From an archaeon (GTDB lineage: Archaea; Nanobdellota; Nanobdellia; Pacearchaeales; GW2011-AR1), in the NCBI GenBank assembly GCA_043815245.1, contig JBDRJD010000028.1:1-60170 (forward strand): a DNA stretch of 60,170 nucleotides, given 5' to 3'. Below are positions 1 through 60,170 of this stretch, piece after piece. The translations under genes and the position numbers were made by a program. The notes beneath the pieces were generated by a model. That model saw nothing but the letters and a program-made list of their open reading frames with translations, was not told the origin of the DNA and ran no database searches. The stretch's first letter is position 1, and every line of letters starts with the position of its first letter.

Positions 1-2
1 AT

Positions 3-1388
3 ACAAATGATAATGATGGGTGCGATAGTAATTGTCAGTTTGCAATTCCTCCGAGTCCAGGTCCAGGACAGCCAATAGAAAATATTTATTATGTTGATAA
101 AGATTCAATTGGAGGAAGCTGTGATGATGGAAATATTGGAATTGAAAGTGAACCTTGGTGCACTGTTCAGCATGCAATGGCTACTTTACAAGCAGGGGAC
201 GCTGTTGTTGTTAGAGAAGGGGTTTATGATAATGCACCTCCAAGTCCTGCTTGCACGATTTCTTATACTGCATCGCCTCCTGCCTTATATCCTGTAAATG
301 ATGGGACAGAAACAAATCCAATATTAATTATGGGTTATCCGGGAGAGTTTCCAGTTTTTACATTTAGTGATCCTGCAGATTATGGTTGTAGAGTTATTGG
401 ATCGTCAAGCAATTCGTATATAATTATTCAAGGATTTTATGTAGATTATTCAAGATTAGCAGTAACAAATTCAGATAATATAATTGTTAGAGGGAATATT
501 GTAAACGGGAGAAATCTTAATTTTGATCAAAATGCTGGGGGAATTTTCTTTCAAAATGTTGTTTATTCCTTAGTTCAAAGCAATGAAGTATTTGGAGTTG
601 TTGGATCTTCAACTAATGAAGGATGTATACAAGTTTTTGATAGGGATCCTAGTGATTCTAGTTGGATTGGAACTTCAAGCAATGTATATGAAAATAATTA
701 TTTACATGATTGTGATGATTATGGGATTTATTTAAAACAATCTCCTTATGATGATGTAATAAGAAGAAATTGGGTAGAGAACATAAATAATAGAGGGATT
801 AATGTGGGGGGTCAGTTAGATTCTGAAAATATCTATATTTATGAAAACATTGTTATTGGTGGTTCTCCAGGAATAGTTCCTTATACAAGTAATGGTCAGA
901 CAGATTCAACCTTTATTTATAATAATTTAGTTATAGGGTCTGCAAATGGAATTGTTGCAGGAGCAACAGTTTATGATACTCAATTATGGAATAATATTGT
1001 TATGGACTCTGGAAGTAATGCTTTGAGTTATGCAGATGATTCTCCAATCTTTAGTTATTCAGATTATAATTTATTTTATAACTATAATAATTTTGCACGG
1101 CATGACTCTGTTGTTGATTCGGCAACACTAGGTGATTGGCAGACAAATCATAATTTAGACTTAAATTCTATAGAAGCCCAACCAATATTTTCAGATTTGG
1201 AATATCATCTGGATGTAATTAGTCCTGGAAAAGTAGCAGGAAGATATGGAGAAGATCTTGGTGCTTATCCGAGGGGTGGAATTTCAGAAAATGATTATAC
1301 TTTAATTGGAGCTGGTGATTTGAAAATTCCAGATGAACCAGGAACCTGCCAGATTACTAATGCATATTGGGAACTTAGAGAGTCTTAA
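3..1388 (+). CDS. Secreted/surface protein, 5'-truncated: Cys-rich repeat fragment plus right-handed parallel beta-helix (pectate-lyase-like) domain
   Basis: The frame is open from base 3 (TNDNDGCDSNCQF...YYVDKDSIGGSCDDGNIG...PWCTVQHA), so the track start at 177 is internal. Repeated beta-helix turns (NNYLHD, NIIV.GN, IYENIV, IYNNLV, LWNNIV). Confidence 0.75.
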   Translation, partial: TNDNDGCDSNCQFAIPPSPGPGQPIENIYYVDKDSIGGSCDDGNIGIESEPWCTVQHAMATLQAGDAVVVREGVYDNAPPSPACTISYTASPPALYPVNDGTETNPILIMGYPGEFPVFTFSDPADYGCRVIGSSSNSYIIIQGFYVDYSRLAVTNSDNIIVRGNIVNGRNLNFDQNAGGIFFQNVVYSLVQSNEVFGVVGSSTNEGCIQVFDRDPSDSSWIGTSSNVYENNYLHDCDDYGIYLKQSPYDDVIRRNWVENINNRGINVGGQLDSENIYIYENIVIGGSPGIVPYTSNGQTDSTFIYNNLVIGSANGIVAGATVYDTQLWNNIVMDSGSNALSYADDSPIFSYSDYNLFYNYNNFARHDSVVDSATLGDWQTNHNLDLNSIEAQPIFSDLEYHLDVISPGKVAGRYGEDLGAYPRGGISENDYTLIGAGDLKIPDEPGTCQITNAYWELRES

Positions 1389-2265
1389 ACTCCTCGATTT
1401 TATGCTTAGTATACTTCTGGATTAAACCCTTGGCCTCTTCAACATCTTCTTTTTTCTTTACAAGAGCGGTTGGCCCTGGCTGAAGAGGAATTATTTTTGT
1501 TCCTTTAGCCTTTTCAAGTATTTGATTTTCAGTGTGATTTTTCCCAAGAATAATCTCAGAATCTTTAAAATGGCGGCCGATTTTCAAAAGTTGAATGTCT
1601 TCTCCTGTTAATTTTTTGTTTAATATCGGTTTTAATTTTTTTACAAATTCTTTTTCACAAAGAAGACAGCCACCAGCAGGAGAAGGATAAGTAATTTTAT
1701 ATTTTTTTGCAAGTTCAATCTGCTTTTTTCTTGACCTGCCTTCAATATCAAGAAATTTTGCCCTATTAACTAAACCTCTCTTTTCTGCTTCTGTTTCTTG
1801 AAGTAATTTGGCTGAGAGGGGGCGGAGGATTTTCCCGCTTAATCCAACTTCTTTTTCTACAATAAGGAGAGCTTTTTTATGCTGACTTAGTGGCCGCTCT
1901 CCAAGAACCTCCCCAGTTGCAATAATCTCAATGCCTTGTTCTTTTGCATACCTTTTAGCCAACTTAAGAAGGAAGATTCTGCAATCAATGCAAGGATTTA
2001 ACCCAGAACCTCTTTTAAATTTAGGTTTTCTAATTATTTTTAAATAGTCTTGAAGATACTTGCCCTTAGTGGCATCAATTACTTTCATTTTAAGAAGTTC
2101 TTTTTGAGCAAAGTTTAGTGAACAGTGAGAGTTGCAGCATCCTGCCCCAAATGGAAGATCTACATAGAATAAAGTTACGTCTGTTTGTTCTTGGAGAAGC
2201 CTAGCTACTAATCTTGAATCTAGTCCTCCTGAAAAGAGGACTAAGCTTTTCGGTTTCTTGGCCAT
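1375..2265 (-). CDS. PP-loop ATPase, ThiI/MnmA-like tRNA sulfurtransferase
   Basis: SGGLDS PP-loop, NPCIDCRI, ATGEVLGERPLSQ, PAGGCLL and a C-terminal LLKIGRHF motif. Confidence 0.7.
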   Translation of the reverse strand: MAKKPKSLVLFSGGLDSRLVARLLQEQTDVTLFYVDLPFGAGCCNSHCSLNFAQKELLKMKVIDATKGKYLQDYLKIIRKPKFKRGSGLNPCIDCRIFLLKLAKRYAKEQGIEIIATGEVLGERPLSQHKKALLIVEKEVGLSGKILRPLSAKLLQETEAEKRGLVNRAKFLDIEGRSRKKQIELAKKYKITYPSPAGGCLLCEKEFVKKLKPILNKKLTGEDIQLLKIGRHFKDSEIILGKNHTENQILEKAKGTKIIPLQPGPTALVKKKEDVEEAKGLIQKYTKHKIEEFKTL

Positions 2266-2289
2266 CCATTTAGTAGAATTATCTCACTT

Positions 2290-2691
2290 TTAAACTATTC
2301 CTAGCTTTTCAGCGTCTTTATAGTATCCACAGTGTTCAAAATCAAAATTAAATAATATCATAAATTCTTCTAGATCTGCCTTTCTAGCTCTAACTTTCTT
2401 TAAGGCCTTATACACCATCTCAGTAAAACAGTAAGGGCAGAGGAAAGCTCGGTCGGAGTTGCAAGCTATGCATTTTACAGAATTCCCGAGCTTCCGTGCC
2501 CCCAAGATTTTTTTAATTTCATTTTCCACAAAGTTGCTCATCTTTGTTGGTTTATTTTCCAGCCATGCCTCTATCCCCCTTGATAAACAAAAGGGACAAA
2601 GAGGATTATGAATAGGTTCGCGACATTCCAGACATAACGCATCAAAATTTGTTATTGACATTTTAGAATTGATCCTTCTTATACCCGACAA
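2290..2691 (-). CDS. Hypothetical Zn-binding protein (start possibly ATG 2661)
   Basis: Four CxxC motifs (CLEC, CPFC, CIAC, CPYC). Confidence 0.55.
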   Translation of the reverse strand: MSGIRRINSKMSITNFDALCLECREPIHNPLCPFCLSRGIEAWLENKPTKMSNFVENEIKKILGARKLGNSVKCIACNSDRAFLCPYCFTEMVYKALKKVRARKADLEEFMILFNFDFEHCGYYKDAEKLGIV

Positions 2692-2908
2692 AAAACCAAA
2701 AAGAGATTAGTTGTGAATATTAGAAGGAAATCGGATTGAATTTAGTTGAACCACAGACATACTTCACACTAATCAGTGTAGAATTCCAAATCGCTCTCTT
2801 TTGTATGTCTGCTATCATGCCAATTATAGTAAAAGGGGATTTATATATTTTACGTATATATTTTTGTTAAGGTAAACTTTTAAGAATGTAGCTGATTTTT
2901 ATTGCGCT

Positions 2909-3478
2909 ATGGGGGACTTAAAATATAAAGAAGTGGAGTTAAAATTTCCTTTATTAAACTATAAGGAACTAAAGGAGAAGCTAGAATCAACTGCTAAACT
3001 TGAAGAGAAGAATGATTTTCAAAAAGATACTTATTATGACCTTCCACACAGGAGCTTTTTAATCAAGAGGCCCATTTCAGAATGGCTAAGATTAAGGAAG
3101 TCTAATAGGGGATTTAGCCTTAATTATAAGAAATGGCATAATGAAAGTGAAAATGAAGCGGTTTCTTGTGATGAATTTGAAACAAAAGTAGAGGATGTTG
3201 TGGCCCTCAAGAAGCTTTTTAAAAATCTCGATTTTAAAGAACTAGTTGTAGTTGAGAAGATCAGAAGTGTTTGGGATTACGAAAATACAGAAATAGCAAT
3301 TGATGAAGTTAAGAGGCTAGGAAATTTTATTGAGATCGAGGCTAAGGGTAATTTCTCGGATATTGAAGGAGCAAAGAAACATTTATATTCAGTTCTTATG
3401 AAAATTGGAGCTAAAGTGGGGGAGCAAGACTTTGAAGGCTATCCTTACTTATTATTAAAAAAGAATAAACTTTTGTAA
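2909..3478 (+). CDS. cyaB: CYTH-domain protein (class IV adenylate cyclase/triphosphatase-like)
   Basis: N-terminal EVELK, Q.DTYY, WLRLR, DEV..LG.FIEIE, and C-terminal GYP motifs. Confidence 0.8.
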   Translation: MGDLKYKEVELKFPLLNYKELKEKLESTAKLEEKNDFQKDTYYDLPHRSFLIKRPISEWLRLRKSNRGFSLNYKKWHNESENEAVSCDEFETKVEDVVALKKLFKNLDFKELVVVEKIRSVWDYENTEIAIDEVKRLGNFIEIEAKGNFSDIEGAKKHLYSVLMKIGAKVGEQDFEGYPYLLLKKNKLL

Positions 3479-3516
3479 ATATTAAGCTTTAAATATAGAC
3501 TTTATTTAATACAGTT

Positions 3517-4437
3517 ATGGCATCTAAAGAAAAAAGTTATGATGTATTAATTCTTGGAGCTGGTGCTGCAGGCTTGTCGGCTGCAATTTACACTGGGAGA
3601 TATGGATTAAAAGCAGCGGTGATAGCAAGAAAAGTGGGAGGAATGCTAAATAATTATGATAAGATTGAGAACTACCCTGGTTTTGAGGGAAGCACATCTG
3701 AGTTATTTAAGACTATGCACAAACAAGCTGAGAAGTTTGGGGCAAAATTTATAGAAGAGGAGATAGAAGGAGTTAGTCGAGAAAAAAAGGAGTTTATTGT
3801 TAAAACAAGTAGGGGGAAAATTAAAGGAAAGGCGGTTGTAATCGCCTTGGGGGCGGAAAGGAATAAACTTGGAGTTAAAGGTGAAAATAAGTATACTGGG
3901 AAGGGTGTGAGTTATTGCGCTACTTGTGATTCTGCATTTTTTAGAGAAAAAAACGTGGCGGTCATTGGGGGAGGGGATGCGGCTTGTGAAGCTGTGGAGA
4001 TTTTAGATAAGTTTGCAAAGAAGATATATCTGATTTATAGGGGGGATTCTTTGAAGTGTGAGAAGATTACGAGAGAGAAGATTAGCAAGAATAAAAAAGT
4101 GGAGCTTATTATGGATGCAGTTCCAGCTGAGATTAAAGGTAAGGAGATGGTAAATGAACTGGTTATTAAACAGGATAACAAGAGCAGACCCTTGAAAGTT
4201 GAAGGGGTTTTTATTGAGATAGGAAGCGCTCCAATTGTAACAATTGCTCAGGATTTAAATTTGGAAGTAGATGAGAATAATTATTTAATTATAGATGAAG
4301 AGATGAAAACTAATCTTTCTGGAGTTTTTGGAGCTGGAGATGCTATTAAGAGTAAGATGAAACAGGTAGTTGTTTCTGCTGCGCAGGGGGCATTGGCAGC
4401 TAGGGGTGCGCACCAGTTTATTGAGTTCAATAGTTAG
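3517..4437 (+). CDS. trxB: Thioredoxin-disulfide reductase
   Basis: GAGAAG FAD motif, SYCATCD redox centre, GGGDAA NADPH motif, GVFGAGD. Confidence 0.9.
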   Translation: MASKEKSYDVLILGAGAAGLSAAIYTGRYGLKAAVIARKVGGMLNNYDKIENYPGFEGSTSELFKTMHKQAEKFGAKFIEEEIEGVSREKKEFIVKTSRGKIKGKAVVIALGAERNKLGVKGENKYTGKGVSYCATCDSAFFREKNVAVIGGGDAACEAVEILDKFAKKIYLIYRGDSLKCEKITREKISKNKKVELIMDAVPAEIKGKEMVNELVIKQDNKSRPLKVEGVFIEIGSAPIVTIAQDLNLEVDENNYLIIDEEMKTNLSGVFGAGDAIKSKMKQVVVSAAQGALAARGAHQFIEFNS

Positions 4438-4459
4438 TTTTTTAAATATTGAATTAATT

Positions 4460-4536
4460 CTCTCAACATGAAAATCGGAGATTTTCAAACATTGAAAATT
4501 TAAAAATTAAAGAAAAATTTCCAATATCATGAAAAT
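4460..4536. repeat. Two-hairpin micro-insert flanked by 9-bp direct repeat CATGAAAAT (4467-4475 and 4528-4536)
   Basis: Hairpin TGAAAATC-GGA-GATTTTCA, then an imperfect ATTGAAAATTT/AAATTTCCAAT hairpin. The second direct repeat contains the pheA ATG. Confidence 0.6.
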
Positions 4537-5365
4537 AGCTTACTTGGGCCCTGAAAAAACCTTTACTGAAAAAGCAACTAGGGAGCTTTTTCCAAATGAT
4601 GACTTAGTGGCAATGCAGCCAATTAGGAAAGCTATACTGGCTGTTGAAAATGGAGAGGTGGACATGGGGGTTGTTCCAATTGAAAATTTTTATAATGGGG
4701 AAGTAAGAGAAACCTTAGATACTTTAACTGAGTGTTCTAAGGCAAAAATAGTTCAAGAAAAGGCCATGACAATTGTATTATGTTTGGGAGCATTAGAAAG
4801 CCACGGAGAGATAAAAAGGATTTTATCTAAAGATCAGGCAATAGAACAGTCAAGTCGGCATTTAAGCGAAAAATATCCCAATACACAAACAATGGCTGTC
4901 CCTAGTACTGCAGAAGCTGCAATTATGATTAAAAGGGAAAATCTAAATGATGCTGCTGCAATTGCTTCTGAAAGCGCATTAGTTGAAGCGGGTTTTAAAA
5001 TTATTGATAAAGATATTTGCCCAAATAATAAGACAAGATTTGCAGTTTTAAGTAGAGAAAAAACTAAGCCTACTGGAGATGACAAGACTTTTTTGGCAAT
5101 TCATCCTCCAATAAGCGATAAGCCCGGAGTTTTGTATAGTAGTTTAAAGGTTTTTGCGGAATTAAATATAAATTTAGAGTTAATCATGTCAAGGCCAGAT
5201 GGAAAAAAGGCCTATTTCTTTTATCTTGAGTTAGACGGGTATGAAGATGACGAAAATATAAAAATGGCAGTTAACAATCTAAGATTATATCTTGACCCAG
5301 AAAATAAATATTCGGATACAGTAAAAATTCTTGGAAGTTATCCTAATTCCCATTGGAAAAACTAG
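4529..5365 (+). CDS. pheA: Prephenate dehydratase with ACT domain
   Basis: YLGPEKTFTE, GVVPIENFYNGEV, NKTRFAVL, ACT motifs DKPGVL, IMSRP, FFYLE. Confidence 0.9.
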   Translation: MKIAYLGPEKTFTEKATRELFPNDDLVAMQPIRKAILAVENGEVDMGVVPIENFYNGEVRETLDTLTECSKAKIVQEKAMTIVLCLGALESHGEIKRILSKDQAIEQSSRHLSEKYPNTQTMAVPSTAEAAIMIKRENLNDAAAIASESALVEAGFKIIDKDICPNNKTRFAVLSREKTKPTGDDKTFLAIHPPISDKPGVLYSSLKVFAELNINLELIMSRPDGKKAYFFYLELDGYEDDENIKMAVNNLRLYLDPENKYSDTVKILGSYPNSHWKN

Positions 5366-5366
5366 C

Positions 5367-6155
5367 ATGAAAATCAATATTATAGGTGGAAGTGGAATTA
5401 TGGGGAGTGTCCATAAACCTTTATTTGAAAATGCAGGGCATGAGGTGATTATCTCTGGTAGGGGATCTGAAATAAGTATGGAAGACGCTGCAGAACAGGC
5501 AGATCTGACAATTGTGAGCGTACCCATTTCTGTAACTGAAGATGTGATAAAGAAAGTTGCCCCGAATTGCAAGGCAATTATGGATTTCACTGGATTAAAG
5601 GTATTTCCAATAGAAGCTATGTTAAAATACACGGAAGGGGGGTGTGAGGTGGCGGGATTGCATCCCATGTACGGAAAGGTAGACTCAATTAAAGGAAGGA
5701 ATGTAGTTTATTGCAGGACTTCGAGAACTGGAGAAAAATGTGAAAAGATAGTTAAGGTTATAGAGGACGCGGGTGCCAAAATAATAGAAATGTCACCAAA
5801 AAAACATGATTTAATTGTTTCTGCATTAGGCCAGAATATTAGGGCTGAGATAGTGGAGGCGTATGCACTTTTAATGGAAGATTATGATATAAACGCAGAG
5901 GAAATGTATGGAATTGCTTCCCCTTTAAACAAGATAATCTTAGATGCAATTGCAAGACAGATAAATCCAAAAAATGATGGTATGTATAGGGAAATGAGAG
6001 AGTTCAATCAGTATGATAAAGAAGTTAAAGAAAAGTTTTTGAAAAATCTTGAAAAAGTAAATGAAAAAGATGTTCCTGAGAGAATCAGAAAATTATTTGG
6101 AAATAAACTAGAGGAAGCGCAGGAAAGAGCAAAAAAATATGCTGACATAAAATGA
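5367..6155 (+). CDS. tyrA: Prephenate/arogenate dehydrogenase
   Basis: IIGGSGIMG Rossmann motif, DFTGLK, GLHPMYG, HD in the dimerisation region. ATG at 5367 directly follows the pheA stop. Confidence 0.8.
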   Translation: MKINIIGGSGIMGSVHKPLFENAGHEVIISGRGSEISMEDAAEQADLTIVSVPISVTEDVIKKVAPNCKAIMDFTGLKVFPIEAMLKYTEGGCEVAGLHPMYGKVDSIKGRNVVYCRTSRTGEKCEKIVKVIEDAGAKIIEMSPKKHDLIVSALGQNIRAEIVEAYALLMEDYDINAEEMYGIASPLNKIILDAIARQINPKNDGMYREMREFNQYDKEVKEKFLKNLEKVNEKDVPERIRKLFGNKLEEAQERAKKYADIK

Positions 6156-6835
6156 TAATTGATATAGCGGACTTAAGGATTAGAATAAACCAGATTAATG
6201 AAAGGATAATCTCTGGATTAAAGGATAGATCGAGATATAAGTTGAATAAAGATATCTTTAGTGAGGAATTTTCCAGTGGAATGACCTGGTTTGAATATAG
6301 GCTGAAAAAAGAGCAGGACTTGGATTCTGAGTTTGGAAGGTTTGAGTTTCCAGATCAGTCTCCAATAGTGTTTAAGAAAGAGGAGTTAACTAGCCCCAGA
6401 AAACAGAGGATTATTCCTGAGACTGAAGTGAAAATGCTTAGTTTTGATATTGGGAAAGAGATAATTGAATTTTACAAAGAAATTCTTCCTGAGTTGTGCA
6501 GTGAAGGTGAAGAAAGTGAAAGTTATGGGGAGATAGCTAAGCTGGATGTTAGTAATATTCTACTTTTTAGTGAGCGAATAAGTGGTATTGGGAAGTGTGT
6601 GGCTCAGGCTAAATTACAGAAAAATCCTGGATTAAAGGACTTGCAAGACGAAGAGCAGATTAAAGGCATCTTAGCTGACCTTTCAAGAGAAAGAGAGGTG
6701 ATAGACGAAGCTAAAAGAATTGCTGAGAAGTATGAATTAAAAAATCCTGGATTAGTTGAGAAGATTTTCAAGAAGATAATTGAGCTCAATACTAAAATGC
6801 AAGTTGAGTATGTGAGAAGCTTTTTAAACTCCTAA
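6152..6835 (+). CDS. Monofunctional chorismate mutase, yeast/plant (Aro7-like) type
   Basis: DLRIRI, GRFEFPDQSP, YGEIAKLD...SERISGIGKCVAQAK and TKMQVEY parallel yeast Aro7 (NIRDEL, RRFESPDETP, FGSVATRD...SRRIHFGKFVAEAK, EVEVEY). ATGA overlap with tyrA. Confidence 0.75.
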   Translation: MIIDIADLRIRINQINERIISGLKDRSRYKLNKDIFSEEFSSGMTWFEYRLKKEQDLDSEFGRFEFPDQSPIVFKKEELTSPRKQRIIPETEVKMLSFDIGKEIIEFYKEILPELCSEGEESESYGEIAKLDVSNILLFSERISGIGKCVAQAKLQKNPGLKDLQDEEQIKGILADLSREREVIDEAKRIAEKYELKNPGLVEKIFKKIIELNTKMQVEYVRSFLNS

Positions 6836-6883
6836 ATTGTGCTATCTTTAACCCGGTAGAAAGAGTTCTGAGCAAGATTTAAA

Positions 6884-7609
6884 ATGATTGAAACACCAAC
6901 ACTAACTAAAGGAAGAATAGAAGCTGCAAAAAAATATCAAGGCCATCCTGTAGTTAAAGAGTTTAGGAGAATGAGAAATTACCTTTGTGCAGCTGAAGAA
7001 GCTTATGATATTTTAGAGGAGGAAGAGTTAAAAGAAAGAGTAATTGAAGCTACAGGTATGGTAATTGCTGAAAATTTAAAGAGTGTTGAAATATCCAATA
7101 TGGGAGAAGAAGATATTATTTCTATTTGGAGCTGGGTTTGTAATGAGAGTTCTGGAATTGTGCCAGCATTAAGGCACAGATTATCTTCTATTATTCCTGC
7201 AGTGTATGCAATTAGAGGTATGGAATATTCGGACTGGGGGTTTGTACCTATTCAAGTAGCTCAGACAAACACATTGCCTGAAGAGTGTTTACAAGATACA
7301 GTTAATGCTTGCAGATTTTACTCAAAATTACAAGAAGTTTACCAAAGCATTGATGAAATAGAGTTTTATACAAAAGGAATTAGGGGAGGATTTACTGCTT
7401 TAGGGGATTTAACAAAAAAAGCTTACCGAGAGGATGACAAAGAAGCATTAGCTGAAATTGGAAGACTTGAACAATGGTCAAGTGAGCATGAAGATGATTT
7501 GCTAGGAACAATTGAAGAAAATTTTAATAATGGTTTGGGTGGATTGATTGGATATATTAAGAGACATTATATAGAGAAAATAGAAGATTCTACATCTTCT
7601 CAAGAATAG
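6884..7609 (+). CDS. Hypothetical protein
   Basis: 241-aa ORF with host-like composition and no recognised motif. Confidence 0.55.
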   Translation: MIETPTLTKGRIEAAKKYQGHPVVKEFRRMRNYLCAAEEAYDILEEEELKERVIEATGMVIAENLKSVEISNMGEEDIISIWSWVCNESSGIVPALRHRLSSIIPAVYAIRGMEYSDWGFVPIQVAQTNTLPEECLQDTVNACRFYSKLQEVYQSIDEIEFYTKGIRGGFTALGDLTKKAYREDDKEALAEIGRLEQWSSEHEDDLLGTIEENFNNGLGGLIGYIKRHYIEKIEDSTSSQE

Positions 7610-8495
7610 CAATTCGCTTCTCAATTGGGGGGTGAGTAGAAAATAATCCTTGGACTTTCTTTCTATAAGGATCTGACATAAATAAAGGGGCGACTGCTTT
7701 GTTGATTTTGCGTTTTTCTTGTTCAGAGACGTGCTCAGATTGAATCTTCTTTAAAGCTGATTTTAGTCCTGGTGGGTATCTAGTAAACTTTACTGCAGAA
7801 GCATCAGCTGCAAATTCTCTTTTTCTAGATATTGCAAAGCTGACAAGATTAGCCACAAGTGGAGCTAAAATCGCAAGTATAATCCCAATTAAAAGCAAGA
7901 TTGCACCACCTTTACTATCTCTATCTCTGCTACCACCTGAATACCATAGGCTTCTTAAGAATATTTGAGAGAAAATTGCGATCATCCCCACTAGGACTGC
8001 AGTAAGAGTCATAAAACGTATATCATAATTTGCAATGTGACTTAGTTCGTGACCTATAACTCCTTCAAGCTCTTGTTTATTAAGCTTTTTTATAGCGCCA
8101 GTTGTAACGCAAATTACTGCATGCTCTGGATCACGGCCAGAAGCAAAGGCATTTATTTGTTCATTTTCCATAATGTAAATCTTTGGCATTGGCAGGCCAG
8201 AGGCAATTGTAAGTCCCTCTACTGCATGGAATAACTGCCTGTGTTCTGTGCTAGAAGCAAGTTTTGCGCGAACTGAAGCTATTGCAATCTTATCTGAGTT
8301 ATAATAACCTGTGATTACATAAATCATTGAGATTATAATAGAAAAAATCATGATTACAAAGAAGTAGCCTGGGTCAAGAGCCATTGAAATTACAAAACCC
8401 ACAATTATAAAGAAGACTACAATTGAGATTATTAGCAGCACTGACTTAATCTTATTTCTCTGAATTTGATCGTGAAAAGATACTCTTTTTTCCAT
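7590..8495 (-). CDS. htpX: M48 family Zn metalloprotease HtpX
   Basis: INAFASG, HELSH, SRKREFAAD, STHPP; TM segments. Confidence 0.9.
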   Translation of the reverse strand: MEKRVSFHDQIQRNKIKSVLLIISIVVFFIIVGFVISMALDPGYFFVIMIFSIIISMIYVITGYYNSDKIAIASVRAKLASSTEHRQLFHAVEGLTIASGLPMPKIYIMENEQINAFASGRDPEHAVICVTTGAIKKLNKQELEGVIGHELSHIANYDIRFMTLTAVLVGMIAIFSQIFLRSLWYSGGSRDRDSKGGAILLLIGIILAILAPLVANLVSFAISRKREFAADASAVKFTRYPPGLKSALKKIQSEHVSEQEKRKINKAVAPLFMSDPYRKKVQGLFSTHPPIEKRIAILEKM

Positions 8496-8569
8496 TATTA
8501 ATTGTAGATTTTACTGTATTTAAAATTAGCTAACATGCGCTCCACCATCCCCCAAAACATTATTAATAC

Positions 8570-9175
8570 TTAACTAAGAGATTTCAAAACATCTTCAGTG
8601 ACTTTCTCAATTGACTGCTGTCCATTAATCTTAATTGAGTCATACTCTGACAGAATTGGCTCTGTCTGTTCATGATAGACTTTTAATCTTTGTCTAATTG
8701 GTGCTTCGTTATCATCTGTTCTTCTTACAAGCCTGCCGCCACAGAAATCACACTTTCCTTTAACTTTAGGAGGATTAGTAATCTCATTAAAAACAGCAGC
8801 GCATAACTCGCAGGTAACTCTTGAGGTTAATCTACGAACCGCTTCATCATCAGAAATTGAAATTTCAATAACTTTATCTATAGAAGTAATTTTTTCAAGC
8901 TCTTTGACTTGCTCTAAATTTCTTGGAAAGCCGTCTAGGATAAATCCCTCTTTACAGTCTTTTTGGTTAATTCTTCGTTGGATTAATTCTAAAACAATTT
9001 CTGAAGGAGCAAGCATTCCTTTAGAAGTGTATTCTTCAATTTTCTCCTTTAATTCACCTGTAGCATTTCTTAACAAATCTCCTGAAGAAATATGGGGAAT
9101 TTTAAGCTTAGAGGCAATTATCTTTCCCTGAGTTCCTTTTCCTGAAGCTTGGGGACCTACAAAAACTAACTTCAT
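8570..9175 (-). CDS. adk: Adenylate kinase (bacterial-type, Zn lid)
   Basis: GPQASGKGTQ P-loop, HISSGDLLR, GFILDGFPR, lid CELC...CDFC, R.DD. Start set at ATG 9175. Confidence 0.9.
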   Translation of the reverse strand: MKLVFVGPQASGKGTQGKIIASKLKIPHISSGDLLRNATGELKEKIEEYTSKGMLAPSEIVLELIQRRINQKDCKEGFILDGFPRNLEQVKELEKITSIDKVIEISISDDEAVRRLTSRVTCELCAAVFNEITNPPKVKGKCDFCGGRLVRRTDDNEAPIRQRLKVYHEQTEPILSEYDSIKINGQQSIEKVTEDVLKSLS

Positions 9176-9176
9176 T

Positions 9177-9737
9177 TTAAAAATCAATTTTAGGCACTGC
9201 TCTAGATGCTTCTGGTATTTTTAAGAATTCTCTTTCTTTTTTACCAAAAATACTTGCAAACATAACCCCTGGAAAAGTCTTTACTGAGTTGTTATATGAA
9301 AGAATTGAATCATTGTAAAACTGCCTTGAGTAAGCTATCTTATCTTCTATTGCAGATAATTCCTGCTGAAGATGAAGGAAATTTTCATTTGCCTTTAAAT
9401 TAGGATAGTTTTCTGCTATTGCGAATATGCTTTTTAATGCGGTTTGAAGCTGGTTTCCTGCTTTCATTTTAGAAGAAATATCTTTTGCAGAAAGTAATGC
9501 TTTTCTTGCATTAGTTACTTCTGTGATGACTTTTTTCTCGTGTTTCATGTAACCTTTTACAGAAGCTAACAAATTTGGAACTAAATCAGCTCTTTTCCTA
9601 AGCTGAACATCAATCTGACTTAAAGAATTATCAATTCTATTGCCGAGAACTACAAATCTGTTAAAGTAGTAAATAAGCATGATTACAACAAGTAAGATAA
9701 TAATTGCTATCACCCAAAGAATGATTCCTATGACCAT
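9177..9737 (-). CDS. lemA: LemA family protein
   Basis: N-terminal TM, IDVQLRKRADLVPNL, AENYPNLKAN.NF, RQFYND, FP..+FA. Confidence 0.9.
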   Translation of the reverse strand: MVIGIILWVIAIIILLVVIMLIYYFNRFVVLGNRIDNSLSQIDVQLRKRADLVPNLLASVKGYMKHEKKVITEVTNARKALLSAKDISSKMKAGNQLQTALKSIFAIAENYPNLKANENFLHLQQELSAIEDKIAYSRQFYNDSILSYNNSVKTFPGVMFASIFGKKEREFLKIPEASRAVPKIDF

Positions 9738-9810
9738 GACTAAAGAAATAAAGGATGGTTTATAAAGGTTTCCGAAAAAGATTTAAATAATCCCTCTCAA
9801 AAGTTGATAT

Positions 9811-10392
9811 ATGAAAATCCCGGTTTTAAAGGGTGAGAAGCGTAGAAAAGCCAGGAGAAAACACTTCCGCACTGAAGTAAGAGAGGTTGCTATTTATAGA
9901 GCTTTTAAGGAGAATGTTTCTAATCCTAAGTCTGTTTTTTATCCTGCTTGCGGGTGGAATATAAGCCCCTCAAAAGTTTTTGAAAATATAACTTTTGTGG
10001 ATCCTAATCCAAATGTGTTCGCTATACTGAAAACTTGCGGATTTGATGCATTTTGGGGATGTATCCAAAACTATGTTCCTGAAGAAGAGCATGATTTACT
10101 TATTTTGCAAGGATTTTACACAGGATTAATAAAAGAAACTTTACGTTTTGTGCCTGAAGAAGGTTATATTCTTCTGGGACCTCTTTATTCAAATTCATTA
10201 GGTTTATCGGGGAGCATGTATGAAGAGGCTAAGATAATCCAATCTACAAAAAGATTTTCATGTTATGGGGAGATTAATTTTGTTGAGCGAAAAAATAAAG
10301 ATAGTAGTGAGGTTACTTTTACAAGAAACTTAGAAGGAAAGTTAGCTGGAACTTCAAAGAGTCATAGATGTAGAAAAAAAAATAGGTGCTGA
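9811..10392 (+). CDS. Hypothetical protein (possible methyltransferase-like fold; possibly frameshifted 3' end)
   Basis: VFYPACG...ITFVDPN resembles a SAM-binding motif I region. TATA box 23 nt upstream of the ATG. Confidence 0.5.
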   Translation: MKIPVLKGEKRRKARRKHFRTEVREVAIYRAFKENVSNPKSVFYPACGWNISPSKVFENITFVDPNPNVFAILKTCGFDAFWGCIQNYVPEEEHDLLILQGFYTGLIKETLRFVPEEGYILLGPLYSNSLGLSGSMYEEAKIIQSTKRFSCYGEINFVERKNKDSSEVTFTRNLEGKLAGTSKSHRCRKKNRC

Positions 10393-10427
10393 CTGGTATA
10401 TATTTAAAAGAGATTAGCAAAGATCAA

Positions 10428-10570
10428 AAAGTTTCAAGAGTTTATCCCCAAGGAATGACTTTTTGAAACTTTAGGATGCATGAAAATTCTGTTAAAGAAT
10501 TTTCTGCCCCGAAAATTTATTAAATTTTCGCTGCTCGGAAATGTTTTCTGGCACTTTACATTTCTGACAT
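10428..10570. repeat. Four-hairpin structured element, copy 1
   Basis: Stems AAAGTTTCAA/TTGAAACTTT, GAAAATTCT/AGAATTTTC, CGAAAATTT/AAATTTTCG and GAAATGT/ACATTTC. Linkers are shared with 23905-24035. Confidence 0.7.
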
Positions 10571-10603
10571 AAGCTTTAAAAATACTAAATAATAGTAATA
10601 TTT

Positions 10604-10981
10604 ATGGATTCGCGTAAAAGAGTATTTTTGACAGTGGTGGGTTTAACAGTTTTAGTTCTGGCTTTTTATTTTGTGGCAATGAATATTACAAAGTATACTG
10701 GATATGTGGCGATTACTGAGAAAGAGGATTATGATAGTTTTGCGCAGTGCTTAACAGATCAGGGAGTGATAATGTATGGGAGTGAGTTATGCGGGCACTG
10801 TAAAAATCAAAAAGAGACATTTGGAGAGTCGTTCAAGTATGTAACTTATGTTGAATGTACTGAACAACCAGAAGCTTGTGCTGGTTTAAGAGGCGTGCCG
10901 GCATGGGATATTAATGGAGAAATAATTTACGGAGAGCAATCTTTAGAGAAATTAGCTGAATTAGCTGGATGTGACTTATAA
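10604..10981 (+). CDS. Membrane-anchored thioredoxin-fold protein (CGHC)
   Basis: N-terminal TM, YG..CGHC..QK..FG, YVEC, GVPAW. Confidence 0.7.
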   Translation: MDSRKRVFLTVVGLTVLVLAFYFVAMNITKYTGYVAITEKEDYDSFAQCLTDQGVIMYGSELCGHCKNQKETFGESFKYVTYVECTEQPEACAGLRGVPAWDINGEIIYGEQSLEKLAELAGCDL

Positions 10982-10998
10982 AAAGAGGAAATTCTAAT

Positions 10999-11187
10999 AT
11001 GGCAAAAGTGAGTGTGGATAAAGAAAAATGCATTGGATGTGGCAACTGTGAGGCTGTAGCTCCAGAAATATTTGTTTTAAAGGGGAGTATGTCAGTAGTG
11101 AGAAAGGCAAGTGTGACTGGAGAAGATGAAAAAAAAGCAAAGGAAGCAAGGGATTCCTGCCCAACTGGTGCGATTATCCTAAAGTAG
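10999..11187 (+). CDS. Single-cluster ferredoxin
   Basis: CIGCGNC...CPTGAI. Confidence 0.85.
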   Translation: MAKVSVDKEKCIGCGNCEAVAPEIFVLKGSMSVVRKASVTGEDEKKAKEARDSCPTGAIILK

Positions 11188-11208
11188 ACTGGTTCTAAAT
11201 GCGAAAGA

Positions 11209-11281
11209 TTTATATATTATGTTAACTATAGTTAACTATACACAGGACACCTACGGTTTCCTCTGTAAAACCTTCCCTTAA
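11209..11281 (+). promoter_or_regulatory. TATA box plus perfect 16-bp palindromic operator plus leader motif, copy 1
   Basis: TTTATA 11209-14; GTTAACTATAGTTAAC 11221-36; ACCTACGG...TTCCCTTAA 11249-81. Spacing is identical to the copy at 15621. Confidence 0.75.
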
Positions 11282-11314
11282 TGGGGGTAAATAAATTTTC
11301 AGTTGGAGGTTAAA

Positions 11315-11683
11315 ATGTATTCTTTACCGCAAGAGATAGAAGTCTGGTACATAATTCCGGGAATTAGAAGAGAACTAGCTAGAGAACTAACACAAAAGCA
11401 TGATTTGACTTATGAGAAGGCTGGAAATATCTTGGGAGTCAGTAAAGCTGCTATCTCGCAGTATTTAAAAAACAAGAGAGCAAAAGAGATTAAATTTTCA
11501 GATAGCGTTAAAAAGGAGATTGAGAAGTCAGCGAAGGTCATAGTTAAAGATAATAAGATGGCTGTAAGGGAGATTATGAGGCTAATTTCAGTTGTGAAAA
11601 AGTCCAAATGTGCATGCGACATCTGTAAAAAGCATAATAAAGGAATCTTAGATATATGCGAGGGAAAAGTGAAAGAGTGTTAA
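11315..11683 (+). CDS. HTH transcriptional regulator (COG2522-like) with C-terminal Cys cluster
   Basis: PQEIEVWYIIP.IRRELA, HTH AG.ILGVSKAAISQYL, C-terminal CACDICKKH...C. GGAGGT SD precedes ATG 11315. Confidence 0.75.
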   Translation: MYSLPQEIEVWYIIPGIRRELARELTQKHDLTYEKAGNILGVSKAAISQYLKNKRAKEIKFSDSVKKEIEKSAKVIVKDNKMAVREIMRLISVVKKSKCACDICKKHNKGILDICEGKVKEC

Positions 11684-11692
11684 TTTAGGATT

Positions 11693-11845
11693 ATGAGAAT
11701 AAAATTTTGCCCAAAATGTAAAGATAGTGATCTCGTAATGGTTGCTGGAGCGCACATAGGCATGTGGAGATGTAAAAAGTGCGGGTTTACAGGCGCGATA
11801 TTTCCAGAAAAAGAAATAGAAAAACCTAAGAAAAAGAAAAAATGA
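11693..11845 (+). CDS. 50-aa Zn-ribbon protein (not in ORF track)
   Basis: MRIKFCPKCK...WRCKKCGFTG; ATGA overlap with iscS. Confidence 0.7.
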   Translation: MRIKFCPKCKDSDLVMVAGAHIGMWRCKKCGFTGAIFPEKEIEKPKKKKK

Positions 11846-12972
11846 AAGTTTACTTAGATAATGCTGCAACAACAAAGGTAGATAAGGAAGTAGTTGAAGC
11901 TATGATTCCGTATTTTAGTGAAAAGTTTGGCAATGCGTCAAGTTTGCACAAAAAAGGAGAGGAAGCAAGAAAGGCTGTTGAAGATGCGCGAGGAAAAATT
12001 GCTAAATTTTTGGGAGCTAATCCAGAAGAAATTATTTTTACTTCTGGGGGGACTGAATCTGATAATCTTGCAATTAAGGGCTTAATCCACGAAAATAAAT
12101 CAAAAAGGCATATTATTACTAGTAAGATAGAACATCCAGCAATTTTAGAAACCTGCAGATTTTTAGAGAAGAAAGGTTATGAAGTGGACTATGTTTCAGT
12201 TAATAAAGAGGGGGTGGTGAATATTGAGGAGATAAAAAAGAAAATTAAAAAAGATACGCTTCTTGTGAGTATAATGCATGTTAATAATGAACTAGGAACC
12301 ATTCAGCCAATTGAAGAGATTGCAGAATTGTGTAGAAAACAAAAAGTATACTTTCATACTGACGCTGTTCAAAGTTTTGGGAAGCTAAAAATAAACCTGG
12401 AAAATATAGATTTGTTAAGCGTATCCGGGCATAAGATAAATGGACCTAAAGGAATAGGTATGCTCTTTGTAAAGAAGGGCGTGAAAATCTCGTGCATAAT
12501 CCATGGAGGGAAGCATGAAAGAGGGCTAAGAGCAGGTACAGAAAATGTCCCGGGAATTGTTGGACTTGGAAAAGCTGTAGAGCTGTTAGATAAAAAAATG
12601 AAAAGTGCTGAAAAAGTTAGGAAATTAAAAAATAAACTAACAGAAGAGATACTGAAAATTGAGGGCGCGGGGCTAAATGGGGGCCATGAAAAAAGAATAT
12701 TTAGTAATGTTAATGTTTCATTTAAAGGTGTTGAGGGCGAGAGTTTAGTGCTATTGTTAAGTAAAGAAGGTGTGGAAGCAAGTACAGGTAGTGCGTGTTC
12801 AACGCATTCGCTAAAACCAAGCCATGTTTTAACTGCACTTGGTTTAAAAGAGGAAGAAGCTCATGGAAGTTTAAGATTAACTTTAGGGTTTGATACAACA
12901 GAAGAAGAGATTGATTATACTATTAAAAAAATAAAAGAATCAGTACATAAATTAAGGAGGATTGCAGGATGA
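11842..12972 (+). CDS. iscS: Cysteine desulfurase (IscS/NifS)
   Basis: YLDNAAT, FTSGGTES, HTDAVQ, SGHK (PLP Lys), GSAC catalytic Cys. Confidence 0.93.
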   Translation: MKVYLDNAATTKVDKEVVEAMIPYFSEKFGNASSLHKKGEEARKAVEDARGKIAKFLGANPEEIIFTSGGTESDNLAIKGLIHENKSKRHIITSKIEHPAILETCRFLEKKGYEVDYVSVNKEGVVNIEEIKKKIKKDTLLVSIMHVNNELGTIQPIEEIAELCRKQKVYFHTDAVQSFGKLKINLENIDLLSVSGHKINGPKGIGMLFVKKGVKISCIIHGGKHERGLRAGTENVPGIVGLGKAVELLDKKMKSAEKVRKLKNKLTEEILKIEGAGLNGGHEKRIFSNVNVSFKGVEGESLVLLLSKEGVEASTGSACSTHSLKPSHVLTALGLKEEEAHGSLRLTLGFDTTEEEIDYTIKKIKESVHKLRRIAG

Positions 12973-13550
12973 GCCTGCCAATTACAAGAGAAAAGGCAAT
13001 TGAATTGCTTAAAAAGTATAATAAAGATAAGCAAGATTTTAATCACTATTTAGAAAGTGAAGCAATAATGAGGAAACTAGCCGAAAAGTTGGAAGAAGAT
13101 GCAGATTATTGGGCAATGCTTGGACTTTTGCATGATATCGACTGGGGGATCACTAAGCAAGATACTAAGATCCACATGTCTAAAGCACCTGAGATATTAA
13201 AAGAGGCGGGTTTTGATGAAGAGTTTATTGAAACTGTGCTGTCTCATGGTTATGGGTTTGAAATACCCGGATTTGAAGATAAGAAAAGATCGAATAAAAC
13301 AGAGTATGCTCTGGCTTGTTCAGAAACCATCACGGGTCTGATTCATGCATATGCCTTAATGCGGGGCAGTAAGATAAGTGATATGGAAGTAAGCGGTTTG
13401 AAAAAAAAGTTTAAGGATAAAAGGTTTGCAGCAGCTGTAAGGAGAGATATTATTAGAGAGTGTGAAGGGCTAGGGTTGAGTCTAGAGGAGTTTTTTGAAG
13501 TTGCAATTAATGCTATTAAAGAAATTAAAGAGGAGGTCGGGTTAACATGA
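12969..13550 (+). CDS. HD/HDIG metal-dependent phosphohydrolase
   Basis: [23 protein letters not shown]. Confidence 0.8.
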
Positions 13551-14083
13551 AAATGTTTGAAGATATAAAGGCAATTTATAGGAATGATCCCGCTGCAAAA
13601 AATATTGAATTTTTGCTATATCCAAGTTGGCACGCTATACTTATCCACAGATGGATAGCACACCCGCTTTATTACATAAAAATCCCATTTATCCCAAGGT
13701 TAGTCTCACAAATTTCTCGTTTCCTAACAGGCATTGAGATTCACCCAGGAGCAAAAATAGGCCGTGGATTTTTCATAGATCATGGTATGGGGACAGTTAT
13801 TGGGGCGACAGCAGAAATTGGGAAAAACTGTGTAATGTATCATAATGTAACCCTTGGGGGAACAGGAAAGGAAGAGGGCAAAAGACACCCCACAATAGGA
13901 GATAATGTAATTATTGGCGTTGGATCCATATTACTTGGTTCAATGACTGTAGGAGATAATGTAAAAATTGGGGCAGATACATTCATAATAAATAAAAATG
14001 TTCCTTCATATTGCACTGTTGTAGGCACTCCTGGCCGGATTGTAAAGATAAAAAATAAAAAAGTCAATATTAAATTAAAATAA
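13547..14083 (+). CDS. cysE: Serine O-acetyltransferase
   Basis: [38 protein letters not shown]. Confidence 0.9.
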
Positions 14084-14084
14084 A

Positions 14085-14306
14085 ATGGGGGAAATAATAG
14101 CAAACATGAAAATAACAAAAAAATCGAAATTTAGTGAGATTTTAATGAACAAGCCAAAGGCAGCTGAGATTTTAATGGAAAAGGGCATGCACTGTGTAGG
14201 ATGTCCTATGTCAATGCAAGAAACTTTAGAACAGGGCTGCAAGGCACATGGGATGACAGAAAAAGAGATTCAGAGGCTGCTAGACCAATTAAATAAACTA
14301 AAATAA
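14085..14306 (+). CDS. DUF1858 / hybrid-cluster-associated redox domain protein
   Basis: GMHCVGCP...ETLEQG...HG. Confidence 0.8.
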   Translation: MGEIIANMKITKKSKFSEILMNKPKAAEILMEKGMHCVGCPMSMQETLEQGCKAHGMTEKEIQRLLDQLNKLK

Positions 14307-14310
14307 TAAA

Positions 14311-14688
14311 ATGGAATACTCAAAAAAAGTTATGCAGAACTTTTTCCATCCGAAGAATATGGGCAAGATAGAGGATGCTGATGGGATTGGAAGGGTTGGC
14401 AACCCAAGATGCGGGGATATTATGACGGTTTATATAAAGGTTGGAAAAAGGGGAAACGAAGATTATATAAAGGATATTCGGTTTCAAACCCTAGGATGTG
14501 CAGCTGCAATAGCTACATCTTCAATGATTACTCAACTAGCTAAGGGAAAAAGCTTGGATGAGGCAAGTAAAATTACAAGAGAGGAGATTGCTAAGAATCT
14601 GAAGGGACTTCCTCCGATTAAGATGCATTGTTCAAATTTGGCGGCAGATGCACTAAAAAAAGCAATTAAAGATTATCAAAAAGAATGA
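14311..14688 (+). CDS. iscU: Fe-S scaffold IscU/NifU
   Basis: YS..V...F.HP.N.G, GNPRCGD, GCAAAIA, K.HCS.LA. Confidence 0.93.
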   Translation: MEYSKKVMQNFFHPKNMGKIEDADGIGRVGNPRCGDIMTVYIKVGKRGNEDYIKDIRFQTLGCAAAIATSSMITQLAKGKSLDEASKITREEIAKNLKGLPPIKMHCSNLAADALKKAIKDYQKE

Positions 14689-15209
14689 GGACGATTGTAA
14701 CCTTGCTAAGTGTATTGGTTTTAGTGTTAGTAGGCTTATTACTAGTTGTAGGAGTTATGTTATACTCAACAATAAATGATGAAGTAAAAAAAGGGGCTTT
14801 AGAGTTTAGTGGAGTTGAGAATGGTGTTATTAATAATTCTGAGGCTTCATTTATGAAAGTTGAGCTAAATACTGAAAGTTTAGCGCTGGAAACAGAATCA
14901 TATCAGGAAAATTTAAAAAATACAGAGAATATTATTGAAGTAGATGATAGAGGTTTTTACATTGCAAACAGTTTAGTTTCAGGGTTATCGATTAGTAAGG
15001 GAGAGAATGTCAGGATTACGCTGAAGGTTAGGGGCTTAAATACTCAATTTGATGGACTTGATTTTAGAGGGTGCGGGGTGAATATAGGAAAGATTGATAG
15101 CGGAAAGTCAGAAACATTAGAATTAAAAGGGATAAATACGTGTTATATAGATGCATATTGGCCTTCAACTAATGCTATGAAGGCAAGATTAATGCTTAAT
15201 GTAAACTAA
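14685..15209 (+). CDS. Hypothetical membrane-anchored protein
   Basis: N-terminal hydrophobic helix; ATGA overlap with iscU. Confidence 0.55.
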   Translation: MRTIVTLLSVLVLVLVGLLLVVGVMLYSTINDEVKKGALEFSGVENGVINNSEASFMKVELNTESLALETESYQENLKNTENIIEVDDRGFYIANSLVSGLSISKGENVRITLKVRGLNTQFDGLDFRGCGVNIGKIDSGKSETLELKGINTCYIDAYWPSTNAMKARLMLNVN

Positions 15210-15238
15210 TGTTTAAGAAATGAAAGGGGGTTGATAAA

Positions 15239-15571
15239 ATGGCAAAAAAATCAAAAGGACTTGGAGGATGGGCATTCCTAATTGGGGTGATTCTTGCAAT
15301 TGTCTTTGCATTAATTGGTAGCCTTTCTAGCGGATTATTAATAGCTTTAGTAGTAATTGGATTGATAGTAGGATTATTGAATGTTACAGATGAAGAATCA
15401 ACACATTTCCTATTGTCTAGTGTAGCTTTAGTAATTGTGGCTGCATTTGGTTCAAATGTAGTTTCAGCTATTGATGTACTTGACAGGGTTCTGAATGCAT
15501 TGCTTGCAATCTTTGTACCAGCTACAATTGTAGTGGCTATAAGGAATGTTATGTCCATTGCAAAACACTAA
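15239..15571 (+). CDS. Hypothetical multi-pass membrane protein
   Basis: Hydrophobic helices, G..VGLLNV...E...FL; AGGGG SD upstream. Confidence 0.65.
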   Translation: MAKKSKGLGGWAFLIGVILAIVFALIGSLSSGLLIALVVIGLIVGLLNVTDEESTHFLLSSVALVIVAAFGSNVVSAIDVLDRVLNALLAIFVPATIVVAIRNVMSIAKH

Positions 15572-15620
15572 ACACCAACTTTTCTATTTTTATTTTTCTG
15601 GATTTCGTATATAGTAAACA

Positions 15621-15719
15621 TTTATATACTTTGTTAACTATAGTTAACTAAGCACGAGATACCTACGGTTTCTTCTGTAGGATCTTCCCTTAAGACAACA
15701 CCTAGGGCTAACTAAGCAC
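15621..15719 (+). promoter_or_regulatory. TATA box plus palindromic operator plus leader motif, copy 2, with 11-bp direct repeat
   Basis: TTTATA 15621-26; GTTAACTATAGTTAAC 15633-48; ACCTACGG...TTCCCTTAA 15661-93; TAACTAAGCAC at 15645-55 and 15709-19. Confidence 0.75.
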
Positions 15720-15815
15720 ATATTCTTTCGTTCTTAATTTGGAGGTAAATTAAAATGGGCGGGAAATTAAGAAGCTTATGAAAACTGTTAAATAGGCTAG
15801 AAAACTAGAACTAAA

Positions 15816-16409
15816 ATGAGGTTTTCAGAAAAAGAGATAAAAGATTTGTTTTTTGCTTGGATTATGATTTCTCTAGCTTTTGCTATTTTATTTTCTGGAG
15901 GATTAAGCTTTTTTTCTTCACTAAATAAATTTGTAATTGCCTTGGGAATCTCAGCTTTTACAGTAGGAATTGGGTTTTTGTTTCACGAATTAATGCATAA
16001 GTATTATGCGCAAAGATATAGACTTTGGGCGGAATTTAGGGCTTTTTATAATATGCTATGGCTGGCTTTGGCTCTATCTTTATTTGGGTTTATTATTGCA
16101 GCTCCTGGAGCGGTTATGATAAGAGGTTACCTTAACAAGGAACAGCACGGTAAGATCTCGTTAGCAGGGCCTGCAACTAATATTGTTTTGGCGGCAATAT
16201 TTTTAGTTCCACTAGTTTTACTGAAACCAGTAGGTGTACTAAATCTATTATTTTCATATGGGCTGACAATTAATGCATTACTGGCTCTGTTTAATATGAT
16301 TCCTGTTCAGCCTTTTGATGGGGGTAAGATTTATAACTGGAATCGGACTGTATACTTTATTACTACTTTAATAGCCTTAGGGCTGTTTATTTTAAGTTTT
16401 ATATTTTAG
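15816..16409 (+). CDS. Site-2 protease (M50) family Zn metalloprotease
   Basis: HELMH, AAPGAV, SLAGP..N, FNMIP..PFDG. Confidence 0.85.
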   Translation: MRFSEKEIKDLFFAWIMISLAFAILFSGGLSFFSSLNKFVIALGISAFTVGIGFLFHELMHKYYAQRYRLWAEFRAFYNMLWLALALSLFGFIIAAPGAVMIRGYLNKEQHGKISLAGPATNIVLAAIFLVPLVLLKPVGVLNLLFSYGLTINALLALFNMIPVQPFDGGKIYNWNRTVYFITTLIALGLFILSFIF

Positions 16410-16418
16410 GAGGTAAAC

Positions 16419-16652
16419 ATGGCAAAAAAAGTAATTGTATATTCAACAGAAACATGCCCCTGGTGTCACAGAGTTAAGGATTGGTTAAAAGAAAAAAAGG
16501 TTAAGTTTGAAGATAAGAATGTTGCTGAAGATGCTAATGCTGCGCAGGAAGCAGTTGAAAAGAGTGGACAAATGGGAGTTCCGGTGATTGATGTAGATGG
16601 AGAGATTATTGTTGGTTTTGACAAAGAGAAGTTAGAAAAGGCTTTGAAATAA
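16419..16652 (+). CDS. Glutaredoxin/NrdH-like redoxin
   Basis: YSTETCPWC, SGQMGVPVI, IVGFD; GGAGGT SD. Confidence 0.85.
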   Translation: MAKKVIVYSTETCPWCHRVKDWLKEKKVKFEDKNVAEDANAAQEAVEKSGQMGVPVIDVDGEIIVGFDKEKLEKALK

Positions 16653-16656
16653 AACT

Positions 16657-17058
16657 TTACCTTGGGGCAGGTGTTTGACTAACTTTTTTATTATTTGTAG
16701 CTGCAGGTTTTCTATGTGGAATTTGATTATTTTTTACTTTTTCTGCTAAGCTTTCTTTATGGGCTGAAGTCAGTAACTGATATGAAAGAGTTTTATAGCC
16801 ATCTCCAAGAAGGCAGGCGCTAAATACTAAAGAGTAAGCATCTTTTTCAAGGCCTGACAATCCTCTGATTTCTTTGTATAGTTCAGTTTGCAGACGCTTT
16901 TGGTAAGAATCTTCACCAACTGGTCCTTCTGGGATTGCAAGCTCATTCCTAACTTGTTGCTTAACATTAGAGTATCTTTGTTGAGCGAGAGCTATTAAAA
17001 AAAGTGTTTCAGTATCTATTTCTGAAGTGTTGTTTTTATTTCTATTAAATATTCCCAT
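16657..17058 (-). CDS. Hypothetical protein
   Basis: ORF with a TATA box exactly 23 nt upstream (17082-87), supporting real expression. Confidence 0.55.
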   Translation of the reverse strand: MGIFNRNKNNTSEIDTETLFLIALAQQRYSNVKQQVRNELAIPEGPVGEDSYQKRLQTELYKEIRGLSGLEKDAYSLVFSACLLGDGYKTLSYQLLTSAHKESLAEKVKNNQIPHRKPAATNNKKVSQTPAPR

Positions 17059-17133
17059 TTAGGGGTTAGTTTTATTGGTTTTATAAAGTTATTGTAATCA
17101 ATAAAAACAGAAAGTAATAAAAATAATGAATAC

Positions 17134-17586
17134 TTGGACTTTCAAAGAATAATGGAAGACTTTATTGAATCTCTGAAAGCAGAGCATGAAGACATTGAAA
17201 GGGAGTTAATGGAATTAGAGGTTATTGCCCAATCCCAGATTGTTAATTATTCTAATTTGTTGCATGTATTTAAGAAAATTGTTGCTTTATGGGACCATCA
17301 TGAAAAAAAAGAGGAGTTAATTTTTCCTAAGTTGAAAAGGAGTAATATCCTTATTCCTGTTGAGAAAATGTTATTTGACCATAGAGAGTTAAAGCCATAT
17401 AAAGATACAATAAAAAGAGCAATAGAATCTGGAAGTGAGTTTGAGGTTAAAAGAGCTCTGCGAGTTTCTGGGAAAGTGATAAGTGAGAAATTAAGAGAAC
17501 ATATTCAAGATGAAGAAAATGCCTTGTTTTCAGCGGTACTAGACCAATACACAAAAGAAGAGCTTAACAAAATTTGGGCGGGCTAG
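17134..17586 (+). CDS. Hemerythrin/HHE cation-binding domain protein
   Basis: L..EH, HH.KKEE..FP, M..DH, EHI..EE..LF. Start uncertain (TTG). Confidence 0.75.
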   Translation: MDFQRIMEDFIESLKAEHEDIERELMELEVIAQSQIVNYSNLLHVFKKIVALWDHHEKKEELIFPKLKRSNILIPVEKMLFDHRELKPYKDTIKRAIESGSEFEVKRALRVSGKVISEKLREHIQDEENALFSAVLDQYTKEELNKIWAG

Positions 17587-18428
17587 TGCTTCTTTTTTCT
17601 AGTTTTTCTTTGCTTTTTCTTTACCTTCCTATAGATAATTATCGTAAGGATAAGAATTATTAAGAATATTATCAATAAATAAATTAAAAACCAGAAGTCA
17701 AGTGCGATTAATCCAATAAAAGGAATTTCAACTGTAGGAATTATTTCTACACACTCGCGGATTTCAACTTTTGTTTCTTCACATGAATTCAGGTCGTTGC
17801 ATACTCTTTGCTGCGTGCTTTTCTTACAGCTTGTCCAGTCAGAACATTCCCATTTTACAAAGCAGGGGTTAAATTCTGAGTCATCTAAAAGATTAGTACA
17901 CCCAGGATCATCAATAAAATCTACTAAACCATCCTCATCATTGTCAATACCATCTTCACACTCCCTTGGAGGAAACCTTGAACCTCCTCCACCTCCACCA
18001 CTAGGCGGCTGTTCTGGAGAAAAGGCACAGAGAGATTCATTAAAATAACAATCTGAAGTGCAATTTAAGATTCCGTAAGCATATCCTAAAGAGCTACAAG
18101 TCTGGTTAGCTAGGTTTGAGAGGTCGCATTCTTCTCCATAATCTACATTGTTATCTCCACAAAAAGAAGTTACTTGAAAGCTACCTGAAACCTCAAAGGC
18201 AGTAGCTAACTCTAAATCGGATTTGAAAAAATCTATGATACTTTTAAAAAACTCTTTGACTTTAGAAAAAAATCCTTCGCCATTTTCTTGTACATCAGCA
18301 AGAGTCTCATTACCTTCAATTACTCCTCCTGTAATTACAAATCTGCCAGTAGTGGATTTAGCTGAAACTAAGAAAGTTCCAGATATAATAATAAGTAAGA
18401 AGATAACTACTGTAAGACGCATTTTCAC
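17583..18428 (-). CDS. Surface protein: signal peptide, Cys-rich repeats, poly-Gly, TSP1-like module, C-terminal TM anchor
   Basis: FCGDNNVDYGEECD, CEDGIDNDEDGLVD..DDPGC, W.CS.W..C....Q.R.C, TM followed by a basic tail. Confidence 0.7.
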   Translation of the reverse strand: MKMRLTVVIFLLIIISGTFLVSAKSTTGRFVITGGVIEGNETLADVQENGEGFFSKVKEFFKSIIDFFKSDLELATAFEVSGSFQVTSFCGDNNVDYGEECDLSNLANQTCSSLGYAYGILNCTSDCYFNESLCAFSPEQPPSGGGGGGSRFPPRECEDGIDNDEDGLVDFIDDPGCTNLLDDSEFNPCFVKWECSDWTSCKKSTQQRVCNDLNSCEETKVEIRECVEIIPTVEIPFIGLIALDFWFLIYLLIIFLIILILTIIIYRKVKKKQRKTRKKKH

Positions 18429-18431
18429 CTC

Positions 18432-18956
18432 CTATCTTTTTCTTTTTCTGTACAAGTAAATGATGATTATTGCTAGAAGTATTATTATAGCTATTGATAA
18501 GATTACAATTACTGGAATGAGGTAGCTTGGACTTGGAGGCTCATATAGATTTGGGCCTGATCTCTGAGCAACGGCACTTACTGTTACTGGAAGGCCACAG
18601 GTTTTTATATTGACTGTTGAACCTTCTGATTCAAGAGGCATACACAAAATGCAGAAGGTAGTCTTATAATCCCCGAATGATGCACCTTTAGAAAGAACAA
18701 CTTCTCCTTGAACATTAAAACGCTGGTTTTGAGCTACTGTATAATTGTCTTCTAGAATTATCTGTAAGTTGTCTGAACTTTCTATTTCAGGAATACAAAT
18801 AATGGGAAAGTGGTCAGACTGTATTTGGAAAATAAAGTAATTGTTTTCTCCTGGACGTAATTCCATATTTTGTGGTTGTGGAAAAGTAACTCCTACGGCA
18901 CTGACTACACTAGCTAGGAAAATTCCTAAAAGCAAAGTTAAAATTATTCTTTTCAT
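18432..18956 (-). CDS. Single Ig-like domain membrane protein (DUF916/NEW3-like)
   Basis: Signal peptide, GV.FP...L.PGE...F.F, G.Y...F, C-terminal TM plus RKRKR. Confidence 0.6.
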   Translation of the reverse strand: MKRIILTLLLGIFLASVVSAVGVTFPQPQNMELRPGENNYFIFQIQSDHFPIICIPEIESSDNLQIILEDNYTVAQNQRFNVQGEVVLSKGASFGDYKTTFCILCMPLESEGSTVNIKTCGLPVTVSAVAQRSGPNLYEPPSPSYLIPVIVILSIAIIILLAIIIIYLYRKRKR

Positions 18957-18957
18957 T

Positions 18958-20721
18958 TTATAGCGGGAGTTGGGTTATTGTAATATCTGTTTCATAGGTT
19001 CCTGGCTCTAGGTTTACTGGCGGCAAGATATGGAAGTAGGTGTCTAGGGTTTCATCTAAACTTGAACTATCGCAAGTCATCCTATCGCAAACATCTAGTC
19101 CGCCTGATGGGTAGAATTCTCTGACAAAGGCTGTTTCTGGAATTGTGATAGGGAAAAAGCCGGTTTCTGTAGACTCACCTTGAAGATTATCATCATCTAA
19201 TTCAAATTCTGGATTAGAAGTTATATCCCAACAAGTAGTATTACTTGGAGAGCAATCAGAGGGGGCTCCTAATCCAAAGTCAGTTGCTTCCCAAGTTAAA
19301 TTGAGTAATACGTTTCCTGAATTGTTTGCTACTGCTAAACAGCTACCTGGATTCCAAGAGCCTAGTTGGATATCGTTACCACCACAAGTGCTTGGATCAC
19401 CTAGGTCTACTGAAGATGAGTAGAAAATATCTGGGAGAGAACCGTATGTCCAATTAGCATTAAAAATTGTAGTGGAAGCGCCAGCCTGGCTACTTGCATT
19501 TACATGAATCTTGTAATCTCCTGGGGATCTGAAAAATTCTACTGAGTTTGCATTTCCCTGGGCAATATCAACAGTAAAATTACAAAATTCATTTGAGGCT
19601 GCTGAATATGATAAGGTAAAGGAATAGTTTGCATTTGTAGGAAGACAAGTTACTGAGCCTGCTGCATCTACTAAACATAGGTCTGCGCCAGCAGCGTGTG
19701 TTGGAAAGCCGCCACAGTCTCTATCAGAATCATTAAACCGATAGGTTATATGGATTGGGGCATAAGTTCCAGCTGCTGGGTTTACAAAGCAGTTTTGCAC
19801 AAAGCCGGTACAGGAAAGTTCATTTGCTGAAACATCTGAAAGATAGACGTCAACAAACTGGGGTAGGTGATCTACTAATTCGAATGTTGAGTCATTATTT
19901 GAAGAATTTATCATAAAGTTATCTGTTGTCCAGATTCTTGCGTATGCTGTTGTGCGGGCGTCTAATGCTCCGGGAGTTCCCCAAGGTATTGGATTGGTGA
20001 CAGTTGCTTGAGGTGAAGAGGCAGCAGGGTCTGCTAGATAGGAATTGTCAGTAAAAGCAGTTCCGACTTGAACGTGGTACGTAAGAGTGTCTGCTGGCCA
20101 GTGATCTTGGCTGCCATCATCTAAGTCTATTGCTGTCCAGTTAATATCTGGTGTTTGATCATGAGTTTCTAACGGTACAAAGCTATGAGGATTAGTAGGA
20201 ACCTGGTTTAGTAAAGTAAAATTATACTGGTTAATTGAAGAGTTTGAAGGAACTCTATCATCTTCTGCATAAAGATCTACGTAGAATAATTTTGAGCATA
20301 AACCAGAGATAAAGTTACAATCTGTGTCGTTTAAATAAATAGTATTAGAAACACCCGGGCCTGCTGGATCTGTTCCGTAGGTGTAACTTTGAGGTGAGTT
20401 TCTCGGAGAAGGGCCAATTGTATAATTTGCAATTGTACAAGCATTATTAGAGTAAGGATTTGGTGTTGTGCCAATACAGATAGTTGTTGTAATTTGGTCT
20501 GGGTTTGGGTCGCGCACTCTCCAACGTATTTCCGTTGTTAAATCATGCGTGGTAAGTACTGTGTCATCCCAGTGAGTGTTGCTATCTCTAACCTCATAAT
20601 CAGAAGTATAGGGCGGTTCGTTAGCAACTTGAAATCTTCCACGTGATGTTTGTTGTGATAAAACTAGATAAGAAAACATAATAATCAGTATAATGCTTGC
20701 AATAATCACCGTCCTTTTCAT
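18958..20721 (-). CDS. Secreted beta-rich protein with C-terminal WxL/fimbrial-like domain
   Basis: Signal peptide, no TM anchor. C-terminal ~190 aa are paralogous to 20766..22787 and end in PGTYETDITIT. TATA box 23 nt upstream. Confidence 0.6.
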   Translation of the reverse strand: MKRTVIIASIILIIMFSYLVLSQQTSRGRFQVANEPPYTSDYEVRDSNTHWDDTVLTTHDLTTEIRWRVRDPNPDQITTTICIGTTPNPYSNNACTIANYTIGPSPRNSPQSYTYGTDPAGPGVSNTIYLNDTDCNFISGLCSKLFYVDLYAEDDRVPSNSSINQYNFTLLNQVPTNPHSFVPLETHDQTPDINWTAIDLDDGSQDHWPADTLTYHVQVGTAFTDNSYLADPAASSPQATVTNPIPWGTPGALDARTTAYARIWTTDNFMINSSNNDSTFELVDHLPQFVDVYLSDVSANELSCTGFVQNCFVNPAAGTYAPIHITYRFNDSDRDCGGFPTHAAGADLCLVDAAGSVTCLPTNANYSFTLSYSAASNEFCNFTVDIAQGNANSVEFFRSPGDYKIHVNASSQAGASTTIFNANWTYGSLPDIFYSSSVDLGDPSTCGGNDIQLGSWNPGSCLAVANNSGNVLLNLTWEATDFGLGAPSDCSPSNTTCWDITSNPEFELDDDNLQGESTETGFFPITIPETAFVREFYPSGGLDVCDRMTCDSSSLDETLDTYFHILPPVNLEPGTYETDITITQLPL

Positions 20722-20765
20722 GTTATATGTTTGTAAATCTATTATTTAAATATTTCTATTATTGA

Positions 20766-22787
20766 TTATGAAGGAATAAGGATGTTAATTTGTACGGCAC
20801 CTTCATAAGTTCCCTCTGGGAGCTCTGGAATTTTCATATTGTAGTAAGTTTTAAAACGCTCTCCAATTGAGTTATTGCATTTATCTGATATGCAAGTTCT
20901 TAGATAGGGGTATGGGGAAAAATAAGCAACACTATAGTTTGTAAGATAGGCTGGGTAGACTCCTGTTTCTGTTGTTTCATTAAAGAAAGGATCATCATCA
21001 ACCTGGAAAACCGGATCTGGCCAGGAAATATCCCATCTTCCGGAACATAAGAGGGGGGAGACACACTGGAAGTTCTGGCCTTGCCAAGTGAGATTTACCC
21101 CTATATTTCCCTGGTTAACTAAATCAACGCCGCCCGTAGGGCGAGAAGTGACCCATTGATTTGCCACTAAGTTTCCAAAATCAATCAGGTCAGTATAATT
21201 AATTGCTGTGAGGGTATTGTATGTGAAGTTTGTTTGATTTGAAACTGTGCCTGCTAGCTCAACTCTTACAATCCAAGTTCCGGGTTTTCTAAAGAACTGC
21301 ATTGCATCTGTTCCTTGGTATTGATAGAAGCAGTTTCTATTTGAAATGCGGTATTGATATGTTAAAGGAACTAGATAAGTATAATTTGTTGAGTTGCAGA
21401 CTGTTTGCTGTTGAGTTGCGACAGTCCGAGTTAGCCTGCCTTGTGAAGAGAAGACGAGATAATCAACTTCTTCTGCTGCATGATTTCTTTCTGAGTCGCT
21501 ACACTGGTCTTCGTCTATTGCAAGGTTAATTACAGAGGTTATTGGAGAAGAGCCAAATAAATAAGCCCAGCCGCCATTGCCTCCATTCATTGCTACTTGA
21601 CTTGCAACTCCAACTGAGAATGTAGAGGATAAAGAGCAAGGATATGGGGGGGAGTTGTCTATTCCCCGGATAGTATTACCTGTGCGGCCAGCTTCATAAT
21701 CCAGATTACCGATTGTTCCTGTACCTTGCTCAAATACTATATAACCCATGGTTTCATTTTTTCTTACTCGATTTGGATCTTCAGCTACATGTTTTCCAGT
21801 GTAAAGATTAGATGTTGGCGGATCTGCTTGGTTTCCATTTGAGCACCAGAACGAGCTCCAGTTTGTATCATTGTAAGACATTACTTGTCCGATTACTCTT
21901 GGATTGGCATAACTTTGTGAAAATCCGGTATTAACCGGGGTCCAGTCGCCACTTCGGTCTGTTTGAGTGGAAGTGTAAGTGAAGGCTTCGAGTTTAGTGC
22001 CATCTTCTAAATTGTACGCTCCTTTTTCTATGATTAGACAGGTAACATCTGAAGAAGTTGGAGTGGTTAAATCGCAGGGATTTTGAATTTTCAAATCAAA
22101 ACTTGAGCTGGTGATATTTTTAATTCTTGTTACTGCTGGGGGGTCTGTTGTAGAGGGGATATTATAAGTACAGACAATTACAGGAGAAGAGTATGAACCA
22201 AGGAGAGGCACGGTCTGCCAGTTTCCTCCAACATTTGAAATTTTCCTGATTTCTCCAAAAGATAATACAGAAGAGCCTGTAACGGGCTCACAGAGATATG
22301 CAGATAGTTGATACCGTGTGCACTGCTGCGCAAAAAGAACTGAATTAATAGTAATATTGGAATTAGTTCCTGCAATGGGATTAACAATATAGTCTTGGGG
22401 ATTTTCTAAATCTGAGATGTATGTATTATAAATCTGCCATGATTCTGGGGGGGCGAGAACATCAAAAAAATCAAACTCCCAGTCATCAATTCGATAATCA
22501 AAAGTTGCAATGTAGTATTGGCCTTCAAAGTTAGAAGGAATGATATAATCAATAAGGGTAGGTCTTGTAGTGCAAGGATTTGAACAGTCTGTGTTAATTG
22601 TGTCTACAACCGTGGAGTTTTTCATCACATAAAGTATTGGGTAGAATCCGTAATTCCTGTTAGGGCGAATAACAATTCTTAAATCCTGTCCAGAGTAAAG
22701 TTCTGTTGGAGAGATAGTGGTTATTGCAGATACAGTTTCAATTAAGAAAATCATTATTATAAACAAAATAATACATCTCTTTAACAT
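20766..22787 (-). CDS. Secreted protein with H-type-lectin-like repeats and the same C-terminal domain
   Basis: SY.SPVIVCT...DPPAV.RI.NITSSSFDL; second repeat Y.NP.VIGQV; C-terminus EGTYEGAVQINI. Confidence 0.6.
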   Translation of the reverse strand: MLKRCIILFIIMIFLIETVSAITTISPTELYSGQDLRIVIRPNRNYGFYPILYVMKNSTVVDTINTDCSNPCTTRPTLIDYIIPSNFEGQYYIATFDYRIDDWEFDFFDVLAPPESWQIYNTYISDLENPQDYIVNPIAGTNSNITINSVLFAQQCTRYQLSAYLCEPVTGSSVLSFGEIRKISNVGGNWQTVPLLGSYSSPVIVCTYNIPSTTDPPAVTRIKNITSSSFDLKIQNPCDLTTPTSSDVTCLIIEKGAYNLEDGTKLEAFTYTSTQTDRSGDWTPVNTGFSQSYANPRVIGQVMSYNDTNWSSFWCSNGNQADPPTSNLYTGKHVAEDPNRVRKNETMGYIVFEQGTGTIGNLDYEAGRTGNTIRGIDNSPPYPCSLSSTFSVGVASQVAMNGGNGGWAYLFGSSPITSVINLAIDEDQCSDSERNHAAEEVDYLVFSSQGRLTRTVATQQQTVCNSTNYTYLVPLTYQYRISNRNCFYQYQGTDAMQFFRKPGTWIVRVELAGTVSNQTNFTYNTLTAINYTDLIDFGNLVANQWVTSRPTGGVDLVNQGNIGVNLTWQGQNFQCVSPLLCSGRWDISWPDPVFQVDDDPFFNETTETGVYPAYLTNYSVAYFSPYPYLRTCISDKCNNSIGERFKTYYNMKIPELPEGTYEGAVQINILIPS

Positions 22788-23218
22788 GGTTCTAGATCGT
22801 TATAGCTAGGAGAGTTGTCGTAGCAAAGCTGGCCTCCTTGCTGTAATCTTGGGATGATGTAAAATTCGGTAATTGGCTTGTTATATGCAACATAAACCGT
22901 TTTCTGTTCATAAGCTCCAATAACAGTTCTTGGGGGAGTGGGAATTTTTTCTGAAGTTCCGTCTTGATAGTTAAATAAAAAAAGTAAAAAATCCCCAATA
23001 GCAGGAGCCTTGTTATTTTTTACCTCCACTTGGAGGACATTATTAGTATAGCAGGCTGATAAAATTGTCACGTCTACATCTTGAAGGCAGGAAAATTTTT
23101 CTCCTTCTTCATATATATTGAAGTTCTTTATAATTAGAAGTAAGGCAAGAGATGCAGTGACTACAATTAGAATTAGTAGTACAATTATGACTAAGTTTGC
23201 GTTCCCTCTTTTTCTCAT
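22781..23218 (-). CDS. Pilin-like protein with class III signal peptide
   Basis: MRKRG/NANLVIIVLLILIVV; paired Cys (C..V.V.I..AC) and a terminal Cys pair. Confidence 0.55.
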   Translation of the reverse strand: MRKRGNANLVIIVLLILIVVTASLALLLIIKNFNIYEEGEKFSCLQDVDVTILSACYTNNVLQVEVKNNKAPAIGDFLLFLFNYQDGTSEKIPTPPRTVIGAYEQKTVYVAYNKPITEFYIIPRLQQGGQLCYDNSPSYNDLEPC

Positions 23219-23293
23219 TTTTCTTTAAAATATTAGAGAAACACACTTTAAATTACTTTTTCTTCTTTCGAGGATAATTTTATATTCAAAACA

Positions 23294-23322
23294 ACCTACG
23301 GTTTTTTTGGATTTTCCCTTAA
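23294..23322 (+). repeat. Third copy of the ACCTACGG...TTCCCTTAA motif
   Basis: ACCTACGGTTTTTTTGGATTTTCCCTTAA, lying between two TTTATAT boxes (23279, 23329). Confidence 0.55.
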
Positions 23323-23357
23323 GATAGCTTTATATAATTTAGTTGATAATGTTAGTT

Positions 23358-23774
23358 ATGGAAAAAGGTGTTCAGGGGGTAGTGTTTTTAGCAATTGCCG
23401 TGGGGTATTACTTATTCTGGAGTGTAGTATATAATAGTATTCATGGAAATTTTAAAGTCTTTTTGTGGGTAGTATGGCTGGTTTTAGTAATCTCTTTTAT
23501 ATTCTGGCTGGCAAATCATATGCTGTTAAAAAAGAAGTATACTGCGATGAAAAGTGAGCAGTTAGGACTTGAAGTACACAAGAGGCCATTTGCAGTATCT
23601 TTCTTGATTTACTTAGGATATGTACTTGGATTTCTTTCAATGGGGCTTGGAGTTTTTGCACTATCGCTTAAAACTGAGCAGAGTTTTGATGTGTTTTTAG
23701 TGACGATAATTATTGGGCTGGTAATCACCTCAATTGTTTTCTTCGTCGACAGAGAACCCAGACACCACTACTAA
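23358..23774 (+). CDS. Hypothetical 4-TM membrane protein
   Basis: Hydrophobic helices. Start moved to ATG 23358, 23 nt after TTTATA 23329-34. Confidence 0.6.
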   Translation: MEKGVQGVVFLAIAVGYYLFWSVVYNSIHGNFKVFLWVVWLVLVISFIFWLANHMLLKKKYTAMKSEQLGLEVHKRPFAVSFLIYLGYVLGFLSMGLGVFALSLKTEQSFDVFLVTIIIGLVITSIVFFVDREPRHHY

Positions 23775-23852
23775 GTTACTCTGCTCCTCTTAAACTATAT
23801 CTTTTATTATAGAAATGTTTAAATACTAAAGAGAATTATAGTTTATATCTTA

Positions 23853-23900
23853 ATACAATTATTGGTATCAATAATGGTTAAGACATACAATATATTGTAG
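23853..23900. promoter_or_regulatory. Tandem NrdR boxes
   Basis: ATACAATATATTGTAG (23885-900) matches the consensus acaCwAtATaTwGtgt at 13/16. A weaker ATACAATTATTGGTAT lies at 23853-68, exactly 32 bp upstream. Confidence 0.75.
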
Positions 23901-23904
23901 GTCA

Positions 23905-24035
23905 AGAAGTCCGTGAGTGTTTTTGGACTTCTGGATGCGAGAAAATTCCTTACAAATTGGGAATTTTCTGCACAGAAAATCTCACGATTTTCTTGTGCTC
24001 AGAAAAATCTGCCAATGTAACAGTTTTTCTGACAT
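23905..24035. repeat. Four-hairpin structured element, copy 2 (nrdR 5' region)
   Basis: Stems AGAAGTCC/GGACTTCT, AGAAAATTCC/GGAATTTTCT, GCACAGAAAATC/GATTTTC(T)TGTGC and TCAGAAAAA/TTTTTCTGA. Confidence 0.7.
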
Positions 24036-24036
24036 T

Positions 24037-24558
24037 ATGATGCTATGCCCTTACTGTGGGAAGAAAGAAACAAAAGTTACTGACAAAAGAGATGTTGAGG
24101 GAGTTGTAAGAAGAAGACGTGAATGTTTAAAGTGTAAGAGGAGATTTACAACTTATGAAAGATTTGAACTCAGTAAGTTTTATATTATAAAGAAAGATAA
24201 AAGAAGAGAGACGTATAACCGGGAGAAGTTGTTATCAGGCATGGTTAAGGCTTGTGAAAAAAGGCCTGTAAGCCATGATAAGATTGAGAAGGCTGTTAAT
24301 GAAATTGAAGAAAAGATAAGGAAGAAAAAAGAAGTAAAAAGTGAGATAATAGGTGAAATGGTTATGAATAAGCTAAAGAGGTTGGATAAGGTTGCTTATA
24401 TCCGATTTGCATCAGTTTATAAGGATTTTAAAGATATTGATGACTTTAGAAATGTCGTGAAGGACATTTCTAAGAGCTCTCAAAAATCTAAAGATTTTCG
24501 AAGTTTTGAAAATATGGTAAAAGAGGTCAACCTTTCAAAAAGGTTGCCAAAGAGATAG
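24037..24558 (+). CDS. nrdR: Transcriptional repressor NrdR with C-terminal hairpin-encoded extension
   Basis: CPYC...RRRRECLKC..RFTTYE, ATP cone, LDKVAYIRFASVY. The track's N-terminal extension from 23917 is the repeat element. Confidence 0.93.
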   Translation: MMLCPYCGKKETKVTDKRDVEGVVRRRRECLKCKRRFTTYERFELSKFYIIKKDKRRETYNREKLLSGMVKACEKRPVSHDKIEKAVNEIEEKIRKKKEVKSEIIGEMVMNKLKRLDKVAYIRFASVYKDFKDIDDFRNVVKDISKSSQKSKDFRSFENMVKEVNLSKRLPKR

Positions 24559-24561
24559 AAG

Positions 24562-26907
24562 ATGGTTGAAAGCAGGACAGATAAGGTCATGGAAAAGATT
24601 GAGATTGATGATTTTAGTTTGAAAGATAGAAGCAAGTTGAATTTTTGGCTTTCAATGGTTGAGAAGTACGATTTTGACAAAGTTATTTCTATTTGTTTAA
24701 GGGCTGGAACTACTCCTGAAATTGCAGAGAGAATTGCTAGGGAGATTGATTCTAATTTAGAAGAAGAAGATAAACATGTTGTTCCAATGTCAGAAGTAAG
24801 GCGGTTAATCTTTGCTTTACTATACAAGTATGATTGGGCTGCTGCAAAGAGATTTAGGACAGATGATGTTTTTATTAGAACTAGTTCTGAGAAATTTGAG
24901 GTTTTTGACAGAGCTAAAATCTCTAGAAGCTTGATTAAGGAAACTGAGATTGCTGAAGAGCAGGCAGATGGAATTGCTATGGAAGTTGAGAAGTTTGTAA
25001 AAAACTTGAACCTTACTTATATCTCTTCACCTTTAATAAGGGAGACTGTTAATGTAAAACTACTGGAGTATGGTTTAGAAGATGCTAGGAAAAGGTACAC
25101 GAGAGTAGGTATGCCAATTTATGATGTGGGTGAGATGATTTCTAAAGGGATGGCTACAGATATTAAAAGAGAAAATGCTAATTTACAGCATACTCCAGAG
25201 ACAATTAACTGGATTATATCAGGGGAGACACTAGAACAATATGCGATGATGAAGTTGTTTCCGCAGAACTTAATTGACTCACACCTTTCTGGAGATTATC
25301 ATATCCATATCTTGTCAAATGCAGCTACGCGTCCAAATTGTATTCAACATGTTCCTGCTTTGTTTTTTAAGGATGGATTAAAGGCAGATGGAACTGGAAT
25401 GCACACTTCAATTGCCGGGCCTGCAAAGCATTTATCTGTGGCTATTCAGCATTGTGCTAAGATTCTTTTAGCTTCGCAAACGCAAATGGCGGGGGGGCAG
25501 TCAATTGATTGTTTTAATGTATGGCTTGCTCCTTTTGTAAGGGGGCTAAGTGATGAGGCAGTAAGGCAGGCTGCGCAGGAGTTTATTTATGAGTTAAACC
25601 AGAGTTATGTTGCAAGAGGGGGGCAGGTAGTTTTCAGCAATATTTGTTGGGAGTTTGGAATTCCTGAGTTCTTAAAGAATGTTCCGGCTGTAGGGCCAAA
25701 TGGAAAAATCATGGGGGTTTATGGAGATTATGAAGAAGAAAGTTTGAGGCTGTTAAGAGAGTATACTAAGATGAAGATTAAGGGAGATCATGTGGGAAAG
25801 CAGCATATGTGGCCTAATGATGTTTACAAGATAAGGAAGGAGACTTTTAACAAATATCCTGAAGAAGTAAGATTAGTTCATGAGTTTATGGCTAAGTATG
25901 GAACCCCTTATATTGGGAACGGTATGCCTGAGTGGCAAACTGAGAACTTTAATTACATGGGATGCAGAACTAGACTAGATTCTGCTTATGCAGGGCCGTG
26001 GGGGAGTTTGAGGACAGGAAATGATATTTACATCACTTTGAATCTTCCGAGGCTGGCTTATGAAGCAAAGGGCAATGATACTAAGTTTATGGATCTATTA
26101 GATAGGAGATTAAAGAAGATGGAAGAAATCCTTCTGATAAAGCACAATATTACAGATGATTTGTTGCACAGACAAAACTTGCTAAAGTTTCTAACTCAGA
26201 AATTTGATGGGGAAGAATACTATCAGTTTATGAATACTACTAAATCTTTTGGCTATGCGGGGCTTACAGAGTCAGTTAAATATCATACTGGAAGTCACCT
26301 TCATGAAAGTGAAGATGCTGTGAATTTTGGTGTTAAAGTGATTAAGAGGATGAGAGAGTATGCAAATGACTGCACAAAAGAGCATAAACTAAGATTTTCT
26401 GTAATTGCATCTCCTGCAGAGACTTGTGCTGCGAGACTTGCGAGAATTGATATTGGCAAGTTTGGAAGGTCTGTTATTTTCGCGGGAACTAAAGAAGCGC
26501 CATATTATACAAATAGTCATATGGCCAGGATGGATGCAAATATTCCTTTAGGACATAAGCTGAATATTGAACAAAACTTTCACCCGCTTTCAAATGGAGG
26601 GCATATCACTCATATCTGGCTTGGGGAACAGTCCCCTTCTGTGGACAGTTTAACTGAGATGACTAAAAAAATTTGTAAAAAAGATATTGGGTTTTTTGCT
26701 TATACAAAGGATTATAGTGTCTGCAATGATTGTGCTAGCTTTCAATATGGATTAAAGACCACTTGTAATAATTGTTCTTCAAGTAATTTGAGTAGGTATA
26801 GTAGGATTACAGGATATTACCAGAGAGTGGAAGGGTGGAATGCAAGCAAGAAGCAGGAATTAAAAGATAGATTTAGATATACTTCTGGTAATTGTGCTTG
26901 TGATTAG
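24562..26907 (+). CDS. nrdD: Anaerobic (class III) ribonucleoside-triphosphate reductase
   Basis: ATP cone(s), AGGQS.D.FN, YMGCRT thiyl loop, TLNLPR, YYTNS, CxxC...CxxC, glycyl-radical YSRITGYY. Confidence 0.95.
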   Translation: MVESRTDKVMEKIEIDDFSLKDRSKLNFWLSMVEKYDFDKVISICLRAGTTPEIAERIAREIDSNLEEEDKHVVPMSEVRRLIFALLYKYDWAAAKRFRTDDVFIRTSSEKFEVFDRAKISRSLIKETEIAEEQADGIAMEVEKFVKNLNLTYISSPLIRETVNVKLLEYGLEDARKRYTRVGMPIYDVGEMISKGMATDIKRENANLQHTPETINWIISGETLEQYAMMKLFPQNLIDSHLSGDYHIHILSNAATRPNCIQHVPALFFKDGLKADGTGMHTSIAGPAKHLSVAIQHCAKILLASQTQMAGGQSIDCFNVWLAPFVRGLSDEAVRQAAQEFIYELNQSYVARGGQVVFSNICWEFGIPEFLKNVPAVGPNGKIMGVYGDYEEESLRLLREYTKMKIKGDHVGKQHMWPNDVYKIRKETFNKYPEEVRLVHEFMAKYGTPYIGNGMPEWQTENFNYMGCRTRLDSAYAGPWGSLRTGNDIYITLNLPRLAYEAKGNDTKFMDLLDRRLKKMEEILLIKHNITDDLLHRQNLLKFLTQKFDGEEYYQFMNTTKSFGYAGLTESVKYHTGSHLHESEDAVNFGVKVIKRMREYANDCTKEHKLRFSVIASPAETCAARLARIDIGKFGRSVIFAGTKEAPYYTNSHMARMDANIPLGHKLNIEQNFHPLSNGGHITHIWLGEQSPSVDSLTEMTKKICKKDIGFFAYTKDYSVCNDCASFQYGLKTTCNNCSSSNLSRYSRITGYYQRVEGWNASKKQELKDRFRYTSGNCACD

Positions 26908-27048
26908 TGGGGATAATTTTAAGTATGTAAAAAGATAAATTTTTATTAGAAAGATGGACACCAATATCTTAAGTAATGTTCTTGAAGTATACAAAAAAAG
27001 CAGTTTAAACCTTAATAACCGGAGGAGGTACTATAATCTGATCCAAAC

Positions 27049-27756
27049 ATGGCAGTAAAAGATAATATAAAGGGATTTGTTCCTACGTCGCTAGTTGACT
27101 GGGATGGAAAGGTTTCTGCAGTTATTTTTCTTCCAGGATGTAATTTTAGGTGCAGTTTTTGCAGTAATCCGGATTTAGTTGTAAATACAGATAATATTAA
27201 GACAATTCCCTTTCAGGAAGTTAAAAAAGTTTTAGAAAATAATAATGAATTTATTGATGGGGTGGTAATTACCGGGGGAGAGCCTACAATTTTTTCTGAT
27301 TTTCCAGATTTTTGCCAGAAAATTAAAGAAATGGGGTTTAAAGTGAAGATTGACACAAATGGGACTAATCCCGAGATGTTAAAAGAGTTATTAGATAAAG
27401 AAGTTGTGGATTTTGCTGCAATGGATGTTAAGACTGACTTCGACAAGTATAAAGAAGTTGTAAATGCTGAAGTGGATCTTGAGAAGATAAAAAATTCAAT
27501 AGAATTAATTAAGCAGTTTCCAGAGTATGAATTTAGGATCACTATGTTTCCTAAAATAAGTAAAGAAGATTTAATTAAAGCTGCAGATTATTTAAAAGAA
27601 AAAGGCGCTAAGACTCTGATAATTCAACAGTTTAGAAATGATACTTGCTTGGATAAAGCAGCTGAGGATGTTAAACCTTATTCTGAGGAGCAGTTGAAGG
27701 AAATGAAAGCTGCTGTTGAAACTGGGTTTGAGAAGTGTGTATTGAGAAATGCTTAA
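27049..27756 (+). CDS. nrdG: Class III RNR activating radical SAM enzyme
   Basis: S.VDW.GKV..VIF.PGCNFRCSFC.N, ITGGEP, DTNG, AMDVK. Confidence 0.9.
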   Translation: MAVKDNIKGFVPTSLVDWDGKVSAVIFLPGCNFRCSFCSNPDLVVNTDNIKTIPFQEVKKVLENNNEFIDGVVITGGEPTIFSDFPDFCQKIKEMGFKVKIDTNGTNPEMLKELLDKEVVDFAAMDVKTDFDKYKEVVNAEVDLEKIKNSIELIKQFPEYEFRITMFPKISKEDLIKAADYLKEKGAKTLIIQQFRNDTCLDKAAEDVKPYSEEQLKEMKAAVETGFEKCVLRNA

Positions 27757-27791
27757 ACATTTCTCAGAAAGCATAAAATATATTAATTTTA
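27743..27791. repeat. Two-hairpin element between the convergent nrdG and radical SAM genes (possible terminator)
   Basis: TGAGAAATG-CTTAAA-CATTTCTCA spans the nrdG stop, then linker GAAAGCA, then TAAAAT/ATTTTA. Confidence 0.5.
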
Positions 27792-27805
27792 CAGTCTATA
27801 AATCA

Positions 27806-28903
27806 CTAACATTCAACTAAATTTAAACTAGACTCTCTTTCTAAATAAAGTCTAGCAAGTTTTTCAACTTGAGAAAGATATCTAGGAGAAATATCTTCAA
27901 CTTCTTCAATGGCATAACTGCCTTCTTCAACTCTTGCCCAAACTGGTTTATCAAGCAGTCCGGCAGCTATGTCATGTTCATCCCATGGATGATCTGCAAT
28001 TAGTTCTAATTTTTGCAAAATAGAGTCATAAGGTTCTGTTAAAATGTTTCCAACAAGCTCTCTTTTACTTTCAGAAAACCAGGAGTAAAAAGAAACATCG
28101 CCGTTATTTTCTAGAAATGTATAGGGGTGGTTATGGAAAGGGGGGTCTCTTATTCCTACAAACTGAATTCTAGAATCTTCTTTTTCTAGCATTTTTTCTT
28201 CTGCAAGAAGAAAGTATGCATATAAGCAATCTGAATAACCTTTTTCTGGGTTGCCAGTAGGAGAGATGGCAATTACTTTTTTATATCTTTCAAATAGTTC
28301 TAATTTTTGTTTTTTATTTTTTGCCTTATCAGCTTGTTTTAAAACTCGCATTCTTGCAAGATCATAGTTAAATTCGTAAATTCTCCAGTAATCAAAATCG
28401 GTTTTCTCAAGCTTTTTGAAAAGCTTGGGCATTTCTTTAGAATTTAAGGCAGTGAAAACAGTATGCCAGCCTAGTTGCATTCCATTGTCTTTAATTGCCT
28501 TTGCAAGTTCAGGAAGTTGTTCATAAGTGCTTACAAATTGTCTGCTTCTAAGAGTTTCTTGTATTCCTAGAGTGGTTGAGTCAATTGGAAGTGCAATGTC
28601 GTCTACAAATCTAGCAAGAGTTTCAATTTTTTTGGAAGTTAAAAGAAGTCCGTTAGTGTGATAACTTATTTTGGTTCTGCCTTGGTGAAGAATTTTTAAT
28701 GCAGAATCTAAATCTTTAACTAGAGAAGGATCTCCGCCGCCGATTGTGACTTTTTTTACGCCAGATTCAGCTAGAATCCCGGCCAGTTTTACAAGTTGTT
28801 CTCTGTCTTCTGAAGTCTGCGTGTCAGGCTTAAAGCAATAGATGCAGTTATCATTACAGCGAGAAGTTACAAACCAGTGTATGTGCTGTCCATAGCTTTC
28901 CAT
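27806..28903 (-). CDS. Viperin-like radical SAM protein
   Basis: HWFVTSRCNDNCIYCF, VTIGGGDP, HTNG, ALPIDS, HTV...N, YWRIYEF, YTFLENNG. ATG 28903 is coupled to the dcd stop (TAAAATG). Confidence 0.7.
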   Translation of the reverse strand: MESYGQHIHWFVTSRCNDNCIYCFKPDTQTSEDREQLVKLAGILAESGVKKVTIGGGDPSLVKDLDSALKILHQGRTKISYHTNGLLLTSKKIETLARFVDDIALPIDSTTLGIQETLRSRQFVSTYEQLPELAKAIKDNGMQLGWHTVFTALNSKEMPKLFKKLEKTDFDYWRIYEFNYDLARMRVLKQADKAKNKKQKLELFERYKKVIAISPTGNPEKGYSDCLYAYFLLAEEKMLEKEDSRIQFVGIRDPPFHNHPYTFLENNGDVSFYSWFSESKRELVGNILTEPYDSILQKLELIADHPWDEHDIAAGLLDKPVWARVEEGSYAIEEVEDISPRYLSQVEKLARLYLERESSLNLVEC

Positions 28904-28904
28904 T

Positions 28905-30848
28905 TTAACTAGATGGAGGGGCGAGCCAGGAAATTTGATCAAGGGGAAGAGTTCTCTCAATAGTCCCAGGCATATCTCCAATATCGTGGTATTCGGAAGA
29001 TTTAGTTGCAGCGTAAATTGCATCAAGTTGAGGAATTAAAGTACGAGTCCAGGTTTCAACATTATACTCCGAATCTTTTAAAACTCCCCTTAACTTGTTC
29101 AGAGACATCATTTCCCACCAAGCAATTGAATCTTCTCTTGGAGTAATCTTACCATTAACATGTATTGCATAAATCAGACCAAAGTGCACTCTATCTACGG
29201 GTTGATCTCGTATGAACATTGTTCCGTATAAGTGCGGTCGAGTTACCTGGCCTGAAACTCTAACTTCTTCTTCAAGAACTTCTCTTCTGATATTGTTTAA
29301 GACAAAGTTAGGCTGTTCTGTATCTCTACTTCTGTCTTCAATTCTTATATGCCCCCCAAGAGCTATTGAAAACTTATCAAATAGCCTTTTATCTCCATAT
29401 AGTTTGTAGTCTTTTGCTCTTACATAGGAAAAAACCTTCTTGTCTTGATCAAACATTACTACATATGGGATTACCTGCAGGACGGACTCATCATCTTCAC
29501 AGTCATATCTTGAGTGGAAAAAAGGATTGCCTTCTATTAGTTCCAGAAGTCTTGGAAGAGTTTCTGGGTGCACTGGTTCAAGACCTTCAGGATAAGTTCT
29601 TAAATCATGGAATTTTTTTGCATCTTCAACTAAGACAATTCTGGAGAGGGCGTCTACATTTTTTCCAGCAATATCGAAGTCAAGTCCTTGGAAATATTTT
29701 GCTGTTTTAGGGCCTTTTTGAAATTGATAGTGGGAGCCTACTTCTCCGTAAACTTTGTCTGGAGTGGTAGTCCTAAATAGAACAATGTCACTTATCGCCA
29801 TGCCGTCATCGATTTCTGCATCTTGTGTGGGTATAATCTCAAAAACTAGATCACCTATAAATCCAGGGTCTATAAATCCTGCAAAATGTAATCTTCCCCT
29901 AAGACCTACGTCTGCATGTGCCCTAAGTACTGCGTTTAAGTGAGGGGGGATATTAAGTACTTCTTTAGAAGCAATAAGGTAGTGCTCCCCTTCTTTAAAG
30001 GTTAGCTTTCCCTCTAAATCAGATTTGAGCGGTTCAAAATAATCTTCTGCTCTACGCGCAAACTTTGCACCAAGATCTACTGGTTCAGGATTTTGTCTTG
30101 CTCTTAGTGCGCACACTCCTTTGGTGTATTGCCCTAAAGTGTCAAGATGTAGCTGAACTGCTGATTCCTCGGTGAGTCTTGGTGAGTTAATAGGTAGTGC
30201 TGCCCACCCCATTTCAGGAGTTGCTTCCCAGAGTAATGGAGTTGATTCATTTTCTTTTAAAATTTCTTTGCTTGTTAACATAGAATCAATTCCTTGATAG
30301 AATCTTAGCTGGTTTAATGCGAGTCCTGGACGGATGATATGATTAAATGCAAGAGGTTGAAGTAAAAGCCAGAGTTGCAAGTGTTCTGAGTTAGGGCCTG
30401 GCTCTGAAATCTCGTCATAACAGCCTTGGTAATCTGCAAGTAACCTTGTATCAAGAAAAACTCTTCCTGTAGAGCTTTTGGGAGATGATTTTACTAGCTT
30501 AATTTGAGGGCCTAGTTGTATTCTTTCTTCTAAAGGGGCAAGGTAGGTAAACCCTTTTTTTATTTCATACCCCTCAGAAATATCAACTTGTTCTCTTCTT
30601 TTTTTAGGCAACTCGAGAAGAGATCTCCATACTGTTTTTCCTTTCTCCGGTTTCCAAAGGCCTTCTTCTGGGTCTAGACGGTAAATTGTGTCTCCTATTA
30701 TAGGGTCACAGGAAGCTGGCTGAATACGCGTGTCGGAGATTAGGGAGGGTTTAGTCCTAGTTGCTTCTGAAGATGGAATCTGCAAAACTCCGGATTCAAT
30801 TAGTCCTCTAATTTCTTGATAAGCTAAGCAAGATCCCCTTTCTGTCAT
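28905..30848 (-). CDS. dcd: Long-form (two-domain) dCTP deaminase fused to a COG4112/YmaB-like NUDIX hydrolase
   Basis: IQPAS.D, PKSSTGR, HFAGFIDPGF, GSHYQ.Q; C-terminal R...E.D...LQVIPY, S+ALGGHI, RE..EE, VHFG.IY, ETW. Confidence 0.82.
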   Translation of the reverse strand: MTERGSCLAYQEIRGLIESGVLQIPSSEATRTKPSLISDTRIQPASCDPIIGDTIYRLDPEEGLWKPEKGKTVWRSLLELPKKRREQVDISEGYEIKKGFTYLAPLEERIQLGPQIKLVKSSPKSSTGRVFLDTRLLADYQGCYDEISEPGPNSEHLQLWLLLQPLAFNHIIRPGLALNQLRFYQGIDSMLTSKEILKENESTPLLWEATPEMGWAALPINSPRLTEESAVQLHLDTLGQYTKGVCALRARQNPEPVDLGAKFARRAEDYFEPLKSDLEGKLTFKEGEHYLIASKEVLNIPPHLNAVLRAHADVGLRGRLHFAGFIDPGFIGDLVFEIIPTQDAEIDDGMAISDIVLFRTTTPDKVYGEVGSHYQFQKGPKTAKYFQGLDFDIAGKNVDALSRIVLVEDAKKFHDLRTYPEGLEPVHPETLPRLLELIEGNPFFHSRYDCEDDESVLQVIPYVVMFDQDKKVFSYVRAKDYKLYGDKRLFDKFSIALGGHIRIEDRSRDTEQPNFVLNNIRREVLEEEVRVSGQVTRPHLYGTMFIRDQPVDRVHFGLIYAIHVNGKITPREDSIAWWEMMSLNKLRGVLKDSEYNVETWTRTLIPQLDAIYAATKSSEYHDIGDMPGTIERTLPLDQISWLAPPSS

Positions 30849-30901
30849 TTTTTAGAGAGCATTTTAGTTTTTTAAATGATTATGATAGTGGAATATAGAG
30901 A

Positions 30902-31522
30902 TTACAAGGATAGTCTTTGCTTTGCTTCGTATCTTATTCTATCCTGCATTCCATCAATATCTCCGTGGGCATAAGGAAGGACAAAAAAAATATCTGAGTT
31001 TAATTCTGCAATTTCTCTGTATCCTTTACAAACTCTCTGATGAAATTCAATTGCTTCGCTTTCAAATCTGTCTGCACCTGCGTTTTTTAATCCAACTTCA
31101 GGATCAAGGTCTATAAGAATTGCTAAATCAGGGCGCATTCCAAAAGTTACTTTTTCATTTAGGGTGCGGATATAATTTAGATCCATGCCCCTTCCATAAC
31201 CTTGATAAGCTTCAGAAGCGTATCTTCCTCTATCTTGGAGGATAATTCTTCCAGCGTTTCGAGCCGGTATAATGAGGCCTGCATAAATGTCTGCTCTTGC
31301 AGCTTCAAACAAGAGTAATTCTGCTAGGGGATCATGGAGTTCTGTTTCAGGAGATAATAGTATTCGTCTTATTGCTTCTCCAGCAGATGTTGCTCCGGGT
31401 TCTCTTGCTGTAAGGGGATTATAACCTTTCTCTCTTAACCATTCTTCAAATAAACTAATCTGAGTAGTTTTGCCGCAGCCCTCGCCGCCTTCAAACATAA
31501 TTAGCTTGCCTTTTTCTGACAT
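30902..31522 (-). CDS. tmk: Thymidylate (dTMP) kinase
   Basis: FEGGEGCGKTTQ, REPG, LLFEAAR, DR...S..AYQGYGRG, PDL. Confidence 0.92.
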   Translation of the reverse strand: MSEKGKLIMFEGGEGCGKTTQISLFEEWLREKGYNPLTAREPGATSAGEAIRRILLSPETELHDPLAELLLFEAARADIYAGLIIPARNAGRIILQDRGRYASEAYQGYGRGMDLNYIRTLNEKVTFGMRPDLAILIDLDPEVGLKNAGADRFESEAIEFHQRVCKGYREIAELNSDIFFVLPYAHGDIDGMQDRIRYEAKQRLSL

Positions 31523-31531
31523 TTTAGAAAA

Positions 31532-32704
31532 TTAAACTACTCTTGTTAGACCATTTGCTGGCCCCCAAACACAAGGAGAATCACAGCCTGTAGATTCAAT
31601 CTTGCACCTTGAAGTTGCGTTTGCAGCAATTTCTGGGCGAACTGATCCATACATTTCAGCAACAGCTTGGGTATTTTTCATTATTTCGTATTGAGCATGC
31701 CCGCAAAGGCGTTGGCGCATTTTTGAAATGTAATGCCTTGGAGTTCCGGTTTCATTTACTTTTAAAAACTGAGCTTGGGGAAAATCAGAGGTTGCAACTT
31801 CTTCTAAGTCTCCAGTCCACTCTCGAACTAGAGATCTATCCGGAAGTATAATTCCTGGAATAAAGAAACCAAGAGGAGCTCCTGGCTGATGTCCTCCAGA
31901 GATATGATAATCAATAGTTCTATGACGGTGAGCTTGTGCAAGTCCTGCAAAGCTCATTAGGTAATTAATTGCATAGGTATCTGCAAAATGCGGTGCAACT
32001 GTATGGGGTTGAAATAAACTGAGATGATGCTCTATTTTACTTGTTAAGTCAGCTTCTCTAAATTTTGCAATATCCTCTTGAGCAATAAATGCCTCAAAAC
32101 AATCTGCAAGCCTTGAAAACATTGGATTTCCGGACTGCCTATATTCTGGAATTAGAGCTTCCATTTCGTGAGCGATAAAATTAAGTTGTCTTAAGCTGAG
32201 AGTGTGAGTCATTTTTGTTGGAGTGAAAACAGAAGTCATGTAACGCGCGTTTTCTTGAACTAACTTTTTAATTGCAACTTGTCTATCTTCTGAATTACCC
32301 ATTGCAGGATAGACTGCACCAATTAAAGGAGTTAGCCGGTCCATCCACTTGTCATAAAGTGCATTTTGAACTGGCTCAATATCCTCCATTCTAGTATACC
32401 TAGCTGATTTTTCTGAAGTAGCCATGTCTTGCTCGTTATTAAGGACCATTGCCATAATCTTTGGGAGGCCTTGCATGTAAAAGCTAAGAGTTGTGTGTTC
32501 AAACGGGCTATGATGCCCAGATGTAAGTAAGCGGTCCATTAGAGCTGCTTTATCTTGCTCATTTTGCACGACTACAAAGTCTTTATCAGTATAACAGACT
32601 CTTGCATTATCTCTTCCAAATTTCAACATTGGTTCAAGATTTCTCCAGCCTTCTGTTGCCCCTATTAACTCAATTCTCATGGCTGCACCATCTTTTTCTG
32701 CCAT
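31532..32704 (-). CDS. thyX: Flavin-dependent thymidylate synthase, tandem ThyX domains
   Basis: GHHSPFEH, SEKSARY, Q.NARY..., second-domain AQAHRHR. ATG 32704 lies 23 nt below the TATA at 32728-33. Confidence 0.8.
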   Translation of the reverse strand: MAEKDGAAMRIELIGATEGWRNLEPMLKFGRDNARVCYTDKDFVVVQNEQDKAALMDRLLTSGHHSPFEHTTLSFYMQGLPKIMAMVLNNEQDMATSEKSARYTRMEDIEPVQNALYDKWMDRLTPLIGAVYPAMGNSEDRQVAIKKLVQENARYMTSVFTPTKMTHTLSLRQLNFIAHEMEALIPEYRQSGNPMFSRLADCFEAFIAQEDIAKFREADLTSKIEHHLSLFQPHTVAPHFADTYAINYLMSFAGLAQAHRHRTIDYHISGGHQPGAPLGFFIPGIILPDRSLVREWTGDLEEVATSDFPQAQFLKVNETGTPRHYISKMRQRLCGHAQYEIMKNTQAVAEMYGSVRPEIAANATSRCKIESTGCDSPCVWGPANGLTRVV

Positions 32705-32844
32705 ACTCAAATCCAGGATCAGAACTTTATAAAGAAGGTTGCAACAGAAAGTATATTTTGAAAAATACTATTGAGAAATAGTTAAGTTTAAATAAGACTT
32801 CAGGATAGTTTTGATATGCAAGAATTGAAGAGGTGTGAAGGAAA

Positions 32845-33177
32845 ATGGCAGAGGCAAAGAACGGAGTTGAAGAAATCACTGGGAATAATATTGAAGAGAA
32901 GTTGGGAAAACCTCTCGTAGTTCTAGATTTTTTTGCTGAGTGGTGTATGCCTTGTCTTATGATGGCTCCTGTTGTTGAAGAGCTACATGATAAGCTAAAG
33001 GGGAAGGTAACTTTTTTTAAGGTGAATATTGATGATCATCAGGACCTTGCTAGAAAGTTCAAAGTTGCTTCTATTCCTACATTAATAATTTTTAGTAAGG
33101 GTGTGGAAAAAGAGAGGATTGTAGGCAGTATACCTGCTGATGCAATTGAAGATAAAATTACGAGTTTTTTAAGCTAA
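32845..33177 (+). CDS. trxA: Thioredoxin (WCMPC variant)
   Basis: DFFAEWCMPC, VNID, SIPTL; GAGGTG SD. Confidence 0.88.
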   Translation: MAEAKNGVEEITGNNIEEKLGKPLVVLDFFAEWCMPCLMMAPVVEELHDKLKGKVTFFKVNIDDHQDLARKFKVASIPTLIIFSKGVEKERIVGSIPADAIEDKITSFLS

Positions 33178-33178
33178 G

Positions 33179-33628
33179 ATGGGAACAGGCTCTGGAAATG
33201 TGGATGTTGATGAAACAACTGAAATTATGAGGCGAGCTTTTAAAGTAAAGCCGGTTTTACAAGACTTAAGAGCTAGGCTTACTGAAGTAGTTTCTAAGCT
33301 AAATAAAAAAAGGCCGTTGAGAGAGAGATTACATAGAAGAACTTACGACTTGGAGACAGATGACGGAAATTTTTTAATTATCCGATCTGCACCCTTGCCT
33401 TATGGACCTGCAGCAGCATGGGGCTATAGGAAGGATCCAAAAACAGTAGCAAAAATTAATGTAGTGGAAAAACTAGAATCTGGAGATAAACTGCCTTCGC
33501 TAAGTTTAGAGGGGTATATTGAAGGGGGTTGGTGGGGTGCAGAAAGGATTGGGAGGGTGGTTAGTTATTTGCATGAAAAGCATAATATTCCAATTGGTGA
33601 TCTGGCAGAATATCTTCTTAGAGGATAG
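33179..33628 (+). CDS. Hypothetical protein
   Basis: 149-aa ORF abutting the trxA stop. Confidence 0.5.
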   Translation: MGTGSGNVDVDETTEIMRRAFKVKPVLQDLRARLTEVVSKLNKKRPLRERLHRRTYDLETDDGNFLIIRSAPLPYGPAAAWGYRKDPKTVAKINVVEKLESGDKLPSLSLEGYIEGGWWGAERIGRVVSYLHEKHNIPIGDLAEYLLRG

Positions 33629-33670
33629 TTGTAAGAAGTTTTTTAAAGTTAAATTATCTACTTTTCTTAA

Positions 33671-33742
33671 GGATCCGTAGCTCAATAAGGGAAGGGTCCC
33701 TTATCAACCCTCAGACACTGAGGATGTTCGCTACGTATCGAT
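33671..33742 (+). ncRNA. Predicted structured 72-nt 5' leader of pre-tRNA-Lys, beginning with a duplicate of tRNA nt 1-14
   Basis: GGATCCGTAGCTCA at 33671 and 33743; hairpins ATAAGGGA/TCCCTTAT and CCTCAG/CTGAGG; GCTACGTATC is complementary to the repeat; TATA TTTAAA 33642-47 is 23 nt upstream. Confidence 0.55.
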
Positions 33743-33865
33743 GGATCCGTAGCTCAGTTGGTTAGAGCACTGGCCTTTTACAAAAAACTTCGTTTTTTGT
33801 CCTTCAAAAAAACAATGTTTTTTGAAGTAAGCCAGGTGTCGGGGGTTCAAGTCCCTCCGGGTCCA
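33743..33865 (+). tRNA. trnK: tRNA-Lys (anticodon UUU) with 49-nt canonical 37/38 intron (33781-33829); CCA not encoded
   Basis: Full cloverleaf: GGATCCG/CGGGTCC, GCTC/GAGC, CTGGC/GCCAG, GGGGG-TTCAAGT-CCCTC. BHB with central helix CUUU/GAAG and inner A6/U6 helix. Confidence 0.93.
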
Positions 33866-34014
33866 TTTTAAGTATATATTTGGGTTTTTGACAAAATCGT
33901 CAAAATCCGAAAGGTTTAAAAACCTAATTTTGATTTCTTTTAGTATTATAGAGTTGTAATCGCAAATATGCAACTTGCACAACTAAATAAATAGCCTGCC
34001 TCAAATTATCTGAA

Positions 34015-34221
34015 ATGCACGTTCTACAGCCAAAACATTCTAAGACAAGCCAAAAAGAAGCGAAAGAGATATTGCAAAAACTGAATATATCTAGTTCTCA
34101 GTTGCCAAAAATCAATGTAGAAGACCCGGCACTACCAGAAGGTTGTGAAGAGGGAGATTTAATAAAAATTGAGAGGAAGACTGACAAAGGGACTGTAGTT
34201 TATTATCGTATTGTGGTTTAA
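34015..34221 (+). CDS. rpo5: RNA polymerase subunit Rpo5 (H)
   Basis: HVLQPKH, QLPKI...DP, GD.IKI.R, YYRIV. Confidence 0.93.
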   Translation: MHVLQPKHSKTSQKEAKEILQKLNISSSQLPKINVEDPALPEGCEEGDLIKIERKTDKGTVVYYRIVV

Positions 34222-34247
34222 ATCAATGGAAAAAAATTTTTAATACA

Positions 34248-37200
34248 ATGAAACAAGATAAACACATAATTGTAAAGAAATATCTATCTCAGCATTCGCT
34301 TGTAGAAAGTAACATTGTTTCTTTTAATAATTTTATTAAGCTGAGGATGCAGAAAATAGTAGATGAACTTTCTCAGAACCTTTCAAATGATGAGATTGAG
34401 ATAAAGCTTGGGAAAGTGAGAGTGGGAAGGCCTAATGTGATTGAATCAGATGGAAGTTCAAAGAATGTTTTACCAACAGAAGCAAGGTTAAGAAACTTAA
34501 CTTACTCCGCTCCTGTTTTTCTTGAAATAAGTATAAAACAGGAAGGTCAGATAGAAGAAAGCCAAGATGTAGAAATTGGAAGAATACCAGTAATTGTTAG
34601 GAGTGATGTGTGTAACACTTCTGGTATGGGTAAAGACGAGCTTGAAAAAGCCTACATTGATCCGTTAGATGTTGGGGGCTACTTTATTGTGAATGGTAAT
34701 GAAAGGATAATGGTGATGACAGAAGATTTAGCAGCTAACCAACCTTTTATTGAGAAATCCAAGGGGAAGCTTATGCTTAGATTATTTAGCCAGAGGGGGG
34801 CTTACAGGATACCCGTATCTATAACAGAAACAAGTGATGGAATCTTGGAAATATCTTTTTCTAGATTCAGGAATATTCCTGCAATAGTTTTACTGAAAAC
34901 TCTGGGAATGTTAAAAGAAGCGGATATTTCAAGGTTAGTTGGTAAGGAAACAGATAGTTTTATTGTAAATTTATATGAATTTGCTGGTGTTCATTCAGTA
35001 GATGACGCGATGATGTTTATTGCAGAAAAAACAAACCTTCAAGGAACTAAAAAAGAAATGGTAGACAGAGTAAAGCAAAGGATAGACAGTTACTTTATGC
35101 CACATATAGGTCTGACAAAGGAAGATAGATATGAAAAAGCGATTACGCTATGTAAGTTCATTAAACAATTTTATATTGCTAAGGAAAACCCAAATATAAT
35201 TACTGATAAAGATCACTATGCAAATAAAAGAGTAAGGCTGAGCGGAGACTTGCTGTCTGATCTTTTTAGAGTGAACCTGAATATATTATTGAGAGATATT
35301 CAATACTCCTTGCAGAAGATTGCTAAGAGGAAGAAGTTTTACAGTCTTAAAACTATAGCCAAGTCTACTTTGTTTTCTCATAGAGTAGAGAGCGCAATTG
35401 CAACAGGGAGTTGGATTGGTGAGAGAACAGGAGTAACCCAGAATATGGACAAGACAAATTATCTTGCAATGCTATCTCAACTACAAAGAGTTTCTTCTAT
35501 GCTACCTGGGGAGCAAGAGAACTTCCTGGCAAGAACGTTACACCCCACACATTATGGAAGATTTTGTCCAATCGAAACTCCAGAGGGTACTGAAATCGGA
35601 CTGAGAAAAAATCTTGCGATATTATCTAGAGTGTCTACTGCGGTAAAAATGGATGAGGATGAATTCATAAAAATTCTTGAGGGATTTGGAATGTTAAGAG
35701 AGAAAGAAGGCCAGAAGCACGGGAAGTCGGATGTATTTTTTAATGGAAGATTTATAGGGAGTGTGGAGGACTATAAGAAATTTATAGGAGACATTAGAGG
35801 GAGGAGAAGAGCCTCACAACTACCAATCGAATTAAGTGTAAGGTATGATAAGCACATAGAGAATGTGATTATTTCTACTGAAATAGGTAGAGTTTTTAGG
35901 CCCTTGATTATAGCAGAAAACGGGCAGGTCAAGTTTACTAACGAACACGCCTTACTTTTAGAGCAAGACAAAATTACCTGGGATGATTTGATTAAGCAGG
36001 GAGTTATAGAGTATCTAGATGCAAGTGAAGAAGAGAATGCACTAGTTGCCTTGGGAAAAGAAGAAGTAACCCCTGAGCACACACACTTAGAGATAGACCA
36101 TATAGATTTTTTAGGATTAGTAACTTCTCTTGTACCTTTTGCAAATCACGACCAGAGTTCTAGGTTGAATAGGGGAAGTAAAACTCAAAAGCAGGCCCTA
36201 GGAATTTATGCTGCAAACTTCCCAGTAAGATTAGACACAGATGTAAGTATCCTTCACTACCCTCAAAAACCTATAGTGAGAAGCTTTGTTTATGACACTC
36301 TTAACATCTATCCAGCAGGCCAGAATTTGGTGGTTGCTGTAATGACCCATGAAGGATATAATATGGAAGATGCAATAGTATTAAATGGTGGGAGTGTTGC
36401 GAGGGGTTTAGGGAGATCAACATATTTCAGACCTTATACTTCAACAGAACTTAATTATGCTGGAGGATTAGCAGACGAAATTTCTATTCCAAGTAAAGAC
36501 ACTTCAGGATATAGGACTGAAGAGAGTTACAGATTTTTAGAAGATGATGGGTTAGCTTATCCAGAAGCTGCAATGAAAGAATCAGAGGTAGTAATAGGAA
36601 AAACATCTCCTCCAAAATTCCTTTCAGAAGCAAGAGAAATTACAGTTAGAACAAGAAAAGAAAACAGCTCAGTAATAAGGCAAGAAGAGAAAGGCACTGT
36701 GGATGCTGTATTTGTAACTGTAGAAGATGAAGGAAATAAAGTTGTGCAAGTCAGAACAAGGGATCAAAGACTTCCCGAGTTAGGTGATAAGTTCTCAACT
36801 CCTCATGGGCAGAAAGGAGTTATTGGGATGATAGCAGATGAAAATGATATACCCTTCACATCGCGTGGAATAAAACCTGATTTGATATTTAACCCTCACG
36901 GAATTCCGAGTAGGATGACTGTGGGATATCTAATGGAACTTTTAGCTGGAAAGGCTGGCGCTATAGAGGGGGAGGTTGTTGATGGAACTGCTTTTGCGGG
37001 ACAGCCGGTTGAAGAATTAGAAAAACAATTGAAAGCAAAAGGGTTTAGATATGATGGTAAAGAAACAATGTATAATGGCGTGACTGGGAAGATGATGACG
37101 GCTAAGATTTATATTGGTAGTATGTACTACTTGAAACTTAAGTATATGGTGAGTAATAAGATGCATGCAAGGGCTTCTGGAAAAGTGGCTTTACTAACCA

Positions 37201-37514
37201 GGCAGCCTATCGAGGGGAGGGCCAGAGGAGGAGCTTTAAGATTGGGAGAGATGGAACAGCAAGCACTTGTTGCACATGGTTCTTCTTTATTGTTAAAGGA
37301 GAGATATGATTCTGATAAGGTTGTTGTGCATGTTTGTACAAGATGCGGCTCAATGGCCATTAAAGATGTGATAAGGAATAAGATTACGTGTCCAGCATGT
37401 AATGGTAATGAAATTGAGCCTGTAGAAATTTCTTATGCATTTAAGTTATTATTAGAAGAACTTCAAGGTTTGCATATATTTACTAAATTTGATTTAAAGA
37501 ATAAATACGAATGA
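34248..37514 (+). CDS. rpo2: RNA polymerase subunit Rpo2 (B, unsplit)
   Basis: GGYFIVNG.ER, CP.ETPEG, GDKF...HGQKG, RQP.EGR.RGG.LR.GEME. Confidence 0.97.
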   Translation: MKQDKHIIVKKYLSQHSLVESNIVSFNNFIKLRMQKIVDELSQNLSNDEIEIKLGKVRVGRPNVIESDGSSKNVLPTEARLRNLTYSAPVFLEISIKQEGQIEESQDVEIGRIPVIVRSDVCNTSGMGKDELEKAYIDPLDVGGYFIVNGNERIMVMTEDLAANQPFIEKSKGKLMLRLFSQRGAYRIPVSITETSDGILEISFSRFRNIPAIVLLKTLGMLKEADISRLVGKETDSFIVNLYEFAGVHSVDDAMMFIAEKTNLQGTKKEMVDRVKQRIDSYFMPHIGLTKEDRYEKAITLCKFIKQFYIAKENPNIITDKDHYANKRVRLSGDLLSDLFRVNLNILLRDIQYSLQKIAKRKKFYSLKTIAKSTLFSHRVESAIATGSWIGERTGVTQNMDKTNYLAMLSQLQRVSSMLPGEQENFLARTLHPTHYGRFCPIETPEGTEIGLRKNLAILSRVSTAVKMDEDEFIKILEGFGMLREKEGQKHGKSDVFFNGRFIGSVEDYKKFIGDIRGRRRASQLPIELSVRYDKHIENVIISTEIGRVFRPLIIAENGQVKFTNEHALLLEQDKITWDDLIKQGVIEYLDASEEENALVALGKEEVTPEHTHLEIDHIDFLGLVTSLVPFANHDQSSRLNRGSKTQKQALGIYAANFPVRLDTDVSILHYPQKPIVRSFVYDTLNIYPAGQNLVVAVMTHEGYNMEDAIVLNGGSVARGLGRSTYFRPYTSTELNYAGGLADEISIPSKDTSGYRTEESYRFLEDDGLAYPEAAMKESEVVIGKTSPPKFLSEAREITVRTRKENSSVIRQEEKGTVDAVFVTVEDEGNKVVQVRTRDQRLPELGDKFSTPHGQKGVIGMIADENDIPFTSRGIKPDLIFNPHGIPSRMTVGYLMELLAGKAGAIEGEVVDGTAFAGQPVEELEKQLKAKGFRYDGKETMYNGVTGKMMTAKIYIGSMYYLKLKYMVSNKMHARASGKVALLTRQPIEGRARGGALRLGEMEQQALVAHGSSLLLKERYDSDKVVVHVCTRCGSMAIKDVIRNKITCPACNGNEIEPVEISYAFKLLLEELQGLHIFTKFDLKNKYE

Positions 37515-37575
37515 AAATGAAACATTTTCAAGCATTTAAATTTCGAAAAATTAGGGGGGAAATTTAAATACGAAT
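37502..37575. repeat. Two-hairpin micro-insert flanked by 11-bp direct repeat TAAATACGAAT
   Basis: Direct repeat at 37502-12 and 37565-75; hairpins TGAAAATG/CATTTTCA and ATTTAAATTTC/GAAATTTAAAT. Confidence 0.7.
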
Positions 37576-37578
37576 AAA

Positions 37579-40500
37579 ATGGAAATTGTAAGAAAACAGG
37601 TAAAGGCACTTTCTTTTAGTTTGCTTTCTCCTGAGATGATTAAAAGAATTTCTTCTCCCAAGATAGTCACACCAGAGCTTTATGATGTAGATGGTTATCC
37701 TGTTGATGGAGGGTTAATGGATTTAAGACTTGGTGCAATAGATCCCGGGGTGAGGTGTAGAACATGTGGAGGGGGATTGAAGGAGTGTCTAGGTCACCCG
37801 GGAAGTATTGAGCTTGCAAGGCCGCTTTTACATGTAAAGTACATTCCTTTGATAGAATTATTTTTAAGAAGTTTTTGTGCAAGTTGTGGAAGAATTTTAA
37901 TATCAGAAGAAGATATAAAGAGACTCAACATTAAACAGAGAATTAAAAAAGCAAAGGACACTAAAAAGTGCCCTCACTGCCAGACTCCTCAAGAAAAAGT
38001 TAAGCTAGAGAAACCAAGTACCTTCCATGCAGGTAAGAGGAGAATTTTTCCAACAGAAATTAGAGAGACTTTTGAAAAAATACCAGATGAAGATTGTAGA
38101 CTGGTGGGGGTTAACCCACACACTTGTAGGCCTGAATGGGCAATCTTAAGTCTTTTATTAGTTCCACCAGTAACTGTAAGGCCGAGCATCACTCTTGAAT
38201 CTGGAGAGCGAAGTGAAGATGATCTAACTCACAAGTTGAGTGATATTATAAGAGCAAATCAAAGACTTTGGGAAAATCTCAATGCGGGAGCTCCTGAAGT
38301 AATCATCGAGGATTTGTGGGATTTATTGCAATATCATGTAACTACTTTTTTTGATAATACTTTATCTAGGATTCCTCCTGCTAGACACAGGAGTGGTCAG
38401 CCACTAAAGACTATAACTGAAAGGATTAAAGGGAAAGAAGGGAGGATACGTCATAATCTAGCTGGTAAGAGGGTCAACTATTCTTCTAGAAGTGTAATTT
38501 CTCCTGACCCATTTTTAGATATAAATGAAATTGGCGTTCCTTTGGAGATAGCTAAGGTGATTACTGTTGCAGAATATGTGAATAGTATGAACATAGATGC
38601 TCTGAAAAAATTAGTGGAAAGGGTGGAATACCCAGGAGCAAATTATATACTCAGACCAGATGGAAAGAGGAAGAAGATAACAGAGGACTTAAAGCAGGAG
38701 ATTATTGAAGAGTTGGCGGTGGGTTATATTGTGGAGAGGCATCTTCAAGACGGGGATGTGGTTTTGTTTAACAGGCATCCTTCTCTTCATAGGGCCAGTT
38801 TAATGGCGCACTTTGTTAAGGTGTTACCTAACAGAACATTCAGGTTGCACCCAGCTGCTGCAGCACCATATAATGCAGATTTTGATGGGGATGAAATGAA
38901 TATACACTCTCCCCAAACAGAAGAAGCAAGGGCAGAAGCTAAGGTTTTGCTTGATGTTAAGCAAAATTTAATTTCTCCGAAGAATGGTACTAATCTCTTA
39001 GGATGTATTGCAGACGCAATTACAGGCAATTATCTTCTTGGAACTAACATTATTTCAAGAGAAGATGCATCCCAGGTGCTTTATGAAGCAGGTATTATGA
39101 CAGAGTTTAGTAAAAAGGAGGTTTCAGGTTTGGAAGTTTTCTCTAAGATACTTCCAAAAGTGAGTTTTGCTGAAAAGGGGGTTAATATAAAAGATGGGGA
39201 GTTTTTGTCGGAGGTCATAGATAAGAACACATTGGGAGTTGAAGATGGGTTATTCATAAAGCATTTAGATAAAGAGGTGGGGCGGAAGGATACCTTGGAT
39301 ATGTTAAGAAGAAGTTTTAGTCTTGGAACAAGTTATTTGTCTAAAAATGGTTTCACAATTTCTCTTGAAGATTTAAATGTTAATGATAAAGTTAGGAAAA
39401 GCACAGAGGATATAGTTAAGAGTGCAGAGGATAAGACAAACAAAGTAATTGAATCATATTATGATGGTACCTTAGAGCTGATACCTGGAAAAAGCAAAGA
39501 AGAAAGCAGAGAGATAAAGATACTTCAGGCATTGAATGAGGTAAGAACTAAGGTGGGAAACATCGTAAAACAGGAGTTTCCGAAAGAAAACCCGGTTAAT
39601 AGCATGATCATTTCAGGAGCAGGAGGGAATATACTTAATGTCACGCAGATCGCATGCTGTGTTGGCCAGCAGGCTTTGTGGGCTAAGAGAATTGGTTTTG
39701 GGTATACTAACAGAACTCTATCATTCTTTAAGGAAGGAGACTTATCTCCCCTAGCAAGAGGTTTTATTTATTCCTCCTTTATGAAAGGGCTGAGACCAAT
39801 GGAGTTTTTCTTTGGGGCAATTACTGGAAGAGACGCCCTGATGGATCTTGCATTAAGGACCCCTAAATCTGGTTACATGTATAGGAGACTTGCTAATGCT
39901 TTGCAAGATTTAAAGGTGGAGTATGACGGAACTGTTAGAGACGCTTCTGGCAAGTTAGTTCAATTTATGTATGGAGAAGACGGTTTAGATGTTACTACGG
40001 CGCATTCTGAGAAGAAGATTTCTCCAGGGGAGGCAATAGGAATAATTACAGCTCAATCATTTGGGGAACCTTCTACACAGATGGCACTCAATGTGTTCCA
40101 TTTTGCTGGTGTACAAGAAATGCAGATTACTTTGGGACTTCCTAGATTGATAGAAATATTTGATGCAAGAAAAATGCCTTCAACTCCAGCCATGGAAATT
40201 TATCTTGATAAAGAAAAAAGTAATGAAAAAGATGCAAGAATTATTGCAGAAAAGATAAAGCAATTCAAATTTGAGGAAATTGCAAGAGAGATAAAAATAA
40301 ATTTTGTAGATAAGAAAATTGAAGTTGAATTGAATCTGGAATCATTAAAACAACTGCATTCTTCTACTGCGGCAGTTTTAGAAAAATTGAAAGATGAAGG
40401 GTTTAAAGTTAAGTTAAGGGGTAATTTGATTTACACGACCGATACTAAACTAAATTTTAAGGAGTTGTTTAAGCTAAAAGAAAAACTGAAGCAGGCAGTA

Positions 40501-41058
40501 GTGTCTGGAATAGAAGGTATAGAGCAGGTATTAGTTGTAAAAAGAGATAAGAATTATGTTATACTTACAGCAGGTTCAAACTTAAAGGAGTTGTTTAAGC
40601 TAAAGGGGATAGATAAAGACAGGACCACTAGCAATAATATTCGTGAAATACAAGATGTTCTTGGAATAGAAGCAGCTAGACAAGTAATTATTCATGAGGT
40701 GCAAAAGGTTATTTCTTCACAAGGGTTAGATATTGATATGAGGCATCTTAAATTAATTTCAGATGCTATGTGTACTACCGGGGGCGTAAAGGGAGTTACT
40801 AGAATGGGAATAATTTCAGAGAAAAGTAGTATTCTGGCAAGAGCTAGTTTTGAAACCCCGATTAAACAGTTTGTAAATGCAACAATTAAGGCTAATAAAG
40901 ATGAGTTAGCCTCAGTTATTGAGAATATAATCTTAAATCAGCCCGTTCCAGTTGGAACCGGGCTTCCAGGGCTGCTAGTGAAGGTTATAGGTCCACTGAC
41001 AAAGCCAAAAAAATCTGGAAAGGCTAAAGCTGAAATTAAGACAGAGGTAAGAAAGTGA
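37579..41058 (+). CDS. rpo1: RNA polymerase subunit Rpo1, A' and A'' fused in one 1159-aa ORF
   Basis: Zn clamp Cys, GKEGRIR.NL.GKRV, NADFDGD; continues via YGEDG.D directly into GEAIGII.AQS.GEP.TQM and GVTR.G. Confidence 0.95.
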   Translation: MEIVRKQVKALSFSLLSPEMIKRISSPKIVTPELYDVDGYPVDGGLMDLRLGAIDPGVRCRTCGGGLKECLGHPGSIELARPLLHVKYIPLIELFLRSFCASCGRILISEEDIKRLNIKQRIKKAKDTKKCPHCQTPQEKVKLEKPSTFHAGKRRIFPTEIRETFEKIPDEDCRLVGVNPHTCRPEWAILSLLLVPPVTVRPSITLESGERSEDDLTHKLSDIIRANQRLWENLNAGAPEVIIEDLWDLLQYHVTTFFDNTLSRIPPARHRSGQPLKTITERIKGKEGRIRHNLAGKRVNYSSRSVISPDPFLDINEIGVPLEIAKVITVAEYVNSMNIDALKKLVERVEYPGANYILRPDGKRKKITEDLKQEIIEELAVGYIVERHLQDGDVVLFNRHPSLHRASLMAHFVKVLPNRTFRLHPAAAAPYNADFDGDEMNIHSPQTEEARAEAKVLLDVKQNLISPKNGTNLLGCIADAITGNYLLGTNIISREDASQVLYEAGIMTEFSKKEVSGLEVFSKILPKVSFAEKGVNIKDGEFLSEVIDKNTLGVEDGLFIKHLDKEVGRKDTLDMLRRSFSLGTSYLSKNGFTISLEDLNVNDKVRKSTEDIVKSAEDKTNKVIESYYDGTLELIPGKSKEESREIKILQALNEVRTKVGNIVKQEFPKENPVNSMIISGAGGNILNVTQIACCVGQQALWAKRIGFGYTNRTLSFFKEGDLSPLARGFIYSSFMKGLRPMEFFFGAITGRDALMDLALRTPKSGYMYRRLANALQDLKVEYDGTVRDASGKLVQFMYGEDGLDVTTAHSEKKISPGEAIGIITAQSFGEPSTQMALNVFHFAGVQEMQITLGLPRLIEIFDARKMPSTPAMEIYLDKEKSNEKDARIIAEKIKQFKFEEIAREIKINFVDKKIEVELNLESLKQLHSSTAAVLEKLKDEGFKVKLRGNLIYTTDTKLNFKELFKLKEKLKQAVVSGIEGIEQVLVVKRDKNYVILTAGSNLKELFKLKGIDKDRTTSNNIREIQDVLGIEAARQVIIHEVQKVISSQGLDIDMRHLKLISDAMCTTGGVKGVTRMGIISEKSSILARASFETPIKQFVNATIKANKDELASVIENIILNQPVPVGTGLPGLLVKVIGPLTKPKKSGKAKAEIKTEVRK

Positions 41059-41468
41059 AAACACTAGACATGCAGGTCATTAGGCAGCTTAATTTATTTG
41101 AAAAAATATGCAGGGTCAGGACTAATAACTGCTTCCTATATAATAACTTCCTCGTATTTGCTGTTCCATCTTTTCAGGTGAGTAAAGCGATTGGGGAAGA
41201 GGGGAGGAATATTAAAAAATTGGTGGAAATTCTTGGGAAGAAGGTTAAAGTTGTTGCGCTTCCGAATGGCGAGAGAGGTGTTAAGGAATTTGTCCTCTCA
41301 ATTATTCATCCCTTGACATTTAAAGATTTGAAGATTGAAGAAACTAGGGTGGTGATAGAGGCTGGAAAGAAAAACAAAGCGGCTTTGATTGGTAGAGGAA
41401 GGCGGAGGGAGACGGAGCTGTCAGAGATATTAAAATTTTATTTTCAAAAAGGATTAAAGATAGTTTGA
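41055..41468 (+). CDS. nusA: Archaeal NusA (KH domain)
   Basis: KAIGEEGRNI, ALIGRG; conserved position after rpo1. Confidence 0.8.
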   Translation: MKTLDMQVIRQLNLFEKICRVRTNNCFLYNNFLVFAVPSFQVSKAIGEEGRNIKKLVEILGKKVKVVALPNGERGVKEFVLSIIHPLTFKDLKIEETRVVIEAGKKNKAALIGRGRRRETELSEILKFYFQKGLKIV

Positions 41469-41516
41469 AAAGCTTTAAAAAGCTAAATTCTTAGTGATTT
41501 ATGTCTTTTCTAGAAG

Positions 41517-41939
41517 ATGGGATTAATGAATGCAAGAAAAGTTGAGAAGAAAAGGAAAAAAGCTAGATGGCATGATGTGAAGTATAAAAGAAAAACCCTT
41601 AACTTGTATATTAAAGCAGATCCTTTAGAAGGGGCTAGTCAGGCTAAAGGGATAGTTTTAGAAAAAGTTCAAAAAGAAGCCAAGCAGCCTAATTCTGCAA
41701 TGAGAAAGTGCGCCAGAGTTCAGCTTATTAAAAATGGCAAGCAGGTTACAGCCTTTATTCCTGGAAACCTTGCTCAGAAGTTTGTAGATGAACATGATGA
41801 AGTTATAATTGAAAGAATTGGGGGTAAGCAGGGGAGAAGTAAGGGGGATATTCCAGGTGTTAGATTCCAAGTTATTAAAGTAAATGATCAGCCTTTAAAG
41901 AGGTTAGTTGAAGGTAAGATTGAGAAGGGTAGAAGATAA
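41517..41939 (+). CDS. rps12: Ribosomal protein uS12
   Basis: [29 protein letters not shown]. Confidence 0.95.
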
Positions 41940-41940
41940 A

Positions 41941-42549
41941 ATGGTGGAAGGTGCTCTAAAGATGAAAATATTTGATACCTATGATATTAAAGATGTTAAG
42001 GTGGAAGACCCGGCATTAAAAAGAGTGATTAATTTAGATGAAAAACTGGTTTTAAAGACTAAAGGAAGGATGTGGCAGAAGTTCGGCAAGGCAGAAATTA
42101 ATGTAGTTGAAAGGTTAATTAATTTGTTGAGAGTTCCGGGGCATAGGGGGAAAAAGCATAAGATTCAAACAGCTGAGAGTGCTAGCAAATATAACCGAGC
42201 AGTAAAAAATGTTTTAAAGTGTTTAAAAATAATTGAAGAGCGTAAAAAAGAAAATCCTGTTCAAGTTTTAGTGAGGGCTATTGAAAATGCTGCTCCAAGA
42301 GATGAGATCACAGTGATTGAATATGGCGGAGCGAGGTATCCCCAGGCAGTAGATATCTCTCCAATAAGAAGGCTTAATCTTGCTTTGAGAAATATGGTTC
42401 ATGGAGCTTATGATAAATCTTTTAATAAAAAGGCAAAGATTTATGAGACACTTGCAAATGAGATAATGCTCGCTTCTGATGGGAACATGGAGAGTTTTGC
42501 AATGTCTAAGAAAAACGAGTCTGAAAAGCAGGCTGATTCTGCCCGTTAG
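41941..42549 (+). CDS. rps7: Ribosomal protein uS7
   Basis: NPVQVLV.AIENAAPR.E, VDISP.RR, KK.E.E+QA.SAR. Confidence 0.93.
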   Translation: MVEGALKMKIFDTYDIKDVKVEDPALKRVINLDEKLVLKTKGRMWQKFGKAEINVVERLINLLRVPGHRGKKHKIQTAESASKYNRAVKNVLKCLKIIEERKKENPVQVLVRAIENAAPRDEITVIEYGGARYPQAVDISPIRRLNLALRNMVHGAYDKSFNKKAKIYETLANEIMLASDGNMESFAMSKKNESEKQADSAR

Positions 42550-42556
42550 TTGTATT

Positions 42557-42760
42557 ATGGATGACCCAAATTATGGATATGGAGAATTAAGAGAATATTT
42601 AATAGAGTTTGGGTCTCACCTGGGATTTAACATAATTGATAGAGCTAGAATTGTAAATAACGCCAAGGCGGAGGAGAATGCTTTGATGTTTATTTTAGCA
42701 CAGAAAGAAAGAGAGAGAATGGAGCAGCCTCAAAATTACGAGAGGTGTGAAAAGATTTAA
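42557..42760 (+). CDS. Small hypothetical protein inserted between uS7 and aEF-2
   Basis: 67-aa ORF from ATG 42557. Confidence 0.4.
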   Translation: MDDPNYGYGELREYLIEFGSHLGFNIIDRARIVNNAKAEENALMFILAQKERERMEQPQNYERCEKI

Positions 42761-42818
42761 AAAGCATATTTTATAACCCTTTATATAACTCTATTTTTAA
42801 GAGGGATTTTTTGTTAAA

Positions 42819-45017
42819 ATGGCTGAAAAAGAATCACAATTGCAGAAGATTGCAAGATTAAGTGTAAATCAAGAGCAGATAAGAAACATAGCTACTAGCG
42901 CACATATTCACCACGGGAAGACAGCTTTAACTGATAATTTACTTGCGGCTTCTGGACATATGGCTACAAAAAATGCAGGAGATTTAGATGAAGGTATGGC
43001 TACCTGGCAACATTCTGATGAGCAGGAAAGATTGCTGACAGTAGACGCAGCTAATGTTAGTATGGTTCATGATTTTGGGGGAAAGGAATTCCTAGTAAAC
43101 TTAATTGATACTCCTGGGCATGTAGATTTTTCTGGGAATGTTACTCGAGCTATGAGAGCAATTGATGGGACAATAGTTTTAGTTTGTGCATCTGAAGGGA
43201 TAATGCCCCAAACTGAGACTGTAATTAAGCAGGCCTTAAGGGAGAGAGTAAAACCTGTTCTTTTTATTAACAAAGTTGATAGGTTGATTAAAGAGCTGAA
43301 ATTAACTCCTGAAAAAATGCAGGAAAGGTTCTTGAAAATATATAAGGAATTTAATAATCTTGTAAGCAAAATTGCTGAAAAAGATTTCAAAGACAAGTGG
43401 CTGGTGGATATTAATGATGGGAGCGTTGCCTTTGGATCAGCTAGAGACAATTGGGCGTTATCGCTTCCGTATATGAAAAAAAATGGAGTTAGTTTTAAAG
43501 ATATTCTAAGCTTATATGACCTATCTGAGGAAGAAAGAAAAGAGTGGGTGTGGAAAAAGGCTCCACTGTATGAAGTACTGTTGGATATGGTAGTTAAGCA
43601 TCTTCCAAACCCAATTGAAGCACAAAAGTATAGAATTCCAAAAATATGGCACGGGGATATTGAAAGTGAATTTGGACAGGATCTAATTAATTGTAATCCT
43701 AATGGAAGATTAGCTTTTGTGATCACAAGAATAGTTATTGATCCTCGAAGTGGTAAGGAAATTTCTGCAGGGAGATTGTTTTCAGGGACTCTTAGACCTG
43801 GGCAAGAGGTTTATCTTAATCTTGCAAAAGCAAAACAGAGAATTCAGCAGGTTTTGATTTATAATGGTATTAGGCCTGATCAACTTGAAGAAATTAAATC
43901 GGGAAATGTTCTTGCAATATCCGGAGTTAATGGAGAAGCCGGTGAGACTATTACACTTGAACCTGAAGAGCCTTTCGAAGAACTAAAGCATATTTTTGAG
44001 CCGGTTATTACTAAAGCAATTGAAGTAAAAAAGCCAGCTGACCTGCCTAAGCTAGTGGAGGTTTTGAGGAAAGTAGCTAAAGAAGATCCGAGTATTAAAA
44101 TAGAGATTAATGAGGAAACGGGGGAGAATTTAATGTCCGGAATGGGGGAGTTACATTTAGAAATTATTGAGAATAGAATTAAGACTGAGAAGAATGTTGA
44201 GGTTAAGACTTCCTCACCAATAGTCGTTTTTAGAGAGACGGTTAGTAAAGATACCCCGGGAGATAAAGGTATTGAAGGAAGAAGCCCAAATAAGCATAAT
44301 CTTTTCTTTATACAAGTAGAACCTTTAGAAGATAATGTTTATGAAGCAATTAAATCTGGAGAAATTCCAGAGGGAAGAATTAAAAAGAAAAGCCAAGCTA
44401 TTTTTGATAAGCTGAGAGAACTTGGAGTGCCGAGTGAGGATATTAGAGATTATAGAGATGTTTACAAGGGTTGTGTTCTCCTAGATGAAACACGGGGAGA
44501 GGTGCATATTGGAGAAGTAATCGAGCTAGTATTGGATGCTTTTGAACAGGTAATTGATGCTGGGCCTCTTGCAAGAGAACCTTGTGCTAAAATGAAAGTT
44601 AAACTTGTGGATATTAAGCTACATGAGGATGCAATCCATAGGGGACCTGCACAGGTTTATCCCGCTGTTAGAGATGCTACTTTCGCTGCTATGAAATTAT
44701 CTGGCGCAACTTTATTTGAGCCGCAGCAGATTCATCTGATAGAGGCTCCTGTAGAGTTCATGTCAGCTGTAACAGGATTAGTAAGCAGCAAGAGGGGACA
44801 GATTCTAGATGTAACTCAGGATGAAGCAGGAGTAGCGGTTAAAGCTAAGATTCCTGTTGCAGAGATGATTGGGTGGAGTTCAGACCTAAGGTCCGCTTCA
44901 GAAGGAAGAGGAGTTTCTAGCTTAGTGGACCAGATGTTTGAAAGAATGCCTATGGAACTGCAAACCCAAGCTATAAAGCAGATAAGAGACAGAAAAGGCC
45001 TGAGTGAGAATCAATGA
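42819..45017 (+). CDS. fusA: Translation elongation factor aEF-2
   Basis: AHIHHGKT (variant G1), DTPGHVDF, NKVD, GMGELHLE, diphthamide loop LHEDAIHRGPAQ. Confidence 0.95.
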   Translation: MAEKESQLQKIARLSVNQEQIRNIATSAHIHHGKTALTDNLLAASGHMATKNAGDLDEGMATWQHSDEQERLLTVDAANVSMVHDFGGKEFLVNLIDTPGHVDFSGNVTRAMRAIDGTIVLVCASEGIMPQTETVIKQALRERVKPVLFINKVDRLIKELKLTPEKMQERFLKIYKEFNNLVSKIAEKDFKDKWLVDINDGSVAFGSARDNWALSLPYMKKNGVSFKDILSLYDLSEEERKEWVWKKAPLYEVLLDMVVKHLPNPIEAQKYRIPKIWHGDIESEFGQDLINCNPNGRLAFVITRIVIDPRSGKEISAGRLFSGTLRPGQEVYLNLAKAKQRIQQVLIYNGIRPDQLEEIKSGNVLAISGVNGEAGETITLEPEEPFEELKHIFEPVITKAIEVKKPADLPKLVEVLRKVAKEDPSIKIEINEETGENLMSGMGELHLEIIENRIKTEKNVEVKTSSPIVVFRETVSKDTPGDKGIEGRSPNKHNLFFIQVEPLEDNVYEAIKSGEIPEGRIKKKSQAIFDKLRELGVPSEDIRDYRDVYKGCVLLDETRGEVHIGEVIELVLDAFEQVIDAGPLAREPCAKMKVKLVDIKLHEDAIHRGPAQVYPAVRDATFAAMKLSGATLFEPQQIHLIEAPVEFMSAVTGLVSSKRGQILDVTQDEAGVAVKAKIPVAEMIGWSSDLRSASEGRGVSSLVDQMFERMPMELQTQAIKQIRDRKGLSENQ

Positions 45018-45134
45018 TTTTCACTGCTTAAGTATTAATTCTTAAAGATAACATTTAAAACAGGTTAGACAAAGAAAAATTAGTAGTTCTCGGAATGCAG
45101 AAAATATTAAATAGACCAATATTGAACTTTATGA

Positions 45135-45512
45135 ATGGACGAAATATTTTTTTCTGAGTTAGAGAAAACGATTTTTTTCTTAGCTCTACATTTTTTTAAA
45201 GAGCATCCTGAATCTTGTTTGGCAGAGGAAGCAATCTTAGATTTAGAAGAAGAAGTGGTATATAACTCAAGTTTTAGCCAGCTTTTTTATGATTTTGGCA
45301 ATTTAAGAATTGAAACTATGATTTGTGATGAAGATTATAGGATATTTGTTTATGAAGGGGAAGTTTATGGAGATGATATCACATTTGATAACAGAAGTAA
45401 AATTCTTTTCAGTTTAGCCCATTATGTTGATGGTAGTTCTCCGGACCAGGTTGAGTTTGTTGGAGGAGATTGGATAGGAAAACTCAAAGAAGAGTATGTG
45501 GAAAGAAGATAG
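45135..45512 (+). CDS. Hypothetical acidic protein
   Basis: 125-aa ORF; ATTAAA 23 nt upstream. Confidence 0.5.
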   Translation: MDEIFFSELEKTIFFLALHFFKEHPESCLAEEAILDLEEEVVYNSSFSQLFYDFGNLRIETMICDEDYRIFVYEGEVYGDDITFDNRSKILFSLAHYVDGSSPDQVEFVGGDWIGKLKEEYVERR

Positions 45513-45540
45513 TAAGATCCGAAACATTTATAAACCCTTG

Positions 45541-45575
45541 TTATCTATTTCTAACATAAAGTTAGATATAAATAA
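45541..45575. promoter_or_regulatory. Imperfect inverted repeat, candidate operator of the downstream XRE regulator
   Basis: Core TCTAAC-ATAAA-GTTAGA, just downstream of TTTATA 45527-32. Confidence 0.45.
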
Positions 45576-45597
45576 CTTAACACGACGGGAGGTAAAA

Positions 45598-46020
45598 ATG
45601 GCGAAGAAAAAACAAGGAATGGAAAAAGCAAGATTAATTGCAATTGTAATATTGAGCATAATTGTAATTGTGACTGGGGCCTTGGTTTCCATAATGTCTT
45701 TTAAAAATGGAGAAATTGCTGGAGGAATTTTGGGAATTATAATTGCAATTATAATCCTAATCTTTGCAATGATTGTATTTAAGAGGGGAAATAGAGACTT
45801 AAAACAGGGACTTCCTTTGAAAGATGAGAGAAGCAAAAGAGTTATGGAAAAAGCAACTTCAATGGCTTTTTTTGTATCACTTTATATGCTGCTTGCACTT
45901 GGACTTTTATCTGATGTGATAAAGTTCAGAGATGCAAGTCAGGTAACAGGTGTTGCAGTAGGAATTATGGCTTTATTATTCCTGATATTCTGGATATACT
46001 ATAACAGGAAGGAGATTTAA
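45598..46020 (+). CDS. DUF2178-like membrane protein
   Basis: TM helices flanking KDERS..V..KA. GGAGGT SD precedes ATG 45598. Confidence 0.7.
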   Translation: MAKKKQGMEKARLIAIVILSIIVIVTGALVSIMSFKNGEIAGGILGIIIAIIILIFAMIVFKRGNRDLKQGLPLKDERSKRVMEKATSMAFFVSLYMLLALGLLSDVIKFRDASQVTGVAVGIMALLFLIFWIYYNRKEI

Positions 46021-46023
46021 TTT

Positions 46024-46233
46024 ATGAAAACGCGAATAAAAGAATTTAGAGCTAGGTATAATTGGACTCAGGAAGACTTAGCAAGAAAGGTGGGGGTGAG
46101 AAGAGAAACAATTGTTTTCTTAGAGAAAGGAAAATATAATCCTTCTCTTCAGCTTGCACATGACATTGCAAAAGTCTTAAAAACTTCTATTGATGAGTTA
46201 TTTATATTCGAAAATAAGAGGAAAAAAAGATAA
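46024..46233 (+). CDS. XRE-family HTH transcriptional regulator
   Basis: IKE.R....TQE.LA..VGV.RETI..LE.GKYNPSL.LA..IA. Confidence 0.9.
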
Positions 46234-46277
46234 AGAAATCAGAAAAATACCCAGAAGGGCACTATGTTAGCAAGTAT

Positions 46278-46535
46278 ATGGCAATATTTATGCCTTTGGG
46301 ATTAGTATTGGGGTTATTAATTGGCCCGGCCTTTTTTGGAGCCGGACTAGCAATTGGAGTTGCTATGGGAATCGCAGTTGGTGCAGGCGTTGAAGAGAAG
46401 ATGAAAAAAGAAGGTAAGATTCGTCCGTTGACAAAGAAAGAAAAGAGGGCAAAAAAGAGGGCTGTGGGTTTGGGTTTAATAATCTTAGGGATAGGAATTA
46501 TTGCAGTAATAAGTGTAGCTTTATTTTTAAATTAA
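46278..46535 (+). CDS. Small Gly-rich membrane protein
   Basis: G...G.. glycine-zipper helices. Confidence 0.55.
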   Translation: MAIFMPLGLVLGLLIGPAFFGAGLAIGVAMGIAVGAGVEEKMKKEGKIRPLTKKEKRAKKRAVGLGLIILGIGIIAVISVALFLN

Positions 46536-46639
46536 TTAAATCTCAAGCATAAACATTTCAAAAAGTAAAGCGTAAGATTTATAAACCCATTTTTTCATTA
46601 AGTTCTATTAGAAAATTCTTAATGAATTTTAACCATAAA

Positions 46640-47923
46640 ATGGCTAGAGCAAAACCAAATTTTAACATTGCGTTTGTAGGTCATGTTGACCACGGAAAAA
46701 GTACTTGTATAGGCAGACTTATGTATGATTCTGGAGTTCTGCCTGAGCAAGAATTAACTAAGCTTAGAGCAGAAGCTGAAAAGCATGGGAAAGTAGGTTT
46801 TGAATTTGCTTTTGTAATGGATAGATTTAAAGAGGAAAGAGAAAGAGGAGTTACAATTGATCTTTCTTATAAGAAACTTGTAACAAACAAGTGGGAAGTT
46901 ACAATTATTGATGCTCCAGGACACAGAGATTTTGTAAAAAATATGATTACTGGTGCTTCACAAGCAGATGCTGCTTTCTTAGTAGTTGCAGCTGCTGAAG
47001 GAGTACAGCCACAAACTAAAGAGCATCTATGGCTATTAAGAACAATGGGGGTTCAGCAAATTGCCTGTATAGTCAACAAGATGGATACTGTTAACTATGA
47101 TGAAGCTAAATTTAACAAGGTTAAAGAAGATGTTTCTACATTAATGAAATCTGTTGGTGTGAAGATAGATGAAGTTACTTTTTTAGCTGTTTCAGGACTA
47201 AAAGGAGATAATATTGCAAAGAAGTCTGACAAAATGGCCTGGTATAAGGGTCCTACAATATTAGAGCAGCTTGATCTATTTAATGAACCTAAGAAACCAA
47301 CTGACTTGCCTTTAAGAATGGCTATTCAAGATGTTTATGATATTACTGGAATTGGGACTGTACCTGTTGGAAAGATTGAAACTGGTATAATGAAAATTGG
47401 ACAAAAGGTAATAGTTCTTCCAGGAAGAAGCGGGAAAGGAATCGAAGGAGAAGTAAGAACAATTGAGATGCATCATGAACAGATGCAGGAAGCTCAAGCA
47501 GGAGATAATGTAGGGATAAATATTCGGGGAGTTGGCAAGAAGGATTTAGCTAGAGGAGATGTAATTTGCGACGCTGCAAAACCGGCTAAGATTGTTTCTG
47601 AATTTATAGCCCAGATAGCAGTTATTAACCACCCAACTGTAATTGCAAAAGGATATACCCCTGTGTTCCATGTTCATACTGCGCAAGTACCTTGTCAGTT
47701 TATTGAATTACAGAAAAAGCTTGATCCTAAGACTGGGCAGGCTAGTCAAGAAAATCCTGATTTCTTAAAGAATGGTGATGTGGCAATTGTGAAAATCAAG
47801 CCTCAGGGAAATCTTGTACTTGAGACACAGAAAGATAACCCACATATGGCTAGATTTGCAATAAGAGACGCTGGAGCTACTGTAGCTGCCGGTGTTTGTA
47901 TCAGCCTTGAAGAAAAGAAGTAA
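46640..47923 (+). CDS. tuf: Translation elongation factor aEF-1A
   Basis: GHVDHGKST, ERERGVTID, DAPGHRDF, NKMD, RFAIRD.G.TVAAG. Confidence 0.97.
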   Translation: MARAKPNFNIAFVGHVDHGKSTCIGRLMYDSGVLPEQELTKLRAEAEKHGKVGFEFAFVMDRFKEERERGVTIDLSYKKLVTNKWEVTIIDAPGHRDFVKNMITGASQADAAFLVVAAAEGVQPQTKEHLWLLRTMGVQQIACIVNKMDTVNYDEAKFNKVKEDVSTLMKSVGVKIDEVTFLAVSGLKGDNIAKKSDKMAWYKGPTILEQLDLFNEPKKPTDLPLRMAIQDVYDITGIGTVPVGKIETGIMKIGQKVIVLPGRSGKGIEGEVRTIEMHHEQMQEAQAGDNVGINIRGVGKKDLARGDVICDAAKPAKIVSEFIAQIAVINHPTVIAKGYTPVFHVHTAQVPCQFIELQKKLDPKTGQASQENPDFLKNGDVAIVKIKPQGNLVLETQKDNPHMARFAIRDAGATVAAGVCISLEEKK

Positions 47924-47954
47924 AGAGAATTTAAATTCTTAATCTATTTTTAAA

Positions 47955-48233
47955 ATGCCTGAAAAATTTTATGATAAGTGTTTAGCAGTTATTAGAATGG
48001 AAACTGTTGAAGAGTTAAGAGAAAGCGGGAGCTCCTTGTATACTGCTTTAGCTGAACAGCTGGCTAGTGCAGATGGTATTGGCGAAAGTTGCCTTAATGA
48101 TATTTGTAGTTATCACAATCATTTCTCAATGTTTGGGTTAGTTAGAAGATATGAAGAAAGGCGTGCGGTTAGTGCGCTTGCTTATTTTTTAACTGTAAAG
48201 GAAAGATTTGGCCCTAATGTTCAACACTCCTAA
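47955..48233 (+). CDS. Hypothetical protein
   Basis: 92-aa ORF with a 20-bp convergent overlap with the giant gene. Confidence 0.4.
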   Translation: MPEKFYDKCLAVIRMETVEELRESGSSLYTALAEQLASADGIGESCLNDICSYHNHFSMFGLVRRYEERRAVSALAYFLTVKERFGPNVQHS

Positions 48234-51200
48234 GGGCTTTATCAACTAACTTTTTAGGCCATTTTTTGGCAAGTAGTTCTTTTTTGATTTGATTTTTACT
48301 TTGTCCTGATTTTAATGAGCGTTCAATTAAGGGTTTTAGTTTTTCAAGATATTTTTTTTCTTCTAAAGTTTGGTTAATTACAATGCTTTTCTTCTTCCTT
48401 AGATAGATTACCACAGAAATAATTGCAACTAATGCTATAAGTGGTAGGGAGAGTAGTATTGGTATGAGTAAATGCTTTTTACAGTCTTTAAAGCAGTTGT
48501 AATAACCTTCTCCAATCCCGCAGACATTATCTCCGCAGACTAATTCTGTGCAGGCAATATCTTCACAACTATCACAGTATTTTAGTGAACCCCATTTGCC
48601 ATTATCTTCGCAGAAAAGCTTTGAAGTAAAATTGCATAGTCCTGGTTGGCATTCTAAGCCCTGAGTGGCTAACTCTTCTGGAGCAAGAGTGGTATTTGTC
48701 TGGTTTCCAGGAGGAAAGCCGCCTCCTCCGCCTCCTCCTCCCCCACCGCCACCACCATCATCATCTGCGTTAGAACAAGTCCCACAGTCTTCAACACAAA
48801 GATTACAGGCTTCTCCAAGTCCAGTTTCGCAAATTTTATTGCCGCAATATTCGATATCATTGTCATCAGGAGTATAACTAAGATTTTCTGTTATTAAGAT
48901 TAGGTCAATTGTTGAGAGGTTATCAGAGTGACTCATGAATAACTCGTGGGGACCGGTAATAAGATCAAAATTCCCAACTTTTACCCATTGATAAACTCCG
49001 TAGGTAGAAGGATAGGTTTGATTAAAGATTCCGTCAAATCCTATATAGAGCGCATCATTACTTTCATTTAGCGAAAATAATCTTACCCAGAGAGCGTATT
49101 CATTGTCAAAAGGTATTTCTAGTGAATAATTTGCTTCTGCAGTTGGATTTATAGACTGGGGTAGGGAAGGATCCACATAAACCCGCTGGCCTGATGATGC
49201 ATTAACTTCGCCCTCTCTGATGAATACAGAGGAGTTTAAAGTGAAGTCTTCAGCTTCAATTAATCGTTTAAAGTAACAGTGGCATGAAGAATCAACGCAG
49301 TCAATTGCTCCATCACAATTATCGTCAATTCCGTTTGTGCAGTTTTCAGTAGTGTAGGGGTTAATATAAAAATTTGAATCATTGCAGTCTCCGCAAGATG
49401 GTGAGTAAGTATCAACGTCTATGTCTGATTCTTCTGTATAGTTGATGCAAATAGTTGCAGTACAATTACAGCTTACAAGGTCGCAGGTAGAGGAAACATT
49501 TCCAGAGTAGTCCCTATAACGATTAGAATAACAGCCGTCTCTGGAATCGCAATCTTGTATTCCGCAGTCTAGGTCAGATTCACAAGAAGCATTACAAGTT
49601 AGGTTACAGCTGTGGATAAAAACTGGGTCTCCATTGCTACAAGTTCCAGAAGGTTCTTGGCATTGAGATATGAATAGGGGAAGAGAGTCCCAAGTAAGGG
49701 GGTTATCATCTGGGGAGCTATTGCAAGAACCAAATGCAGGCAGGTTAAAAAGGGTGCAATTAACAGGGGTTCCAGCCTGGCAGTCAAATAAATCTGAACA
49801 AGTTTCGGTTCCTGTGCAAGTTAATCCATCATCACAAAAAGCATCACTAGGAGCATTTGTGCAGTTTCCAAAAGGTTCTTCACAGACATCTATAGTGCAG
49901 GAGATAGAATCATCACAGCTTACAGAATCTCCAATGCAGCTTCCTGAGGAGCATCTATCATTTGTAGTACAGGCAAAGTTATCATTACAGGCATTTAAGT
50001 CATTATTATTATTTTGGCAGGAGAAACTAATACAGACGTCATCTGTGCAAGAGTTTGAGTCATTACAGGCAACAGACTGAGTTGCTGGAGTACAAGCGCA
50101 GGATAAAGAATTGAAATCGCAGTTTCCAAGATTATCTGTAATATTAGTGCCTTCATTGCAAGTGTCCACTGTACAGGAGATAGAATCATTACAGATTTCA
50201 GAAGTTCCATTCTGGCAGCTTCCTCCTACACAAGATTCCATACCATTACACCATAACCCGTCATAACAGTCGGCATCAACTATGCATTCTGGAGAAGTTC
50301 CAATTGTTAGGGAGCGAGTTTCAGTACAGTTTATCAATCCTGTTGAGTCTGATACGCAGGATTGATAAGTGTAAATGTTTCCTAATTGTAATCCTGATTG
50401 ATTAGAGTACAGCTCCCAGTGAGTTGCAGAATGCTTTTTTAAGTTTGACGAGTAGTGCTGAAGGACTTCTTCTGGAGAGAGAGTGCGATCCCACATTCTT
50501 ACTTCATCAATTGTTCCTGAATAATTAGCTATCCTTAAGGAAGTACCTATGTAAAAAGGAGCTGACAAGGAAGGAATGATGCAACCTCTATCAGCAGCGT
50601 GCTGTCCATCAACATAAGCTACAGTTAATGAACTATTATGGGTGATAGTTACTTGGTGCCAGATGTCATCGTCTAGAAATCTATTTGTTGGAAGATTGGA
50701 AACACCACATGAAAAATGAACTTCCCCATCTGATAGACTTTGATATAATCTAAAAGCCCCTGCTCCAGTATCTCCTCTTGAGATTATAACTCCTGCAAAA
50801 AAAGGAGATACTGTAGTTGTTTTAATCCATACAGAAAGAGTTAGTTCTGGAAAGCCTTGAGTAAAAGCATTTCCTAAGTTAATATAGTCATCTCCATCAA
50901 GGTCTACTGCAGAATTATATTTTCCGGCAGTCCATGTGGCCCCTAAAACAGTCCCGTCATTGCTGTACTGGCTTGCATCTAAAGCGTCTCCGTCCAGATT
51001 CATCATTAAAATTAAAGAATCATCATAAAAACTATACGTAGATCCCTCCCAGTTAAAGCTTATGTTTTCAAGAGGATAGGTTTCTTTATCAATTGAAACA
51101 TTGATTTCAGCACTTGGGGCTGAGATTGATTCACTGTCGGCTGGAGTCGGAGAGGTGAAGTTTATTTGTGGTGGAAGAATGATTACTTCTGTAGAGTTTA

Positions 51201-54200
51201 CTTCTAAGATTCCAGAAGTTGCAGTGATAGAAGAGTTTTCCGCTAGAACAGCTTCAAAATAATATGTTCTTGGGTCGTTTCCAAAGTCGTCGTCTGCCGG
51301 GGTTTTGTGAAGAGCTAACCAGGAAGTTCTATCATAGGTATCTTGAATTGAAAGCACTTCATCATCAAATAAAGGATCCTGCTCCCAGATAGTGAAGTTA
51401 ATTTGTTTTCCAGAACAATCTGTCCCGTTTACTATTAAGTCTACTGTTGTTGAGTTTAATACGCTTGTAGCAGACCAGCTTGCACTAGTTAGGTTGCATT
51501 GAGGGGGGATTACTGCTAAGGAGATAGTTAGTGTTCTTTGTTCTGTACAGCTTAGATTCGCTTGATTATCTAAGGCGCATGCTTGGTAATTATAATTTCC
51601 AATAGAAAGATTAGATTGGTTAGAATAAAGCTCCCAGTGGGTTGAATTGAATTTTTTCAAGTTGCTTTGATAGTGCTGTTGGATTTCATCTGCTGATAGT
51701 GAGCGATTATAGATGCGGACTTCGTCTATTGAACCGTTCCAGGCCCATCCATTATCATTGTTTCCTAGAACTAATCCTCCTTCACTGGGATTGTAAATCC
51801 CTCTCATAGGTTGTGTGTTATTTAAGACACCATTTATGTAAATTGATAAGCTTGTAACATTATACACTGCGGTTATATATGCAAATTGATTGCCAGGCAG
51901 ATAGGCCCATCCAGTAGAAGTCTGCCCGGTACTATTTCCAAGGACAAACCTACAACCTAAGTTGTAAACGCAATCAAGGTAATAACCTTCTTGAACCGCC
52001 TCAAAGCCGTCAACTAAATATGTCAGGGTGTATGCGGCGTCTGCATTACCCCCTTTTAAATTAACCCAAGACTCAATTGTCAAACCATTCACTCCTTTTA
52101 ATTCTGGGGAGTTAGCTGAACTACTGAGGTTAACTAACCCAGAAGCATTAAATTCTAAGGCTGAACCATACTTTCCTGAAGTCCAACTTGCGCCTGAAAC
52201 ACTTCCATCATTGCCATACTTGCTTGCGTCTAAAGCATTATTATCTAAATTAAGCATTAAAACTAAACTGTCGTCATAAAAAGGGTAACTAACTAAAGAG
52301 TTAATTCCTCCGAAAACTTCAATTTCTTCTATACAATAGTAAGCAGCACCATTAGTTGCAGTAACGTTTACTCTAAACCAAGAATAATAAGCTGGATTTG
52401 AGCTTATACTAAAAGATTTATTTTCGCCCCGAATCCAGGTTATACCAGATCTGCTATCAATTTCATCCCAATTGACGTTATCATTGCTTCCGTAAATTTT
52501 CCAGCTTATTGGAGCATAGGTTGTATCAAATAAGCTTAAGATAGAGATATTGTAAGCAGTGATTAGTCTTTGTTCTCCAAAATCCCATTGCAGCCAGCCA
52601 GTAGTTGTTCCAATTTGAGAACAATACGGACCTCCAGCAGCGCTATTCCAGATATTATTAAATGCGTTATCTGCGTTGAAGTCTCCGCTAAATTCTGTTT
52701 GAGCGGTTGCGCGAGTGGGGGCGAGAGCTGCAGAAGTTAGATCGCTTCCGCTTAATGGCCAATCACTCCAAGAAAAACTTATGTTTTCAATTGGATTGCT
52801 GCCTTGATTAATTGAAACATTGATTTCAACTGAAGGTTTAGTAACATTAAAATGATCAGCGGGTGTAGGATAAGTAAAATTTATTGATGGTGTGAGAGTC
52901 AAACAAGAGGGACTGGTGGTACAGTTTGGATCGTTGCAGTCAACAGAGAAATCACAGTCATTATCAATACCGTCATTGCAAATCTCTATAGCTCCAGGGT
53001 GGACTAAAAAGGCCGAATCATTACAATCAGCTACTAAACCGCAGCTGCCAGCAGTTACATTATAACCATCTCCATCAGTATCTGTGCAAATTACTCCTAA
53101 AGGAGTATAAGTTATAATTAATTTAGGGGGGATTCCTCCGACTGTATCTTTAGCAACAATATTTCTACTATCTGCTTGTGAAAATACGCTGTCTCCTGCT
53201 TCAAACTTAATTCCCAGGTAATTTCCGGGGGAATATCCAGGCATGTCTACGAATGTCTGGACTAAAGAGGAAATATCTGAAGTATTTACTGAGTAATTCA
53301 CTGGCCAGGCTACAGCCGGGATAAACCAGCCCACAGAGCCAGTAGTGGGTATTGCTTGTAAATCAGTATCAACAGGATAGTTAGCAAGAGAGAAATCATT
53401 GGATTGATTAGCGGTATTTAGGAGCTGTATTTGCTCTGTCCATGATCCTGCTTGGCCCATAACACTTTGTCCAAATGCAGAGATATAAGCACTATTTATT
53501 GTAGTTGCAGGGAGGATATCAACACTCCATCTAAAATAACCATTATCCCTAATATTGCTTATGACTAAGCCTCTTCCAAAGTTCAGCCACGCTGAACTGG
53601 GGATATTACTTGGAGTGGATCCCCATACTCTTCCGTGAGTGTCATCGTTTGATGCGGCAATCTCGTAGGTGGCAGTACAGGTTCCGTCGCCATTATCTGT
53701 ATGGCCTGGGGGGCAGAGTGGCTCCGGTATGATTAAACTCCTAGTTTCAGTGCAGTTTGTCAATCCTGTTGAGTCTGACGCGCATGCTTGATAATTATAA
53801 TTTCCAATAGAAAGATTAGATTGATTGCTATAAAGTTCCCAGTGAGTTGAATTAAATTTCTTTAAGTTTGATTGATAGTGCTGCCGGATTTCGTCTATCT
53901 GCATACTTCTATTATATATTCTTACATCGTCCATGAATCCATTAAAACCTTGAACTGAATTGCCTAATCTTGTAGAATCTATGTACAATCCAATAGTACT
54001 TGTTGTGGTCAAATCTTTTTTCTCACCATTAAGATATAAAGTAAAATTACCTTCATTTGTTGAATTTTCTCCTAAATATGTAACAGCTACATGATACCAA
54101 GTATCTGTCTGCAAACCAATATCTCCTGTATCTAATGTAGCCCATTTGTTTTCAGCAGTTCTTCCACCAAAGTAAATATCTTCATAATTTGCATCTGTGG

Positions 54201-56064
54201 TTAATGCTAATCTCCAATTAGTTGTAGCATCACTTTTTAAAGCAAACAAAGTCGGATACGCATTAATAAAAGCATCATTATAAAACCATGTTTCAATAGT
54301 AAATGGAGAATTTGTATTTATAAATTGAGTATTACCAAAATCTATGTAATCATCCACACCATCAAAACTCATTGCTCCACTATACTTTCCACTTTGATTC
54401 CAAACCGCTCCTGTAATTGTACCATTATTCCCATACTTACTAACATCAACTGCTTTAGTAGCATTCTCTCCAATTGCAGAATTATTATCAAAATTAAGCA
54501 TTAAAACTAAACTATCATCATAAAAAGAGTATTTAGTATTGTTCCAAAAGAAACTAATATTTTCAAGGGGGTTGCTGCCTTGATTAATTGAAACATTAAT
54601 CTCCGCGCTTGATTCTGAGGTTACTGCATTATCCAAGGGGGTGGGTGGGTGGAAGGATAATTCAGGAGGAAAGGTTGACTGAGCAAAAGGGGTATAAATT
54701 ATTTGCAACTGGGCAACTTTACCAGAGTTTGCACCAGTGCACTGATTATAGTCCCAGGCTGCGCGATAAGCATTAGTAGCACTTGAGATTTCTTTTAATC
54801 CAATTACAATAGAACTTCCTTCTGAAAAAGAAGAGTGGTTAACATGATTTTGGACACTAGAAGTTATATCTGTAGAAGCTCTGACTTCATCTGACCAGGT
54901 GCCAATATTGCCTGTTCTTCTTCCTGGGTGAAAGGTCCAGGATTCAATTGTGGCAACAGTAACATTTAAGCTTGATGAGCCAAAAACATTCATAGCGCCC
55001 CATTCAAGATTTGTTGCAACTGATTGAGTTTCAGCTGAAAAAGGTCTGAGAGTGGCTGAATTAATTGTAGTTCCTTGGTTAATTCCATTAAGATAAAATA
55101 AATAGTAAATATCCCAAAGATTACTGCCAGCATAATCTCCTAGCCACTGGCCCCCTTCGTTAGCAAATAAGGGGATGCCATCAATATAAGCAGTTGCCCC
55201 ATTATGGACAGTAGTATCTTGGTTATTTTGAGTAATGGAAAAGGTGGCAGTACAGGTTCCGTCGCCATTATCTGTATGGCCTGGGGAGCAGCCTGCAGGA
55301 GATTCAGGAGCTGGGGGAGTCCATTCTACATAAAGACGGGCTGCATTTGCATTTGAACTAGCGGTGGTTCCGTAAAAAGTTCTGTAATTTTGAGTCGAAA
55401 CCCAGTAGTTTTTTAGTCCAAAGTATTTGTTTTCTGAATGTGAGGGGTCATAATCTGCGTCGTTAATTCTAGCTTGGACTAAATTAGTAATGTCCGGAGA
55501 GTTATACCATTGATCAACAGTCATTGCGGGAAGGCTCCATGAAGCAGGCGTTCCTTGAACTGGTATAGCTAGTAGGGCTGCACGATCAGCATAATTAGTA
55601 ATTGAAAAGCCAGATACTTCCCATTTGTTATCTGTTTGTAAGGCTACTAAATTTGTAATCACTGCGCCGCTAAGAGTGTTTAGGGCTCTTACTCTAATAT
55701 AAGCATTATTAATTGTAGAGTTTTTTGGTATTGAAAGAGGCCATTTCCAAAAAGGTTCATAATAGCCGAAAGTGGGGTGGCGACCACAGTATAAGGCTTC
55801 GTCTGCAAAATGGGGGTTATTACTTCCTGTGCCGTAACTCCAACCAAAAGTGTCGTGATCAGTATTTGTTTCTATTAAAAAAGTGTTAGAATCAGAAGCA
55901 CCTACTCCGATGTCCAAACCAGTAATTCCAAAAGCCTCTCTGATTGTGTTTCCGACTACATTTGATTTTTGAAATGTAAATATCATAGAGGCGAATAGAG
56001 TTATAGTTAAAACTAAAATTATTGCGACTTTCAATCCTCTTTTCTGCATGATTTTATTACTCAT
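48214..56064 (-). CDS. Giant (2616 aa) adhesin-like surface protein: DNRLRE-like domains, three LamG domains, F5/8-type domain, Cys-rich repeats, poly-Gly, TM, cytoplasmic tail
   Basis: LamG motifs (F.G.+DEVRI.NR.L), WKIYGSND..NW (discoidin), DTDGDGY...DCND...HPGA.EIC.DGIDNDCD, C.D...CT.D.C repeats, TM near the C-terminus. Confidence 0.85.
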   Translation of the reverse strand: MSNKIMQKRGLKVAIILVLTITLFASMIFTFQKSNVVGNTIREAFGITGLDIGVGASDSNTFLIETNTDHDTFGWSYGTGSNNPHFADEALYCGRHPTFGYYEPFWKWPLSIPKNSTINNAYIRVRALNTLSGAVITNLVALQTDNKWEVSGFSITNYADRAALLAIPVQGTPASWSLPAMTVDQWYNSPDITNLVQARINDADYDPSHSENKYFGLKNYWVSTQNYRTFYGTTASSNANAARLYVEWTPPAPESPAGCSPGHTDNGDGTCTATFSITQNNQDTTVHNGATAYIDGIPLFANEGGQWLGDYAGSNLWDIYYLFYLNGINQGTTINSATLRPFSAETQSVATNLEWGAMNVFGSSSLNVTVATIESWTFHPGRRTGNIGTWSDEVRASTDITSSVQNHVNHSSFSEGSSIVIGLKEISSATNAYRAAWDYNQCTGANSGKVAQLQIIYTPFAQSTFPPELSFHPPTPLDNAVTSESSAEINVSINQGSNPLENISFFWNNTKYSFYDDSLVLMLNFDNNSAIGENATKAVDVSKYGNNGTITGAVWNQSGKYSGAMSFDGVDDYIDFGNTQFINTNSPFTIETWFYNDAFINAYPTLFALKSDATTNWRLALTTDANYEDIYFGGRTAENKWATLDTGDIGLQTDTWYHVAVTYLGENSTNEGNFTLYLNGEKKDLTTTSTIGLYIDSTRLGNSVQGFNGFMDDVRIYNRSMQIDEIRQHYQSNLKKFNSTHWELYSNQSNLSIGNYNYQACASDSTGLTNCTETRSLIIPEPLCPPGHTDNGDGTCTATYEIAASNDDTHGRVWGSTPSNIPSSAWLNFGRGLVISNIRDNGYFRWSVDILPATTINSAYISAFGQSVMGQAGSWTEQIQLLNTANQSNDFSLANYPVDTDLQAIPTTGSVGWFIPAVAWPVNYSVNTSDISSLVQTFVDMPGYSPGNYLGIKFEAGDSVFSQADSRNIVAKDTVGGIPPKLIITYTPLGVICTDTDGDGYNVTAGSCGLVADCNDSAFLVHPGAIEICNDGIDNDCDFSVDCNDPNCTTSPSCLTLTPSINFTYPTPADHFNVTKPSVEINVSINQGSNPIENISFSWSDWPLSGSDLTSAALAPTRATAQTEFSGDFNADNAFNNIWNSAAGGPYCSQIGTTTGWLQWDFGEQRLITAYNISILSLFDTTYAPISWKIYGSNDNVNWDEIDSRSGITWIRGENKSFSISSNPAYYSWFRVNVTATNGAAYYCIEEIEVFGGINSLVSYPFYDDSLVLMLNLDNNALDASKYGNDGSVSGASWTSGKYGSALEFNASGLVNLSSSANSPELKGVNGLTIESWVNLKGGNADAAYTLTYLVDGFEAVQEGYYLDCVYNLGCRFVLGNSTGQTSTGWAYLPGNQFAYITAVYNVTSLSIYINGVLNNTQPMRGIYNPSEGGLVLGNNDNGWAWNGSIDEVRIYNRSLSADEIQQHYQSNLKKFNSTHWELYSNQSNLSIGNYNYQACALDNQANLSCTEQRTLTISLAVIPPQCNLTSASWSATSVLNSTTVDLIVNGTDCSGKQINFTIWEQDPLFDDEVLSIQDTYDRTSWLALHKTPADDDFGNDPRTYYFEAVLAENSSITATSGILEVNSTEVIILPPQINFTSPTPADSESISAPSAEINVSIDKETYPLENISFNWEGSTYSFYDDSLILMMNLDGDALDASQYSNDGTVLGATWTAGKYNSAVDLDGDDYINLGNAFTQGFPELTLSVWIKTTTVSPFFAGVIISRGDTGAGAFRLYQSLSDGEVHFSCGVSNLPTNRFLDDDIWHQVTITHNSSLTVAYVDGQHAADRGCIIPSLSAPFYIGTSLRIANYSGTIDEVRMWDRTLSPEEVLQHYSSNLKKHSATHWELYSNQSGLQLGNIYTYQSCVSDSTGLINCTETRSLTIGTSPECIVDADCYDGLWCNGMESCVGGSCQNGTSEICNDSISCTVDTCNEGTNITDNLGNCDFNSLSCACTPATQSVACNDSNSCTDDVCISFSCQNNNNDLNACNDNFACTTNDRCSSGSCIGDSVSCDDSISCTIDVCEEPFGNCTNAPSDAFCDDGLTCTGTETCSDLFDCQAGTPVNCTLFNLPAFGSCNSSPDDNPLTWDSLPLFISQCQEPSGTCSNGDPVFIHSCNLTCNASCESDLDCGIQDCDSRDGCYSNRYRDYSGNVSSTCDLVSCNCTATICINYTEESDIDVDTYSPSCGDCNDSNFYINPYTTENCTNGIDDNCDGAIDCVDSSCHCYFKRLIEAEDFTLNSSVFIREGEVNASSGQRVYVDPSLPQSINPTAEANYSLEIPFDNEYALWVRLFSLNESNDALYIGFDGIFNQTYPSTYGVYQWVKVGNFDLITGPHELFMSHSDNLSTIDLILITENLSYTPDDNDIEYCGNKICETGLGEACNLCVEDCGTCSNADDDGGGGGGGGGGGGGFPPGNQTNTTLAPEELATQGLECQPGLCNFTSKLFCEDNGKWGSLKYCDSCEDIACTELVCGDNVCGIGEGYYNCFKDCKKHLLIPILLSLPLIALVAIISVVIYLRKKKSIVINQTLEEKKYLEKLKPLIERSLKSGQSKNQIKKELLAKKWPKKLVDKALRSVEH
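48235..48336. repeat. 102-bp perfect direct repeat, copy 1 (copy 2 at 56090-56191)
   Basis: Identical sequence encoding KPLIERSLKSGQSKNQIKKELLAKKWPKKLVDKA. Confidence 0.9.
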
Positions 56065-56080
56065 TTTAAGTTTAAATTTT

Positions 56081-59000
56081 TTATCTCAAGGCTTTATCAA
56101 CTAACTTTTTAGGCCATTTTTTGGCAAGTAGTTCTTTTTTGATTTGATTTTTACTTTGTCCTGATTTTAATGAGCGTTCAATTAAGGGTTTAAGTGTTTG
56201 CACATATAGGGCAAGCTTCTTAGCTGCAGTCTGCTTTTCAATTATTTTAAAAGTTTGTTCTATCACTTTAAGGGGCCATTTTTTATTAAGCAGCTGTTGC
56301 CTAATCTGGGTTTTTTCAATTCCTTGAGAGAAGGCCTTTTCTATAAAAGGCTTTAAAGCAGCAATATACTTGTTCATTTTTCTCTTGTTAATTATTTTTG
56401 CAATAGTAATCGCGATAATTATTATCAAAACTAAGATTAACCAAAGAATCCATAGTAATTGATATCTGCAATCTGAGTAGCAGTTAAATAAGTCTTCCCT
56501 TAATCCGCAAAAACCATTCCCACAAAATTCCTCATTGCAAAAGTCATCTTGACAGTTTTCACAGTACTCTTGAGTCCAGTTTCCATTAGCATTGCAGTAC
56601 AGTTTAGAGGTAGAGTTACAGGAATAAGGTTCACAATCCAAACCAACAGGCTGTGCAATCTGTTGTTGAACAACACAACTTCTATTTTCTATTCTTTCAT
56701 CTTGGCAGTATAGAATATCTGTGCAGTTTCTGTGTTGAACAGAACTTTTGCAGTCAGTCCAATTTGCGCACTGCCATCTAGCATAACAGGATCCGCCTCC
56801 ACCCCCTCCTCCGCCTCCAGCTTCTATAATCAGTATGTTAATATTTAAAGTTCTAAGCTCGCTTTCAGCAATATTATTAAAGTTATCTGTGCAGTTTATA
56901 CTCCATATATAACTTCCTTCTGTAGACAAAGTGTAAGGAATTGTAGTGATTGCTCCGTTTGGAACAGAATTTTCTGTAAATACAGGAACTCCGCTAATGA
57001 TCAGACTGCAGTTATCAATGCTATTTGCATCTGAGACATTGAATTGAAACAAAACAGAGGAAGGTTCTAAAGTTGCAGAGTCAGCTGGAGAGGTTAAAGT
57101 GATATTTGGAGAGATGGTGTCGACTAAAAAAGAAATAAAATTAGATGTTGTGAAGCCACAGGAGTTATTCACACCAGCAGCCCAGGGGTTATTGCCTTGA
57201 TTTGCAGATAATCCGGTTACATTAGTTCCACAAGGTACTGGGAGGCGTGTAGCTCCACCGTTGGTAGAGTACCAGCAGGAGTCAATAAAGTTGCCTGAGT
57301 AAGTGTAATTTAATTCAGTTACAATATAATTGTACTGGCTGGCTCCCTGAGGATAGACTATTTGAAAAGAAGGAGATTCACAAGAGTTTACTATAACATA
57401 TAGTGTTTCTGAATCTGAAGTGAAGTTTTCATTTCCAGAATATATTGCTGTAATGTTTCTAGCGCCTAAAGGAGAGGTATAAGCTGTAAGGTTCGAGCTT
57501 TGAGAAGTTCCGCGATAGATTAAATACCCCTGGTTGTAGTGGAAGACTTCAAACTCTCCTGCTCCCACTGAAAGATATGCTGAAATATTCACGTATTCAT
57601 TAAGTAAAACTGAAAAGTTTGCAGCAGAGTCATTTAACAATAAGACTATCTCTCCTGCAGCTTGGTTTATTGTTAAAGTGTCAGAATCTGAAGCGGCAGT
57701 ATAGTTCTCATTACCAGTAGTATTGTACACGTAATCATAACCTCCAACTGCAAGAATCCCAGAATCGGGGTTAAGAATTAAAAGATTATCTCTGAAGAGT
57801 TCACAAAGTAGCTGTGGGGGGCAGCCTAAACCTGTAGCAGTAGTTGAGGTTCCATAAGTTTCTGTATTGCTAGGAGTTAAAGTGAGAGTTAAAGTAGGAG
57901 AAGCAAGAGTTATAATAAAGTTTACTTGTTCAGAGCTACTAGTATAGTTCTCGTTTTCAACTGAAGTACAGTTTACAGTATAAGTTCCTGCAGCCCTTAT
58001 TATTTCTTGCCCGTCTTCACTTGGCTCATCTTGCCCATTAATGTATAAAACAGTAAGTCGGCCAGCAGAGTTAAGGCAGGAAAAGTTTGAAGATGTTCCG
58101 TAGGTAATTGGAGAACTAGGATTAGTTATTATGTTTGTTAAAGTTGAAGCCTTAGTTACATTTACTAGCAAGATAGTTGAGTTTAAGTTATTGGCAGTAT
58201 CATTTACGGTGATATTTAGATAGTACTCAGCAACGGCAAGAGGATTTATATCTTGTAAAATTCCGGAACAGTCAATACTAAACAAAGAGGAGTTTACAGC
58301 AAAGCAGTCTATTCCATTATCATCTCCTGCATCAATGTCATAGGTAAGAGAGTTTCCGTAAACCAGTGTTTGAGGGGTTAAAGGAAGAAAGTATGGGGGG
58401 AAGTCAGGGGCAGTAAAATTAATTTCAAAGTTCACTTTTGATTGGTTTGGGGCGCCAATTGAGTTATTTGCATATGAATATAAAGTGTATAAGCCATTAG
58501 GGAGATTGATGGTTGTGGGTCCTGTATAAGTTAGGTTCTGGGAACCATTAAACCACCAAACTGAAACTGCACTTGAGTCATTTATTACTTCAATTAAAAT
58601 AGTATTGGTGGTGTCGTTGGTGGAACCATTTACAGGACTTAGCCAGTACACGCCGGGTCTGGGAGGGTTGAGGTAGCGTATTTCAGTGCAGTTTACAATT
58701 CCATAAGAATCCTTAGCACAGGCTTGATAGGTGTAGTTTCTTCCTGAAACTAGATTTGAAGGATTGCTGAAAAACCCCCAGTCATTTGCAGAGAATCCAT
58801 GGAGGTTTGAAGAGTATAACTGATAAGCTTCGTCTGCTGTGAGGGTGCGGTTCCAGACTCTTATCTCATCCAGGCTACCCCCCCAGTTATATTCTTGAGT
58901 GTTGTAAGCTTTTCCAATTGAGTCAATTGCAAAGCCGGTATCTACCATTGATTCTGTTTCAATATACCTTCCGTCGTAATAAAAGTCAAGGTTATTTGAA

Positions 59001-60170
59001 TCAGAAAAGTGACAAGCCACCACCACATGATGCCAGGCCCCTCTTGAATTTTCTCCGAAATTAAAATCTACTGCTGTGCCGGCATTACTATGAAACCTAA
59101 TAAAGGTTCCATCCATATGATAAAATCGGTTAACAGTATCGCTACGATCACCAATGGACATGTCATTAGTAGAATTAGCTGTTTGAAAAAACCAGTAGGC
59201 CACTGTCCACTCCGCATTATCTGCGAAGGTAATCTGAGGAGTTTGAATAAAGTCTGCTCTTCCGGTATTATCAAAAGTATAAGCACCGCCCCATTTTCCA
59301 TTTGCTGTCCAGGCTGGGCAGAATCCGTTTGCAGAATCACAAGTAGCATCCCGCTTATAGAGGCTTTTATCTGCTAGTCTTTGATAAGTATCAAAATTAT
59401 ACATTAGGAAAAGATCGTTATCGTAGAGAGAGTAGTTAGTGTAGTTCCAGATAAATTCAAATTGTGCTAGTGGAAAATCAGTTTCTTTAATAGTTGTGTT
59501 AATACTTGTAGTGGTTGCAGATGTGTCAAATAATCTAGGAGGGGTAGGCGGTTCAAAAGAAATTAAAGCCGGAGAGTAAAACAAAGGTATAGAAACCTCA
59601 AAGTCTAACCGAGATTCGACTGTAGATCCCAAAGAGTCTGTTGCGTATGCAAAAAAAGTATAATTGTCTTCTGGCAAACTGATAGTTAGGGGCCCTGTAT
59701 AAGTTATGTTCTGAGAACCATTAAACCACCAAACTGAAACTGCACTTGAGGAATCAATTTCTATATCTACATTGTTTAATAAAACTCTTGAGCCGTTTGT
59801 GGGCGAGCTCCATGATACTGAAATTGGTTCAAGGGGAGTTAAGTTAAGGTGGCGAATCTCTGTACAATTAAGATCTCCGTCATTATCTGAAGCGCAAGAT
59901 TGATAGGTGTAGTTTCTTCCTAGAGTTAAACTTGTTTGATTAGAATATAGTTCCCAGTGAGTTGAGTTGAACTTCTTTAAGTTTGATTGATAGTGCTGCC
60001 AGATTTCGTCTGCATTTAGAACCCTATTATAAATTCTTACTTCATCTATTGAACCATTAAATAACATACTACCAACACCTCCTATTGAAGTAGTAGCAGA
60101 AGAATCAACATAGCTATCAACAATTGTAATTTCAGAATTAACAATCACACCATTTATATAGAAAGTGATA
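56081..60170 (-). CDS. Second giant LamG/Ig-like surface protein, 5'-truncated by the window (track mislabels strand as +)
   Basis: The translation matches the reverse complement. The frame stays open to the edge (ITFYINGVIVNSEIT). LamG, Ig-like repeats, poly-Gly, TSP1-like W.C..W..C, TM, two tail repeats. Confidence 0.85.
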   Translation of the reverse strand, partial: ITFYINGVIVNSEITIVDSYVDSSATTSIGGVGSMLFNGSIDEVRIYNRVLNADEIWQHYQSNLKKFNSTHWELYSNQTSLTLGRNYTYQSCASDNDGDLNCTEIRHLNLTPLEPISVSWSSPTNGSRVLLNNVDIEIDSSSAVSVWWFNGSQNITYTGPLTISLPEDNYTFFAYATDSLGSTVESRLDFEVSIPLFYSPALISFEPPTPPRLFDTSATTTSINTTIKETDFPLAQFEFIWNYTNYSLYDNDLFLMYNFDTYQRLADKSLYKRDATCDSANGFCPAWTANGKWGGAYTFDNTGRADFIQTPQITFADNAEWTVAYWFFQTANSTNDMSIGDRSDTVNRFYHMDGTFIRFHSNAGTAVDFNFGENSRGAWHHVVVACHFSDSNNLDFYYDGRYIETESMVDTGFAIDSIGKAYNTQEYNWGGSLDEIRVWNRTLTADEAYQLYSSNLHGFSANDWGFFSNPSNLVSGRNYTYQACAKDSYGIVNCTEIRYLNPPRPGVYWLSPVNGSTNDTTNTILIEVINDSSAVSVWWFNGSQNLTYTGPTTINLPNGLYTLYSYANNSIGAPNQSKVNFEINFTAPDFPPYFLPLTPQTLVYGNSLTYDIDAGDDNGIDCFAVNSSLFSIDCSGILQDINPLAVAEYYLNITVNDTANNLNSTILLVNVTKASTLTNIITNPSSPITYGTSSNFSCLNSAGRLTVLYINGQDEPSEDGQEIIRAAGTYTVNCTSVENENYTSSSEQVNFIITLASPTLTLTLTPSNTETYGTSTTATGLGCPPQLLCELFRDNLLILNPDSGILAVGGYDYVYNTTGNENYTAASDSDTLTINQAAGEIVLLLNDSAANFSVLLNEYVNISAYLSVGAGEFEVFHYNQGYLIYRGTSQSSNLTAYTSPLGARNITAIYSGNENFTSDSETLYVIVNSCESPSFQIVYPQGASQYNYIVTELNYTYSGNFIDSCWYSTNGGATRLPVPCGTNVTGLSANQGNNPWAAGVNNSCGFTTSNFISFLVDTISPNITLTSPADSATLEPSSVLFQFNVSDANSIDNCSLIISGVPVFTENSVPNGAITTIPYTLSTEGSYIWSINCTDNFNNIAESELRTLNINILIIEAGGGGGGGGGSCYARWQCANWTDCKSSVQHRNCTDILYCQDERIENRSCVVQQQIAQPVGLDCEPYSCNSTSKLYCNANGNWTQEYCENCQDDFCNEEFCGNGFCGLREDLFNCYSDCRYQLLWILWLILVLIIIIAITIAKIINKRKMNKYIAALKPFIEKAFSQGIEKTQIRQQLLNKKWPLKVIEQTFKIIEKQTAAKKLALYVQTLKPLIERSLKSGQSKNQIKKELLAKKWPKKLVDKALR
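56090..56191. repeat. 102-bp perfect direct repeat, copy 2
   Basis: Identical to 48235-48336. Confidence 0.9.

Follow-up and report, generated by a model that had tools for sequence, protein, structure and literature searches.

How prokaryotes that have no dut gene obtain dUMP and keep dUTP out of their DNA has yet to be explained (PMC5122711). The locus studied here, in a Pacearchaeales archaeon, raises it in a specific form. Within the 60,170-nucleotide stretch of DNA that we analysed (the window), a dCTP deaminase (Dcd) continues in frame into a Nudix-like domain, and an earlier note made from the sequence proposed that this domain supplies the dUTP pyrophosphatase step that feeds ThyX. 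The domain belongs to the YmaB/TM1382 family, which comprises thousands of clusters, has a crystal structure and holds a conserved place in ribonucleotide reductase (RNR) operons, and whose function is still to be named. We propose that the gene is a two-enzyme fusion acting in the thymidylate branch of DNA-precursor synthesis, with the Nudix part most likely supplying the dUTPase step, a reading to which we assign an even chance of being correct.

Architecture of the fusion gene

The gene is a single open reading frame of 647 amino acids (P0001) that runs on the minus strand from the ATG at 30848 to the TAA at 28907-28905. Its parts are as follows.

28905..30848, minus strand: fusion gene P0001, long-form Dcd plus YmaB/TM1382-type Nudix (ORF and translation, Pfam, NCBIfam, homologues, AF2)
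30291..30755, minus strand: Dcd N-lobe, residues 32-186, bearing the Ser/Arg half-site PKSSTGR (PF06559 at 2e-22, 2r9q alignment)
29691..30167, minus strand: Dcd C-lobe, residues 228-386, bearing the Asp/Glu half-site AGFIDPGF...E337 (PF22569 and PF22769, 2qxx alignment)
29004..29666, minus strand: YmaB/TM1382-type Nudix-fold domain, residues 395-615 (phmmer and Foldseek to 3e57)
29265..29357, minus strand: variant Nudix box G498-G499-H500-x4-D505...R522-E523-V-L-E-E527-E528 (conservation in 31 domains)
28908..29003, minus strand: private C-terminal tail, residues 616-647 (missing from homologues in the alignment, low-confidence model)

The in-frame join is genuine and not an assembly artefact, because more than 120 clusters (90% identity) from independent assemblies span about 95% of P0001 at 42-50% identity. 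All of these clusters come from DPANN archaea and share the architecture, two of them also bearing nucleoside diphosphate kinase (NDK) at the C-terminus. With clustering at 50% identity, an exhaustive profile search gave about 60 representatives that are fused, and within the phylum fused genes span 10 or more GTDB families. Their Nudix domains fall into two clades of the tree. We do not claim two independent fusion events, as an AU test left a single origin unrejected (p = 0.15). The AF2 model of the entire protein has a pLDDT of 85.8 and a pTM of 0.79, with pLDDT below 50 at tail residues 632-647. P0001 is the only Dcd of the genome, and a genome search with P0001 returned P0001 alone.

All the motifs quoted in the earlier note are present in the translation: PKSSTGR (123-129) and AGFIDPGF (323-330) in the deaminase part, and LQVIPY (457-462), LGGHI (497-501), RREVLEEE (521-528) and VHFG (554-557) beyond it. 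The earlier domain call, a two-lobed Dcd joined in frame to a COG4112-like Nudix domain, was likewise borne out by the Pfam and PDB matches and by the reading frame.

The dCTP deaminase part

Pfam assigned residues 32-186 to DCD_N (2e-22) and residues 228-386 to DCD_C/DCD (4e-19 and 2e-25). Both lobes score above the gathering thresholds (80.2 bits against a cut-off of 21.4, and 69.3 bits against 22), which places them in DCD_N and DCD_C. Among solved structures, the long Dcd 2r9q comes closest to the N-terminal part (2.4e-26). On NCBIfam NF005734 the score is 152.2 bits, short of the equivalog cut-off (283 bits); the protein represents a divergent archaeal branch that has gained a further domain.

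The catalytic residues are kept. S125 and R129 (KSSxGR) and D327 and E337 (IDPGF...E) match the 2r9q and 2qxx motifs in the alignment; S125, G128 and R129 of the N-lobe and A323, G324, F325, D327 and E337 of the C-lobe are invariant across 34 homologues. The C-lobe's own Ser/Arg motif has degenerated to AHADVGLRGR. With an intact Ser/Arg motif in the N-lobe and an intact Asp/Glu motif in the C-lobe, the two lobes would together build one composite active site per chain. The N-terminal 390 residues are thus predicted to be a long-form, two-lobed Dcd of the dUTPase fold that converts dCTP to dUTP. A literature search found no published biochemistry for the fused family or for any long-form Dcd, and searches on long Dcd, COG4112 and the fusion gave nothing beyond PMC5960316, PMC5389931 and PMC5122711.

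The Nudix domain

Pfam found no match in the C-terminal 261 residues even at E<=10, PF00293 included, and the family was identified through PDB 3e57 instead. Three relatives (P0230, P0265 and P0242) reach 24-31 bits on the Pfam NUDIX model (cut-off 21.1). In phmmer, the same 261 residues align over domain residues 48-201 with TM1382, a "putative Nudix hydrolase" of solved structure (PDB 3e57), at 4.5e-13. The AlphaFold model of the domain (pLDDT 87.5) also has 3e57 as its best Foldseek match (E 6e-15, TM 0.86 by target). At E<=0.001 it had 183 matches in the PDB; the ones listed are Nudix-clan proteins, IPP isomerases included, as expected of the Nudix alpha/beta/alpha fold. Sequence and fold similarity, including the TM1382 N-terminal extension, place it in the TM1382 family. 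A word-indexed search with the domain returned just 8 close proteins, mostly fused or fragments, while a profile from 12 such domains reached 4879 clusters (50% identity) at E<=1e-10. Atlas clusters of this fold are most frequent in Planctomycetota, which we take as a lead only.

Compared with the canonical GX5EX7REUXEEXGU, the box reads G499-x5-D505-x16-R522: the REUxEE core is retained, the first Glu is replaced by Asp, the spacer is longer and the trailing Gly is missing. G499, H500, D505, R522, E523, E527 and E528 are invariant over 31 domains, fused and stand-alone; a six-residue loop insert in the box, RSRDTE, is peculiar to P0001 in the homologue alignment. The C-terminal 220 residues would form a catalytically active pyrophosphohydrolase of the YmaB/TM1382 Nudix family, most likely converting dUTP to dUMP and PPi. 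Foldseek gave no clue to the substrate, as it did not place the pyrimidine-dNTP Nudix enzymes (MutT2, Orf135, NudI) above the rest of the Nudix proteins.

We take YmaB and TM1382 to be members of one COG (COG4112); the sequence and fold comparison made here was to TM1382. The family has been entered as one of undetermined function (PMC5389931). For Bacillus subtilis YmaB, encoded by the last gene of nrdI-nrdE-nrdF-ymaB, preliminary dNTP pyrophosphohydrolase activity is the sole activity reported for the family, and its physiological role was speculated to be dATP to dAMP (PMC5960316).

The operon and related loci

On the minus strand the operon order is thyX-like, tmk, fusion, and the neighbouring genes are these.

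31532..32710, minus strand: ThyX-like P0004, 392 aa, first operon gene (PF02511, 71.7 bits)
30902..31522, minus strand: dTMP kinase tmk, directly upstream of the fusion in the same operon (TIGR00041, 134 bits, cut-off 83)
27806..28903, minus strand: viperin-like radical SAM gene (Radical_SAM; NF038283 below cut-off; PADLOC pVip 5e-23)
32845..33177, plus strand: thioredoxin, divergent from the operon (PF00085, 4.5e-26)
23917..27756, plus strand: nrdR, class III RNR nrdD and activase nrdG, convergent on the operon (Zn_ribbon_NrdR and ATP-cone, NRDD 1e-144, Radical_SAM; Pfam)

The proposal that the fusion feeds ThyX finds a thyX-like gene in the operon, but this gene is very divergent, scoring 56.8 bits on the NCBIfam thyX model against a cut-off of 87.9, with its RHR motif away from the usual place and a weak, split match to Thermotoga maritima ThyX. 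P0004 is the sole PF02511 match of the genome and the only thymidylate-synthase candidate found; ThyA was not found in the genome. The dUMP made by P0001 would feed this ThyX-like enzyme and the Tmk of the same operon, and free dUTP would be kept low, with possible channelling between the two sites. Given ThyX, Tmk and NDK, the route from dCTP to dTTP has an enzyme assigned to every step except dUTP hydrolysis.

The junction of the fusion with the radical SAM gene is TAA-A-ATG, and the translation of the two may be coupled, since the ATG lies one base past the fusion stop. A conserved operon with radical SAM and ThyX was considered and rejected, as 13 other fusion loci have no radical SAM homologue nearby and only some of them have thyX or tmk as a neighbour. 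Thioredoxin also neighbours YmaB-type genes in three other genomes (L004, L017 and L023). No NrdR box was seen by eye upstream of the operon (32711-32844).

Elsewhere, the fusion adjoins tmk and thyX in G339; in G213 it is followed directly by thyX and is also adjacent to tmk; in G159 it is followed by a tmk-like gene. Genome G337 has a second, stand-alone copy of the domain beside thyX and tmk. In G033 and G210 the fusion is adjoined by nrdR (and nrdJ), and stand-alone copies occur in nrdR-nrdJ-ymaB(-trx) operons of G106, G076 and G086. The domain has further fusion partners in unrelated cytosine-nucleotide deaminases of the zinc-dependent kind, as in P0195 and, together with a P-loop kinase, P0278.

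Distribution relative to dUTPase

A PF00692 search confirmed that the operon contains no separate dUTPase and extended this to the whole window. The genome as a whole, for which an absence of dut had been entertained, does encode a trimeric-type Dut, its only PF00692 match (contig C6:9086-9469); therefore, the Nudix domain is not needed here to close the pathway. This Dut is atypical, with the motif II Ser replaced by Ala and motif V reading RYDRGFLSTG.

We compared 401 sampled genomes of the phylum, 53 of them carriers of the Nudix domain and 348 non-carriers. Any PF00692 match was found in 24 of 53 carriers (45%) against 280 of 348 non-carriers (80%). For strong matches (E<=1e-20) the figures, counted by hand, were 10 of 53 carriers and about 195 of 348 non-carriers. 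In 8 of the 9 families holding both classes, Dut was less frequent among the carriers. These contrasts are overstated, because related genomes are not independent. The earlier note saw a difficulty for its proposal if a dUTPase always accompanied the fusion; among 15 sampled fusion genomes, Dut occurs in just 4, the present one included, and 11 are without it. Outside the phylum the contrast rests on control-genome lists and published counts: among the control genomes, that of T. maritima, from which TM1382 comes, contains ThyX and no PF00692 match, and dut is missing from 14 of 15 genomes in Thermotogae and from 6 of 7 in Planctomycetes (PMC5122711).

Other genes bear on the same step. Ten of the 15 fusion genomes encode small MazG-type proteins, a group with some dUTP-hydrolysing relatives, and only 5 have neither Dut nor MazG. 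Of 51 genomes whose long Dcd stands alone, 24 have a strong Dut match, and in G334 the dut gene immediately precedes dcd. There are also 11 genomes (at least 92% complete) with a stand-alone long Dcd and without Dut, YmaB or MazG; therefore, long Dcd may need no partner, and may itself yield dUMP.

Weighing the explanations

That the Nudix domain is a dUTPase, as first suggested, is still the best-supported reading, given the invariant glutamates, the linkage to tmk, thyX, RNR and NDK and the negative association with Dut, although a Dut is already present in the genome and the substrate is one that we infer. A possible but less probable alternative is that the domain is a broad (pyrimidine) dNTP pyrophosphohydrolase rebalancing RNR-made pools (dCTP to dCMP, dTTP or dATP to the monophosphate), with dUMP coming from the cell's own Dut or from a bifunctional long Dcd. 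The unspecific "dNTP pyrophosphohydrolase" activity reported for YmaB (PMC5960316) is in line with it, as are the Dut of this genome, the 11 long-Dcd genomes described above, the adjacency of a YmaB-type gene to dut in G068 and G224, and the placing of stand-alone members in nrdR-nrdJ operons and not with dcd. A broader pyrimidine-dNTP role fits too because many stand-alone YmaB carriers have dCMP-deaminase-type genes: such genes occur in 18 of 29 Dut-less carriers, one of them in the ymaB-nrdR-nrdJ operon of G086 and another adjoining the fusion in G159. Conversion of dCTP to dCMP would suit the stand-alone members just as well. For the fusion, however, dCTP hydrolysis beside a dCTP deaminase would squander the deaminase's substrate, and five Dut-less fusion genomes (G033, G080, G213, G337 and G339) have no PF00383 deaminase to use the dCMP. 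A general housekeeping role also does not predict the negative association with Dut, and the repeated fusions to cytosine-nucleotide deaminases point specifically to the C-to-U branch.

It is improbable that the domain is a non-hydrolytic nucleotide sensor (of dTTP or dATP, for example) acting as an allosteric regulator of the fused deaminase. Dcd enzymes are feedback-inhibited by dTTP, and the Nudix box is non-canonical, with its Asp for the first Glu, its longer loop and the lack of a PF00293 match in P0001. Non-enzymatic members of the Nudix clan do exist (PMC5389931). Against this, invariant metal-binding RE.xEE glutamates in 31 domains would be unexpected for a pure binding module, the thousands of stand-alone clusters have no deaminase to regulate, and dNTP hydrolysis has been reported for YmaB (PMC5960316). 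Less probable still is an antiviral nucleotide-depletion or modification module, in which the fusion would remove dCTP on infection and the viperin-like enzyme would make a chain-terminating nucleotide. The possibly coupled radical SAM gene with its pVip matches would suit such a module, and P0278, in which deaminase, kinase and YmaB are joined in one protein, has a match at 1.7e-49 to the dCTP-deaminase defence model of PADLOC. P0001 itself, in contrast, matches 0 PADLOC families, for which reason we also rejected its assignment as an anti-phage dCTP deaminase (PADLOC dCTPase model; AvcD type, with P-loop kinase and zinc deaminase). Moreover, the radical SAM gene is not beside the fusion in the 13 other loci, and the fusion is single-copy, widely conserved amid housekeeping genes (tmk, thyX, nrd, trx) and carries the genome's only Dcd.

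Implications for the YmaB/TM1382 family

The conserved fusion to Dcd yields a specific hypothesis for the substrate of the family, namely dUTP. If it is correct, the family can be named, a gap in reconstructed DPANN nucleotide metabolism is closed, and P0001 becomes a natural counterpart, built from two folds, to the bifunctional DCD-DUT enzymes. More tentatively, the YmaB/TM1382 Nudix family as a whole might constitute a class of dUTPase that has gone unrecognised, the third beside the trimeric enzymes and the dimeric all-alpha ones. This would explain how dUMP is supplied and uracil kept from DNA in dut-less prokaryotes, among them many DPANN archaea, Thermotogae and Planctomycetes, and its substrate would have been betrayed by the repeated fusion to dCTP deaminases. 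Should the dUTP hypothesis fail, the fusion still places the family in pyrimidine deoxynucleotide metabolism.

Comparison with known systems

Residues 1-390 of P0001 align end to end with long-form Dcd (DCD_N plus DCD_C, NF005734; PDB 2r9q from Agrobacterium), over both lobes and with the same split Ser/Arg and Asp/Glu motifs. P0001 differs in falling below the 283-bit cut-off and in about 260 additional C-terminal residues, which make up the Nudix domain. The DCD-DUT enzymes of Methanocaldococcus jannaschii and Mycobacterium tuberculosis (2qxx) share the proposed net reaction, dCTP to dUMP, and the C-lobe of P0001 is homologous to them (3e-9). They are single-lobe homotrimers with both steps in one site, whereas the second step of P0001 would use an unrelated Nudix fold in the same chain. 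We therefore rejected membership of P0001 in DCD-DUT, given its two lobes and Nudix domain, although it may work in a similar way, with two unrelated folds doing what DCD-DUT does in one site.

Trimeric dUTPase (PF00692) catalyzes the reaction proposed for the Nudix domain through an unrelated fold, and one is encoded elsewhere in this genome; the fusion gene had no PF00692 match in the genome-wide search, and P0001 was rejected as a member. NudI and Orf135/NudG of Escherichia coli and mycobacterial MutT2 share the Nudix fold and convert dUTP, dTTP or dCTP to the monophosphate. They are second-tier structural matches with 11-16% identity to the C-domain, and they do not have the N-terminal extension common to the C-domain and TM1382. 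Also related are B. subtilis YmaB and T. maritima TM1382 (3e57; COG4112). The C-domain is homologous to TM1382, with the same variant Nudix box and the same genomic link to RNR; YmaB and TM1382 are stand-alone proteins of about 200 amino acids, whereas in P0001 the domain is fused.

Architecture and Conservation of the Fusion Protein

The earlier note described a two-lobed dCTP deaminase (Dcd) running in frame into a Nudix-type domain. Pfam, NCBIfam and PDB matches and an AlphaFold model bear this out, and all the motifs it quoted were found in the translation of the fusion, protein P0001.

Window 30848 (ATG) to 28907-28905 (TAA), minus strand: fusion gene, single ORF, 647 aa
Fusion residues 32-186: DCD_N (Pfam)
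Fusion residues 228-386: DCD_C/DCD (Pfam)

The NCBIfam long-Dcd equivalog NF005734 matched residues 9-387 with 152 bits, under its cut-off of 283, and the best solved relative of the Dcd part was the two-lobed Dcd 2r9q (2.4e-26). No Pfam model matched the last 261 residues, even at E ≤ 10; these residues matched PDB 3e57 (Thermotoga maritima TM1382, "putative Nudix hydrolase") at 4.5e-13. For the AlphaFold model of this C-terminal region (pLDDT 87.5, pTM 0.85), 3e57 ranked first among structural matches (E 6e-15, TM 0.86), ahead of ordinary Nudix proteins; the full-length model was likewise confident (pLDDT 85.8, pTM 0.79). Judged by sequence, the fusion is a divergent long-form Dcd carrying a YmaB/TM1382-type (COG4112) Nudix domain.

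By word-indexed search, over 120 clusters were found that span about 95% of the protein with 42-50% identity. These fused homologues, nearly all of 585-630 aa, derive from metagenome genomes of the Woese-, Pace- and Nanoarchaeota type; they are named only "dCTP deaminase" at NCBI, and some are "dCTP deaminase / predicted NUDIX family phosphoesterase" at JGI. On these alignments the Dcd-Nudix fusion is a conserved family and no accident. A 32-aa disordered tail (homologue alignment, model) and a 6-aa insert in the Nudix-box loop (homologue alignment) occur in P0001 alone. Across 34 aligned homologues, Dcd residues S125, R129, D327 and E337 and Nudix residues G498, G499, H500, D505, R522, E523 and E528 are invariant, and at least 90% have E527. 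In the C-lobe, which can be aligned to M. tuberculosis Dcd:Dut, the KSS..R motif is lost, and the N-lobe retains it; each chain would therefore hold one composite Dcd site.

Operon and Neighborhood

The fusion gene is third in a minus-strand operon on the window, which is contig C28 of its assembly.

31532-32710, minus strand: ThyX-like gene, 392 aa
30902-31522, minus strand: tmk
28905-30848, minus strand: fusion gene
27806-28903, minus strand: viperin-like radical SAM gene, its ATG one base past the fusion stop codon

Genes for nrdR, class III nrdD and nrdG are convergent on the operon, and a thioredoxin gene is divergent from it. The ThyX-like gene is the sole thymidylate-synthase candidate found in the source genome. 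Its product has diverged far: alignment to T. maritima ThyX covers just residues ~40-108 and ~303-355, the expected RHR position is occupied by NNE, and HRHR lies inside an insert of ~190 aa. In most relatives, unlike this 392-aa protein, ThyX is tandem-duplicated within a single ORF (540-600 aa).

Gene order around the fusion varies among genomes, yet the same functions recur. In G339, nrdJ, trx, the fusion, tmk and thyX lie together; in G213, a tandem-duplicated thyX directly follows the fusion, with tmk close by; in G159, the fusion has a kinase-deaminase gene beside it and is followed by a tmk-like gene; and nrdR (and nrdJ) diverges from the fusion in G033 and G210. Stand-alone YmaB-type genes occur in nrdR-nrdJ-ymaB(-trx) operons (G106, G076, G086), beside thyX (G055, and a second copy in G337) or adjoining dut (G068, G224).

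dUTPase in the Source Genome and the Phylum

Absence of dut from the source genome (0.92 Mb, 85.7% complete), which would have suited the earlier proposal that the Nudix domain is a dUTP pyrophosphatase feeding ThyX, was not borne out.

Contig C6:9044-9532 (= L001:1459-1947): trimeric-type Dut, 162 aa, the only PF00692 gene in the genome

This Dut has DRAG in motif II, where relatives have DRSG or PRSS, and a degenerate motif V (RYDRGFLSTG versus RG..GFGS.G). Since the motif II serine, which reportedly matters for dUTPase catalysis (work on E. coli Ser72), is replaced by alanine, the protein may be a weakened enzyme, which we treat as a lead only.

We searched 401 genomes of the phylum with a profile of the Nudix domain and with PF00692. 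The Nudix domain was present in 54 (15 fused, 38 stand-alone, 1 weak match). Any PF00692 match was found in 24/53 carriers, fused or stand-alone, and 280/348 non-carriers, and a strong one (E ≤ 1e-20) in 10/53 and about 195/348 (hand count), a contrast that is overstated because related genomes are not independent. Dut was less frequent in carriers in 8 of the 9 families holding both classes. The counts include five unpublished genomes (carriers G243 and G333; others G244, G322 and G360); excluding them shifts each figure by one or two genomes at most.

A dUTPase always accompanying the fusion would have spoken against the proposal; Dut was found in only 4 of the 15 fusion genomes (G000, G067, G399, G162). 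A weak PF00692 hit in G266 was rejected as a short Dcd-like ORF. Ten of the 15 encode small MazG proteins, and in just five are Dut and MazG both missing. A strong Dut is more frequent among genomes whose long Dcd stands alone (24/51) than among carriers of the fusion, and in G334 dut is directly upstream of such a dcd. Fifteen genomes combine a stand-alone long Dcd with neither Dut nor YmaB, and in eleven of these (G152, G216, G049, G112, G253, G026, G115, G014, G032, G154 and G278; at least 92% complete) MazG was undetected as well. Long Dcd might thus make dUMP unaided: in these eleven, either it is bifunctional or there is another, unrecognised dUTPase. PF00383 deaminases occur in 18 of the 29 Dut-less carriers, many as ~350-aa P-loop-kinase/deaminase proteins, and stand-alone YmaB-type members could with equal plausibility convert dCTP to dCMP or dUTP to dUMP.

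The Wider YmaB/TM1382 Family

An exhaustive profile search with the Nudix domain gave 4879 50%-identity clusters at E ≤ 1e-10, mostly stand-alone proteins of about 200-220 aa, with about 60 clusters fused. P0008 and P0015 add a C-terminal nucleoside diphosphate kinase (NDK) domain (Dcd-YmaB-NDK, 765 aa), P0195 (385 aa) joins a zinc-dependent dCMP/cytidine-type deaminase to the YmaB-type domain, and P0278 (600 aa) consists of deaminase, P-loop kinase and YmaB-type domain and matched the PADLOC dCTP-deaminase defence model at 1.7e-49. Both Dcd and zinc-dependent enzymes are thus found joined to this Nudix domain, two cytosine-nucleotide deaminase types that are unrelated to each other. The fused Nudix domains formed two clades, and a single origin was not rejected (AU p = 0.15).

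P0125, P0126, P0128 and P0129 (341-413 aa) have only the DCD_C lobe and the YmaB-type domain; they may be a genuine short architecture or the result of truncated gene calling. One such protein comes from a 23.9-kb contig, and one of the clusters contains 10 members. In the Atlas, alignment with the Nudix part extends to a cluster of DCD proteins, 376 aa long, of candidate-phylum bacteria. As a lead only, Atlas clusters of the YmaB/TM1382 fold are commonest in Planctomycetota and occur in phages. In the control genome set, T. maritima has ThyX and MazG and no PF00692 match; dut is absent from 14/15 Thermotogae and 6/7 Planctomycetes (PMC5122711).

Proposed Function and Alternatives

The most likely scheme, on which we are evenly divided, is that dCTP would be deaminated to dUTP in the composite Dcd site and the dUTP then split to dUMP and PPi in the Nudix site, with the dUMP supplying the ThyX-like enzyme and Tmk. 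Its main rival, possible but distinctly less probable, is a pyrimidine-dNTP pyrophosphatase of wider specificity, linked to RNR output. Preliminary dNTP pyrophosphohydrolase activity was described for B. subtilis YmaB, with a speculated dATP-to-dAMP role (PMC5960316), and 3E57 is listed with function undetermined (PMC5389931). A purely regulatory Nudix domain is less likely; the acidic residues of the box G-x5-D-x(9-16)-R-E-U-x-E-E are all invariant in 31 fused and stand-alone domains, which argues for an active hydrolase. Also less likely is joint action in defence with the radical SAM enzyme, which matched PADLOC pVip models at 5e-23, under the NCBIfam viperin cut-off, and whose gene was absent near the fusion in the 13 other fusion loci examined.

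New here are the source genome's own atypical Dut and a Dut contrast that is quantified and stratified by family, together with the counter-examples of long Dcd lacking a partner and of co-occurring dCMP-type deaminases.

Comparison with Known Systems

In G106, of the same family as the source genome, nrdR, a class II RNR (TSCPD domain), a ymaB-type Nudix gene and a thioredoxin gene form a compact operon (L017:3624-8316) that parallels the Bacillus nrdI-nrdE-nrdF-ymaB operon. A ~350-aa protein joining an N-terminal P-loop kinase to a C-terminal zinc deaminase is encoded divergently from the fusion in G159 (L011:4768-5811, minus strand), and another gene of this type follows nrdJ within a ymaB-nrdR-nrdJ operon (G086:C21:3027-3386). 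These proteins have the architecture of anti-phage dCTP deaminases, but their genes sit among housekeeping dNTP genes of DPANN archaea. The fusion itself would work like the single-lobe bifunctional DCD-DUT, yet it is no member of that family.

Follow-up and report, generated by a model that had tools for sequence, protein, structure and literature searches.

A two-hairpin cassette with a duplicated tRNA 5' end upstream of archaeal tRNA genes: a probable tolerated micro-insert

The tRNA-Lys(UUU) locus

The window (the whole 60,170-nt stretch of DNA analysed here, contig C28) is part of a MAG of 921 kb with 36% G+C, 45 contigs and 86% completeness, the relatives of which were deposited as Candidatus Woesearchaeota / Nanoarchaeota MAGs. 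A single RNA gene was detected in the window, a tRNA at 33743-33865 (Rfam RF00005, 58.2 bits), which was assigned by ARAGORN with introns permitted as tRNA-Lys(UUU) with a 49-nt intron. It is flanked by a thioredoxin-like ORF and a 149-aa ORF on one side and by rpoH/rpoB on the other. The parts of the locus listed below all lie on the + strand. Exon 1 spans 33743-33780, the canonical 37/38 intron 33781-33829 and exon 2 33830-33865; CCA is not encoded. Read from the sequence, the intron is a strict helix-bulge-helix-bulge-helix with a CUUU/GAAG central helix, bulges UA|C and UA|A and an outer A6/U6 helix.

The first 14 nt of this tRNA occur twice. In a scan of the window allowing up to two mismatches, GGATCCGTAGCTCA was found at 33671 and 33743 only (expected 0.13), and none of 100 shuffled sequences contained two matches at the same threshold. 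The upstream occurrence (copy 1, 33671-33684) is a decoy 5' end and the predicted transcript start; the downstream occurrence (copy 2, 33743-33756) is nt 1-14 of the tRNA itself, and the two starts are 72 nt apart. Copy 1 is followed by hairpin A (ATAAGGGA-AGGG-TCCCTTAT, 8 bp, 33685-33704), a CAA linker (33705-33707) and hairpin B (CCCTCAG-ACA-CTGAGG, 6 bp, 33708/33709-33723), which together form the conserved module. A junction strand ATGTTC (33724-33729; family consensus GGTTC), an antisense strand GCTACGTATC (33730-33739), complementary at nine of ten positions to nt 2-11 of either copy, and a GAT linker (33740-33742; 3 to about 70 nt in other cassettes) complete the arrangement, referred to below as the cassette. 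These elements agree with an earlier note on this DNA, which had described the duplicated tRNA 5' end, the two hairpins and the antisense strand. No curated RNA family matched the leader 33671-33742 beyond chance (Rfam 15, E <= 10), where only the tRNA scored.

Promoter and predicted leader

A TATA-like promoter box (TTTTTAAAGT, 33640-33649) precedes the cassette, its TATA box TTTTTAAA/TTTAAAGT lying at -31/-29 of copy 1. Of the 38 tRNA genes in this genome, about 22 have a TTTAWAWA-type box that begins at -32 to -27 relative to the mature 5' terminus, so that most tRNAs would be almost leaderless. The earlier note had read the promoter as pointing at copy 1, as the shared spacing bears out, and had named a second promoter within the insert as one observation that would speak against it; a sequence scan found no comparable box between 33650 and 33743. 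The promoter thus appears to lie upstream of the putative leader with none between leader and tRNA. Since it remains upstream of copy 1, transcription would begin at about 33671 and yield a 72-nt leader. In the tRNA-Ile gene of this genome the box lies at -37 of copy 1; an A/T box was located about 25-32 nt upstream of copy 1 in 16 aligned cassettes, and the distance to copy 1 is normal in nearly all cassettes.

Distribution of the cassette

Related cassettes were searched for by module BLAST and then with a covariance model (R1) across 401 family genomes. The model matched 27 of the 401 (only about 7%), in 22 genera, and in a class-wide sample of 401 genomes the matches were confined to the one Woesearchaeales-type family. 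At least 25 of the full-length matches were followed by a tRNA gene, at a distance of a few to about 70 nt. Since at least 25 tRNA genes, spread over about 20 genomes of one family, are preceded by it, the cassette is a recurrent insert and not a one-off switch; the earlier note had treated as unique what is a family. It is apparently an undescribed kind of tRNA-gene insert: a limited search of the full-text literature, which is not proof of novelty, turned up no account of archaeal tRNA genes with a leader made of a decoy and an antisense strand.

Two further cassettes are present in the same genome. That of tRNA-Ile(GAU) (C45:10946-11017) has the Lys-type architecture, in the order GAGCCTGTAGTTCA, hairpin A, hairpin B, GTTC, GCTACAGTCTT, AT, GAGCCTGTAGCTCA. 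The third, before tRNA-Ser(GGA) (C20:2188-2275), was found by scanning the genome for upstream copies of the first 14 nt and is divergent: it keeps the architecture and the TCCCTTCAAC motif with different hairpins, its antisense strand GCGATA is the complement of tRNA-Ser nt 6-11, and it contains an extra 12-nt D-loop duplicate seen in no other cassette.

In relatives the cassette stands before tRNA-Ile(GAU) (G096, G162, G180), Thr(GGU) (G077, G061, G004), Thr(CGU) (G179), Thr(UGU) (G162), Met (G202, G277), Arg(UCU) (G077), Lys (Lys(UUU) in G164, Lys in G277), Phe (G164) and Ile(UAU)-like genes (G072, G106), some of these anticodons having been read by eye; G365 and G174 carry it with tRNA-Ile nt 1-14, an assignment made from those nucleotides and not from the anticodon. 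The most conserved stretch of the module is TCCCTTATCAACCCTC, which is nearly identical in many genera. The module is also found free-standing, as hairpin A, CAACCCTC and a hairpin B alone in intergenic DNA after genes, twice within the canonical tRNA-Ser 37/38 intron of G017, and in tandem arrays of identical 61- or 40-nt units. In G120 hairpin A recurs at a 61-nt spacing resembling that of a CRISPR; a CRISPR array was rejected, since the 'spacers' are all the same, as in a tandem repeat.

Functional copy and 5' processing

In each of the seven cassettes with differences between the two copies, it is the downstream copy that is canonical. Copy 1 has U11 for C11 in the Ile cassette and U3 for C3 in the Ser cassette of this genome, U11 for C11 in G277, U13 for C13 in the Arg cassette of G077, U3 for C3 in G004, U3, A11 and C14 instead of A14 in G061, and four changes in G106. 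A14 is universal in tRNA.

Splicing was considered as the alternative to leader removal. The 72 nt would then be a non-canonical D-loop intron, with copy 1 as the true exon 1 and the module plus copy 2 spliced out. Several observations fit: in the minimum free-energy (MFE) fold of the full precursor the acceptor and D stems are built from copy 1, which leaves the insert in the D loop, the hairpin module sits inside a genuine 37/38 intron in G017, the splicing endonuclease EndA is present, and D-arm introns are known in other archaea (PMC4033280). There is one EndA gene, the product of which has 172 aa and both N and C domains. Its best PDB relatives are of mixed type, among them the alpha4 enzyme 1a79 and, from alpha-beta enzymes, the alpha subunits 3iey_A and 5x89; splicing endonucleases able to cut non-canonical sites are of the (alpha-beta)2 or epsilon2 type (PMC5829648). 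The junctions themselves point the other way. Every junction k = 2-14 was enumerated in five cassettes, and neither a bulge-helix-bulge (BHB) nor a half-motif with a flanking helix was found. In the Lys precursor a 4-bp central helix forms only at AGCU/AGCU (k = 14) and GAUC/GAUC (k = 7), with flanking helices of 0 bp; this accords with the earlier note, which had described the AGCU helix at 14/15 as lacking BHB flanks. All 4-bp central helices in the five cassettes arise from palindromes (AGCU; GAUC, CAUG, UGUA). The degeneracy of copy 1, including the loss of A14 in G061, the variable linkers and the promoters found before copy 2 in some relatives also count against splicing. A BHB intron cut by EndA was rejected on the failed junction test and on conserved tRNA residues missing from the upstream copy, and we regard an intron of any such kind as very improbable. 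The canonical downstream copy and the absence of a BHB indicate that copy 2 is the functional 5' end and that the 72 nt would have to be removed as a leader.

ARAGORN found only one gene each for tRNA-Lys(UUU), Ile(GAU) and Ser(GGA) in the assembly, so cassette-bearing transcripts must mature. RNase P appears to be present in the genome, as judged from an RNase P RNA match at C39:15531-15873 covering RF00373 model positions 1-288 (67.4 bits, E 5e-19; gathering score 84). Rpp29 was not detected in this 86%-complete MAG. The earlier note had proposed a check of the genome for RNase P RNA and HARP, and an insertion that makes the tRNA dependent on either. The RNase P RNA match is full-length, and the insertion is borne out by the relative G035 (see below); the part concerning HARP falls, HARP being rejected as the 5' processing enzyme on the lack of any PIN_5 match in the genome.

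Folding of the leader and precursor

The isolated 72-nt leader is predicted to fold into a closed three-way junction (-27.5 kcal/mol, z = -4.0), a stability equalled by none of 200 shuffled sequences. Helix P1 of this fold pairs copy 1 nt 2-4 and 6-11 with the antisense strand and encloses hairpins A and B. A hammerhead was rejected by eye, the junction strands UCA / CAA / AUGUUC not fitting its core, and no conserved C/D boxes were seen by eye in the leader.

For the 195-nt Lys precursor the unconstrained MFE fold (-73.3 kcal/mol) places the antisense strand on copy 2 and copy 1 in the acceptor and D stems, with the insert in the D loop. The productive fold, in which copy 1 pairs with the antisense strand and the tRNA is built from copy 2, has -70.8 kcal/mol when forced. 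The corresponding values for the Ile cassette are -62.1 kcal/mol (productive) and -63.0 kcal/mol (alternative). The nearest-neighbour model thus gives the wrong fold a small advantage of 2.5 kcal/mol in Lys and 0.9 kcal/mol in Ile. Both of the mutually exclusive folds that the earlier note had described are therefore real as computed structures and nearly isoenergetic. Given this slight preference for the wrong fold, correct folding would depend on co-transcriptional order and tRNA tertiary contacts; transcription order should favour the productive fold, since the leader is finished before copy 2 exists.

Such a pair of folds could act as a conformational switch, as the earlier note had suggested, or as a kinetic checkpoint. 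Antisense pairing with copy 1 would then be productive, and pairing with copy 2 would sequester the tRNA 5' strand while copy 1 invades the acceptor stem, the balance regulating the amount of mature tRNA. The energies (exclusive folds within 1-2.5 kcal/mol in Lys and Ile), the matching of decoy, antisense strand and tRNA across genera and the nearly constant P1 mismatch or bulge at nt 4-6 are as a switch would have them. On the other side, nothing resembling a ligand or signal sensor is evident, linkers are anywhere from 3 to about 70 nt long, and G164 and G174 carry a duplicated promoter before copy 2 that would bypass any switch. The cassette is moreover patchy over tRNAs and genomes (27 of 401), stands on different tRNAs, is amplified in tandem, shows decay, and in the closest relative is either missing or reduced. 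A switch is improbable on this evidence, and that proposal is not upheld.

Covariation and the host-specific antisense strand

All three helices covary, as judged from the aligned cassette sequences. In an alignment of the 27 matches that is itself model-based and fitted to the covariance model, 92.6% of cells in the three helices were paired, compared with 76% after shuffling and 38-49% after sliding, and changes on both sides were seen in 17 of 21 pairs. Hairpin A alone (98% paired) showed double changes in six of its eight pairs. For P1 a gap-free alignment of copy 1 with the antisense strand was made for 25 cassettes; 78.9% of cells were paired, compared with 69% in shuffles, none of 500 of which reached the observed value, and 21-35% when slid, and compensatory changes were present in seven pairs.

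The sequence of P1 follows the host tRNA. A7 is accompanied by GCTATG (G358, G072), G9 and A6 by GCCACTG (G004) and C6 by GCTACG (Lys genes), the distal part of P1 matches nt 1-4 of the respective acceptor stem, and one mismatch or bulge occurs at nt 4-6 in almost every cassette. Since the Ser antisense strand GCGATA likewise matches its own tRNA, the antisense strand is no fixed end of the element. It reads as the complement of nt 11 back to nt 1, after which copy 2 gives nt 1 to 11, often with only 2-4 nt between, so that the two form a near-palindrome. Speculatively, this near-palindrome suggests synthesis of the antisense strand by fold-back or template switching. The cassette might be a target-adaptive element made in this way, with a two-hairpin module entering tRNA genes after position 14 and the target 5' segment being copied once directly and once inverted; the gene would thereby be restored automatically, together with a helix that keeps the orphan copy silent. 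It might instead be a kinetic folding checkpoint on tRNA maturation. We hold this pair of options to be distinctly unlikely. Either would be a mechanism not described for tRNA genes.

The covariation also bears on a possible function of the leader RNA. The three-way junction, once freed by RNase P, or the module of hairpin A, CAACCCUC and hairpin B, could bind a conserved protein or RNA, the tRNA genes supplying only a strong promoter and a processing site. Small RNAs linked to tRNAs are a precedent. Besides covariation in all helices, the near-identity of TCCCTTATCAACCCTC across genera, the occurrence of the module free-standing, in a tRNA-Ser intron and in arrays, and the single variant shared within each genome, as expected of co-evolution with a trans-acting partner, argue for it. 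A functional RNA is harder to reconcile with a module carried by only about 7% of family genomes, with a closest relative that has no cassette at Lys and has lost both hairpins at Ile, with a Ser cassette of the same architecture and different hairpins, and with the absence of an Rfam match. It is an unlikely explanation.

Insertion, spread and decay

The history of the Lys cassette is indicated by G035, a member of the same genus. Its orthologous promoter is 90% identical, with the box conserved at the orthologous site, and runs directly into GGATCCGTAGCTCAGTTGG and the same intron; the insert is absent and the promoter abuts the tRNA. The comparison of the locus in relatives that the earlier note had proposed thus yields an empty site, and the cassette was inserted into an originally near-leaderless gene. 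That the insertion makes such a tRNA need 5' processing is well supported by this sequence comparison. The Ile gene of G035 retains copy 1 (nt 1-10), 21 unrelated nt and the antisense strand CTACAGACTT, both hairpins being gone.

Other genomes contain amplified forms. Upstream of tRNA-Lys in G164 there are two identical 141-nt units, each with a promoter-like TTGTATACAA at -30, and in the same genome two cassette units precede another tRNA, while tRNA-Phe is preceded by three. At least two units of 88 nt are present in G202, G072 has two different modules in tandem, and in G174 a 50-nt linker holds a promoter duplicate. Module identity averages 85% across the tRNAs of one genome and 68% for the same tRNA across genomes, a pattern that points to spreading or homogenisation inside each genome.

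On the right the duplication ends at A14 in every cassette; on the left its limit ranges from +1 to beyond -35, and the duplicated length from 14 to more than 35 nt. A flanking direct repeat and an empty site in a relative, the marks of a transposon with target-site duplication (TSD), are both present, with a repeat length that is not constant. No terminal inverted repeats (TIRs) belonging to the element were found: GTAGC/GCTAC is tRNA nt 7-11 and its complement, and the apparent TIR changes with the host tRNA (GCTATG, GCCAC, and GCGATA in tRNA-Ser). A TIR-bearing MITE was rejected because the apparent TIR follows the host tRNA. Candidate mobilisers and sources were also examined. IS200/IS605 TnpA showed no association, Y1_Tnp being found in 13 of 27 genomes with the module and 7 of 22 without it. 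Casposon or Cas1 integration was rejected, PF01867 being present in one of the 49 genomes tested (G017) and absent from the host genome, and a virus or plasmid origin was likewise rejected, the exact 26-nt module pattern having no match in IMG/VR. As to an origin from a degenerate upstream tRNA copy, the leader gave no match to the tRNA model, and the Ser cassette has its 12-nt D-loop duplicate.

The insert could instead be an integration footprint of an integrase- or casposase-like enzyme, in which the copies would be attL/attR or a 14-15-bp TSD and the 58 nt an element remnant. A tRNA fragment, an insert and an intact tRNA form the classic signature of integration (PMC4033280), and casposase integrates mini-substrates and duplicates 14-15 bp at the end of a tRNA gene (PMC5137440); the tRNA-Leu(UAG) gene of this genome, which has two downstream copies of its last 14 nt, was counted on the same side. 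The same structured insert, however, recurs with covariation in many genes and is thus no random remnant. Together with the rarity of Cas1, the target-derived nature of the apparent TIRs and the lack of a viral contig match, this leaves a footprint of that type highly unlikely.

Proposed origin and behaviour

The reading that we prefer, with a probability of roughly 60%, is that a hairpin insert was placed after position 14 with duplication of nt 1-14, giving a three-way-junction leader that RNase P would remove, and that the cassette spreads or is homogenised within genomes. Insertion after position 14 of the sole tRNA-Lys(UUU) gene would add 72 nt, consisting of a roughly 45-nt two-hairpin module, an antisense to nt 2-11, a short linker and a second nt 1-14, the last of which would rebuild an intact tRNA downstream. 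As the leader is transcribed, P1 would form between copy 1 and the antisense strand, enclosing hairpins A and B, and the closed three-way junction would leave copy 2 free for the acceptor and D stems; RNase P would then cut at 33742/33743. Recombination between the direct repeats could remove the cassette precisely, and unequal crossing-over could amplify it. The antisense strand may have been templated at insertion or selected later.

On this reading the cassette is probably a tolerated, selfish micro-insert, the decoy and antisense strand of which are kept matched to the host tRNA; its behaviour is not that of a dedicated regulator. Several points weigh against the preferred reading. The computed energies lean slightly to the wrong fold, a simple mobile element with a TSD explains neither the site-specific antisense strand nor the variable left end of the duplication, the Y1_Tnp and Cas1 counts yielded no transposase partner, and the RNase P RNA score lies under the Rfam threshold with Rpp29 not detected. 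The homogeneity of the module within genomes could equally well fit co-evolution with a trans-acting binding factor, and hence a function.

If the preferred reading is correct, single-copy tRNA genes of reduced DPANN genomes tolerate, and keep for long, a decoy of the 5' end within the transcript. It would then be asked whether mis-pairing is avoided by co-transcriptional folding or by the antisense lock, and whether RNase P can handle a structured leader of 72 nt in a lineage whose tRNAs mostly have hardly any leader. The empty site, full cassette, tandem arrays, decayed decoys and hairpin-less remnant would be snapshots of tRNA-gene disruption and repair, bearing on the origin of introns, split genes and gene fragments in archaeal tRNA genes. 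In annotation, the decoy and module can mislead tRNA finders and calls of promoters and transcription starts in Woesearchaeota MAGs.

Comparison with known systems

Small palindromic or MITE-like repeats include REP/BIME, the Rickettsia palindromic elements, the Neisseria Correia elements and pneumococcal BOX. Repeats of this type in prokaryotes have been surveyed (PMC3184786). The cassette resembles them as a short (about 45-130 nt) non-coding hairpin module with several copies per genome, located between genes and in tolerated parts of genes, which has short direct repeats on either side and varies less within a genome than from one genome to another. It differs in occupying one defined position (after nt 14) of essential tRNA genes, in a duplication that rebuilds the gene, in an antisense strand that differs per site, and in lacking TIRs of its own; no associated transposase emerged from the scans for Y1_Tnp and Cas1.

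As in integration into tRNA genes (PMC5137440, PMC4033280), a duplicated gene end (14 bp in Lys) flanks the insert and an intact tRNA is regenerated; here, however, the insert is 58 nt of non-coding sequence and the 5' end rather than the 3' end is duplicated. Casposons produce a 14-15-bp TSD at the tRNA-Pro 3' end (PMC5137440), whereas the left end of the cassette duplication is variable and Cas1 is absent in 48 of 49 genomes.

Non-canonical tRNA introns and intron transposition have been described in Thermoproteales (Fujishima et al., 2010, as summarised in PMC4033280). As far as that summary describes them, the likeness lies in similar inserts in different tRNAs of one genome and in the occurrence of the hairpin module in a true 37/38 intron of G017, and the difference in the lack of a bulge-helix-bulge and the exon duplication of the cassette. 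Because the downstream copy is the functional one, 5' end processing rather than splicing should remove the insert.

Nanoarchaeum equitans is not known to possess RNase P. This archaeon has split tRNA halves with complementary leaders, and leaderless tRNAs (PMC4033280). The present case is similar in its DPANN host, in promoters that start most tRNAs at or next to +1 and in a leader strand that pairs with tRNA-derived sequence. In contrast to the split tRNAs, the pairing of the cassette occurs within one transcript and closes on a decoy, with no BHB joining halves, and RNase P RNA is present in the host.

Elsewhere in the host genome, two copies of the last 14 nt of tRNA-Leu(UAG) lie downstream of that gene. 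The window holds three more inserts of the form direct repeat-two hairpins-direct repeat, at 4467/4528, 15645/15709 and 37502/37565; these have no obvious antisense strand, and one of them shares the TCCCTTA..CAAC motif.

Further duplications and leaders at tRNA genes

A third cassette was located in the same assembly (GCA_043815245.1) outside the window, at C20:2188-2275, 5' of the sole tRNA-Ser(GGA) gene. This cassette is divergent and was missed by the covariance model built from the hairpin module and run over 401 family genomes. It begins with a copy of the tRNA 5' end (GCTCGTATCGCATA, carrying the change C3U) and continues with two hairpins unlike those of the other cassettes and a 12-nt duplicate of the D-loop (TAATGGTATTGC). 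GCGATA comes next as the antisense strand, and a linker connects it to the tRNA. In the same-genus genome G035, a remnant leader of 43 nt was found at tRNA-Ile(GAU) (locus L088; G035:C26, ~1590-1640, minus strand), consisting of a copy of tRNA nt 1-10, 21 nt, the antisense strand CTACAGACTT and AT; neither hairpin is present. The G035 gene carries a 13-nt canonical intron that is absent from the gene in our genome.

The hairpin module was also found inside a canonical 37/38 intron, that of tRNA-Ser(GCU) in the related genome G017 (locus L025; G017:C26:13420-13600). The intron contains the hairpin-A/CAACCCTC module twice; the bulge of the 5' splice site is followed directly by hairpin A, and a hairpin B lies 5' of the 3' central helix.

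Outside the window, at C32:2284-2600, the final 14 nt of tRNA-Leu(UAG) recur twice downstream of the gene (TCCTAACACCCGCA at +112 and TCCTAACACTTGCA at +210), with inserts of ~84-98 nt separating the 3'-end copies. These repeats are a 3'-end duplication, the mirror image of the 5'-end cassettes.

Another conserved leader, different from the cassette, was observed upstream of about ten tRNA genes of the same assembly (for example at C29:10930, C6:7570, C7:182, C31:319, C24:8351 and C17:2070). It consists of a TTGATAAA-type box and, after it, a palindromic hairpin (e.g. AGAAAACCGTTAGGTTGTCTTT or GGAACCTTGGTTCC) ending 2-4 nt 5' of tRNA position +1. Similar hairpins also occur 3' of some tRNAs.

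Two-hairpin inserts and tandem arrays

Three other inserts of 52-53 nt each were identified in the window (4467-4536, 15645-15719 and 37502-37575), in which two hairpins lie between direct repeats of 9-11 nt (CATGAAAAT, TAACTAAGCAC and TAAATACGAAT) with repeat periods of 61-64 nt. One is placed at the start of pheA and one at the rpoB/rpoA junction; in the related genome G056, this junction carries a hairpin-A module.

The assembly contains one gene for a Y1 transposase of the IS200/IS605 type (C33:113-457; PF01797, 98 bits), which lies at a contig end and has no established link to the cassettes.

In the related genome G120, hairpin A occurs inside identical 61-nt units arranged in tandem (L023, G120:C18:9070-9370; L024, G120:C11:1-220). 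On the opposite strand, each unit contains a 19-codon ORF (MKWLWNLRVDKGYFPYGGC*) with GGAGGT 7 nt ahead of it. This ORF may represent a small peptide repeated along the array, or may have arisen by chance from the repeat sequence. The hairpin-A array (L023/L024) adjoins a gene start.
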